Positions 1 to 64,000 of a DNA stretch of 64,000 nucleotides are shown piece after piece; the first letter of the stretch is position 1, and each line of letters opens with the position of its first letter. The stretch is from contig JAAYDF010000143.1 of assembly GCA_012729395.1 (NCBI GenBank), positions 7,971 through 71,970 on the forward strand, read 5' to 3'. The translations under genes and the position numbers were made by a program. The notes under the pieces were generated by a model. The model did no database searches. It was not told where the DNA came from and was given only the letters and a program-made list of their open reading frames with translations. This DNA comes from Phycisphaerae bacterium (GTDB lineage: Bacteria; Planctomycetota; Phycisphaerae; UBA1845; PWPN01).

Positions 1-374
1 ATCACTCGCTGCATTTCCTCCTGGCTGGCATTGGGGCCGGTGATCTGCTCCACGGCCATCCCGATGTTCGCCATCCACACCAGGATGCCCAGGCCCGACA
101 ACGCAACGGCCATGAGAGCCAGCGTCAGCGCCCAGATCGCCAGACTACCGGTCGGTTGAGCTGCTCTGACAGGAGCCGAGCCGGCCGGCGGCAACGGCGG
201 GGCAAACGCGGGTGATACCGGCGAGGCGAGCGGAATCTCGCGACCCGGCCAATCGCTCGTCTGCGGCGCCGTCACTACGTTGCGGCAGTACGGACACGCC
301 ACAGACTGTCCGCCAAGCGGGTCATCCACCTCGATAGGCTGTCGACACGATGGGCATGCAAAACGAATCGCCAT
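1..374 (-). CDS. Partial CDS (C-terminus off-window): zinc-ribbon N-terminus plus transmembrane-segment protein
   Basis: Reverse-strand ATG at 374. Hand translation reads MAIRFACPSCRQPIEVDDPLGGQSVACPYCRNVV (CPxC...CPxC), then a Pro-rich linker, then the hydrophobic stretch LAIWALTLALMAVALSGLGILVW. The frame stays open to position 1. It is absent from the ORF track because it runs off the edge. Confidence 0.5.
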   Translation of the reverse strand, partial: MAIRFACPSCRQPIEVDDPLGGQSVACPYCRNVVTAPQTSDWPGREIPLASPVSPAFAPPLPPAGSAPVRAAQPTGSLAIWALTLALMAVALSGLGILVWMANIGMAVEQITGPNASQEEMQRV

Positions 375-462
375 GCCCGGGCATGATACGCCACCGCCCT
401 TCGCCAGACAAGAGGGGGAAGATGCAGCGAGCAAGGCAGCAAGGACACGAGTGAGCGAAAAC

Positions 463-625
463 CGCATTCGCGTGCCACTGCTCTGTGAGCAGGTACGTTT
501 ATAGCGATCCTTGTGGATATTGCCTTGTCCGCGCTAGGCCCGGCATGAATGCCGGGCCTGGCGCGTGCCGAGTAGGACATTCAATACATACGCGCTCTCT
601 GTGCAGTGTTGCGGGTGCATGGCCT
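463..625. repeat. Palindromic intergenic repeat, family 2 (arm GTGCCACTGCTCTGTGAGCAGGTACG)
   Basis: The left arm gtgccactgctctgtgagcaggtacgtttatagcg recurs at 39018-39245 and 58651-58710. There is an internal 11-bp perfect hairpin, aggcccggcat-gaa-atgccgggcct. The right arm is degenerate. Confidence 0.4.
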
Positions 626-690
626 CCGACGCGAGTCACTCCGCATGATTTCGCGGCTTGCTCGCTCAACTGCTACCTCGCCACCATCCC

Positions 691-3600
691 TCACGGTGCC
701 GCGTTCCCATACAGGGCCATCACCATGGAGATATCCACCACGTTGATTCGCCCGTCCAGGTTCACGTCGTACACGCACGTCGCCGAGGTGATCCCCGCCA
801 GCAGGTGGGTCTTCGTCGCCCCGACGTCGATGAGGTTCAGCACGCCGTCGCCGTTCACATCGCCTTCCAGGCAACGGACCTCGCAGTCCGCGTCGCCCAC
901 CAGCATCTGGTAGGGGGCATCCGCGCCCTTGAACTTGCCCGTCAGGTCGATCGTGTGCCGTGCGCCGTCGGCCAAGCCGGTCAACTCGATCACCAGCTTC
1001 AGCCCGCCGTCCGCCAGACTCACCGCCGTGACCGCGGCCGAGCTGCCGTTGACCAGCACGTCCTCCGCGTCCAGTGTCCCATCCGCCGCCTGTGCCGGAT
1101 GATCAAAAACCACCTCGACCTTCTGCAGCCCGAATCGTCGCGGCTCGGTCACCGGATCCTTGCTACCGTCCGCGTCCAGCACGATGGCCATATCCCCGAC
1201 TTCCAAGGCGTGCTCGCGTACGCTGGCCCACGAGACGATGCTCGGCGGTGGGGCGACCGCGTACAACACGCTGTTGTCCACGCTGGTCGAGGCCTCATTG
1301 GGATTCCCCGCTGCGTCCTGGATCGCGCCGGCCGTCACCGAAGGCTGGACCGTGCCGGCCACGTCGATGGCCGTCACCGAAACGACGTACGTCGTCCCAC
1401 TCCCGCTGACCGCGAAGACCACACCCTCGGCCGTCCCGCCCATGCTCACGCCAGTCTCATCGAAGCCGTCAACAGGCTCGCTGAAGACCACGTCGAACAC
1501 GATCGGCAGGAGCCCCGTCGGGTCATCCTGCTCGGCACCCTGCTCCACCGTGACCGTCGGCGAGCTGTTGTCGATGACCGCCGCTTCGCTTGGGCCGGCC
1601 GCCGGGTTGCCGTTGCCAGCACTGTCCGTCGCGGCATCCGCCACCACGCTCAGGGCCAGCGAGCCGTCGCCCGTGATCCCGCTTACCGTCACCGTATACT
1701 CGGTGCCACTGACCGCTTCGATGGTCACTTCCGTGTTCGCGGTGCCGCTGTGCTGGACAGCCACATCGTCGGAGCTGTCGAACCCACTGACTGCCTCGCT
1801 GAAAACCACGGCGAAGCTCACGCTGTCCGCGTTGGTCGGGCCGGTCGTGGACGGGGTGATCGACACCACGGTCGGCTCCGTGCCGTCGTACTCGAACGGG
1901 CCGTAGCTGAGCGTCGTGGCCGTAGCCACGCCGTCGCCGTTGAAGCTTTGCAGGTGCAGGTAGTACGCGCCGTCGCCATCACCGGGGGCGAGGCTGAGCG
2001 CCCCGGTGTTCCAGTTGGCCTCCGAGCCGGTGAAGCTGTACGAGTCGCTCTTGTTCCACGCGTATTTGAACTGAGCGACCCGGTAGGCGTTGCCGCCGTG
2101 CGAGCCGTCGCCGAAACCGGCCGGGTTCGAGAAGCCAAACAGCGTGCCGGCCGGGTACGTCGTGCCCGTGGATTGGTCGCTCGCCACGTTTTGCCCGATG
2201 GCAGGTGCCGCCGCCAGCGTTCGTTTGCTGCCGCTGGCCGTGCCGGACGACACGCTGTTGCCGTTGCGCGACTCGACCGAGAAGTTGTAGACGGTGTTTC
2301 CGGTGAGCCCCGAGGAGGTCCAGGCATTGGTGTTCTGGACCCAGCCGGAGTTGGTGCCGGCCGTAGCATTGCTGACCCGCACGCCGGATGAGCCGGCAGT
2401 CAGATTGGAGAACGTGCCGGCCGGCGCCGCTTGAATACTCGTCGCCGCCACCGTGCCGAAGGTCAAGCCGGTCGGGGCCTGGATCTTGGTGTACTTGGTG
2501 GTTGAGCCGACGTAGCTGGTGGTGTTCTGCCACGAGCCGCGACCCCCTCCGGTGTTGTCCCGGGCGGCAATGGTGTAGGTGTAGGCCGTGTTGGCCGACA
2601 GCCCGGTGTCGTTGTGCGTGGTGCCCGCCCCCCAGCCGTAAATGCCCGTGCTGCCGCGCTGGACGCGGACGCCGACGTCGCCGCGGCGGTAGCGGTGGCT
2701 GCCCGATGTCTCGCGGAGCTCAGCTGCCCCGTCGGGTGCGCCCGTCGCCCGGTCCGTCGGAATCGACCAGGCGAGATCGATCTGACTGGTGCTGGCGGCC
2801 GTCACCGAGGAGAAGCCCGGGTTGTTGGGAGCCACGCTGTCCACGAATCGCCGCACCCATACCTCGCCGGATTGCAGAGTGCCGTTGTCCTCCGACTTGA
2901 AGTACCAGAGGTTGTGCCCGTTGATGCTGCTGTTGTTGTGAGACCAGCTCGAGCCGCTGCCGGATACCTGGGTCAGAGAGACCGTACCGTTGTATCCCTC
3001 GCGGCGGTAGAGCACTCGTTTGAGGCCGCGCGTGCAGTAGCCGTCGCCGTTGTCGCTGGCCGATCCGCTGAATGATTGCGTCGTGTTGTTGCTGTAGGAC
3101 TCACCGCCCTGGCCACTGGCCGAGATCGACGGGGCCTGGTTGTCCCAGCGAATCCGCTGGAAGTGGGCGTTGGCCGCACTCCAATCTGAGGTGTACCAGC
3201 GGCGGGTCCACAGAACATCATTGCTGCCTTCCGTGTCGGCACGGAAGACGTAGCCCGTGTCGTTGATCCACGGCCCCCAGTTGTTCCAGGACCATTCCCA
3301 CGCCTTGTCGGCGGTCGTGTCCACGCAGGTGTAGGCCCCGGGCCCGCCTTCGTGACTGGCGCCGCCTGTCGTGTTCCAGGTAGCCCCGACGCCGCTGCCG
3401 CAGGTGCCGCCGGCGCCGAGTCCGCCTCCTTCGCTCCAGCTGTCATTGATGCCCCGGCGGTACCACAAATGGCCGTAGCACCCACCGCCTGCCGCCGCCT
3501 CCACCTTGCCCCAGGCGTACATCCAACACACCTGGTCCGTGTTGACCATGCCGCTGGGATGATTGAAACGCAGCATGCCCCGCCATACGGACGGGCCCGT

Positions 3601-5319
3601 CGCCCAGCGCCCGACACGCATCAGGCCCCACGCCCCGTGATTGCAGGTCCCGCCGCTGTAATAGGTGTCCACGCATGTATCCACCGGCCAGTTGTACAAC
3701 TCGCGGGCCGTCTCGAACTCCGGGTCGATGATGACGGGGTAAACCCGAGCCGCATCGGTCAACCACTCCTCGTCGGCCACCACACTGAATACCACCACCC
3801 CATCCGGGCGGGCGGCCATCTCGAAGGTCACCGCCTCCGACAGCGAATCCTCAGGAGCGTATTCACCCATCGTCAGCCACTTGGTGTCGATCATGTACGG
3901 GGCACCGACTCGGCAAATCTGCTCGCCGGACGCGTCCTCGAACCGCACCCATTTGCCCCCGGGGCCGACTTCCCAGCCCGCCCCCGCCGGCAGCTTCATC
4001 TCGAAATCGAACCGATGCCGGCCGGTGTACCGGCTCAGGATGATGTCCTCGTTGAGCTTCTTCTCGATCACCGTGTAGACCAGATCCACCCCTTCCATCA
4101 CCTCAGGGTATGCGATCGTGCCGTCCTCGACCCGAGGCGCCGCCGCCGCCGCGTCCAGAAGCCTGAAGTCGATCGCGAAACCCCGATCGTTGTAGCGATG
4201 GAAGCCGTCCGCCTTCGCGGCAAAGTAAGTCTCAAACGTGTTCGTCTTGTTCTCGTACGCAAACGGGCCCTTGCTGGGCACCAGGTTCAGATCGATCGGA
4301 TGCCACACGCCGGCCGCATCCTGGTAGTTGATCAGGGCCGCGTGCGTCTCGAAGGTGATGGCCCCATCCGGGTGCTGGAAGTAACGCGAGAAGCCCTCAC
4401 GCTTCTCGACCATCTCGATGGCATCCGGAGCGGGTGTATTCTCATGGGTCCAGATGTCACCCGACTTGATCTTGCGGGCTCGCCAGAACAGCCGGGCATC
4501 GCGGGCCACTTCCGGATCCAATTCAGGGGCCGGTCCAAGCTCCTCGGCCGCCAGGAAAGGGTCGACCCGGAAACTCGTCGGCTCAGACCAGGCCGACCAA
4601 TCGTGCCCGTCCCGCACGCGGACTCGCCAATGCCATGTGCCGCTGGCCAGGCCGCGAGGTACGTATCCGCCACTCGACGACCGCCGCTCGCCGCTGTCTT
4701 GCTCGATCGAGGCGAAGTCCAACTCGCTGGAGACCTGCACCTGGTAATGTGTCTGAGTCTGGTTGTCCGCGTCACCGTAGCGCCACGCCAGCAGGTAAGA
4801 GGGGTTGTTGGTTGTCTGGTTGTCCCGGCCGGTGGCGTTGACGGCCACAGGCGGGGTGTTGGCCATGCGGTAGATCCGCCCGCTCGGATCTCCGCCGTAG
4901 CGGCGATCCTTGTTACAGTCAGACTGATTGTCCCCGCTGTACACATACATGACGCAGGAGTAGGTCTGCGGGTAGTTCCCGGGGATGGCTACGTCGTGGT
5001 AGAACCGCCGCTCTGCCGGATCCCAACGCATCTCGACCGCCTGCAGAACGTCCCACCGGCCGTCCTCTGTGCCCAGCCAGATTCGGGCGGAGGCACCGCT
5101 CTGGCTTGGATCCTCGGATTGCCACGATTGCAGCCCATCATCCGAGCCGCCAATGAAGAAGCGAACCGTCTCGCCCTTGCGAACCGTTCCGCTGTCGCCG
5201 GGATCGACCGCCCATGGCGCCGTGACGGCCGCCTGGATTGCGGTGCAGAAACCGCCGATCACCAAGGCGGTGACCAACCCGTTTGTCAGCCATGTGTGGA
5301 ACGTGCTTCTGTGTGTCAT
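691..5319 (-). CDS. Giant secreted multidomain surface protein (Fn3/Ig-like repeats, DNRLRE-like region) with C-terminal double dockerin-type repeat
   Basis: 1542-aa ORF with an N-terminal signal-like TM (LVTALVIGGFCTAIQAAVTAPWA). It contains Fn3-like segments, paired Ig-like repeats (VSFAVVFSEAVSGFD / IVFDVVFSEPVDGFD) and a C-terminal GDVNGDGVLNLIDV...YDVNLDGRINVVDI Ca-binding dockerin pair. Confidence 0.85.
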   Translation of the reverse strand: MTHRSTFHTWLTNGLVTALVIGGFCTAIQAAVTAPWAVDPGDSGTVRKGETVRFFIGGSDDGLQSWQSEDPSQSGASARIWLGTEDGRWDVLQAVEMRWDPAERRFYHDVAIPGNYPQTYSCVMYVYSGDNQSDCNKDRRYGGDPSGRIYRMANTPPVAVNATGRDNQTTNNPSYLLAWRYGDADNQTQTHYQVQVSSELDFASIEQDSGERRSSSGGYVPRGLASGTWHWRVRVRDGHDWSAWSEPTSFRVDPFLAAEELGPAPELDPEVARDARLFWRARKIKSGDIWTHENTPAPDAIEMVEKREGFSRYFQHPDGAITFETHAALINYQDAAGVWHPIDLNLVPSKGPFAYENKTNTFETYFAAKADGFHRYNDRGFAIDFRLLDAAAAAPRVEDGTIAYPEVMEGVDLVYTVIEKKLNEDIILSRYTGRHRFDFEMKLPAGAGWEVGPGGKWVRFEDASGEQICRVGAPYMIDTKWLTMGEYAPEDSLSEAVTFEMAARPDGVVVFSVVADEEWLTDAARVYPVIIDPEFETARELYNWPVDTCVDTYYSGGTCNHGAWGLMRVGRWATGPSVWRGMLRFNHPSGMVNTDQVCWMYAWGKVEAAAGGGCYGHLWYRRGINDSWSEGGGLGAGGTCGSGVGATWNTTGGASHEGGPGAYTCVDTTADKAWEWSWNNWGPWINDTGYVFRADTEGSNDVLWTRRWYTSDWSAANAHFQRIRWDNQAPSISASGQGGESYSNNTTQSFSGSASDNGDGYCTRGLKRVLYRREGYNGTVSLTQVSGSGSSWSHNNSSINGHNLWYFKSEDNGTLQSGEVWVRRFVDSVAPNNPGFSSVTAASTSQIDLAWSIPTDRATGAPDGAAELRETSGSHRYRRGDVGVRVQRGSTGIYGWGAGTTHNDTGLSANTAYTYTIAARDNTGGGRGSWQNTTSYVGSTTKYTKIQAPTGLTFGTVAATSIQAAPAGTFSNLTAGSSGVRVSNATAGTNSGWVQNTNAWTSSGLTGNTVYNFSVESRNGNSVSSGTASGSKRTLAAAPAIGQNVASDQSTGTTYPAGTLFGFSNPAGFGDGSHGGNAYRVAQFKYAWNKSDSYSFTGSEANWNTGALSLAPGDGDGAYYLHLQSFNGDGVATATTLSYGPFEYDGTEPTVVSITPSTTGPTNADSVSFAVVFSEAVSGFDSSDDVAVQHSGTANTEVTIEAVSGTEYTVTVSGITGDGSLALSVVADAATDSAGNGNPAAGPSEAAVIDNSSPTVTVEQGAEQDDPTGLLPIVFDVVFSEPVDGFDETGVSMGGTAEGVVFAVSGSGTTYVVSVTAIDVAGTVQPSVTAGAIQDAAGNPNEASTSVDNSVLYAVAPPPSIVSWASVREHALEVGDMAIVLDADGSKDPVTEPRRFGLQKVEVVFDHPAQAADGTLDAEDVLVNGSSAAVTAVSLADGGLKLVIELTGLADGARHTIDLTGKFKGADAPYQMLVGDADCEVRCLEGDVNGDGVLNLIDVGATKTHLLAGITSATCVYDVNLDGRINVVDISMVMALYGNAAP

Positions 5320-5839
5320 CGCGGTAGCCCTTTCCTAGACCTCAGATATGCCTCCGACGGGTGTCCCATATGCGCTCATCTATCCATGCCGGAGGGGCTG
5401 TGGGAAGTGGTGGCAGGGAAACCGCCGATGGGGGAGTGATACAGGAGTACTATCGGCACATCGCCTTGATGCGACGGCACGTTGTGGCCGCAAGCGCCGA
5501 GCTTCCTGTTCTCCTCCTGTTGCTTATCGTCGCCAGAGCATCGGTCGGTCGTCCCTGCCCAGATGAACCTCCGCGAATCCACCTCGGCTGGACATGCTCA
5601 AGATACTGTACAAACCAGCATACCCTAAAGCCGCCCCCAAGTCGACAGGAATCTTCGCCGTACCCGAAAGCCAGGCCCCGTGTGTGCTTGACACCACGCC
5701 TGGGGTGATCACAATGGAGCTTGGCCGCCGGGGGTGGGCGGCCGACATGTGGAATCGGTTCTGTTTTGCAGGGCGGTTGGCGACGGCAAGAACGCGGCCC
5801 GCGCATGGCGTTCATCGTCGCCTGGTCCAGGGCAGATTG

Positions 5840-6355
5840 ATGGGGACAACGCCGGCACAGGTGGCGATTATTCTGGGCAGCGACTCCGATTGGCCGGTCA
5901 TGCAGGTCTGTTTTCGGCAGTTGCGCGATTTCGGCCTGTTGGTCACCGTGGAGATCCTGTCGGCCCACCGAACGCCCGATAAACTGCGGGAGTTCGTGAT
6001 CGCCGCCACCGCGGCCGGTACCCAGGTTTTCATCACCGCCGCCGGGATGGCCGCTGCCCTCCCCGGTGTCGTTGCCGCGTGCACCACCCGCCCGGTTATC
6101 GGCGTTCCTCTCGCCTCAGGGGCCCTGCAGGGCGTCGACAGCCTGCTGAGCATCGTGCAAATGCCGCCGGGTGTGCCAGTTGCGACTGTGGCTATCGGGG
6201 AGGCTGGAGCCCGTAACGCGGCCGTCCTGGCCGTCCAGATCCTGGCCCTGAGCGACCCCCGGCTGGCTGAGGAACTTCAAAAATTCAAAAGAAACCAGGT
6301 GGATTCGGTCGATAAAAAGAACCAATCTTTGCGGGAGCAGTTGGGCCTTGGCTAA
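5840..6355 (+). CDS. purE: N5-carboxyaminoimidazole ribonucleotide mutase PurE
   Basis: VAIILGSDSDWPVM...LSAHRTPDKL...AAGMAAALPGVVAA.T..PVIGVP is the classic PurE core. The ORF-track start at 5594 adds about 80 non-homologous residues, so the internal ATG at 5840 (MGTTPAQV) is preferred. Confidence 0.88.
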   Translation: MGTTPAQVAIILGSDSDWPVMQVCFRQLRDFGLLVTVEILSAHRTPDKLREFVIAATAAGTQVFITAAGMAAALPGVVAACTTRPVIGVPLASGALQGVDSLLSIVQMPPGVPVATVAIGEAGARNAAVLAVQILALSDPRLAEELQKFKRNQVDSVDKKNQSLREQLGLG

Positions 6356-7403
6356 CCCCCTGTCTTACAAGACAATAGACTGGGTAGGCGGGTTGGACGG
6401 GGCGGTCGAGATGATCGACCAGACGCTCCTGCCCGAGGACGTGAAAATCCTCACGTGCCGCGATGTCGGAACCCTCTGGGAGGCGATCCGCAGCCTCCGC
6501 GTACGAGGGGCACCGGCCATTGGCGTGGCCGCGGCCATGGGGGTTGTCCTGGGAACCCGCGATGCCGCCGATCAGGCGGAGCTCTTTGAGAATCTGACTC
6601 GCGTCTGCGAGTACCTGGCGTCCAGTCGGCCTACGGCAGTCAACCTGTTTTGGGCGTTGGAGCGGATGCGGTCCCGGGCAGAAAGCCTGCGGAACCTGCC
6701 GCTCGAGGAGCTCAAACAGGCCTTGCTGACTGAGGCCCAAGCCGTGCGGGCGGAGGATGCCGCCATCTGCCGGGCCATTGGCCAAGCCGGGCAGCACCTG
6801 ATCCAAGACGGTGCGACGGTGCTGACCCACTGCAATGCGGGCGGGCTGGCCACGGCTGAATATGGGACGGCCCTGGCGATCATGTATGCCGCCCGGGAGA
6901 ATGGCCGGAGATTCCAGGTGTACGCGGACGAGACCCGCCCCCTGTTGCAGGGCGCCAGACTGACCGCCTGGGAATTATTTCGGGCAGGTATTGACGTCAC
7001 CGTGATTTGCGATAATGTGGCGGGTAGCTTGATGAAGGCTGGCCGGATTGGCTTGGTCGTGACTGGGGCGGATCGGATTGCCGCCAACGGTGACGCGGCC
7101 AATAAGATCGGCACTTACAGCCTTGCTGTATTGGCCCAGGCTCATGGCGTGCCCTTCTATGTGGCCGCCCCGAGGTCGACTTTCGACCTGAGCTTGGAGA
7201 ACGGCGAGGCCATTCCGATCGAGGTCCGACCGGCTGAGGAAGTCAGTCAGGTTTTTGGTAGGGTCGTGGTCCCGGAAGGGGTCGGGTGTTATAATCCGGC
7301 CTTTGATGTGACGCCGGCTCGGTTGATCCGGGGAATCGTCACGGAGCAAGGGATTATCGAACCGGTTCACCGCGACCGGATCCGTGAAGTTTTTGCGGGA
7401 TAA
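6348..7403 (+). CDS. mtnA: S-methyl-5-thioribose-1-phosphate isomerase (eIF-2B alpha/beta/delta family)
   Basis: MIDQTLLP...LRVRGAPAIGVAAA...THCNAG.LAT..YGTAL...TGADRIAANGD.ANKIGTY motifs. TTG start overlapping the purE stop by 8 nt. Confidence 0.82.
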   Translation: MANPLSYKTIDWVGGLDGAVEMIDQTLLPEDVKILTCRDVGTLWEAIRSLRVRGAPAIGVAAAMGVVLGTRDAADQAELFENLTRVCEYLASSRPTAVNLFWALERMRSRAESLRNLPLEELKQALLTEAQAVRAEDAAICRAIGQAGQHLIQDGATVLTHCNAGGLATAEYGTALAIMYAARENGRRFQVYADETRPLLQGARLTAWELFRAGIDVTVICDNVAGSLMKAGRIGLVVTGADRIAANGDAANKIGTYSLAVLAQAHGVPFYVAAPRSTFDLSLENGEAIPIEVRPAEEVSQVFGRVVVPEGVGCYNPAFDVTPARLIRGIVTEQGIIEPVHRDRIREVFAG

Positions 7404-7672
7404 GGGTTGCAAAGCTCAAGAAACTGTGTAAGATTCCGCCCCTTAGATCCGGAATCGCGGTCCACCCAGGGGTGGAGTGGTTGCGGCGGATCGATCGCAG
7501 AAGGCCTGCAGGGATCGGCTGGGTCGGCGCGGCTTGGCGATCGAGCAGTGAAAAATAGAGGACCATGCGTTTTTTACCGAGGCTAACGGCGCGGCGGAGG
7601 AGCCGCGGGTGCAAGCTTCGTTGGCCTCCCTGATGAGAGGCCTATCTTGTTCCCTTCTAAAGGAGGCTCACG

Positions 7673-7864
7673 ATGTCGAAGTGGAGCAGGCTCAGACTGG
7701 CGGTGTTGGTGGCTGCATCGACACTGCCGACATTGGTTTGGCAGGCTGGTTGTGCGACGGTGAAGATCCCTCTCTTGCTCCCGGGTCTCCCGGGCTTCAC
7801 CTTGCCGGACGGCTGGTACCAGCGTGTCATTCAGTACGTTGTGATCGCCAACATCTTCGATTGA
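7673..7864 (+). CDS. Small secreted/lipoprotein-like protein P1 (63 aa)
   Basis: AAAGGAGG sits 6 nt upstream of the ATG. Sequence: MSKWSRLRLAVLVAASTLPTLVWQAGC-ATVKIPLLLPG..., giving a signal peptide plus lipobox-like Cys. Paralogous to P3. Confidence 0.6.
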   Translation: MSKWSRLRLAVLVAASTLPTLVWQAGCATVKIPLLLPGLPGFTLPDGWYQRVIQYVVIANIFD

Positions 7865-7993
7865 TGGGGTCGGCTGCAGCGTACCGCGGGTTTGCCGGCG
7901 GGAGCCTTGCGTAAGGCTGCCCGGCGGCGGGCTCGGGGATGGGTTTGCATGCCCCCTGAGTGGGGGCCATCAGTACTACGAGGAGACTGAAAA

Positions 7994-8119
7994 ATGTCGA
8001 AGAAGCTTTGGGTCAAATGGAGTTTGCTGTTCGCGACCTCGGCGGTTGCGGTCTTCGGGTTCGGCGCTTGTATCGCCGACTTCCTGATGATGAACTTCAT
8101 TCTGCGCGGAGTCAACTGA
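7994..8119 (+). CDS. Small secreted/lipoprotein-like protein P2 (41 aa; below the ORF-track cutoff)
   Basis: AGGAG lies 8 nt upstream of the ATG. Hand translation: MSKKLWVKWSLLFATSAVAVFGFGACIADFLMMNFILRGVN*. It has the same MSK start and architecture as P1. Confidence 0.45.
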   Translation: MSKKLWVKWSLLFATSAVAVFGFGACIADFLMMNFILRGVN

Positions 8120-8268
8120 GTAGTTGGAGACGGCTGGGCTTGTGCCGGCATGTTCCGGGACAGGCCTGTGGAACCGTGGGGTTCGGCCGCGTCCCGGGCT
8201 CGCCCGTGGTGAGGTTCGGTGGATCGAGGGTTGAACCTGATCATTCAAGACACAAACGGAGGCTCGCA

Positions 8269-8451
8269 ATGTTCAAAAGACTGACGACCTGGTCTTATTT
8301 GGCTGCCTTGTCGGCGGCCTGTGTATTCCAGCTCGGCGGGTGTGCCAGCGTCAAGATTCCGCTGCCGCTCCCGCTGTTCTCTTACAGCCTGGATCTGGAT
8401 GCGCTGCCGCGGATCATCATCGCCATCCTGAACGAGGAATTGTTCGGTTAA
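8269..8451 (+). CDS. Small secreted/lipoprotein-like protein P3 (60 aa)
   Basis: Internal ATG of ORF 7960..8451, preceded by ACGGAGG. Sequence: MFKRLTTWSYLAALSAACVFQLGGC-ASVKIPLPLPL...RIIIAILNEELFG. It shares the post-Cys VKIPL motif and tail with P1. Confidence 0.6.
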   Translation: MFKRLTTWSYLAALSAACVFQLGGCASVKIPLPLPLFSYSLDLDALPRIIIAILNEELFG

Positions 8452-8623
8452 TCACGGCGGCACGTGGCTCGGCAAGCCCGTGGGTGAAGCAGGGCTCGTT
8501 GGCTGTTGCGGCCGAGGGGCTCTTGCCAGCCCGGGGCCTGTCGGAGGGCGCCTGGCCCAGTATGCCCACGGCAGAAGCCGGACCAGGCTTGTGACAATTC
8601 TACCATCGATGGAGGTCATTGTT

Positions 8624-8803
8624 ATGAAACGGTTGATGAGAGTCCTTTTGATCGCCGCTCTCGCGGTGCCCATGTTTCAGTTGGGTTGCCTGCAGAAGAC
8701 CGATGTGGACGGTGGTTGGGACGTTCTGCGACCCAATCCCGGTGCGCTGATTTGCGCCCGTATCCCGGCCCAGATCAGGAACCTGATTCTGATCTGCCGG
8801 TAA
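8624..8803 (+). CDS. Small secreted/lipoprotein-like protein P4 (59 aa)
   Basis: Internal ATG of ORF 8480..8803 with GGAGG 8 nt upstream. Sequence: MKRLMRVLLIAALAVPMFQLGC-LQKTDVDGG...IRNLILICR. Confidence 0.55.
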   Translation: MKRLMRVLLIAALAVPMFQLGCLQKTDVDGGWDVLRPNPGALICARIPAQIRNLILICR

Positions 8804-8929
8804 GCTAAGACCGCCCAAGGGTGCGAGCCGTGAAGCGCCGCTTTGCCTGAACGGCAAGGGCGGCACGGCCGGCCAGCAGAAGTGCGCTGCTCAAGTTGAG
8901 CGGTGCTTCATGGGCGCTCCGATTCAAAG

Positions 8930-8972
8930 CAGCTTCCCCGCCCTGACTGAGGCGGGGAAGCTGTCTTCTTTT
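8930..8972 (+). terminator. Intrinsic terminator after P1-P4
   Basis: A 13-bp perfect stem, cagcttccccgcc / ggcggggaagctg, with an 8-nt loop, followed by tcttctttt. Confidence 0.6.
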
Positions 8973-9204
8973 GGCAGGGCACTTCCGCTGTCCACGCAAG
9001 CCTGGATCCAGCCCGAAAAGCCACCCGAGCAAGCCTCGCCCGCGCTCCCTGGAGCGGAACACGACTACGTCAGCAAGGCGGCTGTTGCCGCCTTGCATGG
9101 ACGCTTGGGGGACTCTATACTGCCGCAGGTTACGGGCGATGGGGCATGACGCCGGCGGTGCCGCCTTGGGGCGGACGGGTTGCGGCGGCCTTGGGAGGTA
9201 TGCC

Positions 9205-9513
9205 ATGATGAACAGGCGATGGACGCGCATTTGGGTCTGGCTGAGCATGTTTCTGGCGGGGGCGACGGTTTTTCAGACCGGCGGGTTCACCACTAGGAAT
9301 GGAGCGATCTCCGGCGGCTGCAGCGACTTCTGGATCAACGGCGCGGCGACATCGGTCGATTTCTGTTACCTCCTGGATTGCGAGAACGGTTTTTTCGGCG
9401 GACTGATTCAGCCCTGCGACCCCAATAATCCTTTGCTCGTCGATTGCACGCCGGCGGGTGGAGACACGGACGATGACGAGGAGCAGGACGAGGAGGAGGA
9501 GGAAGACCAGTAA
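9205..9513 (+). CDS. Small secreted Cys-rich protein P5 (102 aa) with poly-acidic C-terminus
   Basis: Internal ATG of ORF 8971..9513 with GGGAGG upstream. Sequence: MMNRRWTRIWVWLSMFLAGATVFQTGG signal, five Cys, and a DTDDDEEQDEEEEEDQ tail. Confidence 0.6.
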   Translation: MMNRRWTRIWVWLSMFLAGATVFQTGGFTTRNGAISGGCSDFWINGAATSVDFCYLLDCENGFFGGLIQPCDPNNPLLVDCTPAGGDTDDDEEQDEEEEEDQ

Positions 9514-9587
9514 GCAGGTTTTGGGTGGAAGTATGCGGGTTGTGGTGGTGTCCGTGAGGGCGGCGATCTGGCAAAAGGGTGTGAGCG

Positions 9588-9845
9588 ATGCGACGACAGC
9601 GGAAATGGTGGATGATGTGGGTCTTGTTGGCTGCTCCTCTTGTTGGAACGGCCTGGGCGGATCTGAGTTGCATCAGCAAAGCAGCCCGCAACATCAACCC
9701 GTGCGGCACGATTCTGAACTGTGACCCGATCGAGTACGATCTATTGATGCACGATTATCCCGACTGGAGTCTGGACCCGACCTGCACGATCCCGGGATTG
9801 TGCGGCGGGCAGTACCCCTATGGCTCGGGCGACGACGACGAGTGA
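9588..9845 (+). CDS. Small secreted Cys-rich protein P6 (85 aa) with acidic C-terminus
   Basis: MRRQRKWWMMWVLLAAPLVGTAWA signal, five Cys, and a GSGDDDE tail. The Cys spacing motifs align with P5 (LLDCEN/ILNCDP; VDCTPAGG/PTCTIPGLCGG). Confidence 0.6.
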   Translation: MRRQRKWWMMWVLLAAPLVGTAWADLSCISKAARNINPCGTILNCDPIEYDLLMHDYPDWSLDPTCTIPGLCGGQYPYGSGDDDE

Positions 9846-9923
9846 CGGGCTGGACTTCGTGAGGCGCGGCACCGGGGGCATGCTGTCTGTCGTCTCGTGA
9901 ACCGGTTGAGATGCAGATGATGA

Positions 9924-9962
9924 GAACGCCTGTGTCCGAATGGGTGCAGGCGTTTTCCTTTT
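9924..9962. terminator. Hairpin plus T-run between convergent P6 and the regulator gene
   Basis: gaacgcctg ... caggcgtt(t) stem followed by ttccttt. Confidence 0.4.
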
Positions 9963-10026
9963 CGCGGGCAGTGACTTGCCGCGCATTGGCCGAGAAGCGA
10001 TGCTCGCTTGCCAGTAACCATGTGCC

Positions 10027-11139
10027 TCAGTGAGCTTGAGAGGTCGAGCTGCGGACAATCAGCCAGGTCGGCAGGAGGTCAATCCGGGTGTCGACCTGTT
10101 TGCCGTTGATGAGCCGCGCGATGTGCTGGTAGGCCCGCATACCCATTTCTTCGAGCGGTTGACGCACCGTGGTCAAAGGCGGATTGAGCAGGGCCGCGGA
10201 CTTGGTGTCGTCGAAGCCCACGAGGGAGATGGCGTTGGGCACGGAAATGTGGAGTTCCCGAAGGAGAGTGAGGGCCTCAAGGGCAAGGTAGTAACCGCCG
10301 GCCACGATCGCGGTCGGGCGGTTCTTGCTCTGAAGGGTAGCCGTCAGCCGGCCCATGGCGGCACCGGCCGCCTTGGCCAGCTCGGCATTGTAGACCAAAT
10401 TCTCGGCGACGGGGAGCCCGTGTGCACGCATCTCCGCCATGTATCCCTCGTAACGGTGAAGGCAATTCGTCGAATCGAGAGGGCCGTTCAAGATCGCGAT
10501 TCTTCGGTGGCCCAGCTCAATGAGATGCCGTACCGCCGCTTGCATGCCCTGGAAGTTCTGCGAGTCCACGCAGTGAAGGGTGGTGTCTTCCAGAGAGGCA
10601 CCCAGGACCAGAACCGGTCTTCTGGTTGCTGCTTCCTCCAGCATGGCAAACTGATGGCGATCGGGGTGGAAGCAGAGCAGGCCGTCCGCGCTGAGTACGT
10701 CGAGATCGCGGAGCGAGTGGCATCGCTGGATGACCAGTTCTCCGACGGGTTCGATGAGTTCGGCGGCCTCTCGAACGCCGGCGATAAGCCGACCGTGATA
10801 GAAGTCGCCCAGTGGATTGCACGGATGCAGCACCAAGCCGACGCGGAACTGCGGCTTGGCAGCCACTTGTGCCTCAAAATCATTGCGGACGAATGTGCCC
10901 CGGCCTCGTTCGCGGCGGACCCACCCTTCCTGGACAAGACACTGAATGGCCTTGTGCGCGGTGATCAGACTGACGTTGATCTGGGCGCTGATCTCGCCGG
11001 TGTTGGGCAGCTTCGAGTTGGGAGGGAAGCGTCCCTTGCGGATGGCCTCGGCAAGGATGCTCTTAGCCTGGAGGTAGCGGGGAACCGCTGACTCGGTGTC
11101 GACCTTATCGAGATGGACGAGCGGGCATCTGCCGGCCAC
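10027..11139 (-). CDS. GntR-type wHTH / LacI-type sugar-binding-domain transcriptional regulator
   Basis: N-terminus PRYLQAKSILAEAIRKGRFPPNSKLPNTGEISAQINVSLITAHKAIQCLVQEGWVRRERGRGTFV (GntR HTH). The C-terminus has the periplasmic-binding-fold pattern (ISLVGFDD...L.PPLTTVRQP). The start is uncertain: a GTG at 11139 with GGGGAG upstream is preferred over the track start at 11259. Confidence 0.75.
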   Translation of the reverse strand: MAGRCPLVHLDKVDTESAVPRYLQAKSILAEAIRKGRFPPNSKLPNTGEISAQINVSLITAHKAIQCLVQEGWVRRERGRGTFVRNDFEAQVAAKPQFRVGLVLHPCNPLGDFYHGRLIAGVREAAELIEPVGELVIQRCHSLRDLDVLSADGLLCFHPDRHQFAMLEEAATRRPVLVLGASLEDTTLHCVDSQNFQGMQAAVRHLIELGHRRIAILNGPLDSTNCLHRYEGYMAEMRAHGLPVAENLVYNAELAKAAGAAMGRLTATLQSKNRPTAIVAGGYYLALEALTLLRELHISVPNAISLVGFDDTKSAALLNPPLTTVRQPLEEMGMRAYQHIARLINGKQVDTRIDLLPTWLIVRSSTSQAH

Positions 11140-11596
11140 GACAATTGTCTCCCCTACGATTTGGACGGCGGCACGGAGACCTCTCCCAGGGCACCCGGCT
11201 CGTTGCGGGTACACCGCTCGTAGCCCTTGGTCCGCATGCAGATCAACACCGCCAAGCACGCATTATATAACGATTCTCTCCGGCTCTCAAGGGGCGCTGT
11301 AGAAGAGCGGATTCAAACCTCCCACGGGCGGGTGCTTAAAGCGAGGTTGTAGCCTTGTCCGTAGGGCTGTCGGTTTCCGTTGTTCCTTTGGCGGCCTGCA
11401 AGGCGGGGGGCTCCCGACCAAACCGGAGGGAGCTTCTCTCGTACTGGCCCGCCCCGGGCCCGCCTTGAGGGGCTGGTGCGGCATCACTGCTTCCTGGGTT
11501 GTGGGGGAAGGCGAAGGGTGGCGGGGCGGGAGCGTGATGCGGCCAATGGCGGGTGAACGGTTCCGGGGCAAGCGGCGTGAATGCCGGGAGGTTGGC

Positions 11597-12664
11597 GTGA
11601 CGGACACACAGGAGCGCAACGGGCGGGATGACTGGGGCGTGGCGAAGACGGGGGGTGTGTTGGAGGAGGCGTTGGTGATCGAGTCTCACCGGCTGGAGGG
11701 GACGCGGGCGCCGGAGGTGGTGCTGATTGCCCCCTGGGGCGACGTGCACTCGGTGAACGGGAGATTCGTGGTTGACGAAGAGGCCGTCCGGTTGGTGGTG
11801 GCGGCGTACGAACGGCACGCCACGGACATCCCGATCGACTACGAGCATCAGAGTCTGGGTGGGGTGTACGCCTCCCCGACGGGTCAGGCTCCGGCGGCGG
11901 GTTGGATTCGAGCCTTGCGTGCGGTATCGCCGGAGGATGCGGCGGCGGGCGAGGCGGGTCTGTTGGCCGAGGTGGCGTGGACGGCAGCGGCCCAGGCGAA
12001 GCTGTCGGCCGGTGAGTACCGGTACCTCTCGCCGGTGGTTCTGGTGCGCAAAACCGACCGCCGGGTGGTGGGATTGCACTCGGCGGCTCTGACCAACAAG
12101 CCGGCCATCGTGGGCATGAGACCCATCGTCAACCGGGTTGAGCTGGAGAGAGGGATCGCGACGGTGGAAGGGGACGCGGTGGTGGACACGGGTGTGCCCG
12201 ATGGCTGTGTGGTCGGGGGTTTGGCGGCCGGCATCGAGGTTTTGCGGCGACGACTGAGGCTGGACCGGGGCAGTGACCCGGTGGAGGTGTTGTTGGCGGC
12301 GGATCGACGGTTGGGGGTGCTGATGACCGAGGCTGCCGAGCGTGAGGCTTCGGCGAAAGTTGCGGCGGCCATGCAGGCCGGGCAACTCGCGCCGGCCCAG
12401 CGGGAGTGGGCGGTTCGCTTGGCGTTGAGCGACCCCGTCGCGTTCACGGAGTGGGCGGCGTCGGCGCCCGCGGTGGTCATGATCGGGCGCACGCAGCCTC
12501 CGAGCGGCGATGCGGCCCGGCAAGGTCGGGATCGGGCGGCGGTGATCGCCTCGGCCCGGGCTTCCTTTTCCGCCGAGCCGGATCTCGCGGCGCTGACCAG
12601 TGAGTCAGCGTGGGTGAATGACGCCCTGCGCGAGGCGGGGCTGGGGCCGGACAGCGAGAAATGA
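11597..12664 (+). CDS. Mu-like prophage protein I family (head maturation protease/scaffold)
   Basis: PIDYEHQS, AGWIRAL, YRYLSPVV and LTNKPAIVGM match my recollection of the Mu gpI family (PF10123). The Ala-rich helical C-terminal half looks scaffold-like. The start is uncertain: the GTG at 11597 has GGGAGG 5 nt upstream, while the track ORF begins at 11465. Confidence 0.7.
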   Translation: MTDTQERNGRDDWGVAKTGGVLEEALVIESHRLEGTRAPEVVLIAPWGDVHSVNGRFVVDEEAVRLVVAAYERHATDIPIDYEHQSLGGVYASPTGQAPAAGWIRALRAVSPEDAAAGEAGLLAEVAWTAAAQAKLSAGEYRYLSPVVLVRKTDRRVVGLHSAALTNKPAIVGMRPIVNRVELERGIATVEGDAVVDTGVPDGCVVGGLAAGIEVLRRRLRLDRGSDPVEVLLAADRRLGVLMTEAAEREASAKVAAAMQAGQLAPAQREWAVRLALSDPVAFTEWAASAPAVVMIGRTQPPSGDAARQGRDRAAVIASARASFSAEPDLAALTSESAWVNDALREAGLGPDSEK

Positions 12665-12818
12665 GAAGCATGCTTCTGTGGTGGGTGTCTGTGGCCGTGC
12701 TGGTGGCCGGGCTCAGGGACGCACACAAGCAAGACTCTCTCGGTTCTCCATTGTCGATTCAGGATTTGGATTTGAGCGGCGTCGGGTTCACGGGTCTTAG
12801 GCAAGAAGAGGTGCATGG

Positions 12819-13577
12819 ATGGCTTTGACGAACAATCGGCAGGTGGATCGGTATGTGGATCAGGAGATGCGTACGTTGCCCGTGGCGATGGATGCGCACA
12901 TCTACAAAGGAGCGTTGGTCGGGCTTTCAGGCGGGTATGCTCGGCCGTTGGAGGCGGGCGATATCTTCGCTGGGGTCGCTTACGAGGAGATGGACAACAC
13001 GGCCGGTCAGCCCGGCGATCTGGTGGTGCGGGTCTTCACGCAGGGTGATTTCGAGCACGAGCTGGCGGGCGCGGATCGGGTTCACAATCTCGGGCCGATC
13101 TTCGCCTCGGACGATCAGACGCTGACGGTCAACTCGTCGGGTCACAGTTTTGTGGGGCATCAGATCGACGTGGTCGGAGATGACCGGATTGTAGTGCGGA
13201 TTCAGGTTGCGCCGATGCCGTTGGCGGGAGGGACGATGGCTGGTCCGCTGGTTTCGGCGGGGCTCAAGCACCAAGTGGTGACGAAGGTGAGTGCCACCAA
13301 TGTGGCGATCGGGGTTGCGGATTTGGGTGGTGTGATCGTGGTGACGGGCACGACGGCGTCGAGCTTGAACTTGCCGTCGGCCGCGGAGGCTGGGCCGGGG
13401 GCATGGTGCACTTTCATCAAGACGGGGCTCAGCGGGTTGCTGACGGTGACGCCGGCCGGCTCGGACAGTATCGACAGCGCGGGGAGCCACGCACTGATGG
13501 GCGCGGCTCATGACACGGTCACGATTGTGTGTGATGGTATGGGCTGGCATGTGGTGGCCTTGAAAATCGCCGCTTGA
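12819..13577 (+). CDS. Phage head-associated protein, DUF2190/decoration-like N-terminal half
   Basis: IYKGALVGL..GYARPL..GDIFAGVAYEE.D...G......V.TQGDF resembles the DUF2190-type phage head protein pattern. It sits between the protease/scaffold and major capsid genes. AAGAGG RBS. Confidence 0.5.
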   Translation: MALTNNRQVDRYVDQEMRTLPVAMDAHIYKGALVGLSGGYARPLEAGDIFAGVAYEEMDNTAGQPGDLVVRVFTQGDFEHELAGADRVHNLGPIFASDDQTLTVNSSGHSFVGHQIDVVGDDRIVVRIQVAPMPLAGGTMAGPLVSAGLKHQVVTKVSATNVAIGVADLGGVIVVTGTTASSLNLPSAAEAGPGAWCTFIKTGLSGLLTVTPAGSDSIDSAGSHALMGAAHDTVTIVCDGMGWHVVALKIAA

Positions 13578-13712
13578 CCGTCCGCAAGAGGATCTGTGAC
13601 CGTATGTGTGCGTTGATTGAGACATATGCCATTGGGCCACGGCTGGAGCCGACAGCGATTGACGCCCAGTCGGGTGCCGGCGGCTTTTCAGAGAAGAGGG
13701 TGAGGTGTATCG

Positions 13713-14630
13713 ATGGCGGTGATGAATACGGGGCTGTTGACCAAGGGGCTTCGCAGCGAGTTCTTCGAGCGGTATGGCGCAACGACGACCTACTACCAGG
13801 ACCTGGCGACGCGGATTCCATCCACGTCGGATTCGGAGACGTACCAATGGCTTGGTACGGTGCCGCGGATGCGGGAATGGGGCACGGGGCGGCTGGCCCG
13901 CGGCCTGAGGACTGAGAGGTACTCGCTGGAAAACCTGAAATACGAGGCGACGATCGAGGTCGACCGCGACGAGATCGCCGACGACCAGACGGGCCAGATT
14001 CGGATCCGCGTGGGCGAATTGGCCCAGCGAGCGGCGACGCACAAGGACTACCTGCTCGGCCAGTTGATGGTCAACGGCGGGGCGGACGCTTGCCAGAGCT
14101 ACGATGGGGCGGCGTTTTTCAGCGACGGGCACGTGTCGGGCGGATCTGGTGTGCAGGACAACGATCTGACCTTCGCGGCGGCGGCGGAGAGCGATGAGCC
14201 GACCACGGAGGAGTTCAAGGGGTCGCTCAAGCAGGCGATGGCCCGGATGCTGTCGTTCAAAGACGACCAAGGCGAACCGTTGGCGCTGAACATGACCGGC
14301 ATGGTGTGTCTGGTGCCGCCGTCGATGCTCTTCACGGCGATGGAGGCGGTGAACGCGACGGTGATCAACCAGACGTCGAACGTCCTGCAGGGAGCGGCTC
14401 GGGTGGTGGCTTTGCCGTGGCTGACCTCGCCGGCGGTGTGGTACCTGCTCAAGACGGATGGGGTGGTGCGGCCGTTCATTTTCCAGGACCGAGAGCCGAT
14501 CGAGTTTGGATCGCTGACGGAGGCGAGCGAGGAGGGATTCAAGCGAGAGAAGCTGCTGTTCGGGGTTCGGGCTCGATATCGGATGGCATACGGGTACTGG
14601 CAATTCGCTGTGCGGACGACGTTCGTGTGA
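13713..14630 (+). CDS. Mu-like major head subunit gpT family (HK97-fold capsid protein)
   Basis: 305 aa. YQWLGTVPRMREWGTGR, YDGAAFFSDGH, VRPFIFQDREPIE and LLFGVRARYRMAYGYWQFAV align with remembered Mu gpT motifs (YGWLG..P.L.EW.G.R, YDGQNFF..EH, VKPFIFQER, FLFG......GYGFWQMAV). Confidence 0.8.
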   Translation: MAVMNTGLLTKGLRSEFFERYGATTTYYQDLATRIPSTSDSETYQWLGTVPRMREWGTGRLARGLRTERYSLENLKYEATIEVDRDEIADDQTGQIRIRVGELAQRAATHKDYLLGQLMVNGGADACQSYDGAAFFSDGHVSGGSGVQDNDLTFAAAAESDEPTTEEFKGSLKQAMARMLSFKDDQGEPLALNMTGMVCLVPPSMLFTAMEAVNATVINQTSNVLQGAARVVALPWLTSPAVWYLLKTDGVVRPFIFQDREPIEFGSLTEASEEGFKREKLLFGVRARYRMAYGYWQFAVRTTFV

Positions 14631-14749
14631 GCGAGATGAGCGGTATGGAGGGGGGCTGCAGGCCGGCCCGGAGCTTTGGTTCCGGGCCGGCCAACTGTTG
14701 CGCTTCTCAATCAGCAAAGGGTGTCACTCGCTGGACGCCTGGCTCCTGC

Positions 14750-14890
14750 GGCAAAAATGGCGAATGCCCAAGGCCCAATGACCAATCAATGACCAAGCCC
14801 GAAGCCAGAACGCCAACCGCGGGCGGGGACGTTGGTTGTGGGTCGTTTGGACTTCATGGGTCATTGGGGCTTCGCCATGGTCATTTCGCC
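14750..14890. repeat. Hairpin-forming MITE-like repeat, family 1, copy A
   Basis: ggcgaatgcccaaggcccaatgaccaatcaatgaccaagcccgaa ... ggtcattggggcttcgccatggtcatttcgcc. The halves are imperfect inverted repeats. Near-identical copies lie at 19531-19672 and, inverted, at 59575-59715. Confidence 0.7.
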
Positions 14891-15196
14891 CGCGGATGGC
14901 GAATTATGCTCATCAGCAAAGAAGAGCCTGGCTTCGGTCTGGACCATGCGTGTGGCAGCGCGAGTACACTTGCGGTTGGCCGCGCTGCTCGACCGTGGCC
15001 CTGGGGGTTATGGGACGCGCGTACCTGTTCGCCGGCCAACCGCAACGCGGTGCGAGATGACACCACGGGCTTTGGTCGGGGGCGTGCTCGTTGGCGGGGT
15101 GAGGCAGGGACGGTATAATAGCCACACCTTTCCAAGCCAGTCAGGGCAGGAGGCCTCAGTGTTGGGGGGATCCACCCGATCGGGAAGGGAGGTCCG

Positions 15197-16270
15197 ATGC
15201 GTCGCGTGGCGGTCATCAATCAGAAGGGCGGAGTGGGGAAAACCACTACGGCGGTGAACGTGGCGGCGGCCCTGGCGCGGGCCGGGCATCGCGTGTTGGT
15301 GATTGACCTCGACCCGCAGGCCCATTTGAGCTTGCACCTCGGGCTGGATCCGGCCGCCGGTCGCCCGGGAACGTACGAACTCCTGACCGGCTCAACTTCC
15401 ATTGCCAAGGCCCGCGTGAAGGTGGCGAATAACCTGTGGGCGGTGGGGGCAAGTATTGACCTGGCGGCGGCGGAGGTGGAGTTGGTCAGCGTGGTCGGGC
15501 GGGAGGTCATCTTGCGCGACCTGCTGGACCACCACACCGGCCGGGAAACCGACGCGCAACCTCCTCGGTACGATTACGTGATTGTGGATTGCCCACCGTC
15601 CCTGGGTGTGCTGACGCTCAATGGTCTGTGTGCGACCCAGGAGGTGATTATTCCGCTGCAACCGCACTTCTTGGCGCTGCAGGGTGTGGGCAAGCTGCTG
15701 GAGACGGTGCTGTTGGTCAGTCGGCGAATCAACCCGTCGTTGCACGTCGAGGGCGTGGTGATTTGCATGCACGACGCGGGGACGAAGTTGGCTGCGGAGG
15801 TGGTCGGGGATGTGCGCTCGTTCATGGAGGCCGCTCGCGGGCAGAATGTGCCGTGGTCGTCGGCTCGATTATTCGAGACGATGATCCGCAGGAATATCAA
15901 GCTGGCGGAAGCTCCCAGCTATGGGAAGAGTATCTTCGACTATGCCGCTGACAGCAACGGAGCGAAGGATTACGAGCGGTTGGCCATGGAGATTCACCGC
16001 GGGGTTGTCGCGGCCGCTCCAGAGGTGTCACTGGAGGGTGGCAATGGTGACGCGGCCGCCCGGCAAGCCTTGGGGAGCGGCGAAGAGCCGACCGATCGTG
16101 TGCCTTTGCCGCCGGACATGGCCGGCCCGCTGGTCGAGCCGGTAGCCGCGGATCCGCTCGCGGAGCATTTGCGGACCAGTTCGGTTGCAGCCATGCCCGA
16201 TGCCATCGGCGGGGCCATGTCGCAGCGCGACGATTCTTCGCAGCCCGCCCCCATCCACGACCAGAGATAG
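15197..16270 (+). CDS. parA: ParA/Soj-family ATPase with a roughly 90-aa acidic/Pro-rich C-terminal extension; no parB adjacent
   Basis: MRRVAVINQKGGVGKTTTAVN (deviant Walker A with signature Lys), VLVIDLDPQ and YDYVIVDCPPSLG. Confidence 0.85.
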   Translation: MRRVAVINQKGGVGKTTTAVNVAAALARAGHRVLVIDLDPQAHLSLHLGLDPAAGRPGTYELLTGSTSIAKARVKVANNLWAVGASIDLAAAEVELVSVVGREVILRDLLDHHTGRETDAQPPRYDYVIVDCPPSLGVLTLNGLCATQEVIIPLQPHFLALQGVGKLLETVLLVSRRINPSLHVEGVVICMHDAGTKLAAEVVGDVRSFMEAARGQNVPWSSARLFETMIRRNIKLAEAPSYGKSIFDYAADSNGAKDYERLAMEIHRGVVAAAPEVSLEGGNGDAAARQALGSGEEPTDRVPLPPDMAGPLVEPVAADPLAEHLRTSSVAAMPDAIGGAMSQRDDSSQPAPIHDQR

Positions 16271-16374
16271 ATCACAAGCCGCCGCACGGCGAGCGGGTGA
16301 CCTGCTCCTTCCGTAACCCGAAGAGGTTTATGGTGGTGTCGTGCCGCGACCGCTATGCCCTGGCGTACGATGCC

Positions 16375-18402
16375 CTATGAATCGAGGGCAGCGCGGACTG
16401 TCTTGGCCAGTTCCATGAGCGTGAAGGGTTTATGCAGGAAGCCCGCCACGTTGGATGTGCCGGCCGACTGGTCGGCTTGGCCGTTGTCAAGGCCACTGGT
16501 CAGCAAGACGATGATATGGGGATAACGGGCGGCGATGAGTTCTGCCATCTCTCGTCCGGTGCACTTGGGCATATTCATGTCGCAGATGGCCAAGTTGATG
16601 TCCTCGGCATTACTGGCAAGGAACACCTGGGCGTGATCGGTATCCGAGTGTGTGATGACGCAGTAACCGAGCGAAGAAAGCATGTGTTGGATGGTCTGGC
16701 TGACCGTGGGTTCGTCGTCGATGATCAGGATGGTTTCGTTGCCGCGCGGCGGGCGTTCGCGTGGCGGTTGTGGGCTATGCACAGCGGCCTCAGGCCGACT
16801 GGCGATGGGGAGCCAGACGGCGGCGACGGTGCCTTTGCCGGGCTTGCTGGAGATCTTGATCTGTCCGTGATGGCCTCGGATGATGCCGTGGGCCGCCGAA
16901 AGCCCCATGCCTCGTCCGGTTTTTCTCGTGGTGAAGAATGGGTCGAAGATTCTCTCGATGATGCCGGGCTCGATACCGCAGCCGCGATCATGGACGCGGA
17001 GCTGGACATAGGTGTCGGGTGCTATCTGGAGGCGATCGGCGAGGGTGCGGCTGAGGATGCGTGCGGTTGTTCCGATGGTGATGTTGCCGGGCGCCTGGCT
17101 GGCCTGGATGGCGTTGAGGACGAGGTTCATGAGTACTTGCTCGATGCGTACCGGATCGGCCATGATCAGGGGCAGGTCCGCCTTGAGCTTGAGCACGAAT
17201 TGGATACCGGGAGGTGTCGCTCGCTGCAACATGGGCAACACGGAGCGAATCAGTCGGTTTAGATCGGTGGGTATGGGTTTGAGGACACCGCCTCGTGCGT
17301 AGGCCAGCAACTGCTGGGTCAGGGCCGATCCGCGCTCCGCCGCGGTGACGATATCCGCCACGGCTTCGTGTTTCTTGGGTGGCAGAGGGGGGGGCTTTTG
17401 CACGATAGCTGCGTTGCCCATGATGACCGCGAGGAGGTTGTTGAAGTCATGGGCGATGCCCCCGGCCAGCGTGCCGATGCTCTCCAGTTTCTGGGCCTGA
17501 AGGAACTGTTCCTCGATTCGCTTGCGTTCGGTGATGTCGGCGATGAAGCCTTCGAGGAAAAGAAGTTCCCCTTCGTCCGAGAAGACGCCGCGGCCCTGTT
17601 CCCAAACCCATTTTTCAGTGTTTTGGGCGGTGATGATGCGGTAGGTGGTCTGGAACGGTCGATGGCTCTGCAGTGCCGCCTGGACGGTGGTCCAGACGTG
17701 GTGCTGGTCGTCCGGATGGATGATATCGCTGAAGGAGACGTGTTTGTTGTTCGCCAGGTCCGCCGGCTGATATCCGGTCAGCTCGGTGCATCCTTCGCTG
17801 ACAAAAATCATGGTCCAGTTGGGATCGTTCAGGCAGCGGTAGACCATGCCGGGCAGGTTGCTCATCAGCGTGGAAAGAACACGCTGGCTCTCCGCGAGGG
17901 CCTGCTCGGCGCGCTTGTGCTCGGTGATGTCAATGGCCATTTCGTAGCGGACGAGGCGACCGTCCGGCCAGGGAATGGCCTTGTCGATGCACCGGTACCA
18001 TCGCTTGTTGATCAGGTTCTGGAACTCCCAGACGTGTGGCTGGCCGGCTTTCTCCCCGAAGATCAGGTGGTTGGTGCAGAATTCGCAGGGGGAGTCGCGC
18101 CCCTGCAATACCTCAAAGCACTGGCGACCAATGACTTCGCCCCAGTAGCGGCGGAAGGCGTGGTTGACGTAGAGCAGCTCGAAGGTGTTCGGGTCGCTGA
18201 CGTAGATCGGCTCATCGATGCTTTCGAGGATGGACTGTAGCTGTTGCAGTTCGGCGCACGGGGTGTCTTCGCGGCGCTCCGCGGTATGCGGGTCTTTGCC
18301 AGCCAGGAGGGTCGCCGCCTCGTTTTCCAGTTCCGCCACCCGGGCGCGGAGTACATCCAATTCTTTCAGGAGGGTCGTCGGGTCGGCATGCGGGTCATGC
18401 AT
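16375..18402 (-). CDS. Hybrid sensor histidine kinase (coiled coil, 2x PAS, HisKA, HATPase_c, C-terminal receiver)
   Basis: H-box IAHDFNNLL, N/G boxes (NLVLNAIQA, DRGCGI, GRGMGL), and receiver ILIIDDEP...ICDMNMP...LHKPF. Confidence 0.85.
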   Translation of the reverse strand: MHDPHADPTTLLKELDVLRARVAELENEAATLLAGKDPHTAERREDTPCAELQQLQSILESIDEPIYVSDPNTFELLYVNHAFRRYWGEVIGRQCFEVLQGRDSPCEFCTNHLIFGEKAGQPHVWEFQNLINKRWYRCIDKAIPWPDGRLVRYEMAIDITEHKRAEQALAESQRVLSTLMSNLPGMVYRCLNDPNWTMIFVSEGCTELTGYQPADLANNKHVSFSDIIHPDDQHHVWTTVQAALQSHRPFQTTYRIITAQNTEKWVWEQGRGVFSDEGELLFLEGFIADITERKRIEEQFLQAQKLESIGTLAGGIAHDFNNLLAVIMGNAAIVQKPPPLPPKKHEAVADIVTAAERGSALTQQLLAYARGGVLKPIPTDLNRLIRSVLPMLQRATPPGIQFVLKLKADLPLIMADPVRIEQVLMNLVLNAIQASQAPGNITIGTTARILSRTLADRLQIAPDTYVQLRVHDRGCGIEPGIIERIFDPFFTTRKTGRGMGLSAAHGIIRGHHGQIKISSKPGKGTVAAVWLPIASRPEAAVHSPQPPRERPPRGNETILIIDDEPTVSQTIQHMLSSLGYCVITHSDTDHAQVFLASNAEDINLAICDMNMPKCTGREMAELIAARYPHIIVLLTSGLDNGQADQSAGTSNVAGFLHKPFTLMELAKTVRAALDS

Positions 18403-18457
18403 GGCTGTCCTGGCATAGGCACCAGACGGCCGCTGCGCGAACGTCGGAATCCGGGAC

Positions 18458-18531
18458 TAGCGGCGACTGGATTCGAACCAGTGACCTTGGGTTTATGAAT
18501 CCCATGCTCTAACCAACTGAGCTACGCCGCC
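18458..18531 (-). tRNA. tRNA with CAU anticodon (tRNA-Met; could be tRNA-Ile2 if lysidinylated)
   Basis: The reverse complement folds as a 74-nt cloverleaf: GGCGGCG-TA-GCTC-AGTTGGTTA-GAGC-A-TGGGA-TTCATAA-ACCCA-AGGTC-ACTGG-TTCGAAT-CCAGT-CGCCGCT-A. CCA is not encoded. Confidence 0.85.
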
Positions 18532-18569
18532 AGAGGGTTGGGGCACGGCTTGGTCACCGGCACCTACCC

Positions 18570-18598
18570 ATTATTGCACAGGCCCTCGGCCTGTTCAA
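18570..18598 (-). promoter_or_regulatory. Candidate sigma70-type promoter for the tRNA
   Basis: On the minus strand: TTGAAC, 17 nt, AATAAT (preceded by TGc), about 35 nt upstream of the tRNA 5' end. Confidence 0.35.
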
Positions 18599-18794
18599 GC
18601 ACCTTTTCAAAGATCCAGCGCCACTGAAGCCGGCTCCAGCTGCGGGGTAGCCCGGACGGCTTCATGAGTGAGTATTATACCACACCGCCGCCTGAGGCCA
18701 CAACTGGGGAAATGATTCGCGCGGCAGGCGGCGCGCAGGTCACACGGCTGTGTCTGGGGGTGGCCTGGTGGCGTGCGGATGCGGCCTTGTTGAC

Positions 18795-19376
18795 TCACGT
18801 GCGGGTCATGACCAGCTTGGCTTGCTCGATCTCGATCGTGAGGCTGTTACCGTCCAGTGTATAGGGGCCGGTCTTGCTCTCGCCTTCCATGGTGATGGTG
18901 AGCTGGTTGCCGCTGACTGAGTAGGTGCCGCTCTTGCTCTGGGGCTCGGGCATTTGCGGATGGGTTATCTTCATTGCCAAGGTACCGTCCTCGGCGAAGG
19001 TAAAGGTCATCTGCATTTCGCTCATCTGAGGCATTGGCTGGCCGCCGTGGCTCATTTCGGTGACCCGCCAGGTGCCGACGATGGTCGCGGCGGTGGGTTC
19101 GGCCTTCTCCTCCTCGACCGCGGGCGGCGGAGCTTCCGCCGGGGCGGTGGCGACGGCTTTGGGCTTGGGGGCTTCGGGAGGAGCCGCCGGTTTGGGCGCC
19201 TCCGCCACGACCGGTGCCGGCTCGCCCCCTTCGCTGGCTACGACAATCTCGGGCAGTTCGGTGACTGACGAGCGAGGCGGCTTGAACTCGGGGATGTCCG
19301 GCGGCAGGGCCCGCGTGCACCCGGCCACCTGCACAAGCAAGGCCACGAGGCACAGCAGCCCGCACCATGGTCGCAG
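18795..19376 (-). CDS. Lipoprotein with Pro/Ala-rich linker and C-terminal lipocalin-like domain
   Basis: Lipobox LLVQVAGC, a (APKPxA)-rich linker, then GTWRVTEM...TFTFAEDGTL...GTYSVSGNQLTI...GPYTLDGNSLTI. The start is uncertain: a CTG at 19376 lies just outside a repeat, and the upstream part of the track ORF is repeat-derived. Confidence 0.6.
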   Translation of the reverse strand: MRPWCGLLCLVALLVQVAGCTRALPPDIPEFKPPRSSVTELPEIVVASEGGEPAPVVAEAPKPAAPPEAPKPKAVATAPAEAPPPAVEEEKAEPTAATIVGTWRVTEMSHGGQPMPQMSEMQMTFTFAEDGTLAMKITHPQMPEPQSKSGTYSVSGNQLTITMEGESKTGPYTLDGNSLTIEIEQAKLVMTRT

Positions 19377-19385
19377 AAGGAATGC

Positions 19386-19740
19386 GGAACCACAGATGCA
19401 CACAGATGAACGCTGATGAGTACGCACCTCGTCGTGGGCGAGTGCTGATGATCGTTGGGACATGCCAGGGTCTCCGGTCAATGCTTTCCGTGTTATTCGG
19501 GCGTAACTCACTGCCTGCCCGACTCGTGGGGCACAATGGCGAATGCCCAAGCCCCAATGACCAATCAATGACCAAGCCCGAAACCAGAACTCGGTTGTGG
19601 GTAGAGGACATTCGTCATTCGGATTTCATTGGTCATCCGTGCTTTGCCATTGTTCATTTCGCCTACGGCTGGCGCGTTACGCTCACATCCTTCCCGCCTC
19701 TTTGCTCCATCTGTATTTATCTGTGTGCATCTGTGGTTCC
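19386..19740. mobile_element. Composite MITE-like element: perfect 22-bp terminal inverted repeats enclosing a family-1 repeat (copy B)
   Basis: ggaaccacagatgcacacagat (19386-19407) is the exact reverse complement of atctgtgtgcatctgtggttcc (19719-19740). The interior carries the ggcgaatgcccaagccccaatgaccaatcaatgacc... hairpin. There is no transposase. Confidence 0.6.
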
Positions 19741-19773
19741 GTGTTTCCTCGGCGGCGGCCGGCCGGGTTGCGG

Positions 19774-21009
19774 CTACCGGGGTCTGAAGAGCACCTCGAC
19801 GATCGAGAAACGGTTGACCCGCTCGCGGCCGAGCAGGAGAAGCCGGCCGGTGCGGGGGACGTATCGACAAGGGATCCATGATCCGTTGAATAGTCCGGGG
19901 CTTCGTCCGCTGGCGGTATCTACGAGGAAGACGCCGTCGGCGGTGGCCAGGGCGATGGTCTCGGGGCCGAGCCAGCAGGCGGCGATGCTGCCGAGTCGAT
20001 GGCCGACCACGCGTCGATCGGTTGCGTGGTAGGCGCGGATGCGGTTTCGTGCGGCGTCGTAGAAGAGGAAGCTACGGCCGTCGGGCGAGAGGGGGTTGGC
20101 GATGCCGGCCCATGTCTGCAGCAGGTCGGGCTGGTCGGCGGTGCCCCAGCGTGACACCAGGGTTTGGGCGTTGTCCGTCCGGGCGGCGATCCAGGTGAGC
20201 TCCGAGCCGTCGGCGCGAGCGCACCAGACTTGGTCAGCGGTGCTGGCGGCTAAGGGCAGAGAGTAGTTGCCGCCGGGCGGTGTTAGGGCGGTGGGTTCCG
20301 GATCGCCGACGCGCTGTCGGAAGACGCGAGAAGCGGCGGGCGTTGGGCCGGCACAGAAGACTACCGTGTCGTCGTCGGGGCCGAACCGCGGAAGACAGTT
20401 GACCGCCTCGGGCAGGCCGAGCGGGGTACGCGTGCCGCTCGCCAGTTCGAGGTGCACGATGTAGCTGCCGGGCGGCTCGTTGACCACGTAGGCGATGGCT
20501 TGGCCGGTGTCGGACCAGACGGGCGAATGAGCCCAGCGTTCGGGGGAGATGCGCCGGCCGGTGAGCGTGCCGGATACCGGTCGCTGCCAGATGGCGAGTT
20601 CGCCGTCGGGTGCGGTATGCAGGGGATCGGGCGAGCCCAGCAGGGTCATCAAGGCCAGGTCATCGCGGTCGCTGCGCAGGTAGAGGAGTTGCTCGCCGTC
20701 GGGCGAGACGGCCGGGATCTGCAGACCGACGTTGTCCACCGAGCCGATCTTGCGGGGCAGCTCGAAGTCGCCGAAGGGTTTGAGGTGGTCGTCGCCGACG
20801 GTCTCCGGCGACGGGGCGGAGGACGCGGAGCCCATGGGCTGGCAGGCGGCAACGAGCAGAGCGGCGGACGCGATGCACAGCGTGGCGGCGCGGAGAAAGT
20901 CGGCGCGCAAGAAGCCGGTGCGGGTTTGTCGAGAAGAGGCAAGCCCGCGGGTGGGTTCCGCTCGCGAATCCTGATGCACGGTCACGCGATCCATGGGAGC
21001 GTTGTCCAT
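19774..21009 (-). CDS. TolB-like PD40/WD40 beta-propeller lipoprotein, last gene of the T2SS-like operon
   Basis: Lipobox ALLVAAC. Repeated SPDG/S.DG blades (AVSPDGEQLLYLRSD, SPVWSDTGQAIAYV, LSPDGRSFLFYD). The ATG lies 6 nt after the gspD stop. Confidence 0.7.
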   Translation of the reverse strand: MDNAPMDRVTVHQDSRAEPTRGLASSRQTRTGFLRADFLRAATLCIASAALLVAACQPMGSASSAPSPETVGDDHLKPFGDFELPRKIGSVDNVGLQIPAVSPDGEQLLYLRSDRDDLALMTLLGSPDPLHTAPDGELAIWQRPVSGTLTGRRISPERWAHSPVWSDTGQAIAYVVNEPPGSYIVHLELASGTRTPLGLPEAVNCLPRFGPDDDTVVFCAGPTPAASRVFRQRVGDPEPTALTPPGGNYSLPLAASTADQVWCARADGSELTWIAARTDNAQTLVSRWGTADQPDLLQTWAGIANPLSPDGRSFLFYDAARNRIRAYHATDRRVVGHRLGSIAACWLGPETIALATADGVFLVDTASGRSPGLFNGSWIPCRYVPRTGRLLLLGRERVNRFSIVEVLFRPR

Positions 21010-21015
21010 ATCGCT

Positions 21016-24000
21016 TCATCCCCCGCGAGTGTCCGCTGCCGTGGGCACGACGTGGGCGGATGGGGGCGCGGGGTTCTCGGTTTCGCCGATGGTGTCCTCG
21101 GACGGCCAGTGCTGTTCGAGCCGGTCCATGGGATCCTTCTCGATGGGGTCACTGGCTGGCGGCATGGTCCGCGGACCGATCACGTAAGGCGTGAGGAAGA
21201 CCAGCAACTCGGTGTTGACCTTGGCGGTCTCGCGGTGTTTGAAGATCTCGCCGAGCCCGGGTATGTCGCCCAGCCCGGGTACACTGCGGATGATCGCCCG
21301 CTCCTCCTCGCGGAGGATGCCGCTGATCATGAAGGTGCGACCGTCCTCGAGCAGGATCTGCGTGGTGGTCTCGCGACGATCGACGATGGCTCCGCCGAAG
21401 AGGGTCCGACCGGGCACGACACTGGAGACGCGGAGCTTGACGGTGAGGTTGATGCTTTTCTCTTCGGTGATGTGCGGGCGGACGCGCAGGGTGATGCCGA
21501 CGGGGAAGTAGTCGAATGAATCGTCGCGGTTGCCGGCGTCGGTGAGCCGCGTGCTGGAGAGGAAGGGGATGTCCTGTCCGTCGAAGAACTCGGCCTCGAC
21601 ATTGTCGGCGGTCAGGATCTTGGGCTCACTGCGGATTTTGAGGTCGGTGATGCGGCGGAGGAGACTGAGCAGGCCGTTGACGTCGGCGTTGACGGTGAAG
21701 GTATGCGTGTTGGCGTGCATGTCCTCGAACTGGTAGCTGAACAGGCCTCGCAGGGCGTTGTCGGTCATGAGCGGGTCGCCGGAAGTGAAGGCTCCCGCGT
21801 CGGTCGAGAATCGGAAACCGAGGCTCATGGCGTCTTCCAGAGAAACCTCGGCGATGGCCGCCCGGATGAGCACCTGATAGCCGGGCTGGTCGAGCTCGTT
21901 GACCAGCTCGTCAATCGCTTGGCTGTATTCTTCTGGGACGGCGACGAGCAGTAGATTGCGCTCGATATTGGGCACGATGCGGAGTTTGCCGACGAGGTTG
22001 CTGGGCTGGCGGGCCTTGATATTAGGGTCGGCGGGCTCCTGCCACCAGAAGCGCATGACCGTCTGGCTCTGGTCCTGCTGCTGCTGTTGGTCGCTGGGTC
22101 TGGCTTCGGTTTGCCGAGACCGATTGTAGGGCGAGCGGTCGTCGGCGAACTGCTCGAATCCTTCGAGCCTTCCGCGGCGGAGGATGGAGGTCGGCGTGCC
22201 GGGGGCGTTGAGCAGGGCGTTGAGTTGCTCGGCGACGGTCTCGGCGTCGGCGAACTTGAGCTGGATGGTTCGCGGCAGGCCCGCCTCTTGCGGGCGGTCG
22301 ATCTCCTCGATCATCTGCCGGATCACCGCGTAGTTCTCCTCGGTCTTGCTGACCACGATGAGCTTGCCGGTGTCCGGGTAGGCCTCGAACCGAAATTGCC
22401 CGAACAGCCGCCCGACGGCGGCGGTGGTGGATTCCTGCTCTCCGTCGTACCACCACCAGGGCATCGACGACCGCTCCTTCTTGCTGAAGAGGTTATCGAG
22501 CAGCTCCTTGGTCTTGGCCGGATCGGCGTATTTGAGGGTAATGATCAGCGGGGCGGCCTCGTCCTCCAGAGGCTTATCCCATTCTTCGATCTGCTCGGCG
22601 ATGCGCGGCATTTTCTCCGGCGAGGCGACGACCGTGAGGGTGTTCCGGCGGACGTTGGCGGTGACGGTGACTTGCGAGCGGTCGGTGTCACCGCCGCCGC
22701 GCCGGCCGACGTCGTAGTAGTAGACCCGGAAGCGCGACTGGCCGCCTTCGGGGCCGAAGAGTTCCTTGATGTTGTCGGCGATCTGCTGGGCGTCGGCGTG
22801 CTTGAGCTCGAAGGTGCGCGTGATGCGCGTGCCGGTGTCCTCGACGTCGATCTCCGCCAGCCACTTCTTGATTGTCTCGCGGTTTTGCTCGGAGCCGAAG
22901 ATCATCATGCGGCGCGAGGCGGGGAAGGGCAGGATGCGGACGGCGTTTCGCAGGGAGACTTCGGGCACCTGGGCCAGCATGGCGGTCAGCCGTTCGGAGA
23001 GATCCTCAGGGTCGCCGAAGCGCACCTCGATGATCTCCCACTGTGTGCTGGGTGGTTTGGGCTGATCGAGGATCTTGAGCCAGGCCTCGATCTGGGACAG
23101 TACATTGGAGGGGGCGGCCACGACGATGGCGGAGCGGCGGGCCTCGGGGATGAGCAGCACGGCGGTCTTGTCGGCCTTGATGGCGACGCCGCCGGCCTCG
23201 GCGGGTTTGCCCTTATCCTGCCCGTCAGGGCTCGGGGGGCTGCCCGGACCGCCGGAGATCGTCGTCGCCTTCACTTCGCTGCCCAGGTAGCCGGCAATGA
23301 GCTTCTCAAGCGTGGGTATCACCTCGAAGATGTCCACATGCTGGATGGGGAAGACCCGCAATTCGCCGCCGCTCACGTCGGGCTTGTCTAGTTCCTCGAT
23401 GATGCGGCTCAGGGTGATGAGGCGATCGACCGGGCTGACGATGATCAGCTTGCGGGTGTTGGTGTCGGCGACAATGTGCCCGTAAGCGGGGATCAATGGC
23501 TTGAGCACGTCGATGAGTCGGGCTGGGTCGTGGTGCCGCAGCTCGAAGATCTTGCGGACGATGCGGTTGGTGGGGGTGATGGTGGCCACGTCAACCTCGG
23601 CGGGCACGGTGTCGATTTGACGGCGGACAATCTCGGTGATGGGGATCAGGTGGATGGTTCGCTCGCGCTCCTCGATGGCCACGCCCTGTTCATGCAGGGC
23701 GGTGGTGAGCACGAAGAGGGCCTCCTCGACGGGCAACGGCTTGGGGTTGACCACGGTGATCTGAGTCTTCTCTACCTCTTTGTCGATGAGCACCGGCTTG
23801 TCCATGTTCTCAGTGAGGAACTTGGCAATCTGGGCGAGCGGTGCGTTAGTGAAGGACAGCGGGACGGTCTTGGCTTTGTCGGGTTGGGTCTCGGTGGGTG
23901 TGGTCCCCGCCGGCCCGGTGGCCGGAGCCGTCGCCGCCGGAGCCGTCGCCGCAGGGGCCGTCGCCGCCGGGGCCTCTTCCGCCCAGGTCGATGCCGTCGC

Positions 24001-24069
24001 CAGAATAACCAGTACCGCACACGCGGTCAGCATCCTGCCACCACTTCTTGCGTTGCTCACGAAGTCCAT
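21016..24069 (-). CDS. gspD: Type II secretion system secretin GspD (enlarged, about 1017 aa)
   Basis: C-terminal secretin core ...VPGLGDIPGLGEIFKHRETAKVNTELLVFLTPYVI, multiple N-domains, and a signal peptide. The ATG at 24069 has GAGGAG 7 nt upstream, whereas the track start at 24084 is TTG. Confidence 0.9.
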   Translation of the reverse strand: MDFVSNARSGGRMLTACAVLVILATASTWAEEAPAATAPAATAPAATAPATGPAGTTPTETQPDKAKTVPLSFTNAPLAQIAKFLTENMDKPVLIDKEVEKTQITVVNPKPLPVEEALFVLTTALHEQGVAIEERERTIHLIPITEIVRRQIDTVPAEVDVATITPTNRIVRKIFELRHHDPARLIDVLKPLIPAYGHIVADTNTRKLIIVSPVDRLITLSRIIEELDKPDVSGGELRVFPIQHVDIFEVIPTLEKLIAGYLGSEVKATTISGGPGSPPSPDGQDKGKPAEAGGVAIKADKTAVLLIPEARRSAIVVAAPSNVLSQIEAWLKILDQPKPPSTQWEIIEVRFGDPEDLSERLTAMLAQVPEVSLRNAVRILPFPASRRMMIFGSEQNRETIKKWLAEIDVEDTGTRITRTFELKHADAQQIADNIKELFGPEGGQSRFRVYYYDVGRRGGGDTDRSQVTVTANVRRNTLTVVASPEKMPRIAEQIEEWDKPLEDEAAPLIITLKYADPAKTKELLDNLFSKKERSSMPWWWYDGEQESTTAAVGRLFGQFRFEAYPDTGKLIVVSKTEENYAVIRQMIEEIDRPQEAGLPRTIQLKFADAETVAEQLNALLNAPGTPTSILRRGRLEGFEQFADDRSPYNRSRQTEARPSDQQQQQDQSQTVMRFWWQEPADPNIKARQPSNLVGKLRIVPNIERNLLLVAVPEEYSQAIDELVNELDQPGYQVLIRAAIAEVSLEDAMSLGFRFSTDAGAFTSGDPLMTDNALRGLFSYQFEDMHANTHTFTVNADVNGLLSLLRRITDLKIRSEPKILTADNVEAEFFDGQDIPFLSSTRLTDAGNRDDSFDYFPVGITLRVRPHITEEKSINLTVKLRVSSVVPGRTLFGGAIVDRRETTTQILLEDGRTFMISGILREEERAIIRSVPGLGDIPGLGEIFKHRETAKVNTELLVFLTPYVIGPRTMPPASDPIEKDPMDRLEQHWPSEDTIGETENPAPPSAHVVPTAADTRGG

Positions 24070-24084
24070 GAAACTTCTCCTCAA

Positions 24085-24177
24085 GGGAAAAAAGGTGTCA
24101 GGATGATTTTTTCGAGGTCAACATGAGAGATGACTCCCGCCCTATTCCTGAGAAAATCATCCTGACACCCTTTTTCC
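24085..24177. repeat. Inverted repeat of about 24 bp in the gspC-like/gspD intercistronic spacer
   Basis: ggaaaaaaggtgtcaggatgatttt (24086-24110) pairs with aaaatcatcctgacaccctttttcc (24153-24177), with a spacer of about 40 nt. It is followed by a family-3 motif, catctgtgtccatccgtgtgtatccgtggttcc. Confidence 0.6.
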
Positions 24178-24247
24178 TCAACTCCACGCTACGTCCATCT
24201 GTGTCCATCCGTGTGTATCCGTGGTTCCTTCTCTTCTGTCTCCACGG

Positions 24248-25057
24248 TCAATCGGCCTCCCGCGTATTGAGCGTCGGACGCGCCTCATGTACCTCGATCG
24301 CCCCGTCCATGTCGTTCTCACGCAGAGCGCGCAGCTTGGGCTCATTGACGTCCTGACTCGGCAGCTTGTCAGGCCGATGCCCGGCTTGACTCGGCGGAGG
24401 TTCCGCGGGCGTCCCACCCTTCGGCGGTGCCGACCGCTGGGGCGGGCCGGACGGTGGGGCACCTGGTGAGCCGCCGAACAGCTCCATGGTTTCCGTCTTG
24501 CCTTCGAACTCGATGATGACTTTGTAGTCCTGGATGGACACGACCTTGACGCCGCCCTCGGCTTTGCCTTCCTCGATGCCGATGGTTTCGTTGCCCTTGC
24601 TGAACAGGGCGATGTTGCCCAGCACGCCAGTCAAGGCCAGTCCGTGCTTGCGGACCTGGTATGGCGTGAAGATGTTACGTTTGCGGATGGCGGCGTGGAG
24701 CTCCTTGGGTTGAGCCTTACCGGCTGACGGCGGCTTGCCCTTGGCGTTCTTGGGAGGCTCGGTAGTTTTCACGGGTGTCGGTTGCGTGGTCGCGGGTTGT
24801 GTATGGGCCGGCTGTGTACCGGCGGGTTGCGTGTCAGCGGGCTGGCTCCCGGCGGGCTGGGTCGTCGCGGGCTGCGTCGTCGCGGGCTGCGTCGTCGCGG
24901 GCTGTGTCGTGGCTACCGCGGCGGCCAGGCTGGTCGGCAGCCATTGTCGCCACAGAGCGTGCACGGTGAACTGGTAGACCAGATCGAGACCCAGAAAGGC
25001 CGTCAACGACAAGGCGACGATCGAGGCCGTTCGCCTCTGAGAGGTTGTGAGCTTCAT
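24248..25057 (-). CDS. GspC/PilP-like T2SS inner-membrane linker protein with (TTQPA)n repeat
   Basis: N-terminal TM (IVALSLTAFLGLDLVY), nine 5-aa T-Q-P-A-type repeats, and a C-terminal HR/PilP-like beta domain (LTGVLGN.ALF....ETIGIEEG....GVKVVSIQDYKVIIEFEGK). An ATGA overlaps the upstream stop. An alternative ATG lies at 25066. Confidence 0.6.
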   Translation of the reverse strand: MKLTTSQRRTASIVALSLTAFLGLDLVYQFTVHALWRQWLPTSLAAAVATTQPATTQPATTQPATTQPAGSQPADTQPAGTQPAHTQPATTQPTPVKTTEPPKNAKGKPPSAGKAQPKELHAAIRKRNIFTPYQVRKHGLALTGVLGNIALFSKGNETIGIEEGKAEGGVKVVSIQDYKVIIEFEGKTETMELFGGSPGAPPSGPPQRSAPPKGGTPAEPPPSQAGHRPDKLPSQDVNEPKLRALRENDMDGAIEVHEARPTLNTREAD

Positions 25058-25626
25058 CTTGACCATGGCGAGGCTCCTTCCTGGCCAGCCTGAGCCAGCA
25101 AAGAGACGACCAGTTTGAGCGTCAGCTTGTTGCCTTTCTTGGCGTCACCGCTGAGTTCGAACTGCTCGACGCTGAGGATGCCCTCGACGCGGTACAGGGC
25201 GTTGATGAACTGCAGGGCGTTGGTCCACTCGGCTTCGGCGTCGACGAGGATTGCGGCCCGTTGCAGGCGTGGATCATCGGGCCAAGCGACCGGCGCTACC
25301 GGCGTTGCCCCTTTGAGATCGATGCCGTTTCCCTGAGCGGTTGCGGTCAGCCGTTCGGTGACGACGCTGATCTGTTCGCTGTAGGGCTTGGGCTCGGTCA
25401 GCGGCCCGACCCGCTCTTCCATCTCGGCTACGCAGACGGCGTAGTAATCCGCCTTGCGGTTGTTGCTGATCAGCCGGCTCAGATCCGCCGCCGCCGATTG
25501 GTGCGACGAGGCCAGATCCGCATACCATGCCCACAGCGGCTCCACCGCGAGGAAGTAGACTACCAGCAGCCCCAGACCGAAGCCGCCCAGCCACAAAGCC
25601 CGACGATCCCGCTGGCTTATGGTCAT
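25054..25626 (-). CDS. GspM/PilO-like T2SS assembly protein
   Basis: Bitopic: RRALWLGGFGLGLLVVYFLAVEPLW TM, a coiled region, then a ferredoxin-like C-terminus (NALQFINALYRVEGILSVEQFELS). There are ATGA overlaps at both ends. Confidence 0.55.
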   Translation of the reverse strand: MTISQRDRRALWLGGFGLGLLVVYFLAVEPLWAWYADLASSHQSAAADLSRLISNNRKADYYAVCVAEMEERVGPLTEPKPYSEQISVVTERLTATAQGNGIDLKGATPVAPVAWPDDPRLQRAAILVDAEAEWTNALQFINALYRVEGILSVEQFELSGDAKKGNKLTLKLVVSLLAQAGQEGASPWSR

Positions 25627-27104
25627 CTGGCACCTCGCTGTCTGCCCCCGGCCAGGCGCTGGGTGCCCACGACTTGGGCGGTCAGGGTGAATCCGCCGCC
25701 TTTGCCGGGCTCGGTGCGGCCGGGCTGGATCTGATCCAACCGCGGATCCTGTCGCAGGGCATCGACCCACTTGAACAGGGCCTTGGAGTCTCCGCAGGTA
25801 CCCTTGATAACCAGGCCTTGCTCACGGGTGAGTTGGATCGAGGAGATGAGCACGCTGTTGGGCATCTGGGCACAGATTCTGGCCACCACGTCCTCGACGT
25901 TGATGCGGTAGGTGTTGATACGTTCCATGGCCCGGATCTTCGGTTCGAGGGCGACCATGGGCGATGTCGCGGGGTCGTACTCGGTTATGAGCCGCTTCAT
26001 TTGGGCCCGCTCCCAAGTCAGGGCTCCGATGTGTGTACCCACCATCAACACAAAGAGGATCCCCGCCGCCGCGATCCAGCGTCCGGGCGTCGTCAGCAGC
26101 CGCTCGATCTGCTGACGGCGCGGGCTGAGCGTCTCGCGTTCCCGGCCGGCCAAGCGGATCAGAACGTCGGGCTCGTCCAGCGCTGCCAGCCCCAGCCCAA
26201 TAGCCGGCCCGAACTCCGCCAAGTCCGCCGCGACAAGCCGGCCTCCGTTCGGCCCGACCAGTGTCTCCGCCGGCTCGAGCGGTTCAATGGGCATCGACCA
26301 GTGCTCGGCCAGCAACTCCGCGACGACCACGTCGGGCGTCGCCGCCCACCGAACGCGACGCACATCGCGCAGTGGATAGACCGCCTCGATCATCTGGCGG
26401 CAGTTCTGCAGCGTCAGCTCGGGCCGGCCGGAGTCGGCACTAACGTGTCGCACCGACTGCACGAACCCACCCGACCGCACGGCCACCAGCCAGTCATCGG
26501 GCGTGGCCAGGATCACCGCCTCAGGGTCTGCGTCGCTCGCGGGCGGGGTCTGCTCTCGCATCCCGAGCCGCAGGAGATTCTCAATCGCTTCCGCCTCTGT
26601 CGTGAGTACGTCGACGGCCATGCCCAGCTCGACTAGACGGGCCATTTGGCGCGAGACGCGTTCGTTGCGGGCCGCCTGGGCCATGACCGTCAGGCCCGGT
26701 GATCCGGACTCCGGGAGCTTGCCCGCGCGGCAGCCCCACGCTAACTGCTCGAGCGGGATGGGCAGATCCGCCTCCAACCGGTGGGCGACCATCTGCCGGA
26801 GACGCGAACCATCCGCGGCCGGCATGCTCCACAACCGCGTCATCACATCCGCGGAAGGCATGGTGGCTACGCAGACGGCGCCGTTGGTCGTGACGGCGGC
26901 CGTGGCCACGGGCGATCCCGAGAGGGAGGAGTTGTCCGCGGAACCGCCCGTGGCCTGCGGGCCTGAGGAGAGTCCCATGGGTTGTCGGTCCAGCGAGAGG
27001 ACCTCGATTCGCCCGGCCGAGCGACGGAGCTTGGCCCGCCGCAACTCGCCCGCGCAAGTGTGCAGCCCCAGGGCGATGGCCGGCTCTGTTGCGTTGTTGT
27101 TCAA
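25623..27104 (-). CDS. GspL-like protein (PilM-like actin-fold N-domain fused to PilN-like TM/periplasmic domain)
   Basis: The N-terminal half is PilM/GspL-cyto-like, followed by the TM segment WIAAAGILFVLMVGTHIGAL and a PilN-like C-terminus (NSVLISSIQLTREQGLVIKGT..DSKALFKWVDAL). A TTG start at 27104 with AAGGGGA upstream is inferred. The track start at 27251 overlaps gspK. Confidence 0.6.
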   Translation of the reverse strand: MNNNATEPAIALGLHTCAGELRRAKLRRSAGRIEVLSLDRQPMGLSSGPQATGGSADNSSLSGSPVATAAVTTNGAVCVATMPSADVMTRLWSMPAADGSRLRQMVAHRLEADLPIPLEQLAWGCRAGKLPESGSPGLTVMAQAARNERVSRQMARLVELGMAVDVLTTEAEAIENLLRLGMREQTPPASDADPEAVILATPDDWLVAVRSGGFVQSVRHVSADSGRPELTLQNCRQMIEAVYPLRDVRRVRWAATPDVVVAELLAEHWSMPIEPLEPAETLVGPNGGRLVAADLAEFGPAIGLGLAALDEPDVLIRLAGRERETLSPRRQQIERLLTTPGRWIAAAGILFVLMVGTHIGALTWERAQMKRLITEYDPATSPMVALEPKIRAMERINTYRINVEDVVARICAQMPNSVLISSIQLTREQGLVIKGTCGDSKALFKWVDALRQDPRLDQIQPGRTEPGKGGGFTLTAQVVGTQRLAGGRQRGAR

Positions 27105-27126
27105 AGCTCGTGTTCCCCTTGTGCGT

Positions 27127-28623
27127 TCATGGTGTAGACTCCAGCCAGTAGAGGATTCGCGGCACACTGCTGCCACGATCCACGACGCATTCAATGGTGG
27201 CGGACGCCAGGTCGCTTTCGGCCCGGCCTTGGCTGCGGATGCGAAACACATTCGAGCGCACGGTCACGCAGCTTTCGAGTTTGGCGAACTTCTCCTTGGT
27301 CATGCCGGTCACATCCAGCAAATCGCCGATCGTAGTGTACCCGTTCCCGCTGCCCCGGTGCCGCACGATCGCGCTCGCCAACTCGTCGTCGACCTCGGGC
27401 AGCGTAGCCAGTACCTCCTGCGGGGCGGTGTTCAGGTTGATTCGCCCGGGCAGCATCTCCTCGTTCTGGAGCGTGATGCCGTCCACGATCCGCCGGAAGA
27501 TGGATTGGGTGACCGGTTGGTCTTTCTCGCTACCGCTGCGCTCGTTGATGTCGTCCTCGTTGCTGGTGCGTTCGCCGCTGGTGTCGCGCTGCACATCGAG
27601 CAAGTCGATGAGGTGCTCGAACTTGCGGTTCTCGCGGGCCTTGACGATCGACTGGGCGGCCCAGTCCTCAAGGCTCAGTTGGCTGGCCATCTCGCCCGCC
27701 TGGGCCGTGCCGATGTTCAGCCGTTTGCCCCCGGTGCCGGAGACGTTGCGTTCATAAGAGTAGACGGTGACCCAGGCGAACCAGCCGTGGTCGAGCCGGC
27801 CGTCAGCGTTGTCAGTCGGCGGGCTGGCGGCTCCGTCGTTTTCGTTGGGGTCCAGTAGGCCGTTGGCGTTGGTGTCCTCGCCGTAGAGCAACTCCGGCGT
27901 CACCCCGCGAACGCAGAGCAGCTCGCGCACCGTCCGCAGCGGGCCGTTGCGGATCACGTACGGGTGCGGCAGGGCCGAGTAGTGACTGCCTTCTGTGCCC
28001 TCGGGCTCCGGATCGTCGTTACCGTCGCGCCAGTCGATGATCGCGGCGGCGATGGACTCGGTCATCTTCGGCAGCTCGAGCAGTTGCTCGCGGGTGGCGA
28101 CGGTGAGGTTGAGTTTGCCGCTCTCGTCCTGGGCTCCGTACCAGGCGACCGGCTGGGGATCGTGGCTGCCGTGCATGACGCTGAACGTGCCGCCGGTCAG
28201 CGGGATTTCCTGGAAGTACTGCGGATCGTCGCACCACAAGTCATCCAGTACGCAGGTCGGCAAGTCGTGGTCCATGACCGCGGCCACCGCCCGTTCGGTA
28301 CCGGCCCGAGCGAGTACGTGGGCGGTCAGCCGGTCCTTCTGCAATGTGGTGATGGCCAGATCCTGCCGCAAAGCGAAAGTCAATCCACCCGCCAGCAGCG
28401 AAAGGATGGCCACCGCCCACAGCACCAGCAGCAACGCCGCCCCCCGGCGAGCACCGCTCGGGGAGCGGCGCCCGGGAACCGGGGATCGCAGATCGCAAGT
28501 CAACGCACCCCCGCGCCGGTGACGTTCGCGCCAGGAGCCCCCGAGCCGGGGACGCAAGTCCCCGGGTACCCCCCGTCCCCATCGCTCGCTTGCTCTTAGA
28601 ACGCGCTCCCATCGCTCGCTCAT
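27127..28623 (-). CDS. gspK: Minor pseudopilin GspK (enlarged, about 498 aa)
   Basis: AALLLVLWAVAILSLLAGG N-terminus and INLNTAPQEVLATLP...IGDLLDVTGM HhH region, with a DTNANGLLDPNENDG Ca-binding-like insert. The ATG at 28623 forms an ATGA with the gspJ stop. Confidence 0.8.
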   Translation of the reverse strand: MSERWERVLRASERWGRGVPGDLRPRLGGSWRERHRRGGALTCDLRSPVPGRRSPSGARRGAALLLVLWAVAILSLLAGGLTFALRQDLAITTLQKDRLTAHVLARAGTERAVAAVMDHDLPTCVLDDLWCDDPQYFQEIPLTGGTFSVMHGSHDPQPVAWYGAQDESGKLNLTVATREQLLELPKMTESIAAAIIDWRDGNDDPEPEGTEGSHYSALPHPYVIRNGPLRTVRELLCVRGVTPELLYGEDTNANGLLDPNENDGAASPPTDNADGRLDHGWFAWVTVYSYERNVSGTGGKRLNIGTAQAGEMASQLSLEDWAAQSIVKARENRKFEHLIDLLDVQRDTSGERTSNEDDINERSGSEKDQPVTQSIFRRIVDGITLQNEEMLPGRINLNTAPQEVLATLPEVDDELASAIVRHRGSGNGYTTIGDLLDVTGMTKEKFAKLESCVTVRSNVFRIRSQGRAESDLASATIECVVDRGSSVPRILYWLESTP

Positions 28624-29474
28624 GCCGGCGGCCCTCCTGGAGGGGCCTGCCCTTCCTGCTGCTCCTGCTGGCCGGCCGGTTGCGTGACGCGGATGGGCAC
28701 CACCGATGAAAGCATGGTGACCTGTGGCCGGCCGGCCGGCGTTCCCGCGTCTATCGCCGCGGCATAGACGGTCACCCGCACGGCCTGCGGTGGGGTCGGG
28801 GAAAGCGGATCCCATTCTGTCAGCCACTCGTCGCCCGACAGATACTCGAACGCCAGCCCCAGGATGTTCTCCGCCACCACGGTGACCAGCCCCCCGTCCG
28901 TCGGCTGCTCATCGAGAGCGTGGTCCTTCCGGCAAGCGAGCACCGGCAGACGTCCGGGCATTTCCATCAACTGGAAGCTCATCTCGTACTGGTCGGATTC
29001 GGCCCCTTCCGGCCGGGCTGGCTGGTCGCTGATGATCAGCAGGTCGATGCGGTCGTTGGGCCCGCCGAGCGGATTGCTCGCCTGTCGTTGTCCGACAATC
29101 ACCGGCTGCCGCTCGATCGGATCTCGTCGTACGTTACGCAGGGCCGCGACGATCGTTTCCAGCGCTCGCCGTCCCTCCGTCACGCGGGCCACCCGAAGAT
29201 CGACCTTCGCCCGCGCCTGGCCGAGGGCTCGCGTCGTGCTGACCACCGCGGTGATCAGCAGAGCCGTGATGGTCAGCGACACGAGCATCTCGACCATGGT
29301 CAGCCCGCGCCGCCCTCGTACGTGAGAGGACCGCTGATTTCGGCCGAGGGCTCGCTCAAGCTCTAACCCGCGCGGTAGTTGCTCGCGGTGCACATGTCGA
29401 CCACCGCCAGGGACCGCGCGGGTTGGAAGCCCGCGGCTCGTTGGCTCTGCGATGGTGATCACCCTTTGCTGCAT
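28620..29474 (-). CDS. gspJ: Minor pseudopilin GspJ-like
   Basis: Prepilin-type motif RGLTMVEMLVSLTITALLITAVV. The long leader makes the start uncertain. Confidence 0.7.
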   Translation of the reverse strand: MQQRVITIAEPTSRGLPTRAVPGGGRHVHREQLPRGLELERALGRNQRSSHVRGRRGLTMVEMLVSLTITALLITAVVSTTRALGQARAKVDLRVARVTEGRRALETIVAALRNVRRDPIERQPVIVGQRQASNPLGGPNDRIDLLIISDQPARPEGAESDQYEMSFQLMEMPGRLPVLACRKDHALDEQPTDGGLVTVVAENILGLAFEYLSGDEWLTEWDPLSPTPPQAVRVTVYAAAIDAGTPAGRPQVTMLSSVVPIRVTQPAGQQEQQEGQAPPGGPPA

Positions 29475-29477
29475 AGC

Positions 29478-29954
29478 TCAGCGTCCCGTCGACGGCCTAT
29501 TCGCGTCGATCGCGCCTTCTCGCTGCTGCTCGTCGAACAGCTCGGCCACCGCGGCCTCGTAGTCATTCAGCAAGGTCTCGAAGGCCACGCTGCCACTTCC
29601 ACCTGACCCGTGCCAGTCGACCATCACCGTCACGCGGAACAACTCGCCTTCCGTTTGTTCCACGATCTGCGCTGTCCACTTGTAGGCCGCGTCGCCGAGT
29701 GTCTCGTTGCCCGTCGTCGGGCGGGTCAGCGAGTACGTGTGCGGCCCGACGGCTTCAATCTCGCCCAGCTTGCCCGTCGCCAGAAAGCACGCGGTAATCC
29801 GCAGCTCCGCCTGCTGCTGGTTGCGCATCCCCAGGGTCGCGGCAAACATCAGCCCGGCCACTCCAACGCCCAGGATGACCGACGCCACCAGCACTTCGAC
29901 CAGCGTCATGCCGCGCCGCGGGCACCGCTCAGACCAACGAGCCGCCTTTCTCAC
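29478..29954 (-). CDS. gspI: Minor pseudopilin GspI-like
   Basis: RRGMTLVEVLVASVILGVGVAGL prepilin motif, 158 aa, GTG start. Confidence 0.7.
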   Translation of the reverse strand: MRKAARWSERCPRRGMTLVEVLVASVILGVGVAGLMFAATLGMRNQQQAELRITACFLATGKLGEIEAVGPHTYSLTRPTTGNETLGDAAYKWTAQIVEQTEGELFRVTVMVDWHGSGGSGSVAFETLLNDYEAAVAELFDEQQREGAIDANRPSTGR

Positions 29955-29994
29955 TTCTCACTTCTCATTTCACCGCGTCCGACATCGCCGGGCT

Positions 29995-30567
29995 TCAATC
30001 ACCCAGGTCATACTGCACCATGGTCGCGGGATTGTCCGCCGCGTGGCCCCACTGCACCTGGCCGTTCTGCGGATGGACCACGACGACGTACTCGTCGTCG
30101 CCAGCCGCCAGACGGAGCGTCGCCCCGCTGCTGGTGCCGTCAGGGAAAAAGCGAAGACGCTCATGCTGCCCGCCGGCGGGCGCCCCGGCGGCGTTGCGGT
30201 ACTCGCTGACCCGGATGCTGGCGGGCCAACGCTCGCTCTTGAGCCAACTCGCCTGCACCGTCCTGCCCTGCCCGTCGTCCGATTGCCCGGACTCAGCCAC
30301 GATGCCGTATGCCCCCGCCGACACGTCGATTTCCAGGGCACAGGTCTGCGCGGTCGAGATCGCAAACTCCCGCACCGTCCGCGCGGTGTGGGCGAACCGG
30401 GCCGCCGCTTCGTGCAACTCTCGTCGCTCCAGCGACCGCCCCATCCGCGGCACAATCAACCCTGCCGCCACCGCCAGCATCCCCAGCACCACCAGGATCT
30501 CCAGCAGGGTGAAGCCGCGACGTCCGCGGGTCGACCAGCCGCCGCTACCAGTTACCGATGTCGGCAT
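29995..30567 (-). CDS. gspH: Minor pseudopilin GspH-like
   Basis: RRGFTLLEILVVLGMLAVAAGLIVP prepilin motif. The ATG at 30567 overlaps the gspG 3' end by 23 nt. Confidence 0.7.
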   Translation of the reverse strand: MPTSVTGSGGWSTRGRRGFTLLEILVVLGMLAVAAGLIVPRMGRSLERRELHEAAARFAHTARTVREFAISTAQTCALEIDVSAGAYGIVAESGQSDDGQGRTVQASWLKSERWPASIRVSEYRNAAGAPAGGQHERLRFFPDGTSSGATLRLAAGDDEYVVVVHPQNGQVQWGHAADNPATMVQYDLGD

Positions 30568-30985
30568 TCTCTTCCTCGCCGCCGTCCTGGCGGTCGGCAC
30601 CCAGCGTGAACAGATCGAAGTCCACGTTACGCTGCCCCGGATACCGGTAGATAAACTCTACCTCCCAGGGGTCTATGATGTCCTTCTCTTTGACGTACGG
30701 CCCCCGCCACTTATCGCCGACATCCGACGGCTGGCGCACCAGGGCGGTGAGACCTTCCTGGCTGTTCGGGAACCGCCCGCAGTCCGCCTGAAACTCGAGC
30801 ACCTTGGCCTCCAGCACCGCGATCTTCTGCTTGGCCACCGCCTGCCGCGCTCCACCAATCCGACCTACGAACCGCGGAACGATCAGCGCCGCCAGCACCC
30901 CGATGATCGTCGCCACCACGATGAACTCGATCAGAGTAAACGCCTGCCGCCTCGCTTGGCGGCGAACCACTCGCTGCGCGGTCAT
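30545..30985 (-). CDS. gspG: Major pseudopilin GspG
   Basis: RQAFTLIEFIVVATIIGVLAALIVP...PWRGPYV...DPWE.EF.Y..PG....DFDLF.LGADRQDGG, a textbook GspG. Confidence 0.9.
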   Translation of the reverse strand: MTAQRVVRRQARRQAFTLIEFIVVATIIGVLAALIVPRFVGRIGGARQAVAKQKIAVLEAKVLEFQADCGRFPNSQEGLTALVRQPSDVGDKWRGPYVKEKDIIDPWEVEFIYRYPGQRNVDFDLFTLGADRQDGGEEENADIGNW

Positions 30986-31013
30986 GATTCGCTCCCTCGG
31001 CCGTCGGCCGACT

Positions 31014-32249
31014 TCAGCTTCCCAGTGTGCCCAACCCGGTCGTCTGGAACTCCACGATCGCCAGGACCAGCCCAGCCACGATGAACCCGATCACGCACGC
31101 CAGCCCGACGATCATCAGCACCGGCAAGACGCTGACGAATCGGTCTAAGGCCACACGCGTCTCCGACTCGTGCACCGTCGCCGCCCGCATGAGCATCTCG
31201 TCGAGCCGGCCGGTGTTCTCGCCTACCCGCACCATCTGCACCAGCAGCGGCGGAAACAGCCCGCAACGCTGTAACGGCCGGGTGATCGACTCGCCCGACT
31301 GAATGGCCTCACGCAACTGCCCGACCGCCTGCCGCATCACGCTGTTCTGGATAGTCTCGACCACGACCGCCAGGGCCTCGGTGATGGTCACCCCGCCGTG
31401 GGCCAGGATGCTCAGACTGCGAGCGAACCGGGCGGCCTCCAACTGGCGAATCAGCCGGCCGAGGATCGGCACCCGCAGCTTGAACGCGTCCCAGTGCGCC
31501 CGGCCACTGCCCCGCAGTACGACCTGCCGCCAGACCAGCACCACGCCCGCTGCCCCGCTCAGCAGCAGCCACCAGTACGCGGAGAACAGATCGCTGAGCC
31601 CCAGCAGCACCCGCGTCGGCCAGGGCAGCAGCGATGGGTCCGCCCCGATCGACTCGATGATCCGCGGCACAATGACGCTGACGATGATGACCACCGACAC
31701 CACACCCAGCAGCAGCACAATGCTCGGGTACACCGATGCCGTCTTGACCCGTTCCTTCAGCTCGTTCTGGCGCTCGAGCATGTCCGCCAGTTGGGACAGC
31801 ACCTGGTCGAGCACGCCACCCGTCTCACCGACCTTCACCAGCCGCACGTACATCGGCGTGAAGGTCTGCGGATGCTCGGCCAGAGCCTCCGACAAGCTGA
31901 CGCCCTCCTGAACGCGGGCCCGCAGCCGCTTGAGCAGCTCGCGCGAGGGCAGGTGGTCTAGCTCCTGGCCCATCACCTCCAGCGCGGAGGTGAGTGGCAG
32001 TCCGGCCTCCAGCGAGATCGCCAGTTGCCGCGTCAGGAGCGCCAGCCGCTTCGGGCGGACGCGCAATTTGCGCTCGCCACTCGTGGCCGCGAGGATGGAG
32101 ATGGCCCCCTCGCTCGCCGTCCGGATCTCGGTGACGCACACGCCCCGGGCCACCAGTTCACGCACCGCCGCCGGGCGATCGGAGGCCTCAAGCTGCCCGG
32201 CCAACTCCTGCCCGGTCATGTCCAACGCTCGGTACGCAAACGTCGTCAT
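31014..32249 (-). CDS. gspF: T2SS inner-membrane platform protein GspF
   Basis: 411 aa with duplicated GspF domains (LSEALAEHPQTFTPMYVRLVKVGETGG; ITRPLQRCGLFPPLLVQMVRVGENTGRLD) and three TM segments. Confidence 0.9.
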   Translation of the reverse strand: MTTFAYRALDMTGQELAGQLEASDRPAAVRELVARGVCVTEIRTASEGAISILAATSGERKLRVRPKRLALLTRQLAISLEAGLPLTSALEVMGQELDHLPSRELLKRLRARVQEGVSLSEALAEHPQTFTPMYVRLVKVGETGGVLDQVLSQLADMLERQNELKERVKTASVYPSIVLLLGVVSVVIIVSVIVPRIIESIGADPSLLPWPTRVLLGLSDLFSAYWWLLLSGAAGVVLVWRQVVLRGSGRAHWDAFKLRVPILGRLIRQLEAARFARSLSILAHGGVTITEALAVVVETIQNSVMRQAVGQLREAIQSGESITRPLQRCGLFPPLLVQMVRVGENTGRLDEMLMRAATVHESETRVALDRFVSVLPVLMIVGLACVIGFIVAGLVLAIVEFQTTGLGTLGS

Positions 32250-32292
32250 CGGACCTCAATTCGCATCGGTGTGGTGTAGCACCATCGTCCCG

Positions 32293-32540
32293 CATCCCGC
32301 TCGTTGAGCCGAGTTCATCCCGCTCGTTGAGCCGCGTATCGTCTAGCCGCGTTCCGTTTAGCCGGGTCGCTTGCGACCCGAAGCGCCACCGCACATGGTG
32401 TCGCAAGCGACACCGCTAAACGACCGCGCCGCCCAACTGTCGCAAGCGACACCGCTAAACGACCGCGCCGCTCAACTGTCGCACGCAACATCGCGAAACC
32501 CACGGCAACACCGCGAAACCCACGGCAACACCGCAGAACC
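32293..32540. repeat. Cluster of three different short tandem duplications plus palindromes in the gspE-gspF spacer
   Basis: catcccgctcgttgagccg x2 (period 23). Palindrome gggtcgcttgcgaccc. tgtcgcaagcgacaccgctaaacgaccgcgccgcYcaac x2 plus a partial third copy (39-nt unit, 32399-32476). cgcgaaacccacggcaacac x2 plus a partial third copy (20-nt unit, 32492-32531). Confidence 0.85.
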
Positions 32541-32554
32541 AAGGGTTACAGCTA

Positions 32555-34270
32555 CTACTCGCCGTGCCCGTTTTCTGGGGCGTCCTCCGTCACCCGCCAG
32601 ACCTCCTCCAGGCTGGTGACCCCTGCGAGCACTTTCCGGTACCCATCCTGCCGCAGGTTCACGAACCCGTGGTTGACCGTGCGACGAATCTGGCTGCTGG
32701 GCGGGCGGTTCATCAGCAGGTCGCGCAGGTTGTCGGACACGCGAATCAGCTCGAAGATTCCCAGCCGTCCGCGGTAGCCGGTCTCGTGGCATTCCTGGCA
32801 GCCGCGGCCACGGTGCAGCGTCGTACCGGCGAACAGGGCCGCGTGCTCGCCCAACTGTTCGAGCACCTGGGCCGACGGCTCGTAGGTTTCCGTGCAGCGC
32901 CGGCACAACTGCCGTACCAGTCGCTGGGCGAGAACCCCTTCGACCGTCGTGGCCATCAGATAGGGCTCGATGCCCATGTCCAGCAGTCGGGTGAACGCGC
33001 TGGCCGAGTCGTTGGTATGCAGCGACGAGAGCACCAAGTGCCCGGTCAGGGCACTACGGATGGCGATGTCCGCCGTCTCGCCGTCGCGGATTTCGCCCAC
33101 CATGATGATGTCCGGATCCTGCCGCAGGATGGACCGCAGCCCCGTCGCGAAGCTCAGTCCGCGACGAGGATTCACCTGCATCTGGTTGATGCCCTGCAGG
33201 TGGAACTCGACCGGGTCCTCGATGGTGATGAACTTCTTGCCGGGCGTGTAGATCTGGTGCAGCGCGGCATACAAGGTCGTGGTCTTGCCGCTGCCCGTCG
33301 GCCCGGTGACCAGCAGAATGCCGTGCGGCCGACGGATCACCGCCTCGAACTCCCCTTGCAGCCGCTCGTCCATGCCCAGATCGGCCAAACGCCGCAGCGT
33401 GTTGCTCTTGTCCAGCAGCCGCAACACCACGCTTTCCCCGAACGCGGTCGGGACGGTCGAGACGCGGATGTCCACCCGGGCGTTGGGCGCGGTGAACTCG
33501 ATGTGCCCATCCTGCGGGACGAAGCGCTCCGCGATATTGAGCTGGGCCATGATTTTCACACGACTGATGATGGCCGGCTGTAGGTGCTTCGGCGGCGGAG
33601 CACATTCGTGTAACACACCGTCAATGCGATACTTCACCCGCAGCTCACGCTCGAACGGCTCGATATGGATGTCGCTCGCCCGATCCTGTACGGCTTCAAG
33701 GATGATCAGGTTGACAAGGTTGATCAGCGAAGGCTCACGGACCAGTTCGTGAAGCTGGCCGACGGCATCATCGCCCTCGGGCAGATCCGCCTGGGTCACC
33801 TGTCCGCCCAGCGAATTGGCCATCCGGGCCGCCGACGTGCCGTAGTGCTGTCGGAACGCGTCAGCCAAGTCGGCCGGCCGGGCATAGCATCGGCTGATCT
33901 CCAGCCCGCAGATGGCGCTCAGATCCTCCACCGCCCGCAAATCGAGCGGGTCGGCCATGGCCAGCTCGAGCCGGTTGTCGCGTATCGCCAAGGGCAGCAC
34001 GCGGTACCGCTGGGCTATCTCGGCCGGCAGACACTGCAGGGCCTCCATGCTGACGGGGTAGTCCTTGAGGTTGACCTGCCGGATGCCGTACTGGATCGCC
34101 AGGGCGTGGGCGACGTCTTCCTCGCGGACCAAGCCGAGTTGGCACAGGCGTTCACCAAAACGGAGATGAGCCCCGTCGCCCGCGGTGGCGGCTTTGTCCA
34201 ATCGGTCCGGGGTGATGTAACCGAGTTCAACGAGGATGTCACCGACTCGCTGATTCATGAAGCTCACCAT
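32555..34270 (-). CDS. gspE: T2SS ATPase GspE (with N-terminal MshEN-like domain)
   Basis: Walker A GPTGSGKTTT, Asp/His boxes (DPDIIMVGEIRD, TGHLVLSSLHTN) and tetracysteine CRRC...CQEC. Two ATG starts are possible, at 34270 or 34258. Confidence 0.9.
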   Translation of the reverse strand: MVSFMNQRVGDILVELGYITPDRLDKAATAGDGAHLRFGERLCQLGLVREEDVAHALAIQYGIRQVNLKDYPVSMEALQCLPAEIAQRYRVLPLAIRDNRLELAMADPLDLRAVEDLSAICGLEISRCYARPADLADAFRQHYGTSAARMANSLGGQVTQADLPEGDDAVGQLHELVREPSLINLVNLIILEAVQDRASDIHIEPFERELRVKYRIDGVLHECAPPPKHLQPAIISRVKIMAQLNIAERFVPQDGHIEFTAPNARVDIRVSTVPTAFGESVVLRLLDKSNTLRRLADLGMDERLQGEFEAVIRRPHGILLVTGPTGSGKTTTLYAALHQIYTPGKKFITIEDPVEFHLQGINQMQVNPRRGLSFATGLRSILRQDPDIIMVGEIRDGETADIAIRSALTGHLVLSSLHTNDSASAFTRLLDMGIEPYLMATTVEGVLAQRLVRQLCRRCTETYEPSAQVLEQLGEHAALFAGTTLHRGRGCQECHETGYRGRLGIFELIRVSDNLRDLLMNRPPSSQIRRTVNHGFVNLRQDGYRKVLAGVTSLEEVWRVTEDAPENGHGE

Positions 34271-34920
34271 CAGGTGTAAGTCTTCGCCAGCAGTCACTAG
34301 CTTAATTGAGCAGCCAGTTGCAGGGAAGGGCCCTCGCCCCTGTATTACCCGACCGCGCGGCATCAATGTCTATACGCTATTGCCGCCGTTGTGCTCTTTC
34401 TTACGTCATGACCGCCTCGCCCGGGCTTTGAATTCAATGCAGCCCGTTACCTGGGGCAGGGTTGCGCTTCCACAGGCGGTGTCGCGTCGTCCACGCGGTG
34501 GGCAGACCCCCATCCTGGGGCGGGATGGCCCTTCCTCTTCTATGGACGCGCCTCGCGGCCGATTGTTTCAACTTTTTCTGAGGATCGTCGTTCGGCGAAC
34601 CGCCTGTCGCCGTCCAGGTCGATTCAGGTGGCACTTCACGACGGACGGGCTACCGTTGTGTTTTCCGGCTCAAGAACTTCCGTCGTTGTCTTGTACCACC
34701 GTCGCCGACCCCCAGATGCACGTTTGAAAACGGCCTTTCGTGCCCGGCAAACCTGGCCCGCAGCAGATCCTGCTTGCCCACGCACGCGGGTGGCGCTACA
34801 GTGTAGATGCTCATCGTCAACTACGGAAGCGCCTCGTGAGGGGCGAATGAGGGGCCGGAGCCAATCACGTCATCCGGATGGTTGTGGACCGCGGGTCCAC
34901 CAGTGAAAGGAGTGTCTTCG

Positions 34921-37653
34921 ATGAAAACCGGGCACGTCAGACCTTGGCTGGGGGCGGTTTGCTTGATGATGATCGGCGTCTTCGTCGCGCCCGCATGGGC
35001 CGGCGAGGGTTCTGTGGGCGACTGTAATCCACCCAACGTGGTGGTTCGCGGGAAGAAGACCTTCAAGAATCGCACCGGCAAGACGGCCGATGATTTCCAT
35101 TTCTACATGTACCAGAACGACCGTCCCGGCGTGGTCGTGAACGGGGCACGAGCCAGCTCATCCTCTTTCGGGAACGTGGGTGTCCAGTTGGGTACGGATA
35201 ACGGCCGCTCGGATCCGCCGCCCGGCAACCATGGAGCCGCAGTCGAAATGAGCGGGGGCAGCGTTCCGGCCGGCGGCTCGATCGAGGTCGAGGTCGAGCT
35301 CTGCATGAACGAGCGAAACAACCTCAAGATGAAGGATATCGAGTGGACGTTCACGGGCGGTGGAGGCGGTGACGGCGGTCCGCCTCGGCCGGCTCGGCGA
35401 AACAACGGCTGGCGCATCGAGCGGCCGTTCCCAGGCGGGCGCGGCGGTGACCCACGCCATCAGGAAGGCAACGGCGGTGTGGGCCGGTGGATCCATCGCG
35501 TTTGCATCGAGAACGACTCGGACGATCCACTGCCGCTGCGATGGGTCAAGCTCTTCGCCTCCATGACCCGTTACAGCGACCTCGATGGTGTCAACTGGGA
35601 CGCCGTGCCCAACATTCAGGACGCTCAGGGGCGTCCGCCGGTGACCATTCCGCCGTGGGGCCGGTGGTGCATCGACTTCGAGACGACCGGAAGCTACATC
35701 GCCGGGCACATCTACCTCAAGTACGCCATCGAACCCGTGGAGGGCGAACTGCTCACCGAAGCGTTGGTTGCTGCCGACGAGGAGGAGGACGAGGAAGACA
35801 TCAGCTTTGGCGATCATCCTGTGGAAGAGGCGATGCTTGATACCTGCCTTGCCGGCCTGGACTTGTGGCAGACCACGACATCCACGCAGTACGTCTTTGG
35901 CGGGGATCTTCCAGAGATACCGGCGGACTTCTTCCATCCCGGATCGGAGCCTTTTGTCGGCACCGTGTCCTTCTGTGGAAATCCCATTGATCCCGCCCTG
36001 TACGGTAACGCCGACACCATTGTGAGTCGTCAGGCCCCGGCCGAGTTGCCTTTGCCGGGCAGTACCGACACTGTGCCGGTCGAACTGACCGGTCTCAACT
36101 TGGCCAGTTGTGAGCCGATCCTGGTACGCAGGACCGAAACCGCGGGGGCTGCTCTCCAGGATGTACTGCAGGGTTTCACCAGCAGTGGTTCGCCGTTCGA
36201 TCCCGCCTTGGTCCACGTGAGCACGGATCCCGTGCTGCCGGGCGAAAGCGAGATTGAGGCGGTGCGGCTGTCCGTGCCGGCTGTAGTTCCTCCGGATATC
36301 GAAGTGCTGCTGACCGGAGAAGACAGCGGCGGCCCTGTGGGAGTGTGGGGCATCGACTCGTTCTTCGATGTCTTCTACGAGCTGCCTGTTTTCATGGAGG
36401 AATTTCCTTCCAGCACAACCTTCAACGTCCTCGTGGACATTGGCTCCGTGTTTGCCAGCGGCAACCTGCCGATGCTTGATCCGCCCGTGGTCATGATGGA
36501 TGGCACCGGCGTGTTTGTCGTGGAGTGGAACGTCGAGGTTCGCGAGGGTCTGCAGGCTCGTCATCGCCTGACTTTTCAGGCGGGCCAGTCGTTCATTTCC
36601 ATTCTGGATGTGCAGGCCGTCGCCATGCTGCCCGGTTTGAGTGTCTTGGATTTGCATGTCGTGTTGGATTCCCCCATGCCGTGGGCGGTGCTCCCTGATA
36701 CTCCGGTGGTGAGTACGACGCTGGTTGTTGAGCCGGTGGTCTGGGTGGACAGTTTCTTTGATGTCTTCATGGAATTGGACCCGGACTACCCCTCGACGGG
36801 TGTCATGGAGTTGACTCGCAACTCGGAGAACGACGGGACATTCACCAGTCAGATCACCTATACGCCGCGGGTATCCTTCATGGAAGCGGTGTTGCCTACC
36901 GGGCAGCCGGGTGAAGCGACCTTTGGAGGTCTGGTGTTACCCGGGGCTGGCCCCATCATGGTTACCGGCAGCAGCTCGTGGCGGCACGGGCCGCCTCCGC
37001 CGGCGCCCCTCGAGGGCAGTGGCCCGAACTTCTGGCCGCTCCCTGGCGTGCCGTTGGCATTGCTGACCGGGGCCGGCTCGCCCCATACCCTGGTGCAGGC
37101 CCAGCCGCTGGGCTCGCCAACCCTTGTCTTTGCCGATTCGCGCCGTGCGCACGGGTCGGCGGGTGTGTTTGACTTGGATTTGCTGAGTCCGGTCGGCGTC
37201 GCCCCGGTCGCGGTCGAGTGTCGGAGCAACGCGCCCAGCACCGCCTTGCTGACCTTCAACAAGCCGGTCTATGCACCGGGCGGACTGCCGGGCGCGGCCA
37301 GTTTGGCCGGCGGCGGAACCCTCAGCGTTCTCAGCTTGGCCGACTACGAGCTGATTGTCGACTTGGCCGACGTGCCCGACGGTGCCCGCTCCACACTGTC
37401 GTTCCCCGGAATCGTTGATGGCGAGGGCAATGCCGCTCTGGACACGCTTTGCTTCGGTCGGTTGACCGGTGACGTGACCGGCGACGGAGCGGTCAACATT
37501 TTCGACCTGGTGCAGGTGCGCAACCGGCTGAATCAGAGTGTCGGGCTCGCGAGCATGCGGACGGATGTCACCGGCGACGGGGCCATCAACATCTTCGACT
37601 TAGTGCAGGTGCGCAATCACCTGAACCAGAGTCTCGTTGGGCCTTGTCCGTAA
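34921..37653 (+). CDS. Large secreted protein with C-terminal SRxHG beta-sandwich plus double dockerin-type repeat
   Basis: AAGGAG RBS, signal MKTGHVRPWLGAVCLMMIGVFVAPAWA, and C-terminal GDVTGDGAVNIFDLVQVRNRLNQ...TDVTGDGAINIFDLVQVRNHLNQ. The central region has no family I recognise. Confidence 0.8.
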   Translation: MKTGHVRPWLGAVCLMMIGVFVAPAWAGEGSVGDCNPPNVVVRGKKTFKNRTGKTADDFHFYMYQNDRPGVVVNGARASSSSFGNVGVQLGTDNGRSDPPPGNHGAAVEMSGGSVPAGGSIEVEVELCMNERNNLKMKDIEWTFTGGGGGDGGPPRPARRNNGWRIERPFPGGRGGDPRHQEGNGGVGRWIHRVCIENDSDDPLPLRWVKLFASMTRYSDLDGVNWDAVPNIQDAQGRPPVTIPPWGRWCIDFETTGSYIAGHIYLKYAIEPVEGELLTEALVAADEEEDEEDISFGDHPVEEAMLDTCLAGLDLWQTTTSTQYVFGGDLPEIPADFFHPGSEPFVGTVSFCGNPIDPALYGNADTIVSRQAPAELPLPGSTDTVPVELTGLNLASCEPILVRRTETAGAALQDVLQGFTSSGSPFDPALVHVSTDPVLPGESEIEAVRLSVPAVVPPDIEVLLTGEDSGGPVGVWGIDSFFDVFYELPVFMEEFPSSTTFNVLVDIGSVFASGNLPMLDPPVVMMDGTGVFVVEWNVEVREGLQARHRLTFQAGQSFISILDVQAVAMLPGLSVLDLHVVLDSPMPWAVLPDTPVVSTTLVVEPVVWVDSFFDVFMELDPDYPSTGVMELTRNSENDGTFTSQITYTPRVSFMEAVLPTGQPGEATFGGLVLPGAGPIMVTGSSSWRHGPPPPAPLEGSGPNFWPLPGVPLALLTGAGSPHTLVQAQPLGSPTLVFADSRRAHGSAGVFDLDLLSPVGVAPVAVECRSNAPSTALLTFNKPVYAPGGLPGAASLAGGGTLSVLSLADYELIVDLADVPDGARSTLSFPGIVDGEGNAALDTLCFGRLTGDVTGDGAVNIFDLVQVRNRLNQSVGLASMRTDVTGDGAINIFDLVQVRNHLNQSLVGPCP

Positions 37654-37922
37654 CTCGATGTGCCGATTGCCGCTTGCGACCCCGCACGGCTTCGGCGACA
37701 ACCTCAGGAATCCCCGCGGAGCTGGTCGGGCATCCGGCCGGCTCCGTTGTTATACTGACCGCGAGGTACAAGGCCCTTTGGCGCGACCGCGTAAGGTCGC
37801 TTTCTCGGCAGCGGCTATCCCCCGCGGCGGCCGGGTGCAGGGCTGTATCGCTGCCCAGCGGCCGCTGCAGGGGGCGGTCGCTGCGGGACAGCGCTCTGAC
37901 AACTTCAACTACAGGTGCGAAC

Positions 37923-38984
37923 ATGAATCTGACACGAAGGGATTTCATCGCGGGAGTAGGCACGGCGGGCATGGCCGCGGTTCTGGGCGGTCCACAGCAG
38001 GCCCACGGCATGGCGGAGCAGCCGGCGAGAGGACAGCACGGAAGCAGCAAACCGTTCTCCTTCGTCCATCTCACCGACCAGCACATCACCACGCGCCGTC
38101 ACGGGGCGGAGGGCTACCGTAAGTGCATCGAATCAATCAACGCCCTGCGCCCCAGGCCGGCGTTCGTGCTCATGGGCGGTGACATGGCCTTCGACGGACT
38201 CTACACCGCAAAGGATAACTTCGAAGAGCAAATCCGCCTCTACCGCACGATCAGCGATGAACTGGATATGCCCTATTACCACTGCATGGGTAACCACGAC
38301 GTACTTGGTCTCTCTGCCCGGCGCAAGGTGCCTGTCACCGATCCCGACTTCGGCAAGAAGATGATCATGGATCGGCTGGAGTGGCCTGAGAGTTACTACA
38401 GCTTCGATGTCGGCGGGTGGCATTTCGTCGTGCTCGACTGCATGCATATCATCGAGGGCAAGGACGGCCCGACCTACGAGCCGCGGATCGGCCCGGAGCA
38501 GCTCGAATGGCTGGCTTATGATCTGGGTGCCGCCGCGGGCCGACCAACCATTGCTGTCACCCATGTCGCAGCCTTCTGCAATGTCGGCCAGATCAACGGC
38601 GACCCGGCATACAAGGCCATGGATGGGCATATGGTTTTGTGGGACACTCGCGAGCTGCGCACCGTTCTGGAACGACACAAGGTCAAAGCCCTCCTCCAGG
38701 GGCACAGCCATCGTCCGGAGGACTTCCGCTATAACGATGTGTGGTATGTGACCAGCCCGGCGGCCAGTGCCGCTTGGTGGGCGGGTGCTTGGACCGGAGC
38801 GGAGCCCGGCTACACCGTGGTCACCTGCGACAAAGACCAGTTTGCCTGGCAGGGCGTCTACTATGGGTGGGAGGCACAACTCGATCCCCAGGACGAACTC
38901 GAGCGAAACCGGAATGCCGAACGGGCGGCCTTTGCCGCTGAACAGCAGCGCCTGCTGGAAAAGGAACGTGCCGGCCGCAAGTAG
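37923..38984 (+). CDS. Tat-exported calcineurin-like metallophosphoesterase
   Basis: Twin-arginine signal MNLTRRDFIAGVGTAGMAAVLGG. Motifs VHLTDQH, GGDMAFDG, GNHDV, VTHV and GHSH. Confidence 0.8.
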   Translation: MNLTRRDFIAGVGTAGMAAVLGGPQQAHGMAEQPARGQHGSSKPFSFVHLTDQHITTRRHGAEGYRKCIESINALRPRPAFVLMGGDMAFDGLYTAKDNFEEQIRLYRTISDELDMPYYHCMGNHDVLGLSARRKVPVTDPDFGKKMIMDRLEWPESYYSFDVGGWHFVVLDCMHIIEGKDGPTYEPRIGPEQLEWLAYDLGAAAGRPTIAVTHVAAFCNVGQINGDPAYKAMDGHMVLWDTRELRTVLERHKVKALLQGHSHRPEDFRYNDVWYVTSPAASAAWWAGAWTGAEPGYTVVTCDKDQFAWQGVYYGWEAQLDPQDELERNRNAERAAFAAEQQRLLEKERAGRK

Positions 38985-39017
38985 CAGACGCGAGCACGCC
39001 GTCAACCCGCGGTCGTG

Positions 39018-39245
39018 TGCCACTGCTGTGTCAGCAGCGTATCTCCCCCGAAAAACGCTGCTCACAGAGCAGGTACGTGTTTAGCGTCCTCCGGAAGGGG
39101 GACAGGCACTTTTTTGCCTTGAACACCTTCTGACGCAACGGTATCGCCATGCCGTCACGTGACTGATCCACGTGGAAAGTCTCCATGTCGGCAAGAAAGA
39201 GCCAGTCCCTGGACGCTAAACACGTACCAGAGCAGTGCCACACGG
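39018..39245. repeat. Nested palindromic MITE-like repeat, family 2, copy B
   Basis: agagcaggtacgtgtttagcgtcc (39067-39090) pairs with ggacgctaaacacgtaccagagcag (about 39210-39234). The upstream hairpin gccactgctgtgtcagcagcg...cgctgctcacagagcagg is shared, in reverse orientation, with 58651-58710. Confidence 0.55.
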
Positions 39246-39282
39246 ATGAGGCCTGCCCCTGAACAAAAGATGCACCCTCACC

Positions 39283-40662
39283 TCACCGATCGTCAGTGAG
39301 GCCGGGAGGCGGTGCCACCGCTTCGCCGCTGACTTGCAGCACGACGCGTCGGTAAGCGGTGAGCGGTGGGTTGCCTGTGTCGGTTACTTCCAGAATAATG
39401 TGCACAGTTCTTGACGCGGCATCTTGGGGAACAGTGACTACCGCGTCGGGTTGGGTTGCCCCGGCGATCTCCGGCTCGGCCCAGTAGCTCCCTGCCTCGG
39501 GATAGGTCCACCAGCGATACCGAAGGTTGTCTTCGTCGGGGTCGGACGAGCCCGCGGCGCTGAGCCGCACCTGGGCGCCCGGATCGGTCGCGACGTGCAG
39601 TACCCGCAGGCTGGCGTCTGCGTTACAGTGCGCCGCCGGCTCATGGTTGGCCTGGTCGAAGGGGAGCCGGGACCACTCCAGGCGAGCCTGAAAGGCGTTC
39701 TGGTAGGCCGGCCGCCAGCGATGGATGGTGTAGAGCAGATCTCGCTGGCCATCGAGGATGTCCCGGGCGGGCAGGTACTCGTGGCCCTTGCCGCTGCGTG
39801 CGAATCGCCCACCCCAGTTGCCTTGCTCGGGATGCTCGGGATCGCTCAGGCCGTTCGGCAGCAGATACAGGAATGATGGTGTATCCCCTTCTTTGACGCC
39901 GGCCCATTTGTGTGCCTCGGTCGGATAGACACGCCTGAGCGGCCCGCGGATGTGCTGCTCGATCCACGCGGGCGAGACAAGCTCGCGGTTTCCGCCGTCA
40001 TAGAACCCCTGGTACAGCTTCTCGGAGAAGATCCAGAAGACGTCAGGGTGATGCTGTTTCACCCAGCGGGCCGTTCGATCCTGGTCGGCAATGGAGTGCA
40101 CACGGATCTTGCTTCTGAACGCCGCGAGCTGAGCTTCTGATCGCGTGGCCTGGACCTTCCAGATGGCCTGAGCTAATTCGCGTGGTCCGCCCCAGATCGC
40201 GAACCAGACGGGGCGATCGTCGGCGCGGTCCACGACTTCGATGATCCAGTCCGAGGCCTCGGAGTCCATGCCCGGGCCCACCTTGTGTGCGTCGCCGTTG
40301 TGTCCATCCTTGACCAGACCGAGCAACTGTTCCGCGGAAGGGTAATCGGCCCGATGCTTTCTCAAGTTGGTCAGCACCTCGCCGTACGCTTCAATCGCAT
40401 CGCGGATCAGGTCCGGCCGAGTCTTGTCGTAATGCCCCCACCCGAAGCCCGTGCAAAGCCCTTCCACCCTCAAGTCGCACGAGTGAAGCAGAAAGCGCAC
40501 CAGAGATTGCCGGTCGTCCGGGTCGCCGCCGATGTCGGTCATGACCACGACGCGAGGTTTTGCCTGGTCCGGGATGCACAGGGGGGCGGTGGTCTCGGCG
40601 AGGATCGGCGATACCGACAGGCAGACGATGAGCATGAAGTGGTGAGGACGCCAGGTTACCAT
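39283..40662 (-). CDS. DUF1593-type protein (nucleoside-hydrolase-like N-domain plus Ig-like C-domain, Sde182-like), secreted
   Basis: PRVVVMTDIGGDPDDRQSLVRFLLHSCDLRVEGL is the characteristic DUF1593 N-terminus. Signal peptide present. Confidence 0.7.
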   Translation of the reverse strand: MVTWRPHHFMLIVCLSVSPILAETTAPLCIPDQAKPRVVVMTDIGGDPDDRQSLVRFLLHSCDLRVEGLCTGFGWGHYDKTRPDLIRDAIEAYGEVLTNLRKHRADYPSAEQLLGLVKDGHNGDAHKVGPGMDSEASDWIIEVVDRADDRPVWFAIWGGPRELAQAIWKVQATRSEAQLAAFRSKIRVHSIADQDRTARWVKQHHPDVFWIFSEKLYQGFYDGGNRELVSPAWIEQHIRGPLRRVYPTEAHKWAGVKEGDTPSFLYLLPNGLSDPEHPEQGNWGGRFARSGKGHEYLPARDILDGQRDLLYTIHRWRPAYQNAFQARLEWSRLPFDQANHEPAAHCNADASLRVLHVATDPGAQVRLSAAGSSDPDEDNLRYRWWTYPEAGSYWAEPEIAGATQPDAVVTVPQDAASRTVHIILEVTDTGNPPLTAYRRVVLQVSGEAVAPPPGLTDDR

Positions 40663-41111
40663 GCGAAACCTCCATCCACAAAGACAGTCCCCGGAAAGAC
40701 ACGAGCGAGTTGGGTCGGGGAGGTGACGATCATCCTGGCGGCCATCTTAGTCTGACGGCGAATGTGCGACAACTGCGGGAACCGTCGCGGCTGCCTGCTT
40801 GCGCCGTGATTGGCAGGTGGTGGTGAGCGAGGTCTTCTCTGGGCAGATCGACGCACGCTGGTCGGGGTGTCGCCCGCGCTACGGGGTGGCGGTTTTCCAG
40901 TCGCCTCTTGCGTTGTCTGCCGGGCGGTGTGCTGTCTGACAGGGCTTCGCCTATGAGGTGCGCGTGGTTATCGGCCGCGGTATCTCATGTCTGCTCATCG
41001 CAAGTTGAGCGCCGGCCCTATCCGACCGATAGACCCACAGGGCGGTCGCGGTTGCCGGGAGGTGGCCGGGTTGCGGCCGTGGACAGCGATGCTGAACAGG
41101 TGGGATGTTTC

Positions 41112-41618
41112 ATGGACGTGCGCTACATCAATCCCTTCATTGCGTCAGTCAAGCATGTGTTCAAGACGATGCTGGCCACGGATGTGCTGGTGAGCAAGCC
41201 GCTGCTCAAGGAGCGGGACGAGGCCTTCGCCGATGTGTCCGCGGTGATCGGGCTGTCGGGCGATGCCACCGGGTGCGTTGTTTTGTCTTTTCCGCTGGCC
41301 ACATCGGTGCAGGCGGCAAGCAAATTCGGCGGTGTGGAGATGGACGAGAAGCACGCCGATTTTGCCGACGCCCTGGGCGAGTTGGCGAACATGGTAGCCG
41401 GCCACGCCAAGGCCAACATCACGGGGATGGACCTGACGATCTCGCTGCCCAGCGTGGTGATTGGCAAGGAACATGTGATTTCGCAGTCGCGGTTGGCTCG
41501 CCGGTTGGCGTTGCCGTGCGATTCGGCACTGGGCCGGTTCACTGTCGAAGTAGTCATGGTGGTTGGCCAGAAGCCGGCCAGCAAGCCGGTGGCTGCCTGT
41601 GCCACCGCGCATGCTTGA
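41112..41618 (+). CDS. cheX: CheX/CheC-family chemotaxis phosphatase-like protein
   Basis: MDVRYINPFIASVKHVFKTMLA...AVIGLSGDATGCVVLSF...ALGELANMVAGHAK. Internal ATG of ORF 40908..41618. Confidence 0.7.
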   Translation: MDVRYINPFIASVKHVFKTMLATDVLVSKPLLKERDEAFADVSAVIGLSGDATGCVVLSFPLATSVQAASKFGGVEMDEKHADFADALGELANMVAGHAKANITGMDLTISLPSVVIGKEHVISQSRLARRLALPCDSALGRFTVEVVMVVGQKPASKPVAACATAHA

Positions 41619-41659
41619 CGTGGGGCAAGAGGCCGGGCCTCATGAGGAGCCGATAAGTC

Positions 41660-42043
41660 ATGAAGATCCTGCTGGTAGACGACTCGCGAACAATCCGGAA
41701 CATCCAGAAGAACGTTCTCGCTCAGCTTGGCTACAAGGACATCATGGAAGCAGCCGACGGCGTGGAGGCCCTCAAGCTGATCGCCGAGACGCGTCCGGAT
41801 ATGGCTCTCGTGGACTGGAACATGCCCAATATGGATGGCATCACTCTCGTCCGAAAGATCAGGGAAACCGATCGGCAACTGCCGCTGATCATGGTCACCA
41901 CGGAAGCGGAGAAACGCAGAGTGATCGAGGCCATCCAGGCGGGCGTGAACAACTACGTGGTCAAACCGTTTACCGCGGAAACCCTCGCGGAGAAGATCAA
42001 CGCCACGCTGACCAAGCTCGGCCTCGCCGCCGCCGCCCAGTAG
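41660..42043 (+). CDS. cheY: Single-domain CheY-like response regulator
   Basis: MKILLVDDS...DWNMPNMDG...VTTEAE...VVKPF. Confidence 0.85.
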   Translation: MKILLVDDSRTIRNIQKNVLAQLGYKDIMEAADGVEALKLIAETRPDMALVDWNMPNMDGITLVRKIRETDRQLPLIMVTTEAEKRRVIEAIQAGVNNYVVKPFTAETLAEKINATLTKLGLAAAAQ

Positions 42044-42051
42044 TCGCGGCT

Positions 42052-42459
42052 TCATGCGCTCTCGGGCTCACCCAGAATCCGTCTCAGGATGTCGCCGTTG
42101 ATCGGCGGCATTCGTAATGCCCGCAATTCTTCGGCTGTGACCCAGGCGATCTCCTCGACTGCCGGCGATGCGGTCGTTGCCTCGTTGCCCATCACTTCGC
42201 ACGCGACCAAGTGCAGTACGAATTCGTGGCCGGCGTGACGCGACCTCAGGCTTCCCAGGTCGCCAATGGCCGACACCGCCAACCCGGTTTCCTCGTGGGT
42301 TTCGCGGACTGCGGCTTGCGCTGGACTTTCCGCGCCTTCCATCCGCCCCCCCGGGAATTCCCAATAGCCCGAGTAGGGCCTCCCTGGGCTACGGCGGCCG
42401 ACCAGCCAGCGATCTCGGTGACGGATAATCGCCAGGGCGATGTTCACGGGAGCGTGCAT
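42052..42459 (-). CDS. NUDIX hydrolase (MutT-like)
   Basis: Nudix box GYWEFPGGRMEGAESPAQAAVRETHEETGL. The start is uncertain (42459, 42492 or 42528). Confidence 0.75.
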   Translation of the reverse strand: MHAPVNIALAIIRHRDRWLVGRRSPGRPYSGYWEFPGGRMEGAESPAQAAVRETHEETGLAVSAIGDLGSLRSRHAGHEFVLHLVACEVMGNEATTASPAVEEIAWVTAEELRALRMPPINGDILRRILGEPESA

Positions 42460-42757
42460 GCTCACTACCTCTGGGGTATCTGGTTCGCACATTATACCAT
42501 ATGAGGTAGATAGGCTGCGGAAACTCAACGTACCTGAACTCCATATCAGGATGCGATGCGCAGTGCCCCAAACCAGGGCATTATCCCCCAGGCTGGTCTG
42601 TGAAAAAAAAGTGAGATTTCCGGGATCGTGGCAAGCTTCGGTGCCTGCGCGAGTTGCGACTCGGCGGGCGAGAGCGTTCCGCTCCGCAATCTATAACCTG
42701 CTGTCAATAATGAAGTTAAGATATTCAGGATCTCTGGCGCTTTGGTCGATGCATTTA

Positions 42758-42787
42758 TTGACAGGTTCGTCGAGAGCGTGCTATATT
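42758..42787 (+). promoter_or_regulatory. Strong sigma70-type promoter with AT-rich upstream region
   Basis: TTGACA (42758-63), 18 nt, TGcTATATT (extended -10, 42779-87). It is preceded by the unusually AT-rich ctgtcaataatgaagttaagatattcagga in an otherwise GC-rich genome. Confidence 0.55.
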
Positions 42788-42793
42788 CGCTGG

Positions 42794-42945
42794 CGGGCTG
42801 AGACGGCTTCGCGAACGCGAGTTGGCTTGGAGGAGCAAGCGGGAAGTTGTAGACCCGTACGAACAGGCAGGGGAAATCCGGTTTCGGCTGTCTTAGCCGT
42901 GGCGCACTTCCGGGATAGGACTTGTCCTAGCCCGGAAGTTTTTTT
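42794..42945 (+). ncRNA. Candidate structured small RNA or cis-leader of about 150 nt, class unknown
   Basis: It has a promoter upstream. A 12-13-bp closing helix joins 42796-42808 to 42886-42898 and includes three G.U pairs. Internal hairpins include gcttg-GAGGAG-caagc and a GAAA-loop hairpin. A perfect terminator (cttccggg-a-taggac-tt-gtccta-g-cccggaag plus T7) lies at 42907-42945. There is no credible ORF. Confidence 0.45.
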
Positions 42946-43098
42946 ATGGCACTGTTTGCGCGGCACGCGGTGCGTTTGCTCTTCGCACATGCAGGGGGGC
43001 GCGGTGCCTGTTCAACAGCAACAGCGAAAGAGAACTGACGCGACGAGGTGCGCAAGGTGCTCTTGCCGCGCGAGGAGGCGACCGCCATACTATCGCCC

Positions 43099-44238
43099 AT
43101 GAAAGTTCCTCTGCTTGATTTGGCGGCACAATATCACGAAGTCGAAACCGAGGTCCGCGCGGCGATCGATCGCGTGCTCGATACTCGGCATTATGTGTTG
43201 GGCCCTGAGGTCGTCGCTCTGGAGCAGGAAGTGGCGGCCGTGTGCGGTGCTCGACACGGTATCGGTGTGAGCAGTGGGACGGATGCCATCCTCGCGGCGC
43301 TCATGGCTCTCGGTATTGGGCCGGGCGACGAGGTGATTGTGCCGACGTTCACTTTCTTCGCGACTGCAGGCTGCGTAGCGCGTGTGGGGGCGACTCCGGT
43401 CTTTGTCGACGTCTTGCCGGACACGTTCAACATCGATCCCGCCGCGATTGCTCGGGCAATCACCGAACGGACCAAGGCGATCATTCCGGTTCATTTGTAT
43501 GGCCAGTGTGCGGATATGAAGCGGATTATGGCATTGGCCGTGCGGCACGGGCTGGCGGTGATCGAAGATGCCGCCCAGTCGATCGGGGCGAGTTACGAAG
43601 GTCGGCCGGCGGGCAGCTTCGGTGTTGCGGCGGCGCTGTCGTTTTATCCGACGAAGAACCTGTCGGCCATGGGTGATGCCGGCATGGTGGTGACCAATGA
43701 TGATGCGCTGGCCGAGAAACTGCGGTTCATGCGTGATCACGGGCAGAACCCGCGGTATTACTACCACTTCATCGGAGGCAACTTCCGGCTGGATGGGATC
43801 CAGGGCGCGGTGTTGCGGGTGAAGCTCAAGCGGTTAGCGGGTTGGACGGCGGCTCGGCAGAGGCATGCGGCTCGCTATGATCGAGAGCTGGCCGATGCGT
43901 CGGTGGTGTTGCCGGTGACCCTTGCGGAGTGCGGGCACGTGTATCATCAGTACACGATTCGCAGTCGGCGGCGTGATGCGTTGCAGAGTTTTCTGGCGGG
44001 CGCCGGCGTGGGCTCGGGCGTCTATTATCCCTTGCCGCTCCATTTGCAGCCTTGTTTTGAGTATCTGGGGTACGCGAAAGGTGCATGCCCGGTGGCGGAA
44101 CAGGCGGCCGGCGAAGTGCTTTCTCTGCCGATCTACTCAGAGATGAGCGATGAGCAGCAGGGCCATGTGATTGAGAGCATCCGCGTGTTCGAGCGTAGTG
44201 GGAGTGGCGTGGCCGCACGCGGCGAAAGCGGTCGATGA
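43099..44238 (+). CDS. DegT/DnrJ/EryC1/StrS-family PLP-dependent sugar aminotransferase
   Basis: MKVPLLDL..QY.....E...AI..VL.....VLGPEV..LE.E.A...G..H.IGVSSGTDA...AL.ALGIGPGDEVI.P.FTF.AT; FYPTKNL...GD.G. Confidence 0.85.
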   Translation: MKVPLLDLAAQYHEVETEVRAAIDRVLDTRHYVLGPEVVALEQEVAAVCGARHGIGVSSGTDAILAALMALGIGPGDEVIVPTFTFFATAGCVARVGATPVFVDVLPDTFNIDPAAIARAITERTKAIIPVHLYGQCADMKRIMALAVRHGLAVIEDAAQSIGASYEGRPAGSFGVAAALSFYPTKNLSAMGDAGMVVTNDDALAEKLRFMRDHGQNPRYYYHFIGGNFRLDGIQGAVLRVKLKRLAGWTAARQRHAARYDRELADASVVLPVTLAECGHVYHQYTIRSRRRDALQSFLAGAGVGSGVYYPLPLHLQPCFEYLGYAKGACPVAEQAAGEVLSLPIYSEMSDEQQGHVIESIRVFERSGSGVAARGESGR

Positions 44239-44249
44239 GGCCGCCGGCG

Positions 44250-44356
44250 GGGATCTGAGATTCATGATGCGGGTGGATTTGAGATCTGAGATTTGAGATT
44301 TCAGATCTGAGATTGCGGATTCAAGTTCGCGGATCGGCGGAAGCGGATTCGGGTTC
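44250..44356. repeat. Low-complexity gagatyt/gcggatt intergenic repeat (family 4)
   Basis: gatctgagatt...gagatctgagatttgagatttcagatctgagattgcggattcaag. A related stretch lies at 58841-58900 (gatctgggatttcaaatttgcgatttcagattggagtcgcggatt). Confidence 0.5.
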
Positions 44357-45253
44357 TCAGGAGTATATGCTCACAGGTACGGCGACGATCGCGCGGACGC
44401 GGTCCGCGAGATGGCGGAGGTGATCGTCTTCGAGCGGGGTCACATAGGATTCGGCGGTCTGGCGAGCGATGGTGTAGATCTGCACCATCTGCAGACGGCC
44501 GCCGTGAGTGATGATCTGATTCAAGCGAGCCGCGAACGCGTCCACTTCGTCATGCGGCGGCGGCTGGCCGTTCATATTCATCCACATTGATTGGATCACG
44601 ATGGGGCGAAGGCGGGCTGCCTCGGTGATATTCTCAATCACTTTCTCAAGGCTGACGTTCGGGCGGTTGACCAGCTGGAAGTGAGTCTCCGTCCCGGCGT
44701 CGAGCTTGGCCCAGATCTCACCGTTGTTGGCGTCGAGGACGGTGAGTGCCTCCCGGACCATTGGCCGGTCGAGGTAGGCGGCGTCGGTGATGAGTACGAG
44801 TCGGGTGTGGTCCAGCCCGTGGCGGTCTCGGAGTTCGGCGGTCAAGCGGACGGCGTCGAGGAATCGCGGGGACGTGGTGGGTTCACCGTCGCCGGAGAAA
44901 GCGATGTCGCGGAGCGCGCGATGCGACGGGGGTGTGCATGCCAACGGTCCCTCGGCGAAGAGCTCGCCGCTGAGCACCAATCGCACCATGGTGTCGAGTT
45001 CGAGCGAGAGGCGTTCGAGGTCGAGTTTGCGGACGACGGGTGGCACGGTTCTGTCGACCTGGCAGTAGACGCAGTTGAAATTGCAGGCTTTGTCGGGGTT
45101 CAGGTTAACGCCGATGGACAGGCCGCCGCTGCGCCGGCTGATCACGGGGTAGACGTAGAGATTCTGCTGCCAGCTGCGTGGGTGGTTGGCGAAGAGGGAA
45201 TCGAGGCGATCGGCGGGTAGCGGTGATCCGGGGGTGGAGGGGTCATTGGCCAT
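44357..45253 (-). CDS. Radical SAM protein
   Basis: CNFNCVYCQ (CxxxCxxC) cluster near the N-terminus and a GDGEPT motif. The internal ATG at 45253 is preferred. Confidence 0.75.
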   Translation of the reverse strand: MANDPSTPGSPLPADRLDSLFANHPRSWQQNLYVYPVISRRSGGLSIGVNLNPDKACNFNCVYCQVDRTVPPVVRKLDLERLSLELDTMVRLVLSGELFAEGPLACTPPSHRALRDIAFSGDGEPTTSPRFLDAVRLTAELRDRHGLDHTRLVLITDAAYLDRPMVREALTVLDANNGEIWAKLDAGTETHFQLVNRPNVSLEKVIENITEAARLRPIVIQSMWMNMNGQPPPHDEVDAFAARLNQIITHGGRLQMVQIYTIARQTAESYVTPLEDDHLRHLADRVRAIVAVPVSIYS

Positions 45254-45418
45254 TGGGGCGCATCCTGTTGGGTTGCGGGCCGCGTTCAGGGAGGGCTCGC
45301 GGCACGCCAACGGGTGATTCTAAGGGATGGGCGGACGAAAAGGCAGGTGGTGTGGCGGCGCAAGCGACAGGGGCATGCCGAGTCACACAGGCTGCCGGTG
45401 CTCCGGGCCGTAAGTGAC

Positions 45419-47326
45419 TCACGGAGCGGCGGGGCGGTAGGGGGCCTGGTACTTCTCGTTGTCCAGCCCGCGGATGGCAATGTTGTTGTAGTGCAGCAGT
45501 GTGCCCTTGCGCCGTTCGAGGTTGGTTAGTGCGATGTTGTAGTTGGCGAGCACTTGGAGGAGCGAGTCTCGCGAGGAGGCCAGCGCCTCGTGGGCATCGA
45601 GTTCGACCTGCAAGGCCGGCGGGTCCAGTCGCTCCTGGCGAGCCTTGGTGGCCCGCAGCTGGTCGCGGGTGGCCCGGGAAGCCTGCAGGGTGGGGCCGAG
45701 CTGCTCGTAGTTGGTGTGCAGATCTCGGATGGCCTGTTTGACTTCGCGGATGACGCTTTCGATCTGGCCGCGGTGGGCGGCAATTGCCTGTGCCTGCTGG
45801 AGTCTTGCACGGCGGACGGCGGCTTCGGGCCCGCGGTTCCCGATGGGCCACTCGAACTCGATGGCCAGCACATACTCGTTGAAATCGTGTTCGCTCATCT
45901 GGCTGAAGGCCCCGTACCAATGCTCGCCGAGCCCGTCGATCATGTAACGGAACATGGCGTCGAGCCGGGGCATGGCCTGGTTTTTGGCTACTCCGACCGC
46001 CAACTGGGCCTGCTCGATGGTGTGGCGGGCCTCGTGCAACTCGGACCGGTGGGTCAGCGCGGCGGAGATCTCGCCCAACTCGTCAAGCACGACGGGCTCG
46101 AGCGAAGCGGTGTCGACAGGGATGATCTCGACGTCGGCGGCGAGGTTGAGATCGGGGTCGTTCATCAGGGTTTTGAGGGCGTCTTCGGCGTTGCGGACGT
46201 CGTTGCAGCGGCGGATGAAATCGACCTTGCGTTGTTCGATCCGGCTGATGGTGAGGTTGAGTTGCACGCCGTAGACGTCGTATCCCGCCTCTTTGCGTTG
46301 TGCGAGCCAGTCGAGAATGGTTTCGAGTTCGGTGAGCAGGCGGGCGGAGACGGTGACCGCCCTGCGGGCCTTGAGCAAAGTCCAGTAGGTTTGCTCGACA
46401 TTGAAGATTGTCTCGCGGATCTCGCGGCGCAACCGCTCGACGTTGATCATGCGGTTGAGTTTCTGCATCTCGATCTGTGAGCGATTGAAGTCGAGGCCAA
46501 AGCCGCGAAGGAACGGTTGGCGGAACTCAACGATGAAGCTGTTGAAGTAGGAGGGATTGATCGTGGCGTAAGCGAGGTTGGTGTAATTTCGGCTGACGGC
46601 GTAACTGGCGCGGACCTGCATGCCGGTGGACAGGAGTTTGCGCACACCGGTCTCGAAGCTGCGGGCGTCGCTCAGTGAGCTCACCAATTGCGATGCGGTT
46701 GGGTAATCCTGCTTGGTGTAGCTGAGATTGGCGAAGTAGACGGCGTCGAACTGGGCTTCGGCTTCGACGATACGGGTGGCGTCGATCGCGGGGTTGTAGG
46801 CCTGGACCTGCAGGGCGTAGCTGTTCTGCAGGGTTCGGCGAATGGCATCGGTGAGGCTGAGCTCAGCCTGATTGGATCGGTGTATGTTGGCCGTTCTGGC
46901 CAGGATACGTTCGAGCCTGCGAGCGTGGTGGGCGGTGATATCCTGCCGCTCTCGTTCTCGGGCTTCGGGAGCGAGGGGTCGCTGGTCGAGGAGAGCGAGT
47001 TCTTCATCCCGGTCGCGTTCGAGGATGGTCTGGATATCGCGTGGGTCAGGGATTTGGGCACCGATGTCGGTGGCCGCATCGGCGGACACGGCGTTGCTGG
47101 GCCCCACCGGTCGGGCCTGCAGCTCGGCGGCGGGGCTATCAGTCTCCTGCTCCTGCTGGGCCAGCCGAGTGGCGGCGAGGTTCTGTGCCCGGGCAGCGGC
47201 GGATTGGGGAGTGACGGCGGGAGCTTCCTGCCGCGTGGAAGACTCGCATCCGCCGGCCGAGAGTGTGGCCATGATGAGGACGGCCGCCCACCGGGTCCGC
47301 CTATGAGACGATCCACGAAAAGACAT
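45419..47326 (-). CDS. TolC-family outer-membrane channel lipoprotein (no adjacent pump genes)
   Basis: AAGGAG RBS, lipobox TLSAGGC, and two long OEP-type repeats (LSLTDAIRRTLQNSYALQV...; ...AQLAVGVAKNQAMPRLD...) with coiled-coil periodicity. Confidence 0.7.
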   Translation of the reverse strand: MSFRGSSHRRTRWAAVLIMATLSAGGCESSTRQEAPAVTPQSAAARAQNLAATRLAQQEQETDSPAAELQARPVGPSNAVSADAATDIGAQIPDPRDIQTILERDRDEELALLDQRPLAPEARERERQDITAHHARRLERILARTANIHRSNQAELSLTDAIRRTLQNSYALQVQAYNPAIDATRIVEAEAQFDAVYFANLSYTKQDYPTASQLVSSLSDARSFETGVRKLLSTGMQVRASYAVSRNYTNLAYATINPSYFNSFIVEFRQPFLRGFGLDFNRSQIEMQKLNRMINVERLRREIRETIFNVEQTYWTLLKARRAVTVSARLLTELETILDWLAQRKEAGYDVYGVQLNLTISRIEQRKVDFIRRCNDVRNAEDALKTLMNDPDLNLAADVEIIPVDTASLEPVVLDELGEISAALTHRSELHEARHTIEQAQLAVGVAKNQAMPRLDAMFRYMIDGLGEHWYGAFSQMSEHDFNEYVLAIEFEWPIGNRGPEAAVRRARLQQAQAIAAHRGQIESVIREVKQAIRDLHTNYEQLGPTLQASRATRDQLRATKARQERLDPPALQVELDAHEALASSRDSLLQVLANYNIALTNLERRKGTLLHYNNIAIRGLDNEKYQAPYRPAAP

Positions 47327-47518
47327 TGGTGCTCCTTGAGGTCCGTCGGGACCAAGGGCGTTCTGAAGTCGCCCGGTTTCGTCGGCAGGGCTACACCACG
47401 GTTGTCTCGCCAACGTATGGTGAGGTCATTCTAATGGGGGCGGCGCGGGAGTCAAACGGCCGGGCGGCTGACCTGGCTCGGGGTTTCGGGTAAGATGCCC
47501 GGGTAACGAAAAGGGTTC

Positions 47519-49219
47519 GTGGGTCCGAGGACAGGCGTGTCAAGCAACCCTCAAAACGCGGCCGCGTATCATCGGTACTGCCCGGGTGAGGAGCGTATCC
47601 GAATCTCGGACGCGGTCTGCCTGGGGCGGCGGCGAAGCAACTACCCCAAGTGCAAGGGATGCCAGTTCAACGACGACGAGCGTGAGGCGGCGAAATCGGC
47701 CCCGGAAGACGAGGCGGTCCGGCCGGTGGAGGCGGCCTCCACGGTCACCGCGGGGCGTGGGCCGTTGGTGACTGCGCGGCCGGCGATGCCGCTGGCACCC
47801 AAGGCGGATCTTATCGAGTCGTTGTTTACCGCCTACGACATTCGCGGTCGGTATCCCGATCCGCTGGACGCCGAGGCCGCGTGGCGGATCGGGCAGGCGT
47901 GTGCCCAGTTCTTGCGGTCGGAGCTGCGGGGCTATGACCGGAGCCGGACGGACAAGTCGGCCGTGGTGGTCGGGCGGGATATGCGTAAGAGCAGCCGGCC
48001 GCTGGCGGAAGCGTTGATGGACGGGTTGCGGGCGGGGGGGGCGCCGGTCATCGATTTGGGTTTGATCGATACGCCGCAGCTCTGCTTTGCGGTCAACCGG
48101 TTGACTTGTTGTGGTGGGGTGCAGGTGACCGGTGGGCATCATGAGCCAGCCTACAATGGCTTCAAGATCTGCGGGCAGAAGGCCCGGCCGGTGAGCGCCA
48201 ACACGGGGTTGACCAAGGTCAGCAAGATTGCCAAGAACACATTGCGGCACACGACCGCCCAGGTGGCCGAGCTTCAGCAGGCGGATCTGACCGAGTCGTA
48301 CCGGGGTTTTGTGCGGAGCTTTCTGCGAGAAGACGACGTGCCGTTCACGCCGGAGGAGCCTTTGCGGGTGGTGGTGGACGCGTCGAACGGGATGGCCGGC
48401 CGGGCGGTTGCCCTGGTGTTTGGAGATCTCGATTGGCTGGACGTGGTGCGGTTGAACTTCGAGCACAACGGGGAATTCATCCACGGTCCAGATCCGCTGG
48501 TTGAGGAGAACCTGAGCCAGGTACGAGATCGGGTGATCCGGGCGAAGGCGGCTTTTGGGGTGTGTTTCGACGGGGACGCGGATCGGTGCGTGTTCGTGGA
48601 TCACGAGGGGCAGCCGGTGTCGGGCGATCTCGTGACCGCGCTTTTTGCCGGCCACTTCCTGAAGGAGTTTCCTGGAGCGACGATCGTGTACGACGTGCGT
48701 TGCTCGCGGGTGGTGGCGGAAGAGGTGCGTAAAGTGGGGGGTGTACCTCGCCGCGAGCGGTGCGGGTCTCCGTTTATCAAGAAGGCTCTGCTGGACACGA
48801 AGGGTGCGTTCGGCGGGCAGCTGACCGGGCATTTTTACTTCCGGGACAATTGGTGCTCGGATTCGGGTTTGATCGCGTTTGCTGCGATGGTGAACGTTCT
48901 GGGCCAATCGGGGCGGTTGCTGAAGGAGCTGATTGCTCCCTTGCGGCGATATGCCAAGTCCGCGGAGTTGAGTTTCTGCTGTGACGATCCACAGCGGACG
49001 ATGGAGCAGTTGGCGGATACATACCACGATGCGGAGATCGACTATCTGGACGGCATCACGGTTCAGTATGCGGATTGGTGGTTCAACCTGCGACCGGGCA
49101 ACACGGCCGCCGTCCTGAGGCTGAATGTGGAGGCGGCCGACGCGTCCATGCTGGCCACGAAGCTTTCCGAAATCTGCCCGCGCTTGGGCTCTCCGGTTTC
49201 CCCTGGTGAACAATCATGA
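47519..49219 (+). CDS. alpha-D-phosphohexomutase-like protein (PMM/PGM fold) with Cys4 N-terminal extension and non-canonical active-site loops
   Basis: FTAYDIRGRY, VVVGRDMR, GVQVTGGHHEPAYNGFK (in place of TxSHNP), FDGDADRCVF, FGGQLTGHFYF and LRPGNTAAVLRLNVEA. The N-terminus reads YC-x12-C-x10-CKGC. Possible GTG starts at 47519 or 47537. Confidence 0.75.
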   Translation: MGPRTGVSSNPQNAAAYHRYCPGEERIRISDAVCLGRRRSNYPKCKGCQFNDDEREAAKSAPEDEAVRPVEAASTVTAGRGPLVTARPAMPLAPKADLIESLFTAYDIRGRYPDPLDAEAAWRIGQACAQFLRSELRGYDRSRTDKSAVVVGRDMRKSSRPLAEALMDGLRAGGAPVIDLGLIDTPQLCFAVNRLTCCGGVQVTGGHHEPAYNGFKICGQKARPVSANTGLTKVSKIAKNTLRHTTAQVAELQQADLTESYRGFVRSFLREDDVPFTPEEPLRVVVDASNGMAGRAVALVFGDLDWLDVVRLNFEHNGEFIHGPDPLVEENLSQVRDRVIRAKAAFGVCFDGDADRCVFVDHEGQPVSGDLVTALFAGHFLKEFPGATIVYDVRCSRVVAEEVRKVGGVPRRERCGSPFIKKALLDTKGAFGGQLTGHFYFRDNWCSDSGLIAFAAMVNVLGQSGRLLKELIAPLRRYAKSAELSFCCDDPQRTMEQLADTYHDAEIDYLDGITVQYADWWFNLRPGNTAAVLRLNVEAADASMLATKLSEICPRLGSPVSPGEQS

Positions 49220-50469
49220 GTGTGTTTGAGGAGCGGGTCGAGCACCGCCGGCTGGATTGCGGGATCGACTTGGCGGTGATGGAGATACCCGGCCGATCGG
49301 TGGTCGCGGTGGAACTCCGCGTGCTGGCCGGATATGCCCTCGAATCCCCGGATTACCTCGGCGTGGCCTACGTCATGGACGAGGCCATCGCCAAGGGGAC
49401 GGCGAAGCGTGACGGCCGGGCGCTCAATGACGCGTTTGACGCGATCGGGGTGTCGCACAGCTCCTTTGCCGGGCGGGAGACCGCGGGTTTCTCCTGCCTG
49501 TGTCTGCCTGAGTTCCTGGACGAGGCGATTGCCCTGCACGCGGAGATGTTGCGGACGCCGGCGTTTCCGCGGGATGCGTGCGAGGTGGCGGTGGAGTTGA
49601 GCAGGCAGGCGTTGGCGGCCCTGGATGATGAGCCGCTGGATCTGGCGAAGAAACTGCTGAGTCGGCAGGCGTACGGCGAGCCGCTGGGGCGTCATGCCTT
49701 GGGCGAGTGTGCGACGCTCGATCGGATCGGGCGTGACCAGGTGGTAGAGCACTGGCAGCGATTCTTCGCGGCGGATCGGATGCTTGTGGCGGTCGCGGGG
49801 CCGGTGGAGGCGGGCCGCGTGGCGGATTTGTTCGAGCGGGCCTTTGCCGGGTTCAGGGCTCCCACGGCCAGCACCGAGATCCAGCCAGAGCCGGCTGTTC
49901 GTTTCGCGCCCGGGCGTACGCATTACCCGAAGGACTTCGAGCAGGAGCAGGTGGTGATGTGCTTTCCCGGTGCCGCGGTGACGGACGCGGACTATCCGGT
50001 GGAGTTGGTGGTGCTCGGGGCGCTGGCAGGGGGGATGAGCGGTCGCCTTTGGACCGAGGTTCGCGAGAAGCAGGGCTTGGTGTATTGGGTGAGTGCCTGG
50101 GGGGATCATCCGCGTCGCGGCGGGATGGTGCACCTGGGGGCCTCGACCACGCCGCAGCATTTGGATCGGACGTATGCCACGCTGCTGCGGGAGATCAACC
50201 GGCTGGCGGAGGATCTGACCGCCGCCGAGGTCGAGCGCGCGATCATCGGGATCGTCAGCCAGGTGCAGACGCGTGGAGACGTGACCCGGTCGCGGGCCTC
50301 GCGGCTGGTGGATGATCTGTTTTTCCATGGTCGGCCGATGGCGTTGGCGGAGAAGGTGGCCCGGGTGCGGGCGGTCACGGTGGACGCCGTGCGTCGGTAC
50401 CTGACGGCCCATCCACGTGACCGGCTCAGTGTGGTGACGCTCGGCCCACAGGATCTGCAGGCGGAATAG
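49216..50469 (+). CDS. M16-family peptidase-like subunit lacking HxxEH (non-catalytic partner)
   Basis: M16 fold pattern, but with GVAYVMDEAIAKGT where HxxEH.xxKG is expected. The ATG overlaps the upstream stop (ATGA). Confidence 0.7.
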   Translation: MSVFEERVEHRRLDCGIDLAVMEIPGRSVVAVELRVLAGYALESPDYLGVAYVMDEAIAKGTAKRDGRALNDAFDAIGVSHSSFAGRETAGFSCLCLPEFLDEAIALHAEMLRTPAFPRDACEVAVELSRQALAALDDEPLDLAKKLLSRQAYGEPLGRHALGECATLDRIGRDQVVEHWQRFFAADRMLVAVAGPVEAGRVADLFERAFAGFRAPTASTEIQPEPAVRFAPGRTHYPKDFEQEQVVMCFPGAAVTDADYPVELVVLGALAGGMSGRLWTEVREKQGLVYWVSAWGDHPRRGGMVHLGASTTPQHLDRTYATLLREINRLAEDLTAAEVERAIIGIVSQVQTRGDVTRSRASRLVDDLFFHGRPMALAEKVARVRAVTVDAVRRYLTAHPRDRLSVVTLGPQDLQAE

Positions 50470-50539
50470 GGTTGTGGCACCGGCACCTTGCTGGTGCAGC
50501 CGGTGAACGGCAAGATATGTGGATGGAATGAAGGGTGTG

Positions 50540-51781
50540 ATGTCGACGAGTCGATTCGTTCAGTTGCGTCTATCCAACGGTTTGGCGGTGGTGATCGAGG
50601 TCATGCCGCACGTTCCCTCAGTGGCTTGCGGGTTCTTGGCTCGTACGGGAGCGAGGGATGAGCATTCCGCTCTGGCCGGCGTGTCGCACTTCCTTGAGCA
50701 TATGTGCTTCAAGGGTACCGCCCGCCGCGATTGGCAGCGGATCAACATCGAGTTCGACGAGATGGGCTCGCAGTACAACGCGTACACCAGCAAAGACCGC
50801 ACGTTCTACTATGGCTGGGTGCGGGCGGAGGAACTGGAGCGGCAGTTGGATTTGTTGGCGGACATGATGCGGTCCACGCTGCCGGCCGGGGAGTTCGACG
50901 TCGAGAAGCAGGTGGTGCTCGAGGAGATCGCCATGTCAGGCGACGATCTGAGCTCCAACGCCTACGATCTATTGTACGAGTCGCTCTGCCCCGACAGCCC
51001 GCTGGCTTGGCCGGTGCTGGGATATGAGCGGACCATCCGGGAACTGAGTGTCGAGCAGATGCGAGCGTACCATGCGTCGCGTTATGCCCCGGAGAATTTG
51101 ACGCTGGTTGTGGCTGGCAGAGTCGATCCGGAGAATGTCGTGGCGATGGCGGAGCGGCTGTGCGGCGACTGGCCGGCGGTGGAGGCCGGTCCGCGCGGGC
51201 CGGCGCCGGTGCTGCGCAGCGGGGTCGCTCGGCGGTCGCTTGAGCGTTTCCACCAGCAGGCGGTGGTGCTGGCGTTTCCGGCGGCGCCGGGAACGCACGA
51301 GTTGAACGAGACCGCCGAGTCGATCGCGGCCATTCTGGGCGGCAGCAACTCTCGGTTCTATTGGAACATCATGCAGAAGGGGCTCAGCACCCAAGCGGCG
51401 GTCTTCCGCGAGGAGTACGGCGACTTCGGATTGATGGTCCTGTACGCCCTGTGTGAGCCGGCCCATTGCGAGCGGGTGCTCGAGGCCATGCGCCACGAGG
51501 CCCAGACGCTCGTCGAGCAAGGTCCGGAGCCCAAGGAGGTCCAACGGGTGAAGAACCTGCGGCGGACGTCGCTGGCGGTGGAGGCCGAGGCGCCCTTCTA
51601 TCGCCTGGGGCAGATCGTCGACGATATGGAGTATCACGGCCAGCCGCGGTCGGCGGAAGAACGGCTCGCGGCGGTCGAGCGGGTGTCCGACGAATCCATC
51701 CGCGACTACCTCCAGCAATTCCCGATCACCGGCGAGGGCTTGCTGGTTAGCGTCGGCCCGCGGGCTTGGCCGGAATCGTAA
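50540..51781 (+). CDS. M16-family zinc peptidase (catalytic subunit)
   Basis: GVSHFLEHMCFKGT (HxxEH) and a downstream E in NAYTSKDRTFYY. The start is ambiguous (50519 GTG, 50528 ATG or 50540 ATG). Confidence 0.8.
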   Translation: MSTSRFVQLRLSNGLAVVIEVMPHVPSVACGFLARTGARDEHSALAGVSHFLEHMCFKGTARRDWQRINIEFDEMGSQYNAYTSKDRTFYYGWVRAEELERQLDLLADMMRSTLPAGEFDVEKQVVLEEIAMSGDDLSSNAYDLLYESLCPDSPLAWPVLGYERTIRELSVEQMRAYHASRYAPENLTLVVAGRVDPENVVAMAERLCGDWPAVEAGPRGPAPVLRSGVARRSLERFHQQAVVLAFPAAPGTHELNETAESIAAILGGSNSRFYWNIMQKGLSTQAAVFREEYGDFGLMVLYALCEPAHCERVLEAMRHEAQTLVEQGPEPKEVQRVKNLRRTSLAVEAEAPFYRLGQIVDDMEYHGQPRSAEERLAAVERVSDESIRDYLQQFPITGEGLLVSVGPRAWPES

Positions 51782-51881
51782 ACATCCCATTCGCTCCGAC
51801 TGGCTGTTGCCGATAAACGAACCGCGGGCTTGGGTCCGCGCGGTTCTTCGACCGAGATCAACGCTTGCGTGACGTACTCGC

Positions 51882-52733
51882 TCACACGAAGTCGATGGTC
51901 TCGACGGCGGGGACGAGGCCGGCCTGGTGGCCCCGTTGAAGCAGCTCGCGGACCGCAGATCGGCCGGCTTCGCCGTAGTCCAGCGTCCAGTCGTTGACGT
52001 ACATGCCGACAAACCGGTCGGCCAGATCCGTGCCCATGTCCCGGGCGTAGGCCAGGGCGTGGGCCACCGCCTCGCGGCGATGATCGAGCGAGTAGCGGAT
52101 GCTGCGTTGCAGAATCGCGGCGATTTCCCGCATGTTTTCCGCACCGAGGTCGCGGCGGATGACATTGCCCCCGAGCGGCAGCGGCAGCCCGGTCTCGGTC
52201 TTCCACCAGACACCGAGATCAACGACAGACTCGAGCCGTTGGCGCTGGTAGGTCAGTTGGCCCTCGTGGATGATCAGCCCGGCGTCCGCCCGACCGGCGG
52301 CGACGTGCTCGAGGATGCGGTCGAAGGGCACGATCTCGTGCTCGAACGCGTCGCGGCCCAGCAGCAGGTTCAAAGCCAGAAAAGCGGTGGTCATGCGTCC
52401 GGGGACGGCGATGCGCTGGCCTCGAAGATCCTGCCATGCCATCGGCTCGCGGGCGACCACCAGCGGTCCGTATCCGTCGCCCATGCTGCTCCCGCAGTTC
52501 GTCAGGGCGTAGCGGTCGGCCACGTACGGATAGGCGTGGATGCTGATCGCGGTGATGTGCAGCTCGCCGCGCAGGGCCCGCTCGTTGAGCGTCTGGATGT
52601 CCTGCAGCACATGCTCGAACCGCCATCGACCGGCGTCCACCAGCCCCTTGGCCAGGCCGTAGAACATGAAGGCATCGTCCGGGTCCGGGCTGTGCCCCAA
52701 CAGCAGTGTCTGTGATGTGTCGTATTCGGTCAT
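51882..52733 (-). CDS. MqnA/MqnD-family protein (1,4-dihydroxy-6-naphthoate synthase-like, futalosine pathway)
   Basis: LLLGHSPDPDDAFMFYGLAKG....G.W.FEHVLQDIQTLNERAL.GELHITAIS matches the MqnD-type N-terminal pattern (LG.SPCPND.F.F.AL). Confidence 0.55.
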   Translation of the reverse strand: MTEYDTSQTLLLGHSPDPDDAFMFYGLAKGLVDAGRWRFEHVLQDIQTLNERALRGELHITAISIHAYPYVADRYALTNCGSSMGDGYGPLVVAREPMAWQDLRGQRIAVPGRMTTAFLALNLLLGRDAFEHEIVPFDRILEHVAAGRADAGLIIHEGQLTYQRQRLESVVDLGVWWKTETGLPLPLGGNVIRRDLGAENMREIAAILQRSIRYSLDHRREAVAHALAYARDMGTDLADRFVGMYVNDWTLDYGEAGRSAVRELLQRGHQAGLVPAVETIDFV

Positions 52734-52935
52734 GATCCCTCGGGTTGTGTAACGCGTTGAGCCTTACTGGCGAAGCAGACTATGGCGTGCATCATAGCTT
52801 GCTCGCGGACCGGCCGCCAGAAAAGCAGCCCCGCTTCTCAATGATCACCTTATGTCGAAGGTGGCGGTCTTGGGGATCGCTGCCAGGACATGTTTGCATA
52901 TCACGCCGTGTGGGCGGGTGTGTTTCCGCTGTCGA

Positions 52936-54015
52936 TCACCGGTTGAGTTTGAGGAGCTGGTCGAGCTCGCGCGGCGCGTTTGTGGCGGTGATGGTGCAGC
53001 GATGGACGACCGATTCTCCGGGCTGCAGCTCCGCGTACCATCCGCGCTGGCGGTCGGAGGGTCGGCCCTCGACGCCGGCGGTCATGGGTTCGAGGGCGCC
53101 GGTGTACGAGCCGCAGGGGCCCCAGTGTTGCCAGTTGCCGAGCCGGGCGAAGTCTTTCGCCGGGTACTCGATGCGGACGCCGAAACCGCGTTTTCGGTTG
53201 ACCACGCCGGCGGTGACAAGTCCTTTCGCGTCGGCGGGCGGGGCGATGTAGGTGAAGACCTCGCCGCGGCCGCGGTGGTTCTCCTGCGGGGCGGGGGCGG
53301 CGCGGAAGTCTTCGCGTTTGCCGAACCAGTCTTCGCTGTCGCTGCGGTAGGTGAGCTTCCCGCGGTAACAGTAGGTGCTGGCTCCGGGCTCGAGCAGGGG
53401 GTACCCAAAGTTGATGTGCAGGAGCCATGCGTGTGCCACGGGGCGGTTGTCGCGATTGAGGAACTCGTCGTGGACGCGGATGGTGGGCTCGCCGAGCGTG
53501 CTGCTGATGGTTCGGCGGAGCTCGACGTTGGGGCCGAAGACCCGGGCGGTGCGGATGATGGCGGTGATGCTCATCTCCAGGCGTTGGCGGGCGAGGTCGG
53601 GATTGATGATGGACTCGACGGTGGCCCGGGAGTGCGAATGGGTGCCGTGCAGGCCGAACGCGGCACCGTCCTCGACGAAGGGGCCGCCGGTGTTAAGTGG
53701 GCCGCAACTGACCAGCAGCCCGCCGTAGAAGCCGCGGAGCCATTCCAAGTCGTGGTTGTAGCTGTGCGAAGGGGCGGTCACGCCGGTGTAGGAATGCCAG
53801 GTGAGCGACTGGCCGAGAAACTCGGCGTCGGCGATGTCCAGGCCGCGGTCGATGACCACCTTGTATCGCAGACCCGCCCCGGTGTTGATCCAGGCGATGC
53901 GTACGCCCTTCCCGGGGCCGTTGTCGAGCACGGAGGTTTCGATGCCGCCCAACTGAGCGGGGTTCATCACGGGCACGTCGGTAGAGGATTGGGTTTTGCG
54001 GGCAGTTTTGGCCAT
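52936..54015 (-). CDS. Aldose-1-epimerase-fold protein (DUF4432-like)
   Basis: VLDNGPGKGVRIAWINTGAGLRYKVVIDRGLDIADAEFLGQSLTWHS...GLHG resembles DUF4432/mutarotase-like proteins. The ATG at 54015 (MAKTARK) is preferred. Confidence 0.5.
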   Translation of the reverse strand: MAKTARKTQSSTDVPVMNPAQLGGIETSVLDNGPGKGVRIAWINTGAGLRYKVVIDRGLDIADAEFLGQSLTWHSYTGVTAPSHSYNHDLEWLRGFYGGLLVSCGPLNTGGPFVEDGAAFGLHGTHSHSRATVESIINPDLARQRLEMSITAIIRTARVFGPNVELRRTISSTLGEPTIRVHDEFLNRDNRPVAHAWLLHINFGYPLLEPGASTYCYRGKLTYRSDSEDWFGKREDFRAAPAPQENHRGRGEVFTYIAPPADAKGLVTAGVVNRKRGFGVRIEYPAKDFARLGNWQHWGPCGSYTGALEPMTAGVEGRPSDRQRGWYAELQPGESVVHRCTITATNAPRELDQLLKLNR

Positions 54016-54525
54016 GGCGGGTGCTCCTGCGAATCGATCCACCAGACAGATCGCTTGTTGTCCACCGCCCCTTCGCCGCCGAGCGACGGTTGTGTCGGTG
54101 TCGGGCTGCGGGGGCACGCTGATTGACGGTGGGCATTCTACGGCCGAGAAGCGCGAACGCCAAGCCGACCATGTGGCAGTTGCGGTTCTTGCGTCCGGTC
54201 TGTGGCACGAGGTGTCTTGAGTATGCGGCGCTGCCGCTGTCTGCGGACTGGGCGCCGACGATGTGAATCACGGGCGCGCCGCGGGTTTGATGCGCATACG
54301 GCAAAGGGTATTTTTTTCTTCTGACACATGAGGATTTCATTGGGCAGCACTCGACGCGATGCCTACGATGACACCTGAGTAGCAAGGGTATCGAGAGATT
54401 CGAGGCAGGATGAGAGCGAAAACCGTAGTGCATGTCAGCGTCCTCGGGATCGCCGGGGACTTCCATCGATTCAGTCGACCGACCGACCGGGTGTGCTGGT
54501 CGGGGGCGATAATAGGAGGTATGTG

Positions 54526-55407
54526 ATGAGAGAGCGTATTGTGTTCATGGGTGGTGTTCTTTTTGCGGTGGTCGCGATAGCGGCTGTGGGTGCGGATGCC
54601 AAGATGATCAGCGGCAACTACTGCTCGGTGGCGCAGATTGTGGACTATCCGGCGGGGGTCTACCCGGCCTGGAGGTGGAACGATCTGACCTCGCCGGCCG
54701 GCTACGGGCCCACCGGGTCCAAAGCCGACCCCATTTACGAGGACGGCTCCGCGGCCGTTGGCACGACGGTCCTCTGGAGCACGTCGGACGGCGGCTCGCA
54801 GAATACCAACGACAACGTCTTTCGCCCGTTCCCGCCGGTGACGCTGGGCGGTGACGTCGACGACGGCCACGACCAGATGATGAGCGGGTATCTTCAGGCC
54901 TCGAAGTTCAGCACCTCGGAGCCAGTGATCACCCTGCGGGTCACCGGGCTCGACGTGGCCGCGTTCGGCGGTTCGTACTCCGTGATCCTGTACTTCGACG
55001 GCGACGACGACGTGGCCTCGAACACGTCGCGGGCCATGTTCCGCGTCTGGGACAGCCAGGCCGATTTCATCGGCGGCGGCTCTCCGCTGGCCACTTATTA
55101 CGGCAGGGACAAGGCCGGCCCGCGCGTCACTCCAGGTGCCGAGTACGCGATTGATAACGACGGCACGACCCCGCTGGCCGTGTACACGCTGATCAATTCG
55201 ACCGACGAGTTCAACCCCACCGAGGGCAACTACGTCCAGTTCGACAATCTCACCGGTTCGGAGTTCTTCGTCCGCATCACCGGTGTGGCCGGTCAGCACG
55301 GCGTGGCCCTCAACGGGTTCCAGATCGTGCCGGAGCCCGCGAGTGTGGCCTTCCTGGCTCTCGGCTCGCTGGCCCTGCTGCACCGCCGTCGCAGCGCGGG
55401 GCGCTGA
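54526..55407 (+). CDS. PEP-CTERM-anchored secreted protein
   Basis: AGGAGG RBS, a signal peptide, and C-terminal VPEPASVAFLALGSLALLHRRRSAGR (PEP motif, TM, basic tail). Confidence 0.8.
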   Translation: MRERIVFMGGVLFAVVAIAAVGADAKMISGNYCSVAQIVDYPAGVYPAWRWNDLTSPAGYGPTGSKADPIYEDGSAAVGTTVLWSTSDGGSQNTNDNVFRPFPPVTLGGDVDDGHDQMMSGYLQASKFSTSEPVITLRVTGLDVAAFGGSYSVILYFDGDDDVASNTSRAMFRVWDSQADFIGGGSPLATYYGRDKAGPRVTPGAEYAIDNDGTTPLAVYTLINSTDEFNPTEGNYVQFDNLTGSEFFVRITGVAGQHGVALNGFQIVPEPASVAFLALGSLALLHRRRSAGR

Positions 55408-55521
55408 GACCCGCCGGTCCGGATTGCCCAGAAAAAGGGTGAAAGAGGCGATACGACTGAAGACCGCGGTGTGTTCCGCCGCGGTTTTCTTTCGCGCGCG
55501 GGTCGGGCGGACGGCGGAGAT

Positions 55522-55860
55522 TCACTGATCGGGTTCGGCGCTGGCGGTCAGACCGCAACTGGCGAATTGCTCGACGTAGAGCTCGGCCCGCTCCTGGTGG
55601 GTGACGAGCAACATGGCCACGCCGGTCTTATGGGCTTCGAGCATGCAGGTGATGGCCGCCTGCTCGTCAAGGGGCGTCAGGCGGCAGATGATCTTGATCA
55701 CGTCTTCACAGGTGTTCTTGTCGTCGTTGTGGAGCAGGACCTTCCACGGCGGAAGCGATCGCGGGATGGCGCTCTTGGGCAGCTTCCGCCGCTGCGGCTT
55801 GCTGGACTGAGCCTTCACCGCGCTGTCGTTGCTCTGTTCTGGCTCAAGATGATCGGACAT
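55522..55860 (-). CDS. clpS: ATP-dependent Clp protease adaptor ClpS
   Basis: PPWKVLLHNDDKNTCEDVI..I.......EQAAITCMLEAHKTGVAMLLVTHQERAELYVEQF. Confidence 0.85.
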   Translation of the reverse strand: MSDHLEPEQSNDSAVKAQSSKPQRRKLPKSAIPRSLPPWKVLLHNDDKNTCEDVIKIICRLTPLDEQAAITCMLEAHKTGVAMLLVTHQERAELYVEQFASCGLTASAEPDQ

Positions 55861-56307
55861 TGCCTTCTTCCTCGACGCAAGCCGCGGACCCAGATGGGAT
55901 GATCCGCTTGGCCGCCGGTGAAAGCGGACTTTGCGGATTCCCGCGATCCGCCAGCCCCTTTCGCCGACGCTTATCCGATTCTAGCCACGCCCGGAAATGT
56001 TTTCCATCTATCGGCTTGTCGCCTCGCGATACGCCGAAACAGCGCCTGCCACCGCCTTCGTCCCTGCCGCTTGGTCCGAATACACGAACCGCATTCAGGG
56101 TCCGAGAACTTCACGCGTTCGCTCGCCGGAACACGGCGCGGACGAGGGGTATTGTCCCGATGCCCGCAACCTGCGGATCGTCCCAACCTTCGCGGTTAAG
56201 CGAGGATATGGCGAAACCGATACCACCCACAGCCGTGTGGGTACGCGCGAGGCGCTCTGTGGGGGATCTGTTTTTTGGGCTGTATATTCACCAGGCCGGC
56301 ACGAAGC

Positions 56308-58530
56308 ATGGGTGTGGTGTTCGTCGGTATGCTTGCCGTCGCGGCCCATACCTCGGCCATCCGGATTCTCGCGGCCGAGCGCCCGGCGGGCGATGAGTCC
56401 GCCCACATCCTGGTTACCTGTGACGAGCACGTCGCCTCTCGTACCACCGGCCGAGTGACCCTGCACGATGCCCTGGCCCGGGCGGCCGCCGACCCTCGCG
56501 ATAACCTCATCACCTTCGATGCCGAGACCTGCCGCGGGGATCGTGCCACTGTTAAGCTCTCAGAGCCCTTGGCGATGAATAGGGCTGCGGGTGGACACGA
56601 TCGCATCGACGGCCGCGTCGGTACCGAGCACGTGACCCTCGACCTGTCGTCCTGCCCGGATGCCGGCATCGTCGTCAGCTCGCAGGCTCACCTGACGCTC
56701 ACCGGGCTCGCGGTCGTGGGGGGCACGCAACGCACGATCCTGGCAAAGGACCACGCACGGCTGCTGCTTGAAGAGGTGACGCTGCACGGCAGCCAGGGGC
56801 CGGGCCTCGCCCTGTTCGCAAACGCCGCCGCGACGCTTCATCGCTGCCTTATCACCGCCAACGCGACCCACGGCGTCGAGCTCCACGACAACACCGCCGC
56901 CACGCTGGCCGACAGCCATCTCGCGGGTAACGGCCAGTCCGGCCTGGCCGCCTTTCATGCCTCGACGGCCCAACTCGACGGTTGCACCTTGCGCGGTAAC
57001 GCCCAGTGGAACCTCGTGTTGACCCACGGCGGACGAGTCAGCCTGACCGCCTGCCGCCTCGAGGGCGGCGGCTTTGCCAGCGCCGATGCCAGCCAAGCCG
57101 CGTTCCTGGCCATGGCCGACTGCACCGTGACCGCGGGGCAGCGGTTCGGGCTGTTCCTGACCGGGCAGGCCCGCGCCGAACTGGTGGGCACCCAGCTTCG
57201 CCAGCACGCCGGCCGCGGCATCGAACTCCAGGACCAAGCCATCGCCCGGCTCCAACGCTCACGCATCGAGGCCAGCGGCGACTACGGCGCGATTCTCTTC
57301 GGCCGATCACAACTGACCGCCGACCAGACCGCGTTTACCTACAACGGTGCCCATGGCGCCAGTCTCCGCGATCAGAGCGCAGGCGAGTTCCAGGCTTGTG
57401 TGTTTGCCGGCAACCGCTACAGCGGCATCGGCTGCCTCGACGCGGGGGCCGGCGGACGCATGTCCGCCCGCGAGTGCCTCTTTCATCAGAACGGTATGAG
57501 GCCCATCTACCGCGGGCCGTTGCACCTCGATCCCCTCGTGCCCACCCCGGTGCGCATCCAGGATACCCGAGTGCACTGCTTGGCCGCGCCCGATGCCCAG
57601 ATCGACCTGTACCTGGATCGGGTCGGCGAGGCGGCCCGGTTCCTGCGGACGATCAGCGCGGATCGCCACGGGCGCTTCATTGTGGATTGCCGCGAGGTGC
57701 CGGACGGGTGGGTGATGACCGCCGCCGCGACGGTGCGTGGATCGACCAGCGAGATCAACGTGATCGCCGGTTCGCCCGCGCCGGCCTTGCTGGCGGCTCT
57801 GCTGGGCCAGACCGGGCCGCTCTCCGACGACGGCGGCCCCGTCCGCCTCGACGCCCGACCACGCCGCTGGCCCGCGGGGACGCACCTGCTGTTCCATGTG
57901 CCCACCGCCCCTGACACCGCGGTCAATCGCTACGCCGACTTCTTCATTCCGCAGGTGAAGGAGTGGACGGGAGGTGGCTTGTCCGCGGAGGCCCAAACCA
58001 CGGCCATCTCCGCCGCGGCCGCCGACACCGTGGTCATCCCCGTCCGCTATCTGCCCGCCGAGGCACCTCCGCTTCAAGGTCGCGGCGGCGTGACCTTCAT
58101 GAAGTGGACCGCGGAGGGGCGATTCGTTCGTCCGATGGAGATTGTGCTGGCCGTCGCCCTGGACCCGGCCGAGACCTGCCCTCGCGTCTTCGCTCATGAG
58201 GTCGGCCACACGCTGGGGCTCTGCCATGTCCGCGCCGGTCTGCTCTCACGCATGCAGGGCTCCGTCCCGCCGGACGACCCGGCCATGGTCAACGACTTCT
58301 CCCCCATGTTCACCTTCTACGACGTGCAGGCCCTGCACATCCTGCACAGCCGTCACGCTCGCCCGGGCGCCACCCTGGCCGACCTCGCCGATCGAGGGCT
58401 CGTCCCGGTTCTGCCGTCGCTTCAACTGGCCGGAACGTCCACCTCGCCGCCGCAACCAACCTTCAGCCCGCCCGCGCCACACCTGCAGCGACCTGATCGC
58501 CCGCATTCGTCAGTCAACGTCCGCCCGTAA
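56308..58530 (+). CDS. Secreted right-handed beta-helix repeat protein with C-terminal metzincin-type Zn-protease motif
   Basis: Repeated about 23-aa PbH1-like units (L.....G.GL......A.L..C.L..N...G). HEVGHTLGLCH (HExxHxxGxxH) lies near the C-terminus. Signal-like MGVVFVGMLAVAAHTSA. Confidence 0.7.
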   Translation: MGVVFVGMLAVAAHTSAIRILAAERPAGDESAHILVTCDEHVASRTTGRVTLHDALARAAADPRDNLITFDAETCRGDRATVKLSEPLAMNRAAGGHDRIDGRVGTEHVTLDLSSCPDAGIVVSSQAHLTLTGLAVVGGTQRTILAKDHARLLLEEVTLHGSQGPGLALFANAAATLHRCLITANATHGVELHDNTAATLADSHLAGNGQSGLAAFHASTAQLDGCTLRGNAQWNLVLTHGGRVSLTACRLEGGGFASADASQAAFLAMADCTVTAGQRFGLFLTGQARAELVGTQLRQHAGRGIELQDQAIARLQRSRIEASGDYGAILFGRSQLTADQTAFTYNGAHGASLRDQSAGEFQACVFAGNRYSGIGCLDAGAGGRMSARECLFHQNGMRPIYRGPLHLDPLVPTPVRIQDTRVHCLAAPDAQIDLYLDRVGEAARFLRTISADRHGRFIVDCREVPDGWVMTAAATVRGSTSEINVIAGSPAPALLAALLGQTGPLSDDGGPVRLDARPRRWPAGTHLLFHVPTAPDTAVNRYADFFIPQVKEWTGGGLSAEAQTTAISAAAADTVVIPVRYLPAEAPPLQGRGGVTFMKWTAEGRFVRPMEIVLAVALDPAETCPRVFAHEVGHTLGLCHVRAGLLSRMQGSVPPDDPAMVNDFSPMFTFYDVQALHILHSRHARPGATLADLADRGLVPVLPSLQLAGTSTSPPQPTFSPPAPHLQRPDRPHSSVNVRP

Positions 58531-58650
58531 CCTTCAAGGTGAAATCGTTCTCTACGGTTTCTCATTCGGCGGCAGCAGAGGATGTATGCCTTACCGCGAC
58601 TTGAGTGGCGACGGGTGCATCTTTTGTTGAGGGGTAGGCCTCATCCGTTT

Positions 58651-58710
58651 GGCACTGCTCTGTGAGCGGTGTTTTTCGGGGGAGAGACACTGCTGACGCA
58701 GCAGTGCCAC
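58651..58710. repeat. Family-2 palindromic repeat, short copy C
   Basis: ggcactgctctgtgagcggtgtttttcgggggagagacactgctgacgcagcagtgccac. Its arms are inverted repeats, and the reverse complement matches 39018-39075. Confidence 0.55.
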
Positions 58711-59574
58711 ACGACGGCGCGTGCCAGCCCCGCCAGCCGCCACGGCTCGGTGGATGCACCCGAATGGCGAGTGACTCTCTTCTGTGCGCTTTGACGGACC
58801 GGTGCCTTCCGGGCCACAATGAGAACCTCTGGGCAACCCCGATCTGGGATTTCAAATTTGCGATTTCAGATTGGAGTCGCGGATTGTGCCGAACCGCGAA
58901 GGGGGTTCTTCAGAGATCCCAAGGTGGATACAGAGCCGTTGCAGGCGATCGGTCATCAGGACGCTCGATATGCTCTTCAGGAACCGCTCAATTCGACATT
59001 GGGGCAAACGTCCGCTGGCCACAATGAAAGGCTGCGTGTTCGTCCTCCTGTTCGCCCTGGCCTTCGGCGGCATGTTCTTCTGGCTCATTGTCTCAGCGGC
59101 CCAATGAAGAGGCCTGTCGCAATCGCCGGGTGGCTCACCTTCTGTGGAGGTGGGGAAGTGATTGCGCCCTGCGTGAAACGCTGCTCCCTTCGCCGCACTC
59201 GTCAGGCCGCCGCAATCGCCCCCCAAAAAAGTCCAAACGACTTGGGCCACCCGCCTCGCATATGCGGTCACGCGGACTGACTCACTCGTCCAGATCCCAG
59301 GAGTCTGAGTCGTTCGCCGCCCGCTGATCCTCCTCCTCCGGCTCCACGCTGCCGCCCGATGGCCCCCAGCCCGCTCTAGCGGGGTTCTCGATGTATGGGT
59401 TTACCCGGTAGGTGTACCGTCGGGATTCCCACAGCTCAAGCCGCCCATCGAGAATCCCGGTAAACCGGGATCATCCCTCCGCTGGGCACGCCGTACTCAC
59501 CCGACGTGAACGACGGGCCTAGCGCGGGACACGCCGGCCCCAAGGTCGCCTCGTCGTGGCTGCAACTCGCGATT

Positions 59575-59715
59575 CGCCGACGAAATGCCCCATGGCGAAG
59601 CACCAATGACCAATCAAGCCCGAATGACGAGTGCGCTCGACCACGGCCGAAGTTTCGGGTTTCGAACTTCGTCATTGATTGGCCATTGGGCCTTGGGCAT
59701 TCGCCATTTTGCCCC
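59575..59715. repeat. Family-1 MITE-like repeat, copy C (inverted orientation)
   Basis: ggcgaagcaccaatgaccaatcaagcccgaatgacg...cgtcattgattggccattgggccttgggcattcgcc. Confidence 0.65.
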
Positions 59716-59859
59716 AGGAGCCGAGCGGATGGCAAGTCACCCAAAAATCTACAGAACCTGGGCCACCCAACGAAGAAACCACATCGGCGTCTATCCGCGT
59801 TCACGCGTCGCGGCGCAGCAGGGCGGAGCCGGATCGGTGGTTCCAGACTCTTCGGTCGG

Positions 59860-60711
59860 CTACGCCGGCACCGCGGGCCAGTCGCCGCTGAAGATCTCGA
59901 CCGCCGGGCCGGTCATGTAGACGTGGTTGTCGGCCTCGGGCCATTCGATCAGCAGGTCGCCGCCCGGTAGATGCACGGTCACCCGGCGATCGTTGCGCTT
60001 GGTGAGCACGCCGGCCACGCACACGGCCGACGCCCCCGTCCCGCACGCCGCCGTCGCTCCGCTGCCCCGCTCCCAGGTGACCATGCTCACCTCGCCGGGG
60101 CCATTCACCTCGGCGAAGTGCACGTTGGTGCGCTCGGGGAACATCGCGTGCGTTTCCAGCCGCCGTCCCTCGGCCTCCAGCTCGCGAGGCCCCAGCAGCG
60201 CCAGCGGCAGTCCGTGCACCACCGCGTGCGGGTTGCCCATCGACACGCAGGTCAGGTACGCCTCCTGCCCCAGCAGCTCGATCGGGTGACCGATCATCTC
60301 CGAAGGCTTGAGCAGCACCGGCAGATCCCCCGGCCGCAGGCGCGGCTCGCCCAGGTTCGCCCGAAGCTGCGAGACCTTCTCCGCCTCGATGGTCAGATCC
60401 AGACTCAGCACGCCCGCGTCGGTCTCGATCCGCAGGGGGTTGGCCTTCGACAGCCCGTGATCGTAGACGTACTTGCCCACGCAGCGGATGCCGTTGCCGC
60501 ACATCTGCCCGCGCGAGCCGTCCATGTTGTACATCTCCATCCGCGCGTCCGCGACGCGCGATGGGCAGATCAGGATGAGCCCGTCGCTGCCGACCCCGGT
60601 GTTCCGGTCACTGACCAGCTGGGCCAAAGCCGGCGGATTGGGTACCCGCTCGGCAAAGCAGTCCACGTAAACGTAACAGTTACCCAGACCGTGCATCTTA
60701 GTGAATCGCAT
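59860..60711 (-). CDS. dapF: Diaminopimelate epimerase
   Basis: MRFTKMHGLGN.YV..D, the two catalytic Cys motifs (MCGNGIRC; ACGTGASA), and SMGNPH.V. Confidence 0.9.
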   Translation of the reverse strand: MRFTKMHGLGNCYVYVDCFAERVPNPPALAQLVSDRNTGVGSDGLILICPSRVADARMEMYNMDGSRGQMCGNGIRCVGKYVYDHGLSKANPLRIETDAGVLSLDLTIEAEKVSQLRANLGEPRLRPGDLPVLLKPSEMIGHPIELLGQEAYLTCVSMGNPHAVVHGLPLALLGPRELEAEGRRLETHAMFPERTNVHFAEVNGPGEVSMVTWERGSGATAACGTGASAVCVAGVLTKRNDRRVTVHLPGGDLLIEWPEADNHVYMTGPAVEIFSGDWPAVPA

Positions 60712-60719
60712 GGGGCCAA

Positions 60720-60748
60720 ATTATACCGCTGGCCGGTCAGCCTGTCGC
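60720..60748 (-). promoter_or_regulatory. Candidate promoter giving a leaderless or near-leaderless dapF mRNA
   Basis: On the minus strand: GCGACA, 17 nt, TATAAT, with the -10 element ending 8 nt before the dapF ATG and no SD in between. Confidence 0.35.
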
Positions 60749-61306
60749 GGTAGCGGCCGCCCCCTGACTTCGGCGAGCTCTTTTCGAGCCCGCCTTCGGC
60801 TCTGAGGCTGAGCCTCATGCTCAGGCTCGAAGAGAGCCTCAGGGTCGAAGACAGCCGAGCCGTGGCCGCCGGCGCGGGAGATTTCTATGCCGCCCAGCGG
60901 TCGCTAGGGCCGGCGGTCGTGGCAAAGCAGCCCTCCGTGGGCATAGGCTCCTGCTGGGTCCGGTTGGCAGTGCCGCCAGTGAGTCGTAGCGTTCATCCAG
61001 GCTTCGGCGAAGCAGTTCCTCACTCGCGCGATTCAGGTTCTGCATGGCAATTCTCCCTTTCCTGCATGTCGATTAACGCAGCCTCGAAAACACACCTCTT
61101 CATGGTGCCACCGACTCTCATGTGGTCAGCGAGGCTGCGTCGATCGCGGAACGGTCGCCGTCCGTCACAGGGTTAGGCGGCGCGATGCGCGAAGTGTGAC
61201 TCGATGAGGGCTGAACGCTGGGCTGGTTGCCACTCTCGGCCGGGTGTGGAATCGCCACCGCCCGGCGGTGATAACTCGGCCATCCACGAGGAAATCGCTG
61301 GGTGGG

Positions 61307-61334
61307 TTGACGCGTATACCAAGTTTGGTATAAT
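61307..61334 (+). promoter_or_regulatory. Near-consensus promoter of the toxin-antitoxin operon
   Basis: TTGACG, 16 nt, TGgTATAAT, abutting the first in-frame ATG (61335). This implies a leaderless transcript that uses the TTG at 61347 or the GTG at 61350. Confidence 0.45.
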
Positions 61335-61739
61335 ATGGGGGTAGGCTTGGTGCCCGATACAGCCGTCTACTTCTACAAGGACGACGACGGTACGGTCCCC
61401 GTCCTGGACTGGCTCAAGAAGCTGAGGCGGGAGAACCGCAAGGCCCACGCGTATTGTGTGGCCCGCATCCGACTGTTGGCGGAGATGGGGCACGAGCTCC
61501 GGCGGCCCCATGCCGACTATCTGCGGGAGGGGGTTTACGAACTTCGAACGCGCGGTGGCCGGGTCAACTACCGTGTGCCGTACTTCTTCCACGGCCGGGA
61601 CGTGGCCGTGCTTGCCCACGGGTCGACCGAAGAGGACAAGGTGCCGGATACGGATATCGAACGGGCCATTCAACGCAAGAAACGGTACGAACAGGATCCG
61701 GATGGGCACCGGTATCTGGAGGATACCAGCGATGGCTAA
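61335..61739 (+). CDS. RelE/ParE-superfamily toxin, HigB/gp49 (DUF891)-like
   Basis: VYFYKDDDGTVPVLDWLKKL...KA.......I..LAE.GHELRRPHADYLREGVYELR......YRV.YFFHG...VLAHG..K. The true start may be 61347 or 61350 (see promoter). Confidence 0.75.
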   Translation: MGVGLVPDTAVYFYKDDDGTVPVLDWLKKLRRENRKAHAYCVARIRLLAEMGHELRRPHADYLREGVYELRTRGGRVNYRVPYFFHGRDVAVLAHGSTEEDKVPDTDIERAIQRKKRYEQDPDGHRYLEDTSDG

Positions 61740-62049
61740 GAAAACCGCGGACGCCCTCAAAATCATCGACAAGATGGTGGCTGACGACCCCGAGCAGCGC
61801 GAACTCATCGAACAAGCCACGTTGAATTGCCGCGTCGCCCAACTCATCCATGATGCCCGCACGGCGGCCGGGCTGACCCAGGCCCAGCTTGCCAAACTCA
61901 TCGGCACCAGTCAGCCGACCATCGCCCGGCTGGAGAACGCCGATTACGAGGGCCATTCCCTGTCCATGCTCCAGCGTATCGCCGCCGGGCTGCACCGCCC
62001 GCTTCAAATCTCCTTCGGACCATCAGAGGAGCACATGCGGACGGCGTGA
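61732..62049 (+). CDS. XRE-family HTH antitoxin, HigA-like
   Basis: The ATG overlaps the toxin 3' end by 8 nt. HTH LTQAQLAKLIGTSQPTIARLENADYEGHSLSMLQRIAAGL. Confidence 0.75.
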   Translation: MAKKTADALKIIDKMVADDPEQRELIEQATLNCRVAQLIHDARTAAGLTQAQLAKLIGTSQPTIARLENADYEGHSLSMLQRIAAGLHRPLQISFGPSEEHMRTA

Positions 62050-62532
62050 AGATTGACCCGCTTTGGCGGCGAGCAGTGCGTATCAGCATCGTGTCGCGGT
62101 GGCCGCTCCCCAACGTCATGTCGGGGAAGCGGCCGCGCCCCGACTTCACCGTCATCCCTCGCCGGCTCAGATCCGGCAGAGCCGCGCCCGCCTGCCCTTT
62201 ACGTCGTGCAGCGATGTCAAGGGTCAGGAAGCGATTCTGATCGGTCCGCCAGCTCGCTTGAAGCAACAAGCAACCGCAGCAGAGGCAATCTCCATGGCCT
62301 CTGCTGCCTCGTGGCTGCGGTTCAGGTCTTCGCGCGTCCATCAGTCAGGCGATGGTGCTTTGCGCAGATCGTGAAACGTCCTTGATGACGCGGTGATTCT
62401 GCCTACTGCCCACTGCCTGCTGCCTTTGTGCTTTCTGCCTTCTGCCCACTGCCTTTGTTCCCGTCGATTCCTCGCTTCGCTCGGGGCATCAAGAGCAAAG
62501 GGTAAGAGAACACAGGGCAAAGGGTAACCCAG

Positions 62533-64000
62533 TCAGTCCACGCCGCCGACCGAACACACCACCCGGACCCCGAGGGTGGTGAAGCGGGTGCCCGGGGAGT
62601 AGTTGTTGCGGTTCGCCGCGCGGCAGATGTACGCGCCGGCGTACCACGAGCTGCCGCGCAACACGCGGGAGCTTCCCGTCGCTGGCCCGCGCGGGTTGTT
62701 GTACGGACTGCTGCTGTAGTACGTGCCGCCGTACCAGTCGTTGCACCACTCCCACACGTTGCCCGCCATGTCGTACAGCCCGTAGCCGTTCGGGGCAAAA
62801 TAGCCTACCGGGCTGGTGTAGGGCATACCGCCTACCGCGAACGTCGGGTGATACGTCCCCGTGGTATACGGGCTCGTATCGTACGTGTAGGCGCTGCCGT
62901 TCGCTCTGTAGTTGGCGTGATCGTGATTGATCGTGTTGCCATGCGGGAAGCGTTGTCCCGACACGCCTCCCCGGGCCGCCTTCTCCCATTCGGCCTCCGT
63001 CGGTAGCCGGTAGCCGTTGGCATCCCACTTCACGTACGGCGCCAACTCGCCCGTCCTGTAAACCGTCGTCAACCCCGCGTCGGCGTAGTAGCAGGGCGTC
63101 CGACCTTCCGCCTCCGAACGGGCGTTGGCCCATTTCACGCAGTCAAACCAGTTGACGCTGTGCACCGGATGGTTCGCCCCTTTGCCGCCTCCGGCGATCA
63201 GGTCGGTATAGCCGCTCGACAGCCCCCAGGACCGCTCCGTGTTCCACAGCTCCTTGGTCACCTCATACCGATCCATGTAGAAGGCATCCACCCAGACGGC
63301 ATGCACGGGCTGCTCGTTTGACGAGCCCTCATTGAACGTATCGCCCATTTGGAACTCGCCGGCGGGGATCAGGACCATGCCGGGGGGCAGACAGACCGCC
63401 GCCGTGTTCAGGTTGTTCCGCACGGTCACCAGGTCGAAGATGTTGATGCTGCCGTCGGCGTTGACGTCTGCTCGAAAATTGCTCGCCGTCACCGGCTGGT
63501 TCAACTGGTTGCGGACCTGCACCAGGTCGAAGATGTTGACCGCGCCGTCACCGTTGACGTCGCCGACCAAGACCCGGATGCGCACCCAGGTCTCGCTCTC
63601 CAGGCCGGCAACACCCGACACACCCAGCACCAGGCAGATGCCGTTCGGGACGTCGCCCAGCTCGACCGTCGCCTGCGAGCCTTCCACCAGGATCGCGTCC
63701 ACAGAGCCCGCAGAGGTCTGTACATCGACCCCATCGGCCGGCCCGCTGAAGGTCAGCACCACCTGCGTTGGCCCGCCGGCTCGGCACTCCAGGCCCACGT
63801 TGGCATTGGTTCCGACTCCCAGGTCGAGGTCAAACTCGCCAGCCGTTCCGTGACTCTTCCGCGACACCGCTGACAGGAGAACTACCCCGCTGTTCTCAAC
63901 CCCAGGTTGCCCTGCGACTGCTTGGGGGGCTTCTTGGGGCGACAAAGGCTTACCGGCGGCCTCTCCCCACACGGGGCACACCGAGAACGTCCCGATCAAC
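62533..64000 (-). CDS. Partial CDS (N-terminus off-window): SRxHG beta-sandwich plus double dockerin repeat fused to a formylglycine-generating-enzyme (SUMF1/FGE-sulfatase) domain
   Basis: GDVNGDGAVNIFDLVQVRNQLNQ...ADVNADGSINIFDLVTVRNNLN, then MVLIPAGEFQMGD...PVHAVWVDAFYMDRYEVT...GYRLPTEAEWEKAARGG...WEW..DWY...RVLRGSSW (FGE family). Confidence 0.8.
   Translation of the reverse strand, partial: LIGTFSVCPVWGEAAGKPLSPQEAPQAVAGQPGVENSGVVLLSAVSRKSHGTAGEFDLDLGVGTNANVGLECRAGGPTQVVLTFSGPADGVDVQTSAGSVDAILVEGSQATVELGDVPNGICLVLGVSGVAGLESETWVRIRVLVGDVNGDGAVNIFDLVQVRNQLNQPVTASNFRADVNADGSINIFDLVTVRNNLNTAAVCLPPGMVLIPAGEFQMGDTFNEGSSNEQPVHAVWVDAFYMDRYEVTKELWNTERSWGLSSGYTDLIAGGGKGANHPVHSVNWFDCVKWANARSEAEGRTPCYYADAGLTTVYRTGELAPYVKWDANGYRLPTEAEWEKAARGGVSGQRFPHGNTINHDHANYRANGSAYTYDTSPYTTGTYHPTFAVGGMPYTSPVGYFAPNGYGLYDMAGNVWEWCNDWYGGTYYSSSPYNNPRGPATGSSRVLRGSSWYAGAYICRAANRNNYSPGTRFTTLGVRVVCSVGGVD

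Follow-up and report, generated by a model that had tools for sequence, protein, structure and literature searches.

Downstream of mtnA in the genome of a Phycisphaerae bacterium lies a cluster of six very small genes (P1-P6), found within the 64,000-nucleotide stretch of contig JAAYDF010000143.1 that was analysed as a whole (hereafter, the window). Their products are best explained, with a probability of about 0.55, as micro-proteins of the cell envelope that are exported by Sec, are for the most part anchored by a lipid and function jointly; P5 and P6 would contain small disulfide domains. They are probably new families of a known general kind, that of small exported, probably lipid-anchored proteins. 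A seventh gene, P7, often follows P5-P6 in relatives and is absent from this window.

Small proteins are routinely missed, and this cluster is as constrained as the neighbouring housekeeping gene and is retained widely in uncultured Planctomycetota. If the products are lipid-anchored and act together, they would constitute seven previously undescribed protein families and a piece of envelope architecture specific to the clade, which, if true, would be of interest given that the cell envelope of this phylum has long been debated. If they are ordinary minor lipoproteins, the practical value would be better annotation only.

Locus organisation and gene models

All six ORFs could be confirmed on a single strand, each with a Shine-Dalgarno site; by direct reading, the start codons stand 6-8 nt 3' of GGAGG, AGGAG, GGGAGG or AAGGG. 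The array of same-strand mini-genes preceded by ribosome-binding sites that had been described from the sequence is thus present in full:

7673..7864, + strand: P1, 63 aa; signal-like N-terminus, Cys27, ATVKIPLLLP insert, conserved tail WYQRVIQYVVIxNxFD
7994..8119, + strand: P2, 41 aa; signal-like N-terminus, FGAC lipobox, 16-aa mature part CIADFLMMNFILRGVN
8269..8451, + strand: P3, 60 aa; signal-like N-terminus, Cys25, ASVKIPLPLP insert, conserved tail PRIIxAILxEExFG
8624..8803, + strand: P4, 59 aa; signal-like N-terminus, Cys22; the most variable member
9205..9513, + strand: P5, 102 aa; signal-like N-terminus ending VFQTGGF, conserved core, acidic low-complexity tail
9588..9845, + strand: P6, 85 aa; signal-like N-terminus, invariant Cys28, four-Cys core, short acidic tail

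As the original prediction had noted, P2 has a mere 41 aa, and P3, P4 and P5 are nested in longer spurious ORFs (7960-8451, 8480-8803 and 8971-9513, respectively), against which their starts were re-derived (P3 8269-8451, P4 8624-8803, P5 9205-9513). In the GenBank annotation, P2 has no listed accession, and P4 and P6 have truncated starts. The listed sequence motifs, the five Cys each of P5 and P6 and their acidic tails are likewise found in the window. The cluster is flanked upstream by purE and mtnA and downstream by a convergent GntR/LacI-type regulator, which agrees with the earlier statement that no modifying enzyme, exporter or immunity gene adjoins the array.

Coding constraint

The G+C content of 61-63% in the window, its many long stop-free stretches on both strands and the frequency of intergenic hairpins would all suit the view that the ORFs are spurious products of high G+C, in a region that is non-coding or specifies a regulatory RNA. 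This view deserves virtually no credence in the face of the third-position bias of the small ORFs, dN/dS ratios of 0.05-0.30, ribosome-binding sites that are strong and conserved across relatives, and amino-acid motifs that are kept across loci whose DNA has diverged beyond saturation; moreover, Rfam covariance models run against 7300-10100 gave no match at E <= 1.

The comparison of amino-acid with nucleotide conservation, proposed as a check in the original prediction, was made with the sister genome L081, chosen because synonymous sites are saturated against more distant loci. The resulting dN/dS values are 0.16 for P1, 0.05 for P2, 0.17 for P3, 0.30 for P4, 0.13 for P5 and 0.08 for P6, compared with 0.12 for mtnA. 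P1, P2, P3 and P6 are 79-92% identical to L081, above the adjoining spacers (41-80%), and P4 is 80.4% identical as against 73-74% for its spacers; the identity of P5 is depressed by misalignment of its tail. Indels are multiples of three in P1, P4 and P6 (9, 6 and 3 nt), and the variable tail of P5 shows a 4-nt gap in the nucleotide alignment that keeps the frame in the codon alignment, whereas spacer indels are mostly of 1-4 nt. Frameshifts or stops in relatives had been named as evidence that would count against the genes; all six stay open, and their order stays the same, in dozens of related loci. Judged from these alignments, P1-P6 are real coding genes under purifying selection.

Distribution and gene order

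Orthologues of each of the members were found, in the same order, in loci L001-L015 and L017-L087; roughly 45 loci have P5 as well as P6. Across some 80 related loci the order is mtnA, P1-P2-P3-P4, P5-P6 and then often P7, and it is never permuted, so that the proposed check on conservation in related genomes returned both a fixed order and a maintained linkage to mtnA. The MtnA proteins of these loci are 57-86% identical to that of the window, and mtnA stands upstream of the cluster in 27 of them. The cluster occurs once per locus examined and is vertically inherited, its seven families are always found together at one locus, and blocks are lost as wholes. P1, P3 and P4 are jointly lost in L007, L015 and L040, where P2 alone of P1-P4 is retained, and all four are lost in L064, L071 and L073; P1-P4 are thus absent from some lineages, and P5-P6 form the core. 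The taxonomic range rests mainly on metagenome contigs, since a GTDB scan with a P2 pattern gave three species only; on these contigs, the cluster extends widely among uncultured Planctomycetota of the Phycisphaerae type. Its constant order and its linkage to mtnA make it useful as a genomic marker of this clade. The deep, mtnA-linked conservation, the P5-P6 core and the additional member P7 go beyond what had been described for the window.

A search of the related loci for a conserved neighbour informative about function found none; mtnA and purE are the only recurring neighbours, and the downstream genes vary by lineage. In the window, a Mu-like protease I gene (11465-12664) and a major head gene (13713-14630) lie 1.6-4.8 kb downstream of the cluster, and o-spanins are small lipoproteins, so the genes might be what is left of a phage lysis cassette, coding for small lipoprotein spanins or holin-like peptides and tied to these Mu-like genes. 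Such an origin is very improbable: the convergent regulator gene stands between the two groups, the six proteins have no significant match in PHROGs, and the cluster keeps its linkage to mtnA in loci without phage genes, where BNR_2, lutABC-like, MurD-like or flagellar genes are found downstream instead (the lutABC-like label is presumptive, as read from the sequences without a Pfam run). The variable downstream neighbours, together with the lack of matches in PHROGs, PADLOC, Pfam and NCBIfam, argue more generally against a mobile, toxin or defence origin.

Family relationships

The six proteins had no match in Pfam or NCBIfam at E <= 10 and no significant match in PHROGs or PADLOC, which upholds the earlier view that they belong to no assignable known family. 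The division into two sub-families (P1-P4 and P5-P6) fared differently, as the mature parts of P1-P6 are not detectably related by BLASTP or by profile-profile comparison with hhalign, and the similarity is confined to the signal region. The sub-motifs thought to be alignable between P5 and P6 were not recovered by either method. From the resemblance in the signal alone and the unrelated mature parts it follows that, as read from the sequences, the array is made up of six distinct families in two transcription units, where two sub-families had been proposed.

Among the first four genes, the CA[TS]VKIPLxLP stretch reported as common to P1 and P3 is indeed present in the window, but the insert, including the ATVKIPLLLP of P1, is limited to the window lineage. 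P1 orthologues in other lineages have 40-46 aa and stand at the same position. The position equivalents of P4 in relatives range from 41 to 62 aa. The tails of P1-P4 are hydrophobic, and hydrophobic-moment analysis showed no clear amphipathic helix in them. A motif seen by eye in the tails of P1, P2 and P3 was dropped, given that BLASTP and hhalign see the signal region only.

P5 and P6 are built differently. The core of P5 reads SVDFCYLLDCENGFFGGxxQPC...LVDC, with four conserved Cys in addition to Cys39, and that of P6 reads NPCGTILNCDP...PDWxLDPTCTIPGLC, also with four Cys. The poly-acidic tails attributed to both are present in the window but are not conserved, relatives having Thr/Gly/Asn-rich tails. 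An exhaustive search with P6 yielded 74 cluster representatives, of which about 60 are small proteins of the same architecture. Large multi-repeat matches (e.g. P0052 and P0073) were set aside as non-homologous, as many weak stretches had been matched; those scanned with Pfam are LRR or Ig-like surface proteins, P0052 being too long to fall within the scan. Pfam gave no match for 62 members of the P6 family, a PDB sequence search with the P5 and P6 profiles returned chance-level matches only, and AlphaFold2 produced no usable fold for P6 (62 sequences, pLDDT 64) or P5 (7 sequences, pLDDT 45).

Export-type N-termini and the lipobox

All six proteins have an n-region with a net charge of +2 to +4, followed by an apolar run of 12-20 residues, and in every family an invariant Cys directly follows the hydrophobic segment, in keeping with the export-type N-termini first ascribed to them. 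The lipobox-like Cys of P1-P4 is a more qualified matter: a relaxed lipobox rule passes all four, but under a PROSITE PS51257-style rule, [LVI][ASTVI][GAS]C, P2 alone of the six passes at the conserved Cys, and P3 passes only at another Cys. P5 and P6 of the window fail both rules; under the relaxed one, P6 does so owing to an Asp at -3, and P5 owing to the 15 residues, an Arg among them, that separate its hydrophobic segment from Cys39. In a distant clade, a Cys aligning with Cys39 stands directly after the hydrophobic segment. Among relatives, the relaxed rule is passed by 18/23 P1, 38/50 P6 and 18/19 P7 proteins (family pass rates range from 5/14 to 18/19), against a background in which the relaxed signal-plus-Cys pattern occurs at 1.7% of the start codons of the window. 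In distant relatives of P2 and P3, position -1 is Thr or position -2 is Asn, and the N-termini of several members end in Gly-Gly-Cys. Another protein of the window, of 635 aa, has a similar ...SAGGC box.

These signals may be read in another way, namely as uncleaved anchors of single-pass inner-membrane subunits whose boundary Cys would serve inter-subunit disulfides or cofactor binding. The many members that fail the strict lipobox, some with Thr at -1 or Asn at -2, fit this reading, as do apolar runs that at 12-20 residues could nearly span the membrane and the mature form of P7, which is likewise a hydrophobic segment, of 27 residues. Large membrane complexes, for instance cytochrome b6f with PetG/L/M/N, typically have arrays of one-helix subunits of 30-40 aa, and the likeness extends to PsbI-M and CydX, which also belong to co-encoded sets of conserved hydrophobic proteins of 30-60 aa. 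Nevertheless, this reading is rather unlikely. The combination of basic n-region, short hydrophobic stretch and small residue before a Cys at positions 22-28 is the classic layout of a type II signal, which the one-helix subunits lack, and P1 and P4 have h-regions of 12-15 residues, a length that is short for a membrane-spanning helix. In addition, PetG/L/M/N, PsbI-M and CydX are each assembled into one complex and encoded with or near its large subunits, whereas no large-subunit partner genes are linked to this cluster and no genes of a large membrane complex are consistently adjacent in the related loci examined.

A putative envelope module

According to the favoured reading of lipid-anchored envelope proteins, the two adjacent transcription units P1-P2-P3-P4 and P5-P6 would specify six different very small proteins, exported through Sec. 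The majority would probably be lipid-modified at the invariant Cys with which the signal closes. Processing would leave P1-P4 as lipopeptides of some 16-38 residues whose short hydrophobic tails are conserved, and P5 and P6 as domains of about 55-65 residues with two disulfides each and a low-complexity tail at the end. P5-P6 would be the core and P1-P4 (with P7 in relatives) accessory, and the products would jointly structure or organise the cell envelope as a module instead of acting as independent toxins or signals. That they work together is inferred from their joint inheritance in a fixed order beside mtnA, with P5-P6 as the core; conserved gene order is by itself no proof of a complex. 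Lipidation, disulfide bonding, physical association and the envelope role are all predicted from sequence. Such very short lipoproteins, the smallest of which would have mature parts of only about 13-16 residues, offer a clean testable case.

The possibility of secreted peptide toxins, bacteriocins or signalling peptides, which the original prediction had raised, draws on the small size of the products, the Cys-richness of some and the N-termini ending in Gly-Gly-Cys, and small lipoproteins of the entericidin type have been proposed to be bacteriolytic (PMC7296081). It is improbable in view of the leaders, which are basic and hydrophobic as in Sec-type signals and not of the acidic double-glycine type; indeed, neither an acidic GG leader nor, among the neighbours, a C39-peptidase ABC transporter or modifying enzyme of double-glycine bacteriocins or RiPPs was found. 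Neither transporter, immunity gene nor maturation enzyme lies nearby in any lineage examined, and there is no Pfam match, the Entericidin family included. Bacteriocin loci are usually patchy in distribution and fast-evolving, whereas this cluster is present once per locus, vertically inherited and fixed in order, with housekeeping-like dN/dS, among loci whose MtnA identity falls to 57%.

A more specific form of the envelope reading can be put forward tentatively. It envisages a lineage-specific assembly with a lipid-anchored, disulfide-stabilised P5-P6 heterodimer at its core and with P1-P4 and P7 as very short lipopeptides (13-43 residues when mature) decorating it. In Phycisphaerae-type Planctomycetota it would fill the structural role of the Cys-rich wall proteins of Planctomycetales (YTV proteins) or Chlamydiae (OmcA/OmcB). 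If this were true, few known conserved bacterial lipoproteins would be as short as mature P1 and P2.

Comparison with known systems

Among the closest known systems are the small lipoproteins of the entericidin A/B family (ecnA/ecnB of E. coli; Atu8019 of Agrobacterium), Atu8019 being a surface-exposed lipoprotein of 32 aa (PMC7296081). Common to both are tandem genes, precursors of 40-55 aa, a lipoprotein-type signal and mature lipopeptides of about 20-35 residues. In contrast, no sequence relationship exists (Pfam without match at E <= 10), the two-gene toxin/antidote pair is replaced here by six or seven distinct families in fixed order, the Gly/Ser-rich amphipathic tails by hydrophobic ones, and the present cluster is restricted to Planctomycetota.

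For P5 and P6, the chlamydial OmcA offers a comparison within the PVC superphylum, as a 9-kDa Cys-rich lipoprotein encoded beside a second Cys-rich protein and part of a disulfide-stabilised envelope assembly that gives structure to the cell (PMC2811131). P5 and P6 likewise contain Cys, are small, have export signals and are encoded side by side, and the signal of P6 is ambiguous between SPI and SPII, as in OmcA. They differ in having no Pfam match, only four core Cys each and two small partners, any cross-linked envelope complex in Phycisphaerae being hypothetical. The YTV-domain proteins, which are Cys-rich, belong to one planctomycete lineage and were recovered from cell-wall preparations (PMC8567305), resemble P5 and P6 in being Cys-rich and lineage-specific, any envelope analogy being functional speculation. 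They are large and reported only in Planctomycetales, in contrast to the small P5 and P6. These have no match in Pfam, which presumably contains a YTV family.

Promoter-like elements, leader and terminators

The following elements delimit the two units:

7407..7434, + strand: promoter-like TTGCAA-16-TAAGAT for the P1-P4 unit, directly after the mtnA stop codon
7441..7672, + strand: extended 5' leader preceding P1 (about 230 nt); contains conserved hairpins
8929..8972, + strand: intrinsic terminator closing the P1-P4 unit; 14-bp stem (10 G-C pairs), then CTTCTTTTGG
9093..9121, + strand: promoter-like TTGCAT-17-TATACT for the P5-P6 unit, by direct reading
9922..9963, + strand: terminator-like hairpin after P6; stem of 16 bp, G-U pairs counted, followed by a T-rich stretch

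The strong terminator that had been placed between P1-P4 and P5-P6 proved real, with its stem at 8929-8964 followed by a T-tract in a region that folds with z = -4.6; the P4-P5 spacer has a T-run in the window, L077, L069, L063 and L078, that is, in all sampled loci in which P5 directly follows P4. Beyond it, a single TTGnnn-17/18-TATA[CGT]T element occurs at a conserved distance of 70-170 nt upstream of P5 in 42/43 distinct loci. For the first unit, 20/22 distinct related loci have a TTGnnn-16-TAnnnT element at 160-360 nt before the first small gene; the window element at 7407..7434 scores under the threshold of a generic sigma-70 scan, and its conservation suggests that it drives the P1-P4 unit.

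Alignments and RNAalifold (8 loci) revealed three conserved hairpins in the P1 leader, one of them with compensatory changes, and the minimum free energy of the whole leader is not exceptional (z = -0.9). The hairpin GGCCTCC...GAGAGGCC at 7623-7642, just 5' of the AAAGGAGGC ribosome-binding site, was marked as terminator-like by the terminator scan. The hairpin after P6, obtained from RNAfold of 9846-10026 and direct reading and unlisted by the simple terminator scan, faces the end of the convergent regulator gene. Intergenic hairpins are frequent in this region.

Gene layout and coding potential

Direct reading of positions 7000-10600, together with the ORF listing, confirms the set of six small same-strand genes, P1 to P6, that the original prediction had placed between mtnA and a convergent regulator gene. 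Shine-Dalgarno-like sites (GGAGG, AGGAG, GGGAGG or AAGGG) lie 6-8 nt 5' of every start, and P3, P4 and P5 are indeed enclosed in longer spurious ORFs. The gene purE is located farther upstream than mtnA.

Small genes and their flanks, with dN/dS from the codon-aware comparison with the sister genome L081
6348-7403, mtnA (Pfam IF-2B), 5' flank of P1-P6, dN/dS 0.12
7673-7864, + strand, P1, 63 aa, dN/dS 0.16
7994-8119, + strand, P2, 41 aa, dN/dS 0.05
8269-8451, + strand, P3, 60 aa, dN/dS 0.17
8624-8803, + strand, P4, 59 aa, dN/dS 0.30
9205-9513, + strand, P5, 102 aa, dN/dS 0.13
9588-9845, + strand, P6, 85 aa, dN/dS 0.08
10027-11259, convergent, GntR/LacI-type regulator, 3' flank of P1-P6

At NCBI, P1, P3 and P5 are full-length hypothetical proteins (NLX21550, NLX21551 and NLX21553), P4 and P6 carry shorter starts (55 aa, NLX21552, and 77 aa, NLX21554), and an exact look-up lists no accession for P2.

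The sister genome L081, whose MtnA is 86% identical, contains all six genes, and amino-acid-level constraint on them (dN/dS 0.05-0.30) brackets that on mtnA. DNA identity to L081 is 79-92% in P1, P2, P3, P4 and P6, higher than the 41-80% of the adjoining spacers, while the 71% of P5 is lowered by its misaligned variable acidic tail. Third codon positions hold most mismatches in P1, P2 and P6, and the indels within genes measure 9 nt in P1, 6 nt in P4 and 3 nt in P6 (the nucleotide alignment also creates an artefactual 4-nt gap in P5), those of the spacers being mostly of 1-4 nt. The explanation that these are spurious ORFs is therefore rejected.

Distribution and conserved gene order

Word-based searches return only a handful of relatives of P1/P3, P2 and P5, and their contigs present the same locus every time. 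In the relative loci L001-L006, purE and mtnA are accompanied by four small genes (46, 40, 46 and 50 aa), each matching one of P1-P4 as its one-to-one orthologue; in L007 and L015, mtnA is followed by P2 alone, then by P5-like and P6-like genes and the same convergent regulator; and in L011 and L014, an inserted BNR_2 gene separates P1-P4 from P5, P6 and, after these, a gene of 51-52 aa (P7). A P2-pattern scan of GTDB species genomes matched three Planctomycetota MAGs, an exhaustive phmmer search with P6 gave 74 cluster representatives, and a metagenome scan with the P6 alignment gave 64 loci. About 60 of the 74 representatives are proteins of 71-183 aa with a common architecture: a signal, a Cys, NPCGT[IV]LxCDP, PD[WY]xxDP[TS]CTIPGxC and a low-complexity tail. 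Very large matches, LRR or Ig-like surface proteins with many weak matching stretches, were set aside. In P0052 (6010 aa), 44 separate stretches match P6 residues 44-74, as do several stretches of LRR or Ig-repeat surface proteins, and this similarity is treated as repeat-driven chance.

Family HMMs and the PurE, MtnA and regulator of the window, mapped onto all loci, reveal a single colinear order that is never permuted (mtnA, P1-P2-P3-P4, P5-P6, P7), with upstream mtnA seen in 27 loci. The array and its order are maintained among relatives whose MtnA is only 57-86% identical to that of the window, and distant-clade relatives retain a recognisable orthologue of each member. Conservation of the cluster is unusually tight. 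P5-P6 form the core, present in almost every locus; P1-P4 are missing in some lineages (L064, L071, L073), and others keep only P2 of these four. P7 (51-53 aa) lies 3' of P6 in many relatives (L011 6809-6967, L014 13035-13190, many of L017-L048) and is absent from the window. Downstream neighbours differ among loci (regulator, BNR_2, lutABC-like, a label from reading sequences and not from Pfam, MurD-like, FtsK and flagellar genes), and those examined provide no functional lead.

Protein features and the invariant cysteine

In every family, a basic N-terminus (+2 to +4) leads into a 12-20-residue apolar run, which is directly followed by an invariant Cys. Profile-profile comparison confines similarity between families to this signal region, the mature parts being unrelated, so that neither the proposed division into two sub-families nor the P5/P6 motif alignment is upheld. 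The predicted mature P1-P4 are very short (family range 13-43 residues). Conserved elements include the P1 tail QR[VI][VIL]QYVVIGNLFD, the P2 motif C[IL]ADF[LV]L....V[ND] and the P3 motif PRIIxAILxE[DE]xFG, with a Trp-rich segment, FWxGxWNTGWP, in distant-clade P3. Four core Cys are conserved in P5 (DFCxxxxC...PC...DC), and a fifth aligns with the distant-clade post-signal Cys; P6 has a post-signal Cys and four core Cys; and in P7 the signal leads to a Cys, whose next residue is usually Asp, Glu or Gln, and then to a 27-residue hydrophobic tail. Hydrophobic-moment analysis of the P1-P4 tails finds no clearly amphipathic helix.

The acidic tails described for P5 and P6 are seen in the window (9463-9510 and 9826-9842), whereas most relatives (P0041-P0045, P0053-P0072) have Thr/Gly/Asn-rich low-complexity tails, often finishing with an aromatic residue and Gly (...GGF, ...GFGF); composition varies and presence is constant. 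Directly after the Cys, P1 (7751-7783, CATVKIPLLLP) and P3 (8341-8373, CASVKIPLPLP) share an 11-residue insert that is missing from the 46-aa orthologues of other lineages. Nine of its 11 residues are identical, and five of these nine use different codons, so the match is maintained at the protein level and does not reflect a recent gene conversion.

Of the lipobox-like Cys noted in P1-P4, all four pass a relaxed rule that asks for uncharged residues and then a small one ahead of the Cys, but under a PROSITE PS51257-style rule only P2 passes at the conserved Cys, P3 passing only at another Cys. P5 and P6 of the window fail both rules. Relaxed-rule pass rates range by family from 5/14 (P2) to 18/19 (P7), the rate for start codons in the window being 1.7%. 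An invariant Cys in the post-signal position is best read as a putative lipidation site. The only long ORF of the window with a lipoprotein-type N-terminus encodes 635 aa (47326-45419, - strand; N-terminus MSFRGSSHRRTRWAAVLIMATLSAGGCESS; box ...LSAGGC), and its Gly-Gly-Cys style box also occurs in several of the small genes.

Transcription signals and leader

TTGCAA-16-TAAGAT, directly 3' of the mtnA stop at 7407-7434, recurs ahead of the first small gene (20 of 22 distinct loci), a position that implies a leader some 170-350 nt long. TTGCAT-17-TATACT (9093-9121) is the sole such element at a conserved distance 5' of P5 (42 of 43 distinct loci). The promoter-like role of both is argued from conservation, because they fall below the threshold of a generic sigma-70 scan. 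The terminator predicted between P4 and P5 is detected at 8929-8964, followed by a T-tract, and the region around it is much more stably folded than shuffled sequence (z = -4.6); a T-run occupies the P4-P5 spacer wherever P4 adjoins P5 (5 of 12 loci sampled). A second hairpin, then a T-rich run, lies 3' of P6 at about 9922-9963, and the P5-P6 spacer is short (25-110 nt). The picture is one of two units, P1-P4 and P5-P6, the latter with P7 in relatives.

The P1 leader (window 7441-7672; L001 7733-8003; L011 2674-2926; others) contains three hairpins that are conserved, and one of them shows compensatory changes. Just 5' of the ribosome-binding site lies an invariant hairpin, GGCCTCC...GAGAGGCC, with a T-rich run after it, and RNAalifold also predicts pairing between the leader's 5' end and the Shine-Dalgarno region. 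The leader has no Rfam match and may be an unrecognised cis-regulatory element.

Functional interpretation

Searches of Pfam, NCBIfam, PHROGs, PADLOC, Rfam and PDB sequences give zero matches, and the AlphaFold2 models are too poor to use (pLDDT 64 for P6, 45 for P5). The protein families of the cluster are undescribed, though their general type is a known one: small exported envelope proteins, probably lipid-anchored. Indirect evidence suggests that P1-P7 are components of one envelope module, a better fit than a role as toxins, as signals or in phage lysis: seven distinct export-type micro-proteins are co-inherited in fixed order, with strong ribosome-binding sites and housekeeping-like constraint, whole blocks of them are lost together, and no transporter, immunity or maturation genes are found near the cluster. 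The observation behind the original prediction is confirmed and extended, and its interpretation, which had also entertained signalling or toxin peptides, was partly right. The closest analogues are small lipoproteins of the entericidin type (PMC7296081), the Cys-rich lipoprotein OmcA of chlamydiae together with OmcB (PMC2811131), and the Cys-rich YTV proteins of the Planctomycetales cell wall (PMC8567305); none is a sequence relative. That the cluster forms a new clade-specific envelope assembly seems rather unlikely.

Other features of the window

Just past the convergent regulator, genes for a Mu-like prophage protease I (11465-12664) and major head subunit gpT (13713-14630) look like a prophage or prophage remnant, with a ParA-like ATPase gene next in line (15197-16270); in other lineages, Mu-like prophage genes are not linked to the small-gene cluster. 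At 691-5319 (- strand), a 1542-aa protein combines Ig-like domains with a C-terminal dockerin type I domain, a cellulosome-type module unusual for a planctomycete.

Follow-up and report, generated by a model that had tools for sequence, protein, structure and literature searches.

The three phage-type head genes in the window (the whole 64-kb stretch of Phycisphaerae DNA analysed here) probably form the head operon of an old, vertically inherited, multi-locus domesticated particle system of the Phycisphaerae that resembles a gene transfer agent (GTA). The genes encode a Mu gpI-like protease/scaffold, a cement protein, and a Mu gpT-type major capsid protein. The packaging genes are found elsewhere in the same genome, which points to a GTA-like system rather than to a dying prophage or a protein nanocompartment.

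Head operon

The gpI-cement-gpT block covers positions 11537-14630 of the window and consists of three co-directional, intact ORFs (Table 1). The start of gpI is ambiguous: its longest ORF begins at 11465, and other gene callers place the start at 11546 or 11615. The product matches Pfam PF10123 (Mu-like_Pro) at 7.5e-51, with 174 bits against a curated cut-off of 25.2, and phrog_328 (“head maturation protease”) at 6e-48, while gpT reaches 191 bits against PF10124 (Mu-like_gpT), for which the curated cut-off is 20.1. These profile matches bear out the preliminary description, which recognized intact Mu-type gpI and gpT genes from the letters of the sequence. The gpT product matches Mu-like_gpT and Phage_capsid_4 only and belongs to the Mu-type major capsid family, which has the HK97 fold. 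The identical window gpT sequence is present on 21 contigs from many samples.

The cement protein is less uniform. Residues 1-128 match phrog_1731 (“virion structural protein,” 4e-19) and the C-terminal part matches phrog_15797; relatives have either a 250-aa form or a 135-aa form with the N-domain only. PF09956, formerly DUF2190 and now named Phage_cement_2, matches 16 of the 40 cement orthologues (best E-value 2.2e-8), and PF22758 is also matched by orthologues. The earlier label of “DUF2190-like” is correct at the level of the family; the window copy itself falls below threshold for PF09956.

A GC-rich hairpin closes the operon (fold of 14631-14720: -50.7 kcal/mol, z = -4.0). A consensus terminator scan does not report it; the sister lineage retains the hairpin, its two arms having each lost one matching base. 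The GC and GC3 values of the head genes are like those of host genes.

Table 1. Features of the head operon and its right flank (window coordinates)
Feature	Position	Strand	Remarks
gpI-like head maturation protease and scaffold	11537..12664	+	375 aa by most gene callers
Capsid cement/decoration protein	12819..13577	+	252 aa; N-terminal cement domain about residues 1-130, C-terminal domain variable
Mu gpT-type major capsid protein	13713..14630	+	305 aa; PF10124 2.9e-56, phrog_371 1.7e-61
GC-rich hairpin closing the three-gene operon, without U-tract	14661..14692	+	RNA fold
MITE-like repeat, about 190 bp	14719..14912		in the gpT-ParA spacer
ParA/MinD-type ATPase	15197..16270	+	AAA_31 7.6e-50; chromosomal right flank

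Chromosomal surroundings and ParA

Searches with tblastn found no homologue of the terminase, portal, Gp36, Gp37, or the conserved tail genes of relatives elsewhere in the 64-kb window, and Pfam assigns only host functions to 30 further large ORFs, among them a T2SS operon, a histidine kinase, M16 peptidases, phosphoglucomutase, DAP epimerase, and others. Both searches agree with the initial reading that the window holds no other phage genes. The divergent chromosomal regulator that had been noted upstream of gpI is of the GntR/LacI type. The MITE reported downstream of gpT is likewise confirmed as a repeat, with two further window copies about 75% identical (19499-19685 and 59564-59722). It occupies the scar where relatives hold a connector/tail module running from Gp36 to C13, and several assemblies break or diverge at it. 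The adaptor/tail segment between gpT and ParA has been deleted in the window lineage.

The ParA gene has a promoter-like site of its own at 15091-15119. Alignments of its product to ParA orthologues stop at residue 274-287, leaving about 80 C-terminal residues unaligned, and this tail is not conserved. No ParB domain is present among the window ORFs scanned, and no partner gene for ParA is seen. The preliminary description suggested that ParA might position a capsid-derived compartment, a link that is not supported. ParA adjoins gpT, as in the window, in one of 80 species loci (L019), and is absent from 76; in three relatives (L012/L182 and L268) a ParA orthologue, 76-79% identical, directly follows the last tail gene. 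Since it stands directly behind the last tail gene in those three, ParA is the right-hand chromosomal flank, outside the phage-derived system, and its adjacency to gpT is incidental.

Distribution and gene order in relatives

Relatives of the block are carried by 199 GTDB species representatives. Synteny was examined in the best 80 loci of these, with capsid identity of 66-80%, almost all of them from Phycisphaerae or Planctomycetota MAGs; the best 120 gpT protein clusters all fall within 71-98% identity and have lengths of 302-320 aa. The gpI-cement-gpT order is kept in the 80 species loci wherever upstream DNA suffices, and the block is therefore syntenic and not strain-specific, a check that had been proposed at the outset. 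In the majority arrangement, the three genes sit within a structural-only cluster with the order large terminase (TerL), Mu portal, gpI, cement, gpT, Gp36 adaptor, Gp37-like protein, and a variable short-tail module. Pfam and PHROG identify the neighbors TerL, Mu portal (6.5e-83), Gp36 adaptor, and Gp37-like protein; Gp36 adjoins in 75 of 78 loci, and about 51 of 66 have the portal adjacent. Phage structural genes are the only neighbors conserved over the set of 80.

The cluster of L272, for example, is 13.3 kb long and lies between an HTH regulator with a Ser/Thr kinase and GatC with ribosomal protein L28, with no mobility genes in it. The complete clusters of relatives have host genes on their flanks and no integrase, transposase, repressor, replication, lysogeny, or lysis genes. 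Such a structural-only cluster, free of replication, integration, lysogeny, and lysis genes, is GTA-like in its anatomy. None of the loci yielded a small terminase, no tape measure was recognized in the system, and no cargo-like gene is linked to the head genes.

The short-tail module comprises a gp27/VgrG-like hub and beta-helix spikes. The model of the hub protein C9 (pLDDT 90) resembles the baseplate hubs gp27, VgrG, and Mu gp44, and C20 and C41 are beta-helix proteins. Two tail types occur in relatives: type A has the hub and beta-helix spikes, and type B has a lectin-like protein. Arrangement states follow a coherent pattern on the gpT tree, and within the clade tail modules have been lost or moved several times.

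A terminase-portal pair at a second locus

The same organism has an intact TerL (Terminase_6N/6C) and an adjacent Mu portal (Portal_Mu, PF06074; P0174) at a separate locus flanked by host genes. This pair and the head contig co-occur at similar coverage (8.59x and 8.18x in ERZ778039, 4.67x and 3.66x in ERZ764778), and the GenBank accessions for gpT (NLX21558), ParA (NLX21559), and the portal (NLX23384) fall in one numeric series. The sister MAG GCA_053529215.1 also has both loci, again on separate contigs. By MAG binning, coverage, and accession series, the head locus and the TerL-portal locus are assigned to one genome. Host genes occupy the 10 kb on either side of both loci, where transposase, repressor, lysis, and tail genes are all missing.

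Detachment of the TerL-portal pair was one old event in the clade of the window. Portal-detached loci, with the exception of L084, form one clade on the gpT tree; L052 is an intermediate with a 6.6-kb gap, and the L019-type portal is found alone on a contig of about 372 kb.

These results bear directly on the earlier proposal that the window genes are a minimal kit for a closed shell. Portal or terminase genes elsewhere had been named beforehand as a result that could overturn it, and the pair was found at the second locus. The minimal-kit claim fails in that the same organism keeps TerL and a Mu portal, and also in that most relatives hold the head genes inside a terminase-to-tail cluster. 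A C9 protein search, a Gp36 metagenome scan, and inspection of the surroundings of both loci found no Gp36 adaptor, C9 hub, or other tail genes for the window organism, so the genes known from it do not add up to a complete, delivery-competent particle.

Selection and gene integrity

The window lineage was compared with its sister lineage (dS 0.06-0.23); the measurement stays inside the split, tail-less state. Purifying selection acts on all five genes, with dN/dS of 0.06-0.09 for gpT, about 0.2 for the cement protein, 0.17-0.37 for gpI, 0.16 for the portal, and 0.30 for TerL, against 0.04-0.14 for host neighbors. Constraint on gpT matches that on neighboring host genes, and the divergence of the system genes resembles that of those neighbors. 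The values for TerL and gpI (about 0.3) are above those of host neighbors, so some relaxation of selection on these two genes is possible. Deeper comparisons are saturated (dS above 1).

Most family-conserved columns are kept in gpI (74 of 75), gpT (149 of 154), the portal (138 of 146), and TerL (161 of 164, including the Walker A GKS and the LDE motif). Across species, gpT is uninterrupted in 78 of 80 cases, gpI in 73 of 74, and the portal in 51 of 52; the two remaining gpT genes have stop codons. The hypothesis of the preliminary description that the genes are domesticated and not decaying is thus supported by conservation, synteny, and purifying selection across many species.

Interpretation

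The GTA-like reading draws on two sets of observations. Structural and packaging genes alone, flanked by host genes, are found in the clusters of relatives and at both loci of the window organism. Vertical inheritance is indicated by occurrence in the 199 species, states that are coherent on the gpT tree, divergence like that of neighboring host genes, and purifying selection. Many relatives have a tail or receptor-binding apparatus; none was found for the window organism. We infer that particles may be produced, may package DNA, and may be put to use. By homology, the gpI scaffold and gpT would co-assemble on a portal ring supplied by the second locus, the gpI protease would then remove the scaffold, terminase would pump DNA through the portal, and the cement protein would lock the expanded shell. 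The predicted product is a cement-stabilized head, competent for DNA packaging, with no recognizable adaptor or tail.

A more specific version is tentative: an independently domesticated, Mu-derived GTA-like system may have been reduced in several lineages, that of the window among them, to a tail-less, cement-stabilized, DNA-packaging capsid encoded from two unlinked loci. If so, it would be a DNA container owned by the cell, with a route of release and uptake unlike tail-mediated injection. Hexagonal tail-less particles released without lysis have been described for the Phycisphaerae isolate ZRK32 (PMC10945688); a link between those particles and a tail-less capsid system is speculative.

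It is unlikely that the head genes and the distant terminase-portal pair are functionless leftovers of a decaying Mu-like prophage. Loss of the adaptor/tail segment in the window lineage with a MITE in its scar, the repeated loss or relocation of tail modules in the clade, the stop codons in 2 of 80 gpT genes, and the somewhat raised dN/dS of TerL and gpI would all fit decay. However, none of the five genes is interrupted, 94-99% of the family-conserved columns are retained, dN/dS is 0.06-0.37 in the split, tail-less state with gpT as constrained as host neighbors, the portal-detached arrangement is common to a whole clade of species, and gpI-cement-gpT is retained in all 80 species loci. With dS above 1, neutral remnants would not stay intact. 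Strain-specific occurrence, pseudogenes, and relaxed selection would mark a cryptic prophage remnant; instead, 78 of 80 gpT genes are intact and dN/dS is well below 1.

Slightly less probable again is a chromosomally fixed “capsid-forming” parasite whose heads take their tails, and perhaps their adaptors, from another phage that infects the cell or resides in it, for defense and/or transduction. The kept set of TerL, portal, protease/scaffold, cement, and capsid does amount to a head without a tail, and across species the head module is constant while the tail modules beside it are variable or missing. Such a parasite is nevertheless difficult to reconcile with split, non-mobile loci that have no integrase, replication, or helper-sensing genes, and no helper phage is known; the Gp36 adaptor on which a tail would dock was also not found in the window organism. 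The loci do not fit capsid-forming phage-inducible chromosomal islands (cf-PICIs), which such a parasite would resemble, or other phage satellites: they are split, and neither the 10 kb next to each locus nor the complete clusters of relatives have the integrase, regulatory, or replication genes of an island.

The encapsulin-like nanocompartment of the preliminary description, made from a domesticated capsid and positioned by ParA, has very little probability left. The membership of gpT in the Mu-type major capsid family, selection on the three genes with no tail found in the genome, and the adjoining ParA in the window and L019 speak for it, but the same organism keeps, under selection, an intact portal and a large terminase that looks catalytically intact, and these indicate DNA packaging rather than protein cargo. 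The gene after gpT is a head-tail adaptor in 75 of 78 relatives, there is no linked cargo-like gene, ParA is missing in 76 of 80 loci and post-tail in three relatives, and the non-aligning ParA tail is not conserved. The combination of gpT, protease/scaffold, and cement is that of phage-type head morphogenesis and not the encapsulin pattern; with a shell that matches Mu-like_gpT and Phage_capsid_4 only, the compartment is unsupported.

An active Mu-like prophage with its remaining genes outside the window is the most improbable reading. In its favor, the genome does have a portal and a terminase at another place. Against it, host genes line 10 kb on both sides of both loci and include no transposase, repressor, lysis, or tail gene, the complete version in relatives amounts to just about 13 kb of structural genes, and two independent MAGs each have the loci on different contigs.

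Among 2.9 million IMG/VR contigs, the best matches to the window capsid have identities of 61, 55, and 54%, with the remainder not exceeding about 42%; phages in GenBank stay at or below 35%. Judged by these identities, the system is not a phage in ordinary circulation. Thin sampling of the phages of planctomycetes could partly account for the scarcity of close relatives in viral collections.

Implications

Routes of gene exchange in the Planctomycetota are largely unknown. Only a handful of independent domestications of phages into GTA-like particles are known to us, none of them in this phylum. In the literature searched, no paper connects Phycisphaerae to Mu-like elements, and only an unrelated desalination-plant study mentions the class together with gene transfer agents; the Phycisphaerae system looks to be undescribed. 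It offers a natural series of states, from the full cluster, through a clade with TerL and portal detached, to tail modules repeatedly swapped or lost, with the head module constant and strongly constrained throughout. The series allows the question of which parts of a phage particle cells keep, and why. There is also a practical warning: such loci, read from a single window, are easily mis-called as prophage fragments or “orphan” capsid genes.

Comparison with known systems

Encapsulins are, by general understanding, HK97-fold shell proteins retained by the cell for its own use, and the Phycisphaerae system is similar to that extent. Encapsulins have no portal, protease/scaffold, cement, or terminase and are cargo-linked, whereas the Phycisphaerae system is the reverse. 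The cf-PICIs are phage satellites that bring genes for their own heads but use stolen tails. They too combine head and packaging genes without a tail, but each is one contiguous, mobile island that also has genes for integrase, regulation, replication, and head-tail connectors, none of which are seen here.

The families Portal_Mu, Mu-like_Pro, Mu-like_gpT, Gp36, and Gp37 are shared with Mu-like phages (Mu, D3112/B3-like phages, Sinorhizobium phi3LM21, and Mushuvirus), and the gene order generally described for Mu genomes agrees with that of the Phycisphaerae clusters. Unlike in these phages, capsid identity to which is at most 35%, there is no transposase, repressor, lysis gene, or contractile tail, and the genes are fixed in the chromosome and split here into separate loci.

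The RcGTA-type agents of Alphaproteobacteria, named for Rhodobacter capsulatus, are likewise head/packaging/tail clusters of about 13-15 kb without replication or lysogeny genes, vertically inherited under purifying selection over a large clade and present at several loci in some genomes. The origins are independent, however: the Phycisphaerae system has a Mu-type head (gpI, gpT, and Mu portal) with cement, and RcGTA belongs to the HK97/g5 lineage. The Phycisphaerae system further differs from RcGTA in that no tape measure or small terminase is recognized, the window organism has no detected adaptor or tail, and DNA packaging and transfer are putative. BaGTA from Bartonella differs in phage ancestry but, like other multi-locus domesticated phages, shares with the Phycisphaerae system phage-derived genes that act, or would act, in trans from separate loci and are conserved across a clade.

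Head genes and their surroundings

The three head genes of the window are, as the preliminary description had read them, uninterrupted, co-directional ORFs. Their GC3 is host-like (0.76-0.85), and the protease and capsid proteins match the Pfam families expected for them (Table). The middle protein has no Pfam match of its own in the window copy; when 40 orthologues were scanned against Pfam, 16 matched PF09956 (formerly DUF2190, now “Phage cement protein”), in line with the family first proposed, and eight matched PF22758. In relatives this protein occurs in two forms, of ~250 aa or ~135 aa, and a profile search against PDB sequences gave no match. On the basis of the family matches it is a capsid cement or decoration protein with a variable C-terminal domain. 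A called 55-aa ORF between the protease and cement genes was set aside; sister strains are without such a call.

The strong hairpin (z = -4.0) directly 3' of gpT is retained in the sister lineage, with a compensatory indel. The bipartite motif CTGGTGCGGC-N40-GGGGCGGGAGCGT upstream of gpI also occurs, with identical spacing, at the start of the same organism's unlinked terminase gene, and the sister MAG (GCA_053529215.1) keeps its first half (CTGGTGCGGC) at each of the two loci. The motif may be a shared regulatory site, the statistics being those of two loci only.

Every conserved neighbor family of the relatives was searched against the 64-kb window by tblastn with no match, and the 30 other large ORFs encode, by Pfam, a type II secretion operon, sensor kinases, peptidases, and metabolic enzymes, so that the reported lack of further phage genes in the window holds. 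The neighbors are likewise as described: a divergent GntR/LacI-type regulator, a ParA-type ATPase, and a MITE, here found in three copies that are ~75% identical and have internal inverted arms of TGACCAATGACC/GGTCATTGGG type. The sister MAG has a further copy upstream of GntR, and the copy following gpT tends to be a point of breakage or divergence in assemblies of the window species. A metagenome contig, L007 (JGI Ga0123326_1008988), matches the window at 99.8% identity as far as the MITE (L007 ~4294; window ~14902), past which it has an AICARFT/IMP cyclohydrolase gene in place of ParA. Either the repeat gave rise to a chimeric assembly or the rearrangement is real; because the two sequences part within the MITE and a chimera is possible, the junction was rejected as evidence on ParA.

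Elsewhere in the window, six or seven small ORFs of 41-102 aa stand in tandem. Their N-termini resemble signal peptides or lipoboxes, and the final two are Cys-rich with poly-acidic C-terminal tails; none has a Pfam match, and the array is conserved in the sister MAG. The window also encodes a right-handed beta-helix protein of 751 aa, for which tblastn detected no similarity to the beta-helix spikes in the tail modules of relatives (families C20 and C41), so that it is probably an unrelated secreted enzyme.

Table. Coordinates of features in the window and in related loci
Feature	Locus	Coordinates	Description
gpI-like protease	window	11537-12664 (longest ORF from 11465)	PF10123 Mu-like_Pro, 7.5e-51; PHROG 328 “head maturation protease”
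Middle (cement) protein	window	12819-13577	N-terminal 128 residues match PHROG 1731 “virion structural protein”
gpT-like capsid protein	window	13713-14630	PF10124 Mu-like_gpT, 2.9e-56; PHROG 371 “major head protein”
55-aa ORF	window	12661-12828	set aside
Hairpin	window	14661-14692	3' of gpT
Bipartite motif	window	11473-11482 + 11523-11535	upstream of gpI
Bipartite motif	L092	8479-8488 + 8529-8541	start of terminase gene
MITE-like repeat, ~190 bp	window	14719-14912, 19499-19685, 59564-59722	three copies
MITE-like repeat	L269 (sister MAG)	6091-6237	upstream of GntR
Small-ORF array	window	7673-9845 (+)	conserved in L269
Beta-helix protein	window	56275-58530 (+)	PF13229
Type A hub, ~710 aa	L085	12434-14557	homologues P0261-P0369
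Displaced portal	L052	219-1490	compared with 8295-10549
gpT with in-frame stop	L015	9992-10900	
gpT with in-frame stop	L026	9989-10903	

Conservation in Phycisphaerae and in viruses

A search with the capsid protein gave 1293 relatives at E <= 1e-10. Identity is 71-98% and length 302-320 aa throughout the top 120 clusters, of which the named ones come from Phycisphaerae or Planctomycetota MAGs. With one genome scanned per GTDB species, 199 species have a relative. In the best 80 loci, which are 66-80% identical, the gpI-cement-gpT order proposed as a unit is syntenic wherever there is enough upstream DNA. Among 2.9 million viral contigs in IMG/VR, the three best gpT matches reach 61, 55, and 54% identity, with the rest at or below ~42%; identity to GenBank phages is at most 35%. 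The portal, gpI, cement, gpT, Gp36, hub, and C8 proteins have more divergent homologues on these three contigs, which are likely to be true phage cousins.

The complete cluster in relatives

Neighboring ORFs of the 80 loci were clustered and representatives scanned against Pfam and PHROGs. The complete order is large terminase (Terminase_6N/6C), Mu portal (PF06074, 6.5e-83), gpI, cement, gpT, Gp36 adaptor (PF07030), a Gp37/tail-terminator-like protein, and then a tail module, of which there are at least two types. Type A contains beta-helix spike-like proteins and a ~710-aa protein without Pfam or PHROG match, whose AlphaFold model (pLDDT 90) matches the baseplate hubs gp27, VgrG, and Mu gp44; no tube, sheath, or tape-measure gene was recognized beside it, which makes the tail architecture of complete particles unusual. 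Type B modules encode small unknown proteins along with a lectin-like one. The 58 loci with >5 kb downstream comprise 21 of type A, 11 of type B, and 26 with unrecognized tails, including four first scored as “type C,” a module rejected when its marker (C21) proved to be a QueD/PTPS-like host enzyme. In L272 the entire cluster occupies 13.3 kb and 15 genes, between an HTH regulator and Ser/Thr kinase on one side and GatC and ribosomal protein L28 on the other. Integrase, transposase, repressor, replication, and lysis genes did not accompany the cluster in any locus looked at, and a small terminase was not recognized in any.

Gp36 adjoins the block in 75 of the 78 loci in the census. The portal is adjacent in ~51 of 66 loci, and 14 have none within 5-8 kb; in L052, a digester MAG, five unrelated host-like genes fill a 6.6-kb gap between it and the downstream gpI. 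The L052 locus looks like an intermediate stage of terminase-portal detachment in the clade of the window. A neighbor-joining tree of gpT groups the portal-detached loci, L084 excepted, in a single clade that includes the window, and the type B loci likewise form a clade. The rearrangements are thus inherited, which argues for vertical descent.

Packaging genes at a second locus

The preliminary description suggested looking for portal and terminase genes elsewhere in the genome, and a portal search found them: a 471-aa large terminase and a 448-aa Mu portal (P0174) alone between host genes, with a GHL6 glycosidase upstream and an unknown 406-aa protein followed by a His_biosynth gene downstream. 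No other cluster genes were found within 10 kb. MAG membership, coverage, and accession numbering assign the pair to the organism that carries the head genes of the window. Both loci co-occur at similar coverage (8.59x and 8.18x in ERZ778039; 4.67x and 3.66x in ERZ764778), with P0174 also present in JGI 3300026252; the GenBank numbering of gpT (NLX21558), ParA (NLX21559), and the portal (NLX23384) points to one MAG submission; and in the sister MAG, whose gpT is 97% identical, contig JAIVOA010000027 carries the head block and a separate contig, JAIVOA010000059, the terminase and portal genes. A domesticated, encapsulin-like nanocompartment, as had been hypothesized, is not supported, given this pair and the position of the block within a terminase-to-tail cluster in relatives.

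A second lineage, L019, has a matching orphan terminase-portal pair (P0168) on a ~372-kb contig. Its head block would lie on the same contig, judging solely from near-equal sizes (375,078 and 375,076 bp).

ParA and the missing tail

Orthologues of ParA (76-79% identical) directly follow the last tail gene (C13) in L012/L182 and in L268, the nearest tail-bearing relative of the window (gpT 84%), while in L019 and the window ParA follows gpT directly. ParA is therefore the chromosomal right flank in one subclade and, being absent from the remaining 76 of the 80 loci, gives no support to a ParA-positioned compartment. The arrangement in the window is a ~9-kb deletion from Gp36 to C13, with the MITE now at the site; identity matrices suggest that the deletions in L019 and the window were independent.

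A search of a 5.8-billion-protein collection with the hub protein C9 from the tails of the nearest relatives gave 109 matches, none with the sample or source pattern of the window organism. No Gp36 was found for it among the best 80 matches of a metagenome scan with a single peptide pattern, an absence that is weak evidence. Gp36 matches in the same digester metagenomes (L194, L195) were rejected, as they adjoin the gpT of a different Phycisphaerales organism (L018 type). With no attributable hub, adaptor, or small terminase, a tailed, delivery-competent particle is not reconstructable for the window genome. The predicted product is a cement-stabilized head with packaging machinery, and a tail might come from an unrecognized locus, be supplied by another phage, or be truly dispensable.

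Selection and interpretation

Relative to the sister lineage (dS 0.06-0.23), dN/dS is 0.06-0.09 for gpT, 0.19-0.22 for cement, 0.17-0.37 for gpI, 0.16 for the portal, and 0.30 for TerL, with 0.04-0.14 for host neighbors. The sister likewise has no Gp36 within 480 bp after gpT, so this constraint operated in the split, adaptor-less state. In deep comparisons gpT (0.09-0.22) is similar to ParA (0.12-0.14). Family-conserved columns are retained at 149/154 in gpT, 74/75 in gpI, 138/146 in the portal, and 161/164 in TerL, including the Walker A GKS and LDE motifs of the last. A decaying prophage remnant, the more mundane reading offered at first, does not agree with dN/dS of 0.06-0.37 or with gpT genes that are uninterrupted in 78 of 80 species.

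The gpT genes of the other two species, L015 and L026, carry in-frame stops, which reflect either occasional pseudogenization or sequencing error. The stop in L015, a dN/dS outlier in the deep comparison, takes the place of the conserved Trp in YQWLG.

The block in the window forms one part of a Mu-derived structural gene set that is spread over several loci and inherited vertically; the searched literature yielded no description of it. From homology, we infer assembly, DNA packaging, and transfer. A cultured Phycisphaerae strain is reported to release tail-less hexagonal particles without lysis (PMC10945688), and a link between those particles and the head gene set is speculative. In its anatomy and evolution the gene set matches domesticated elements resembling gene transfer agents.
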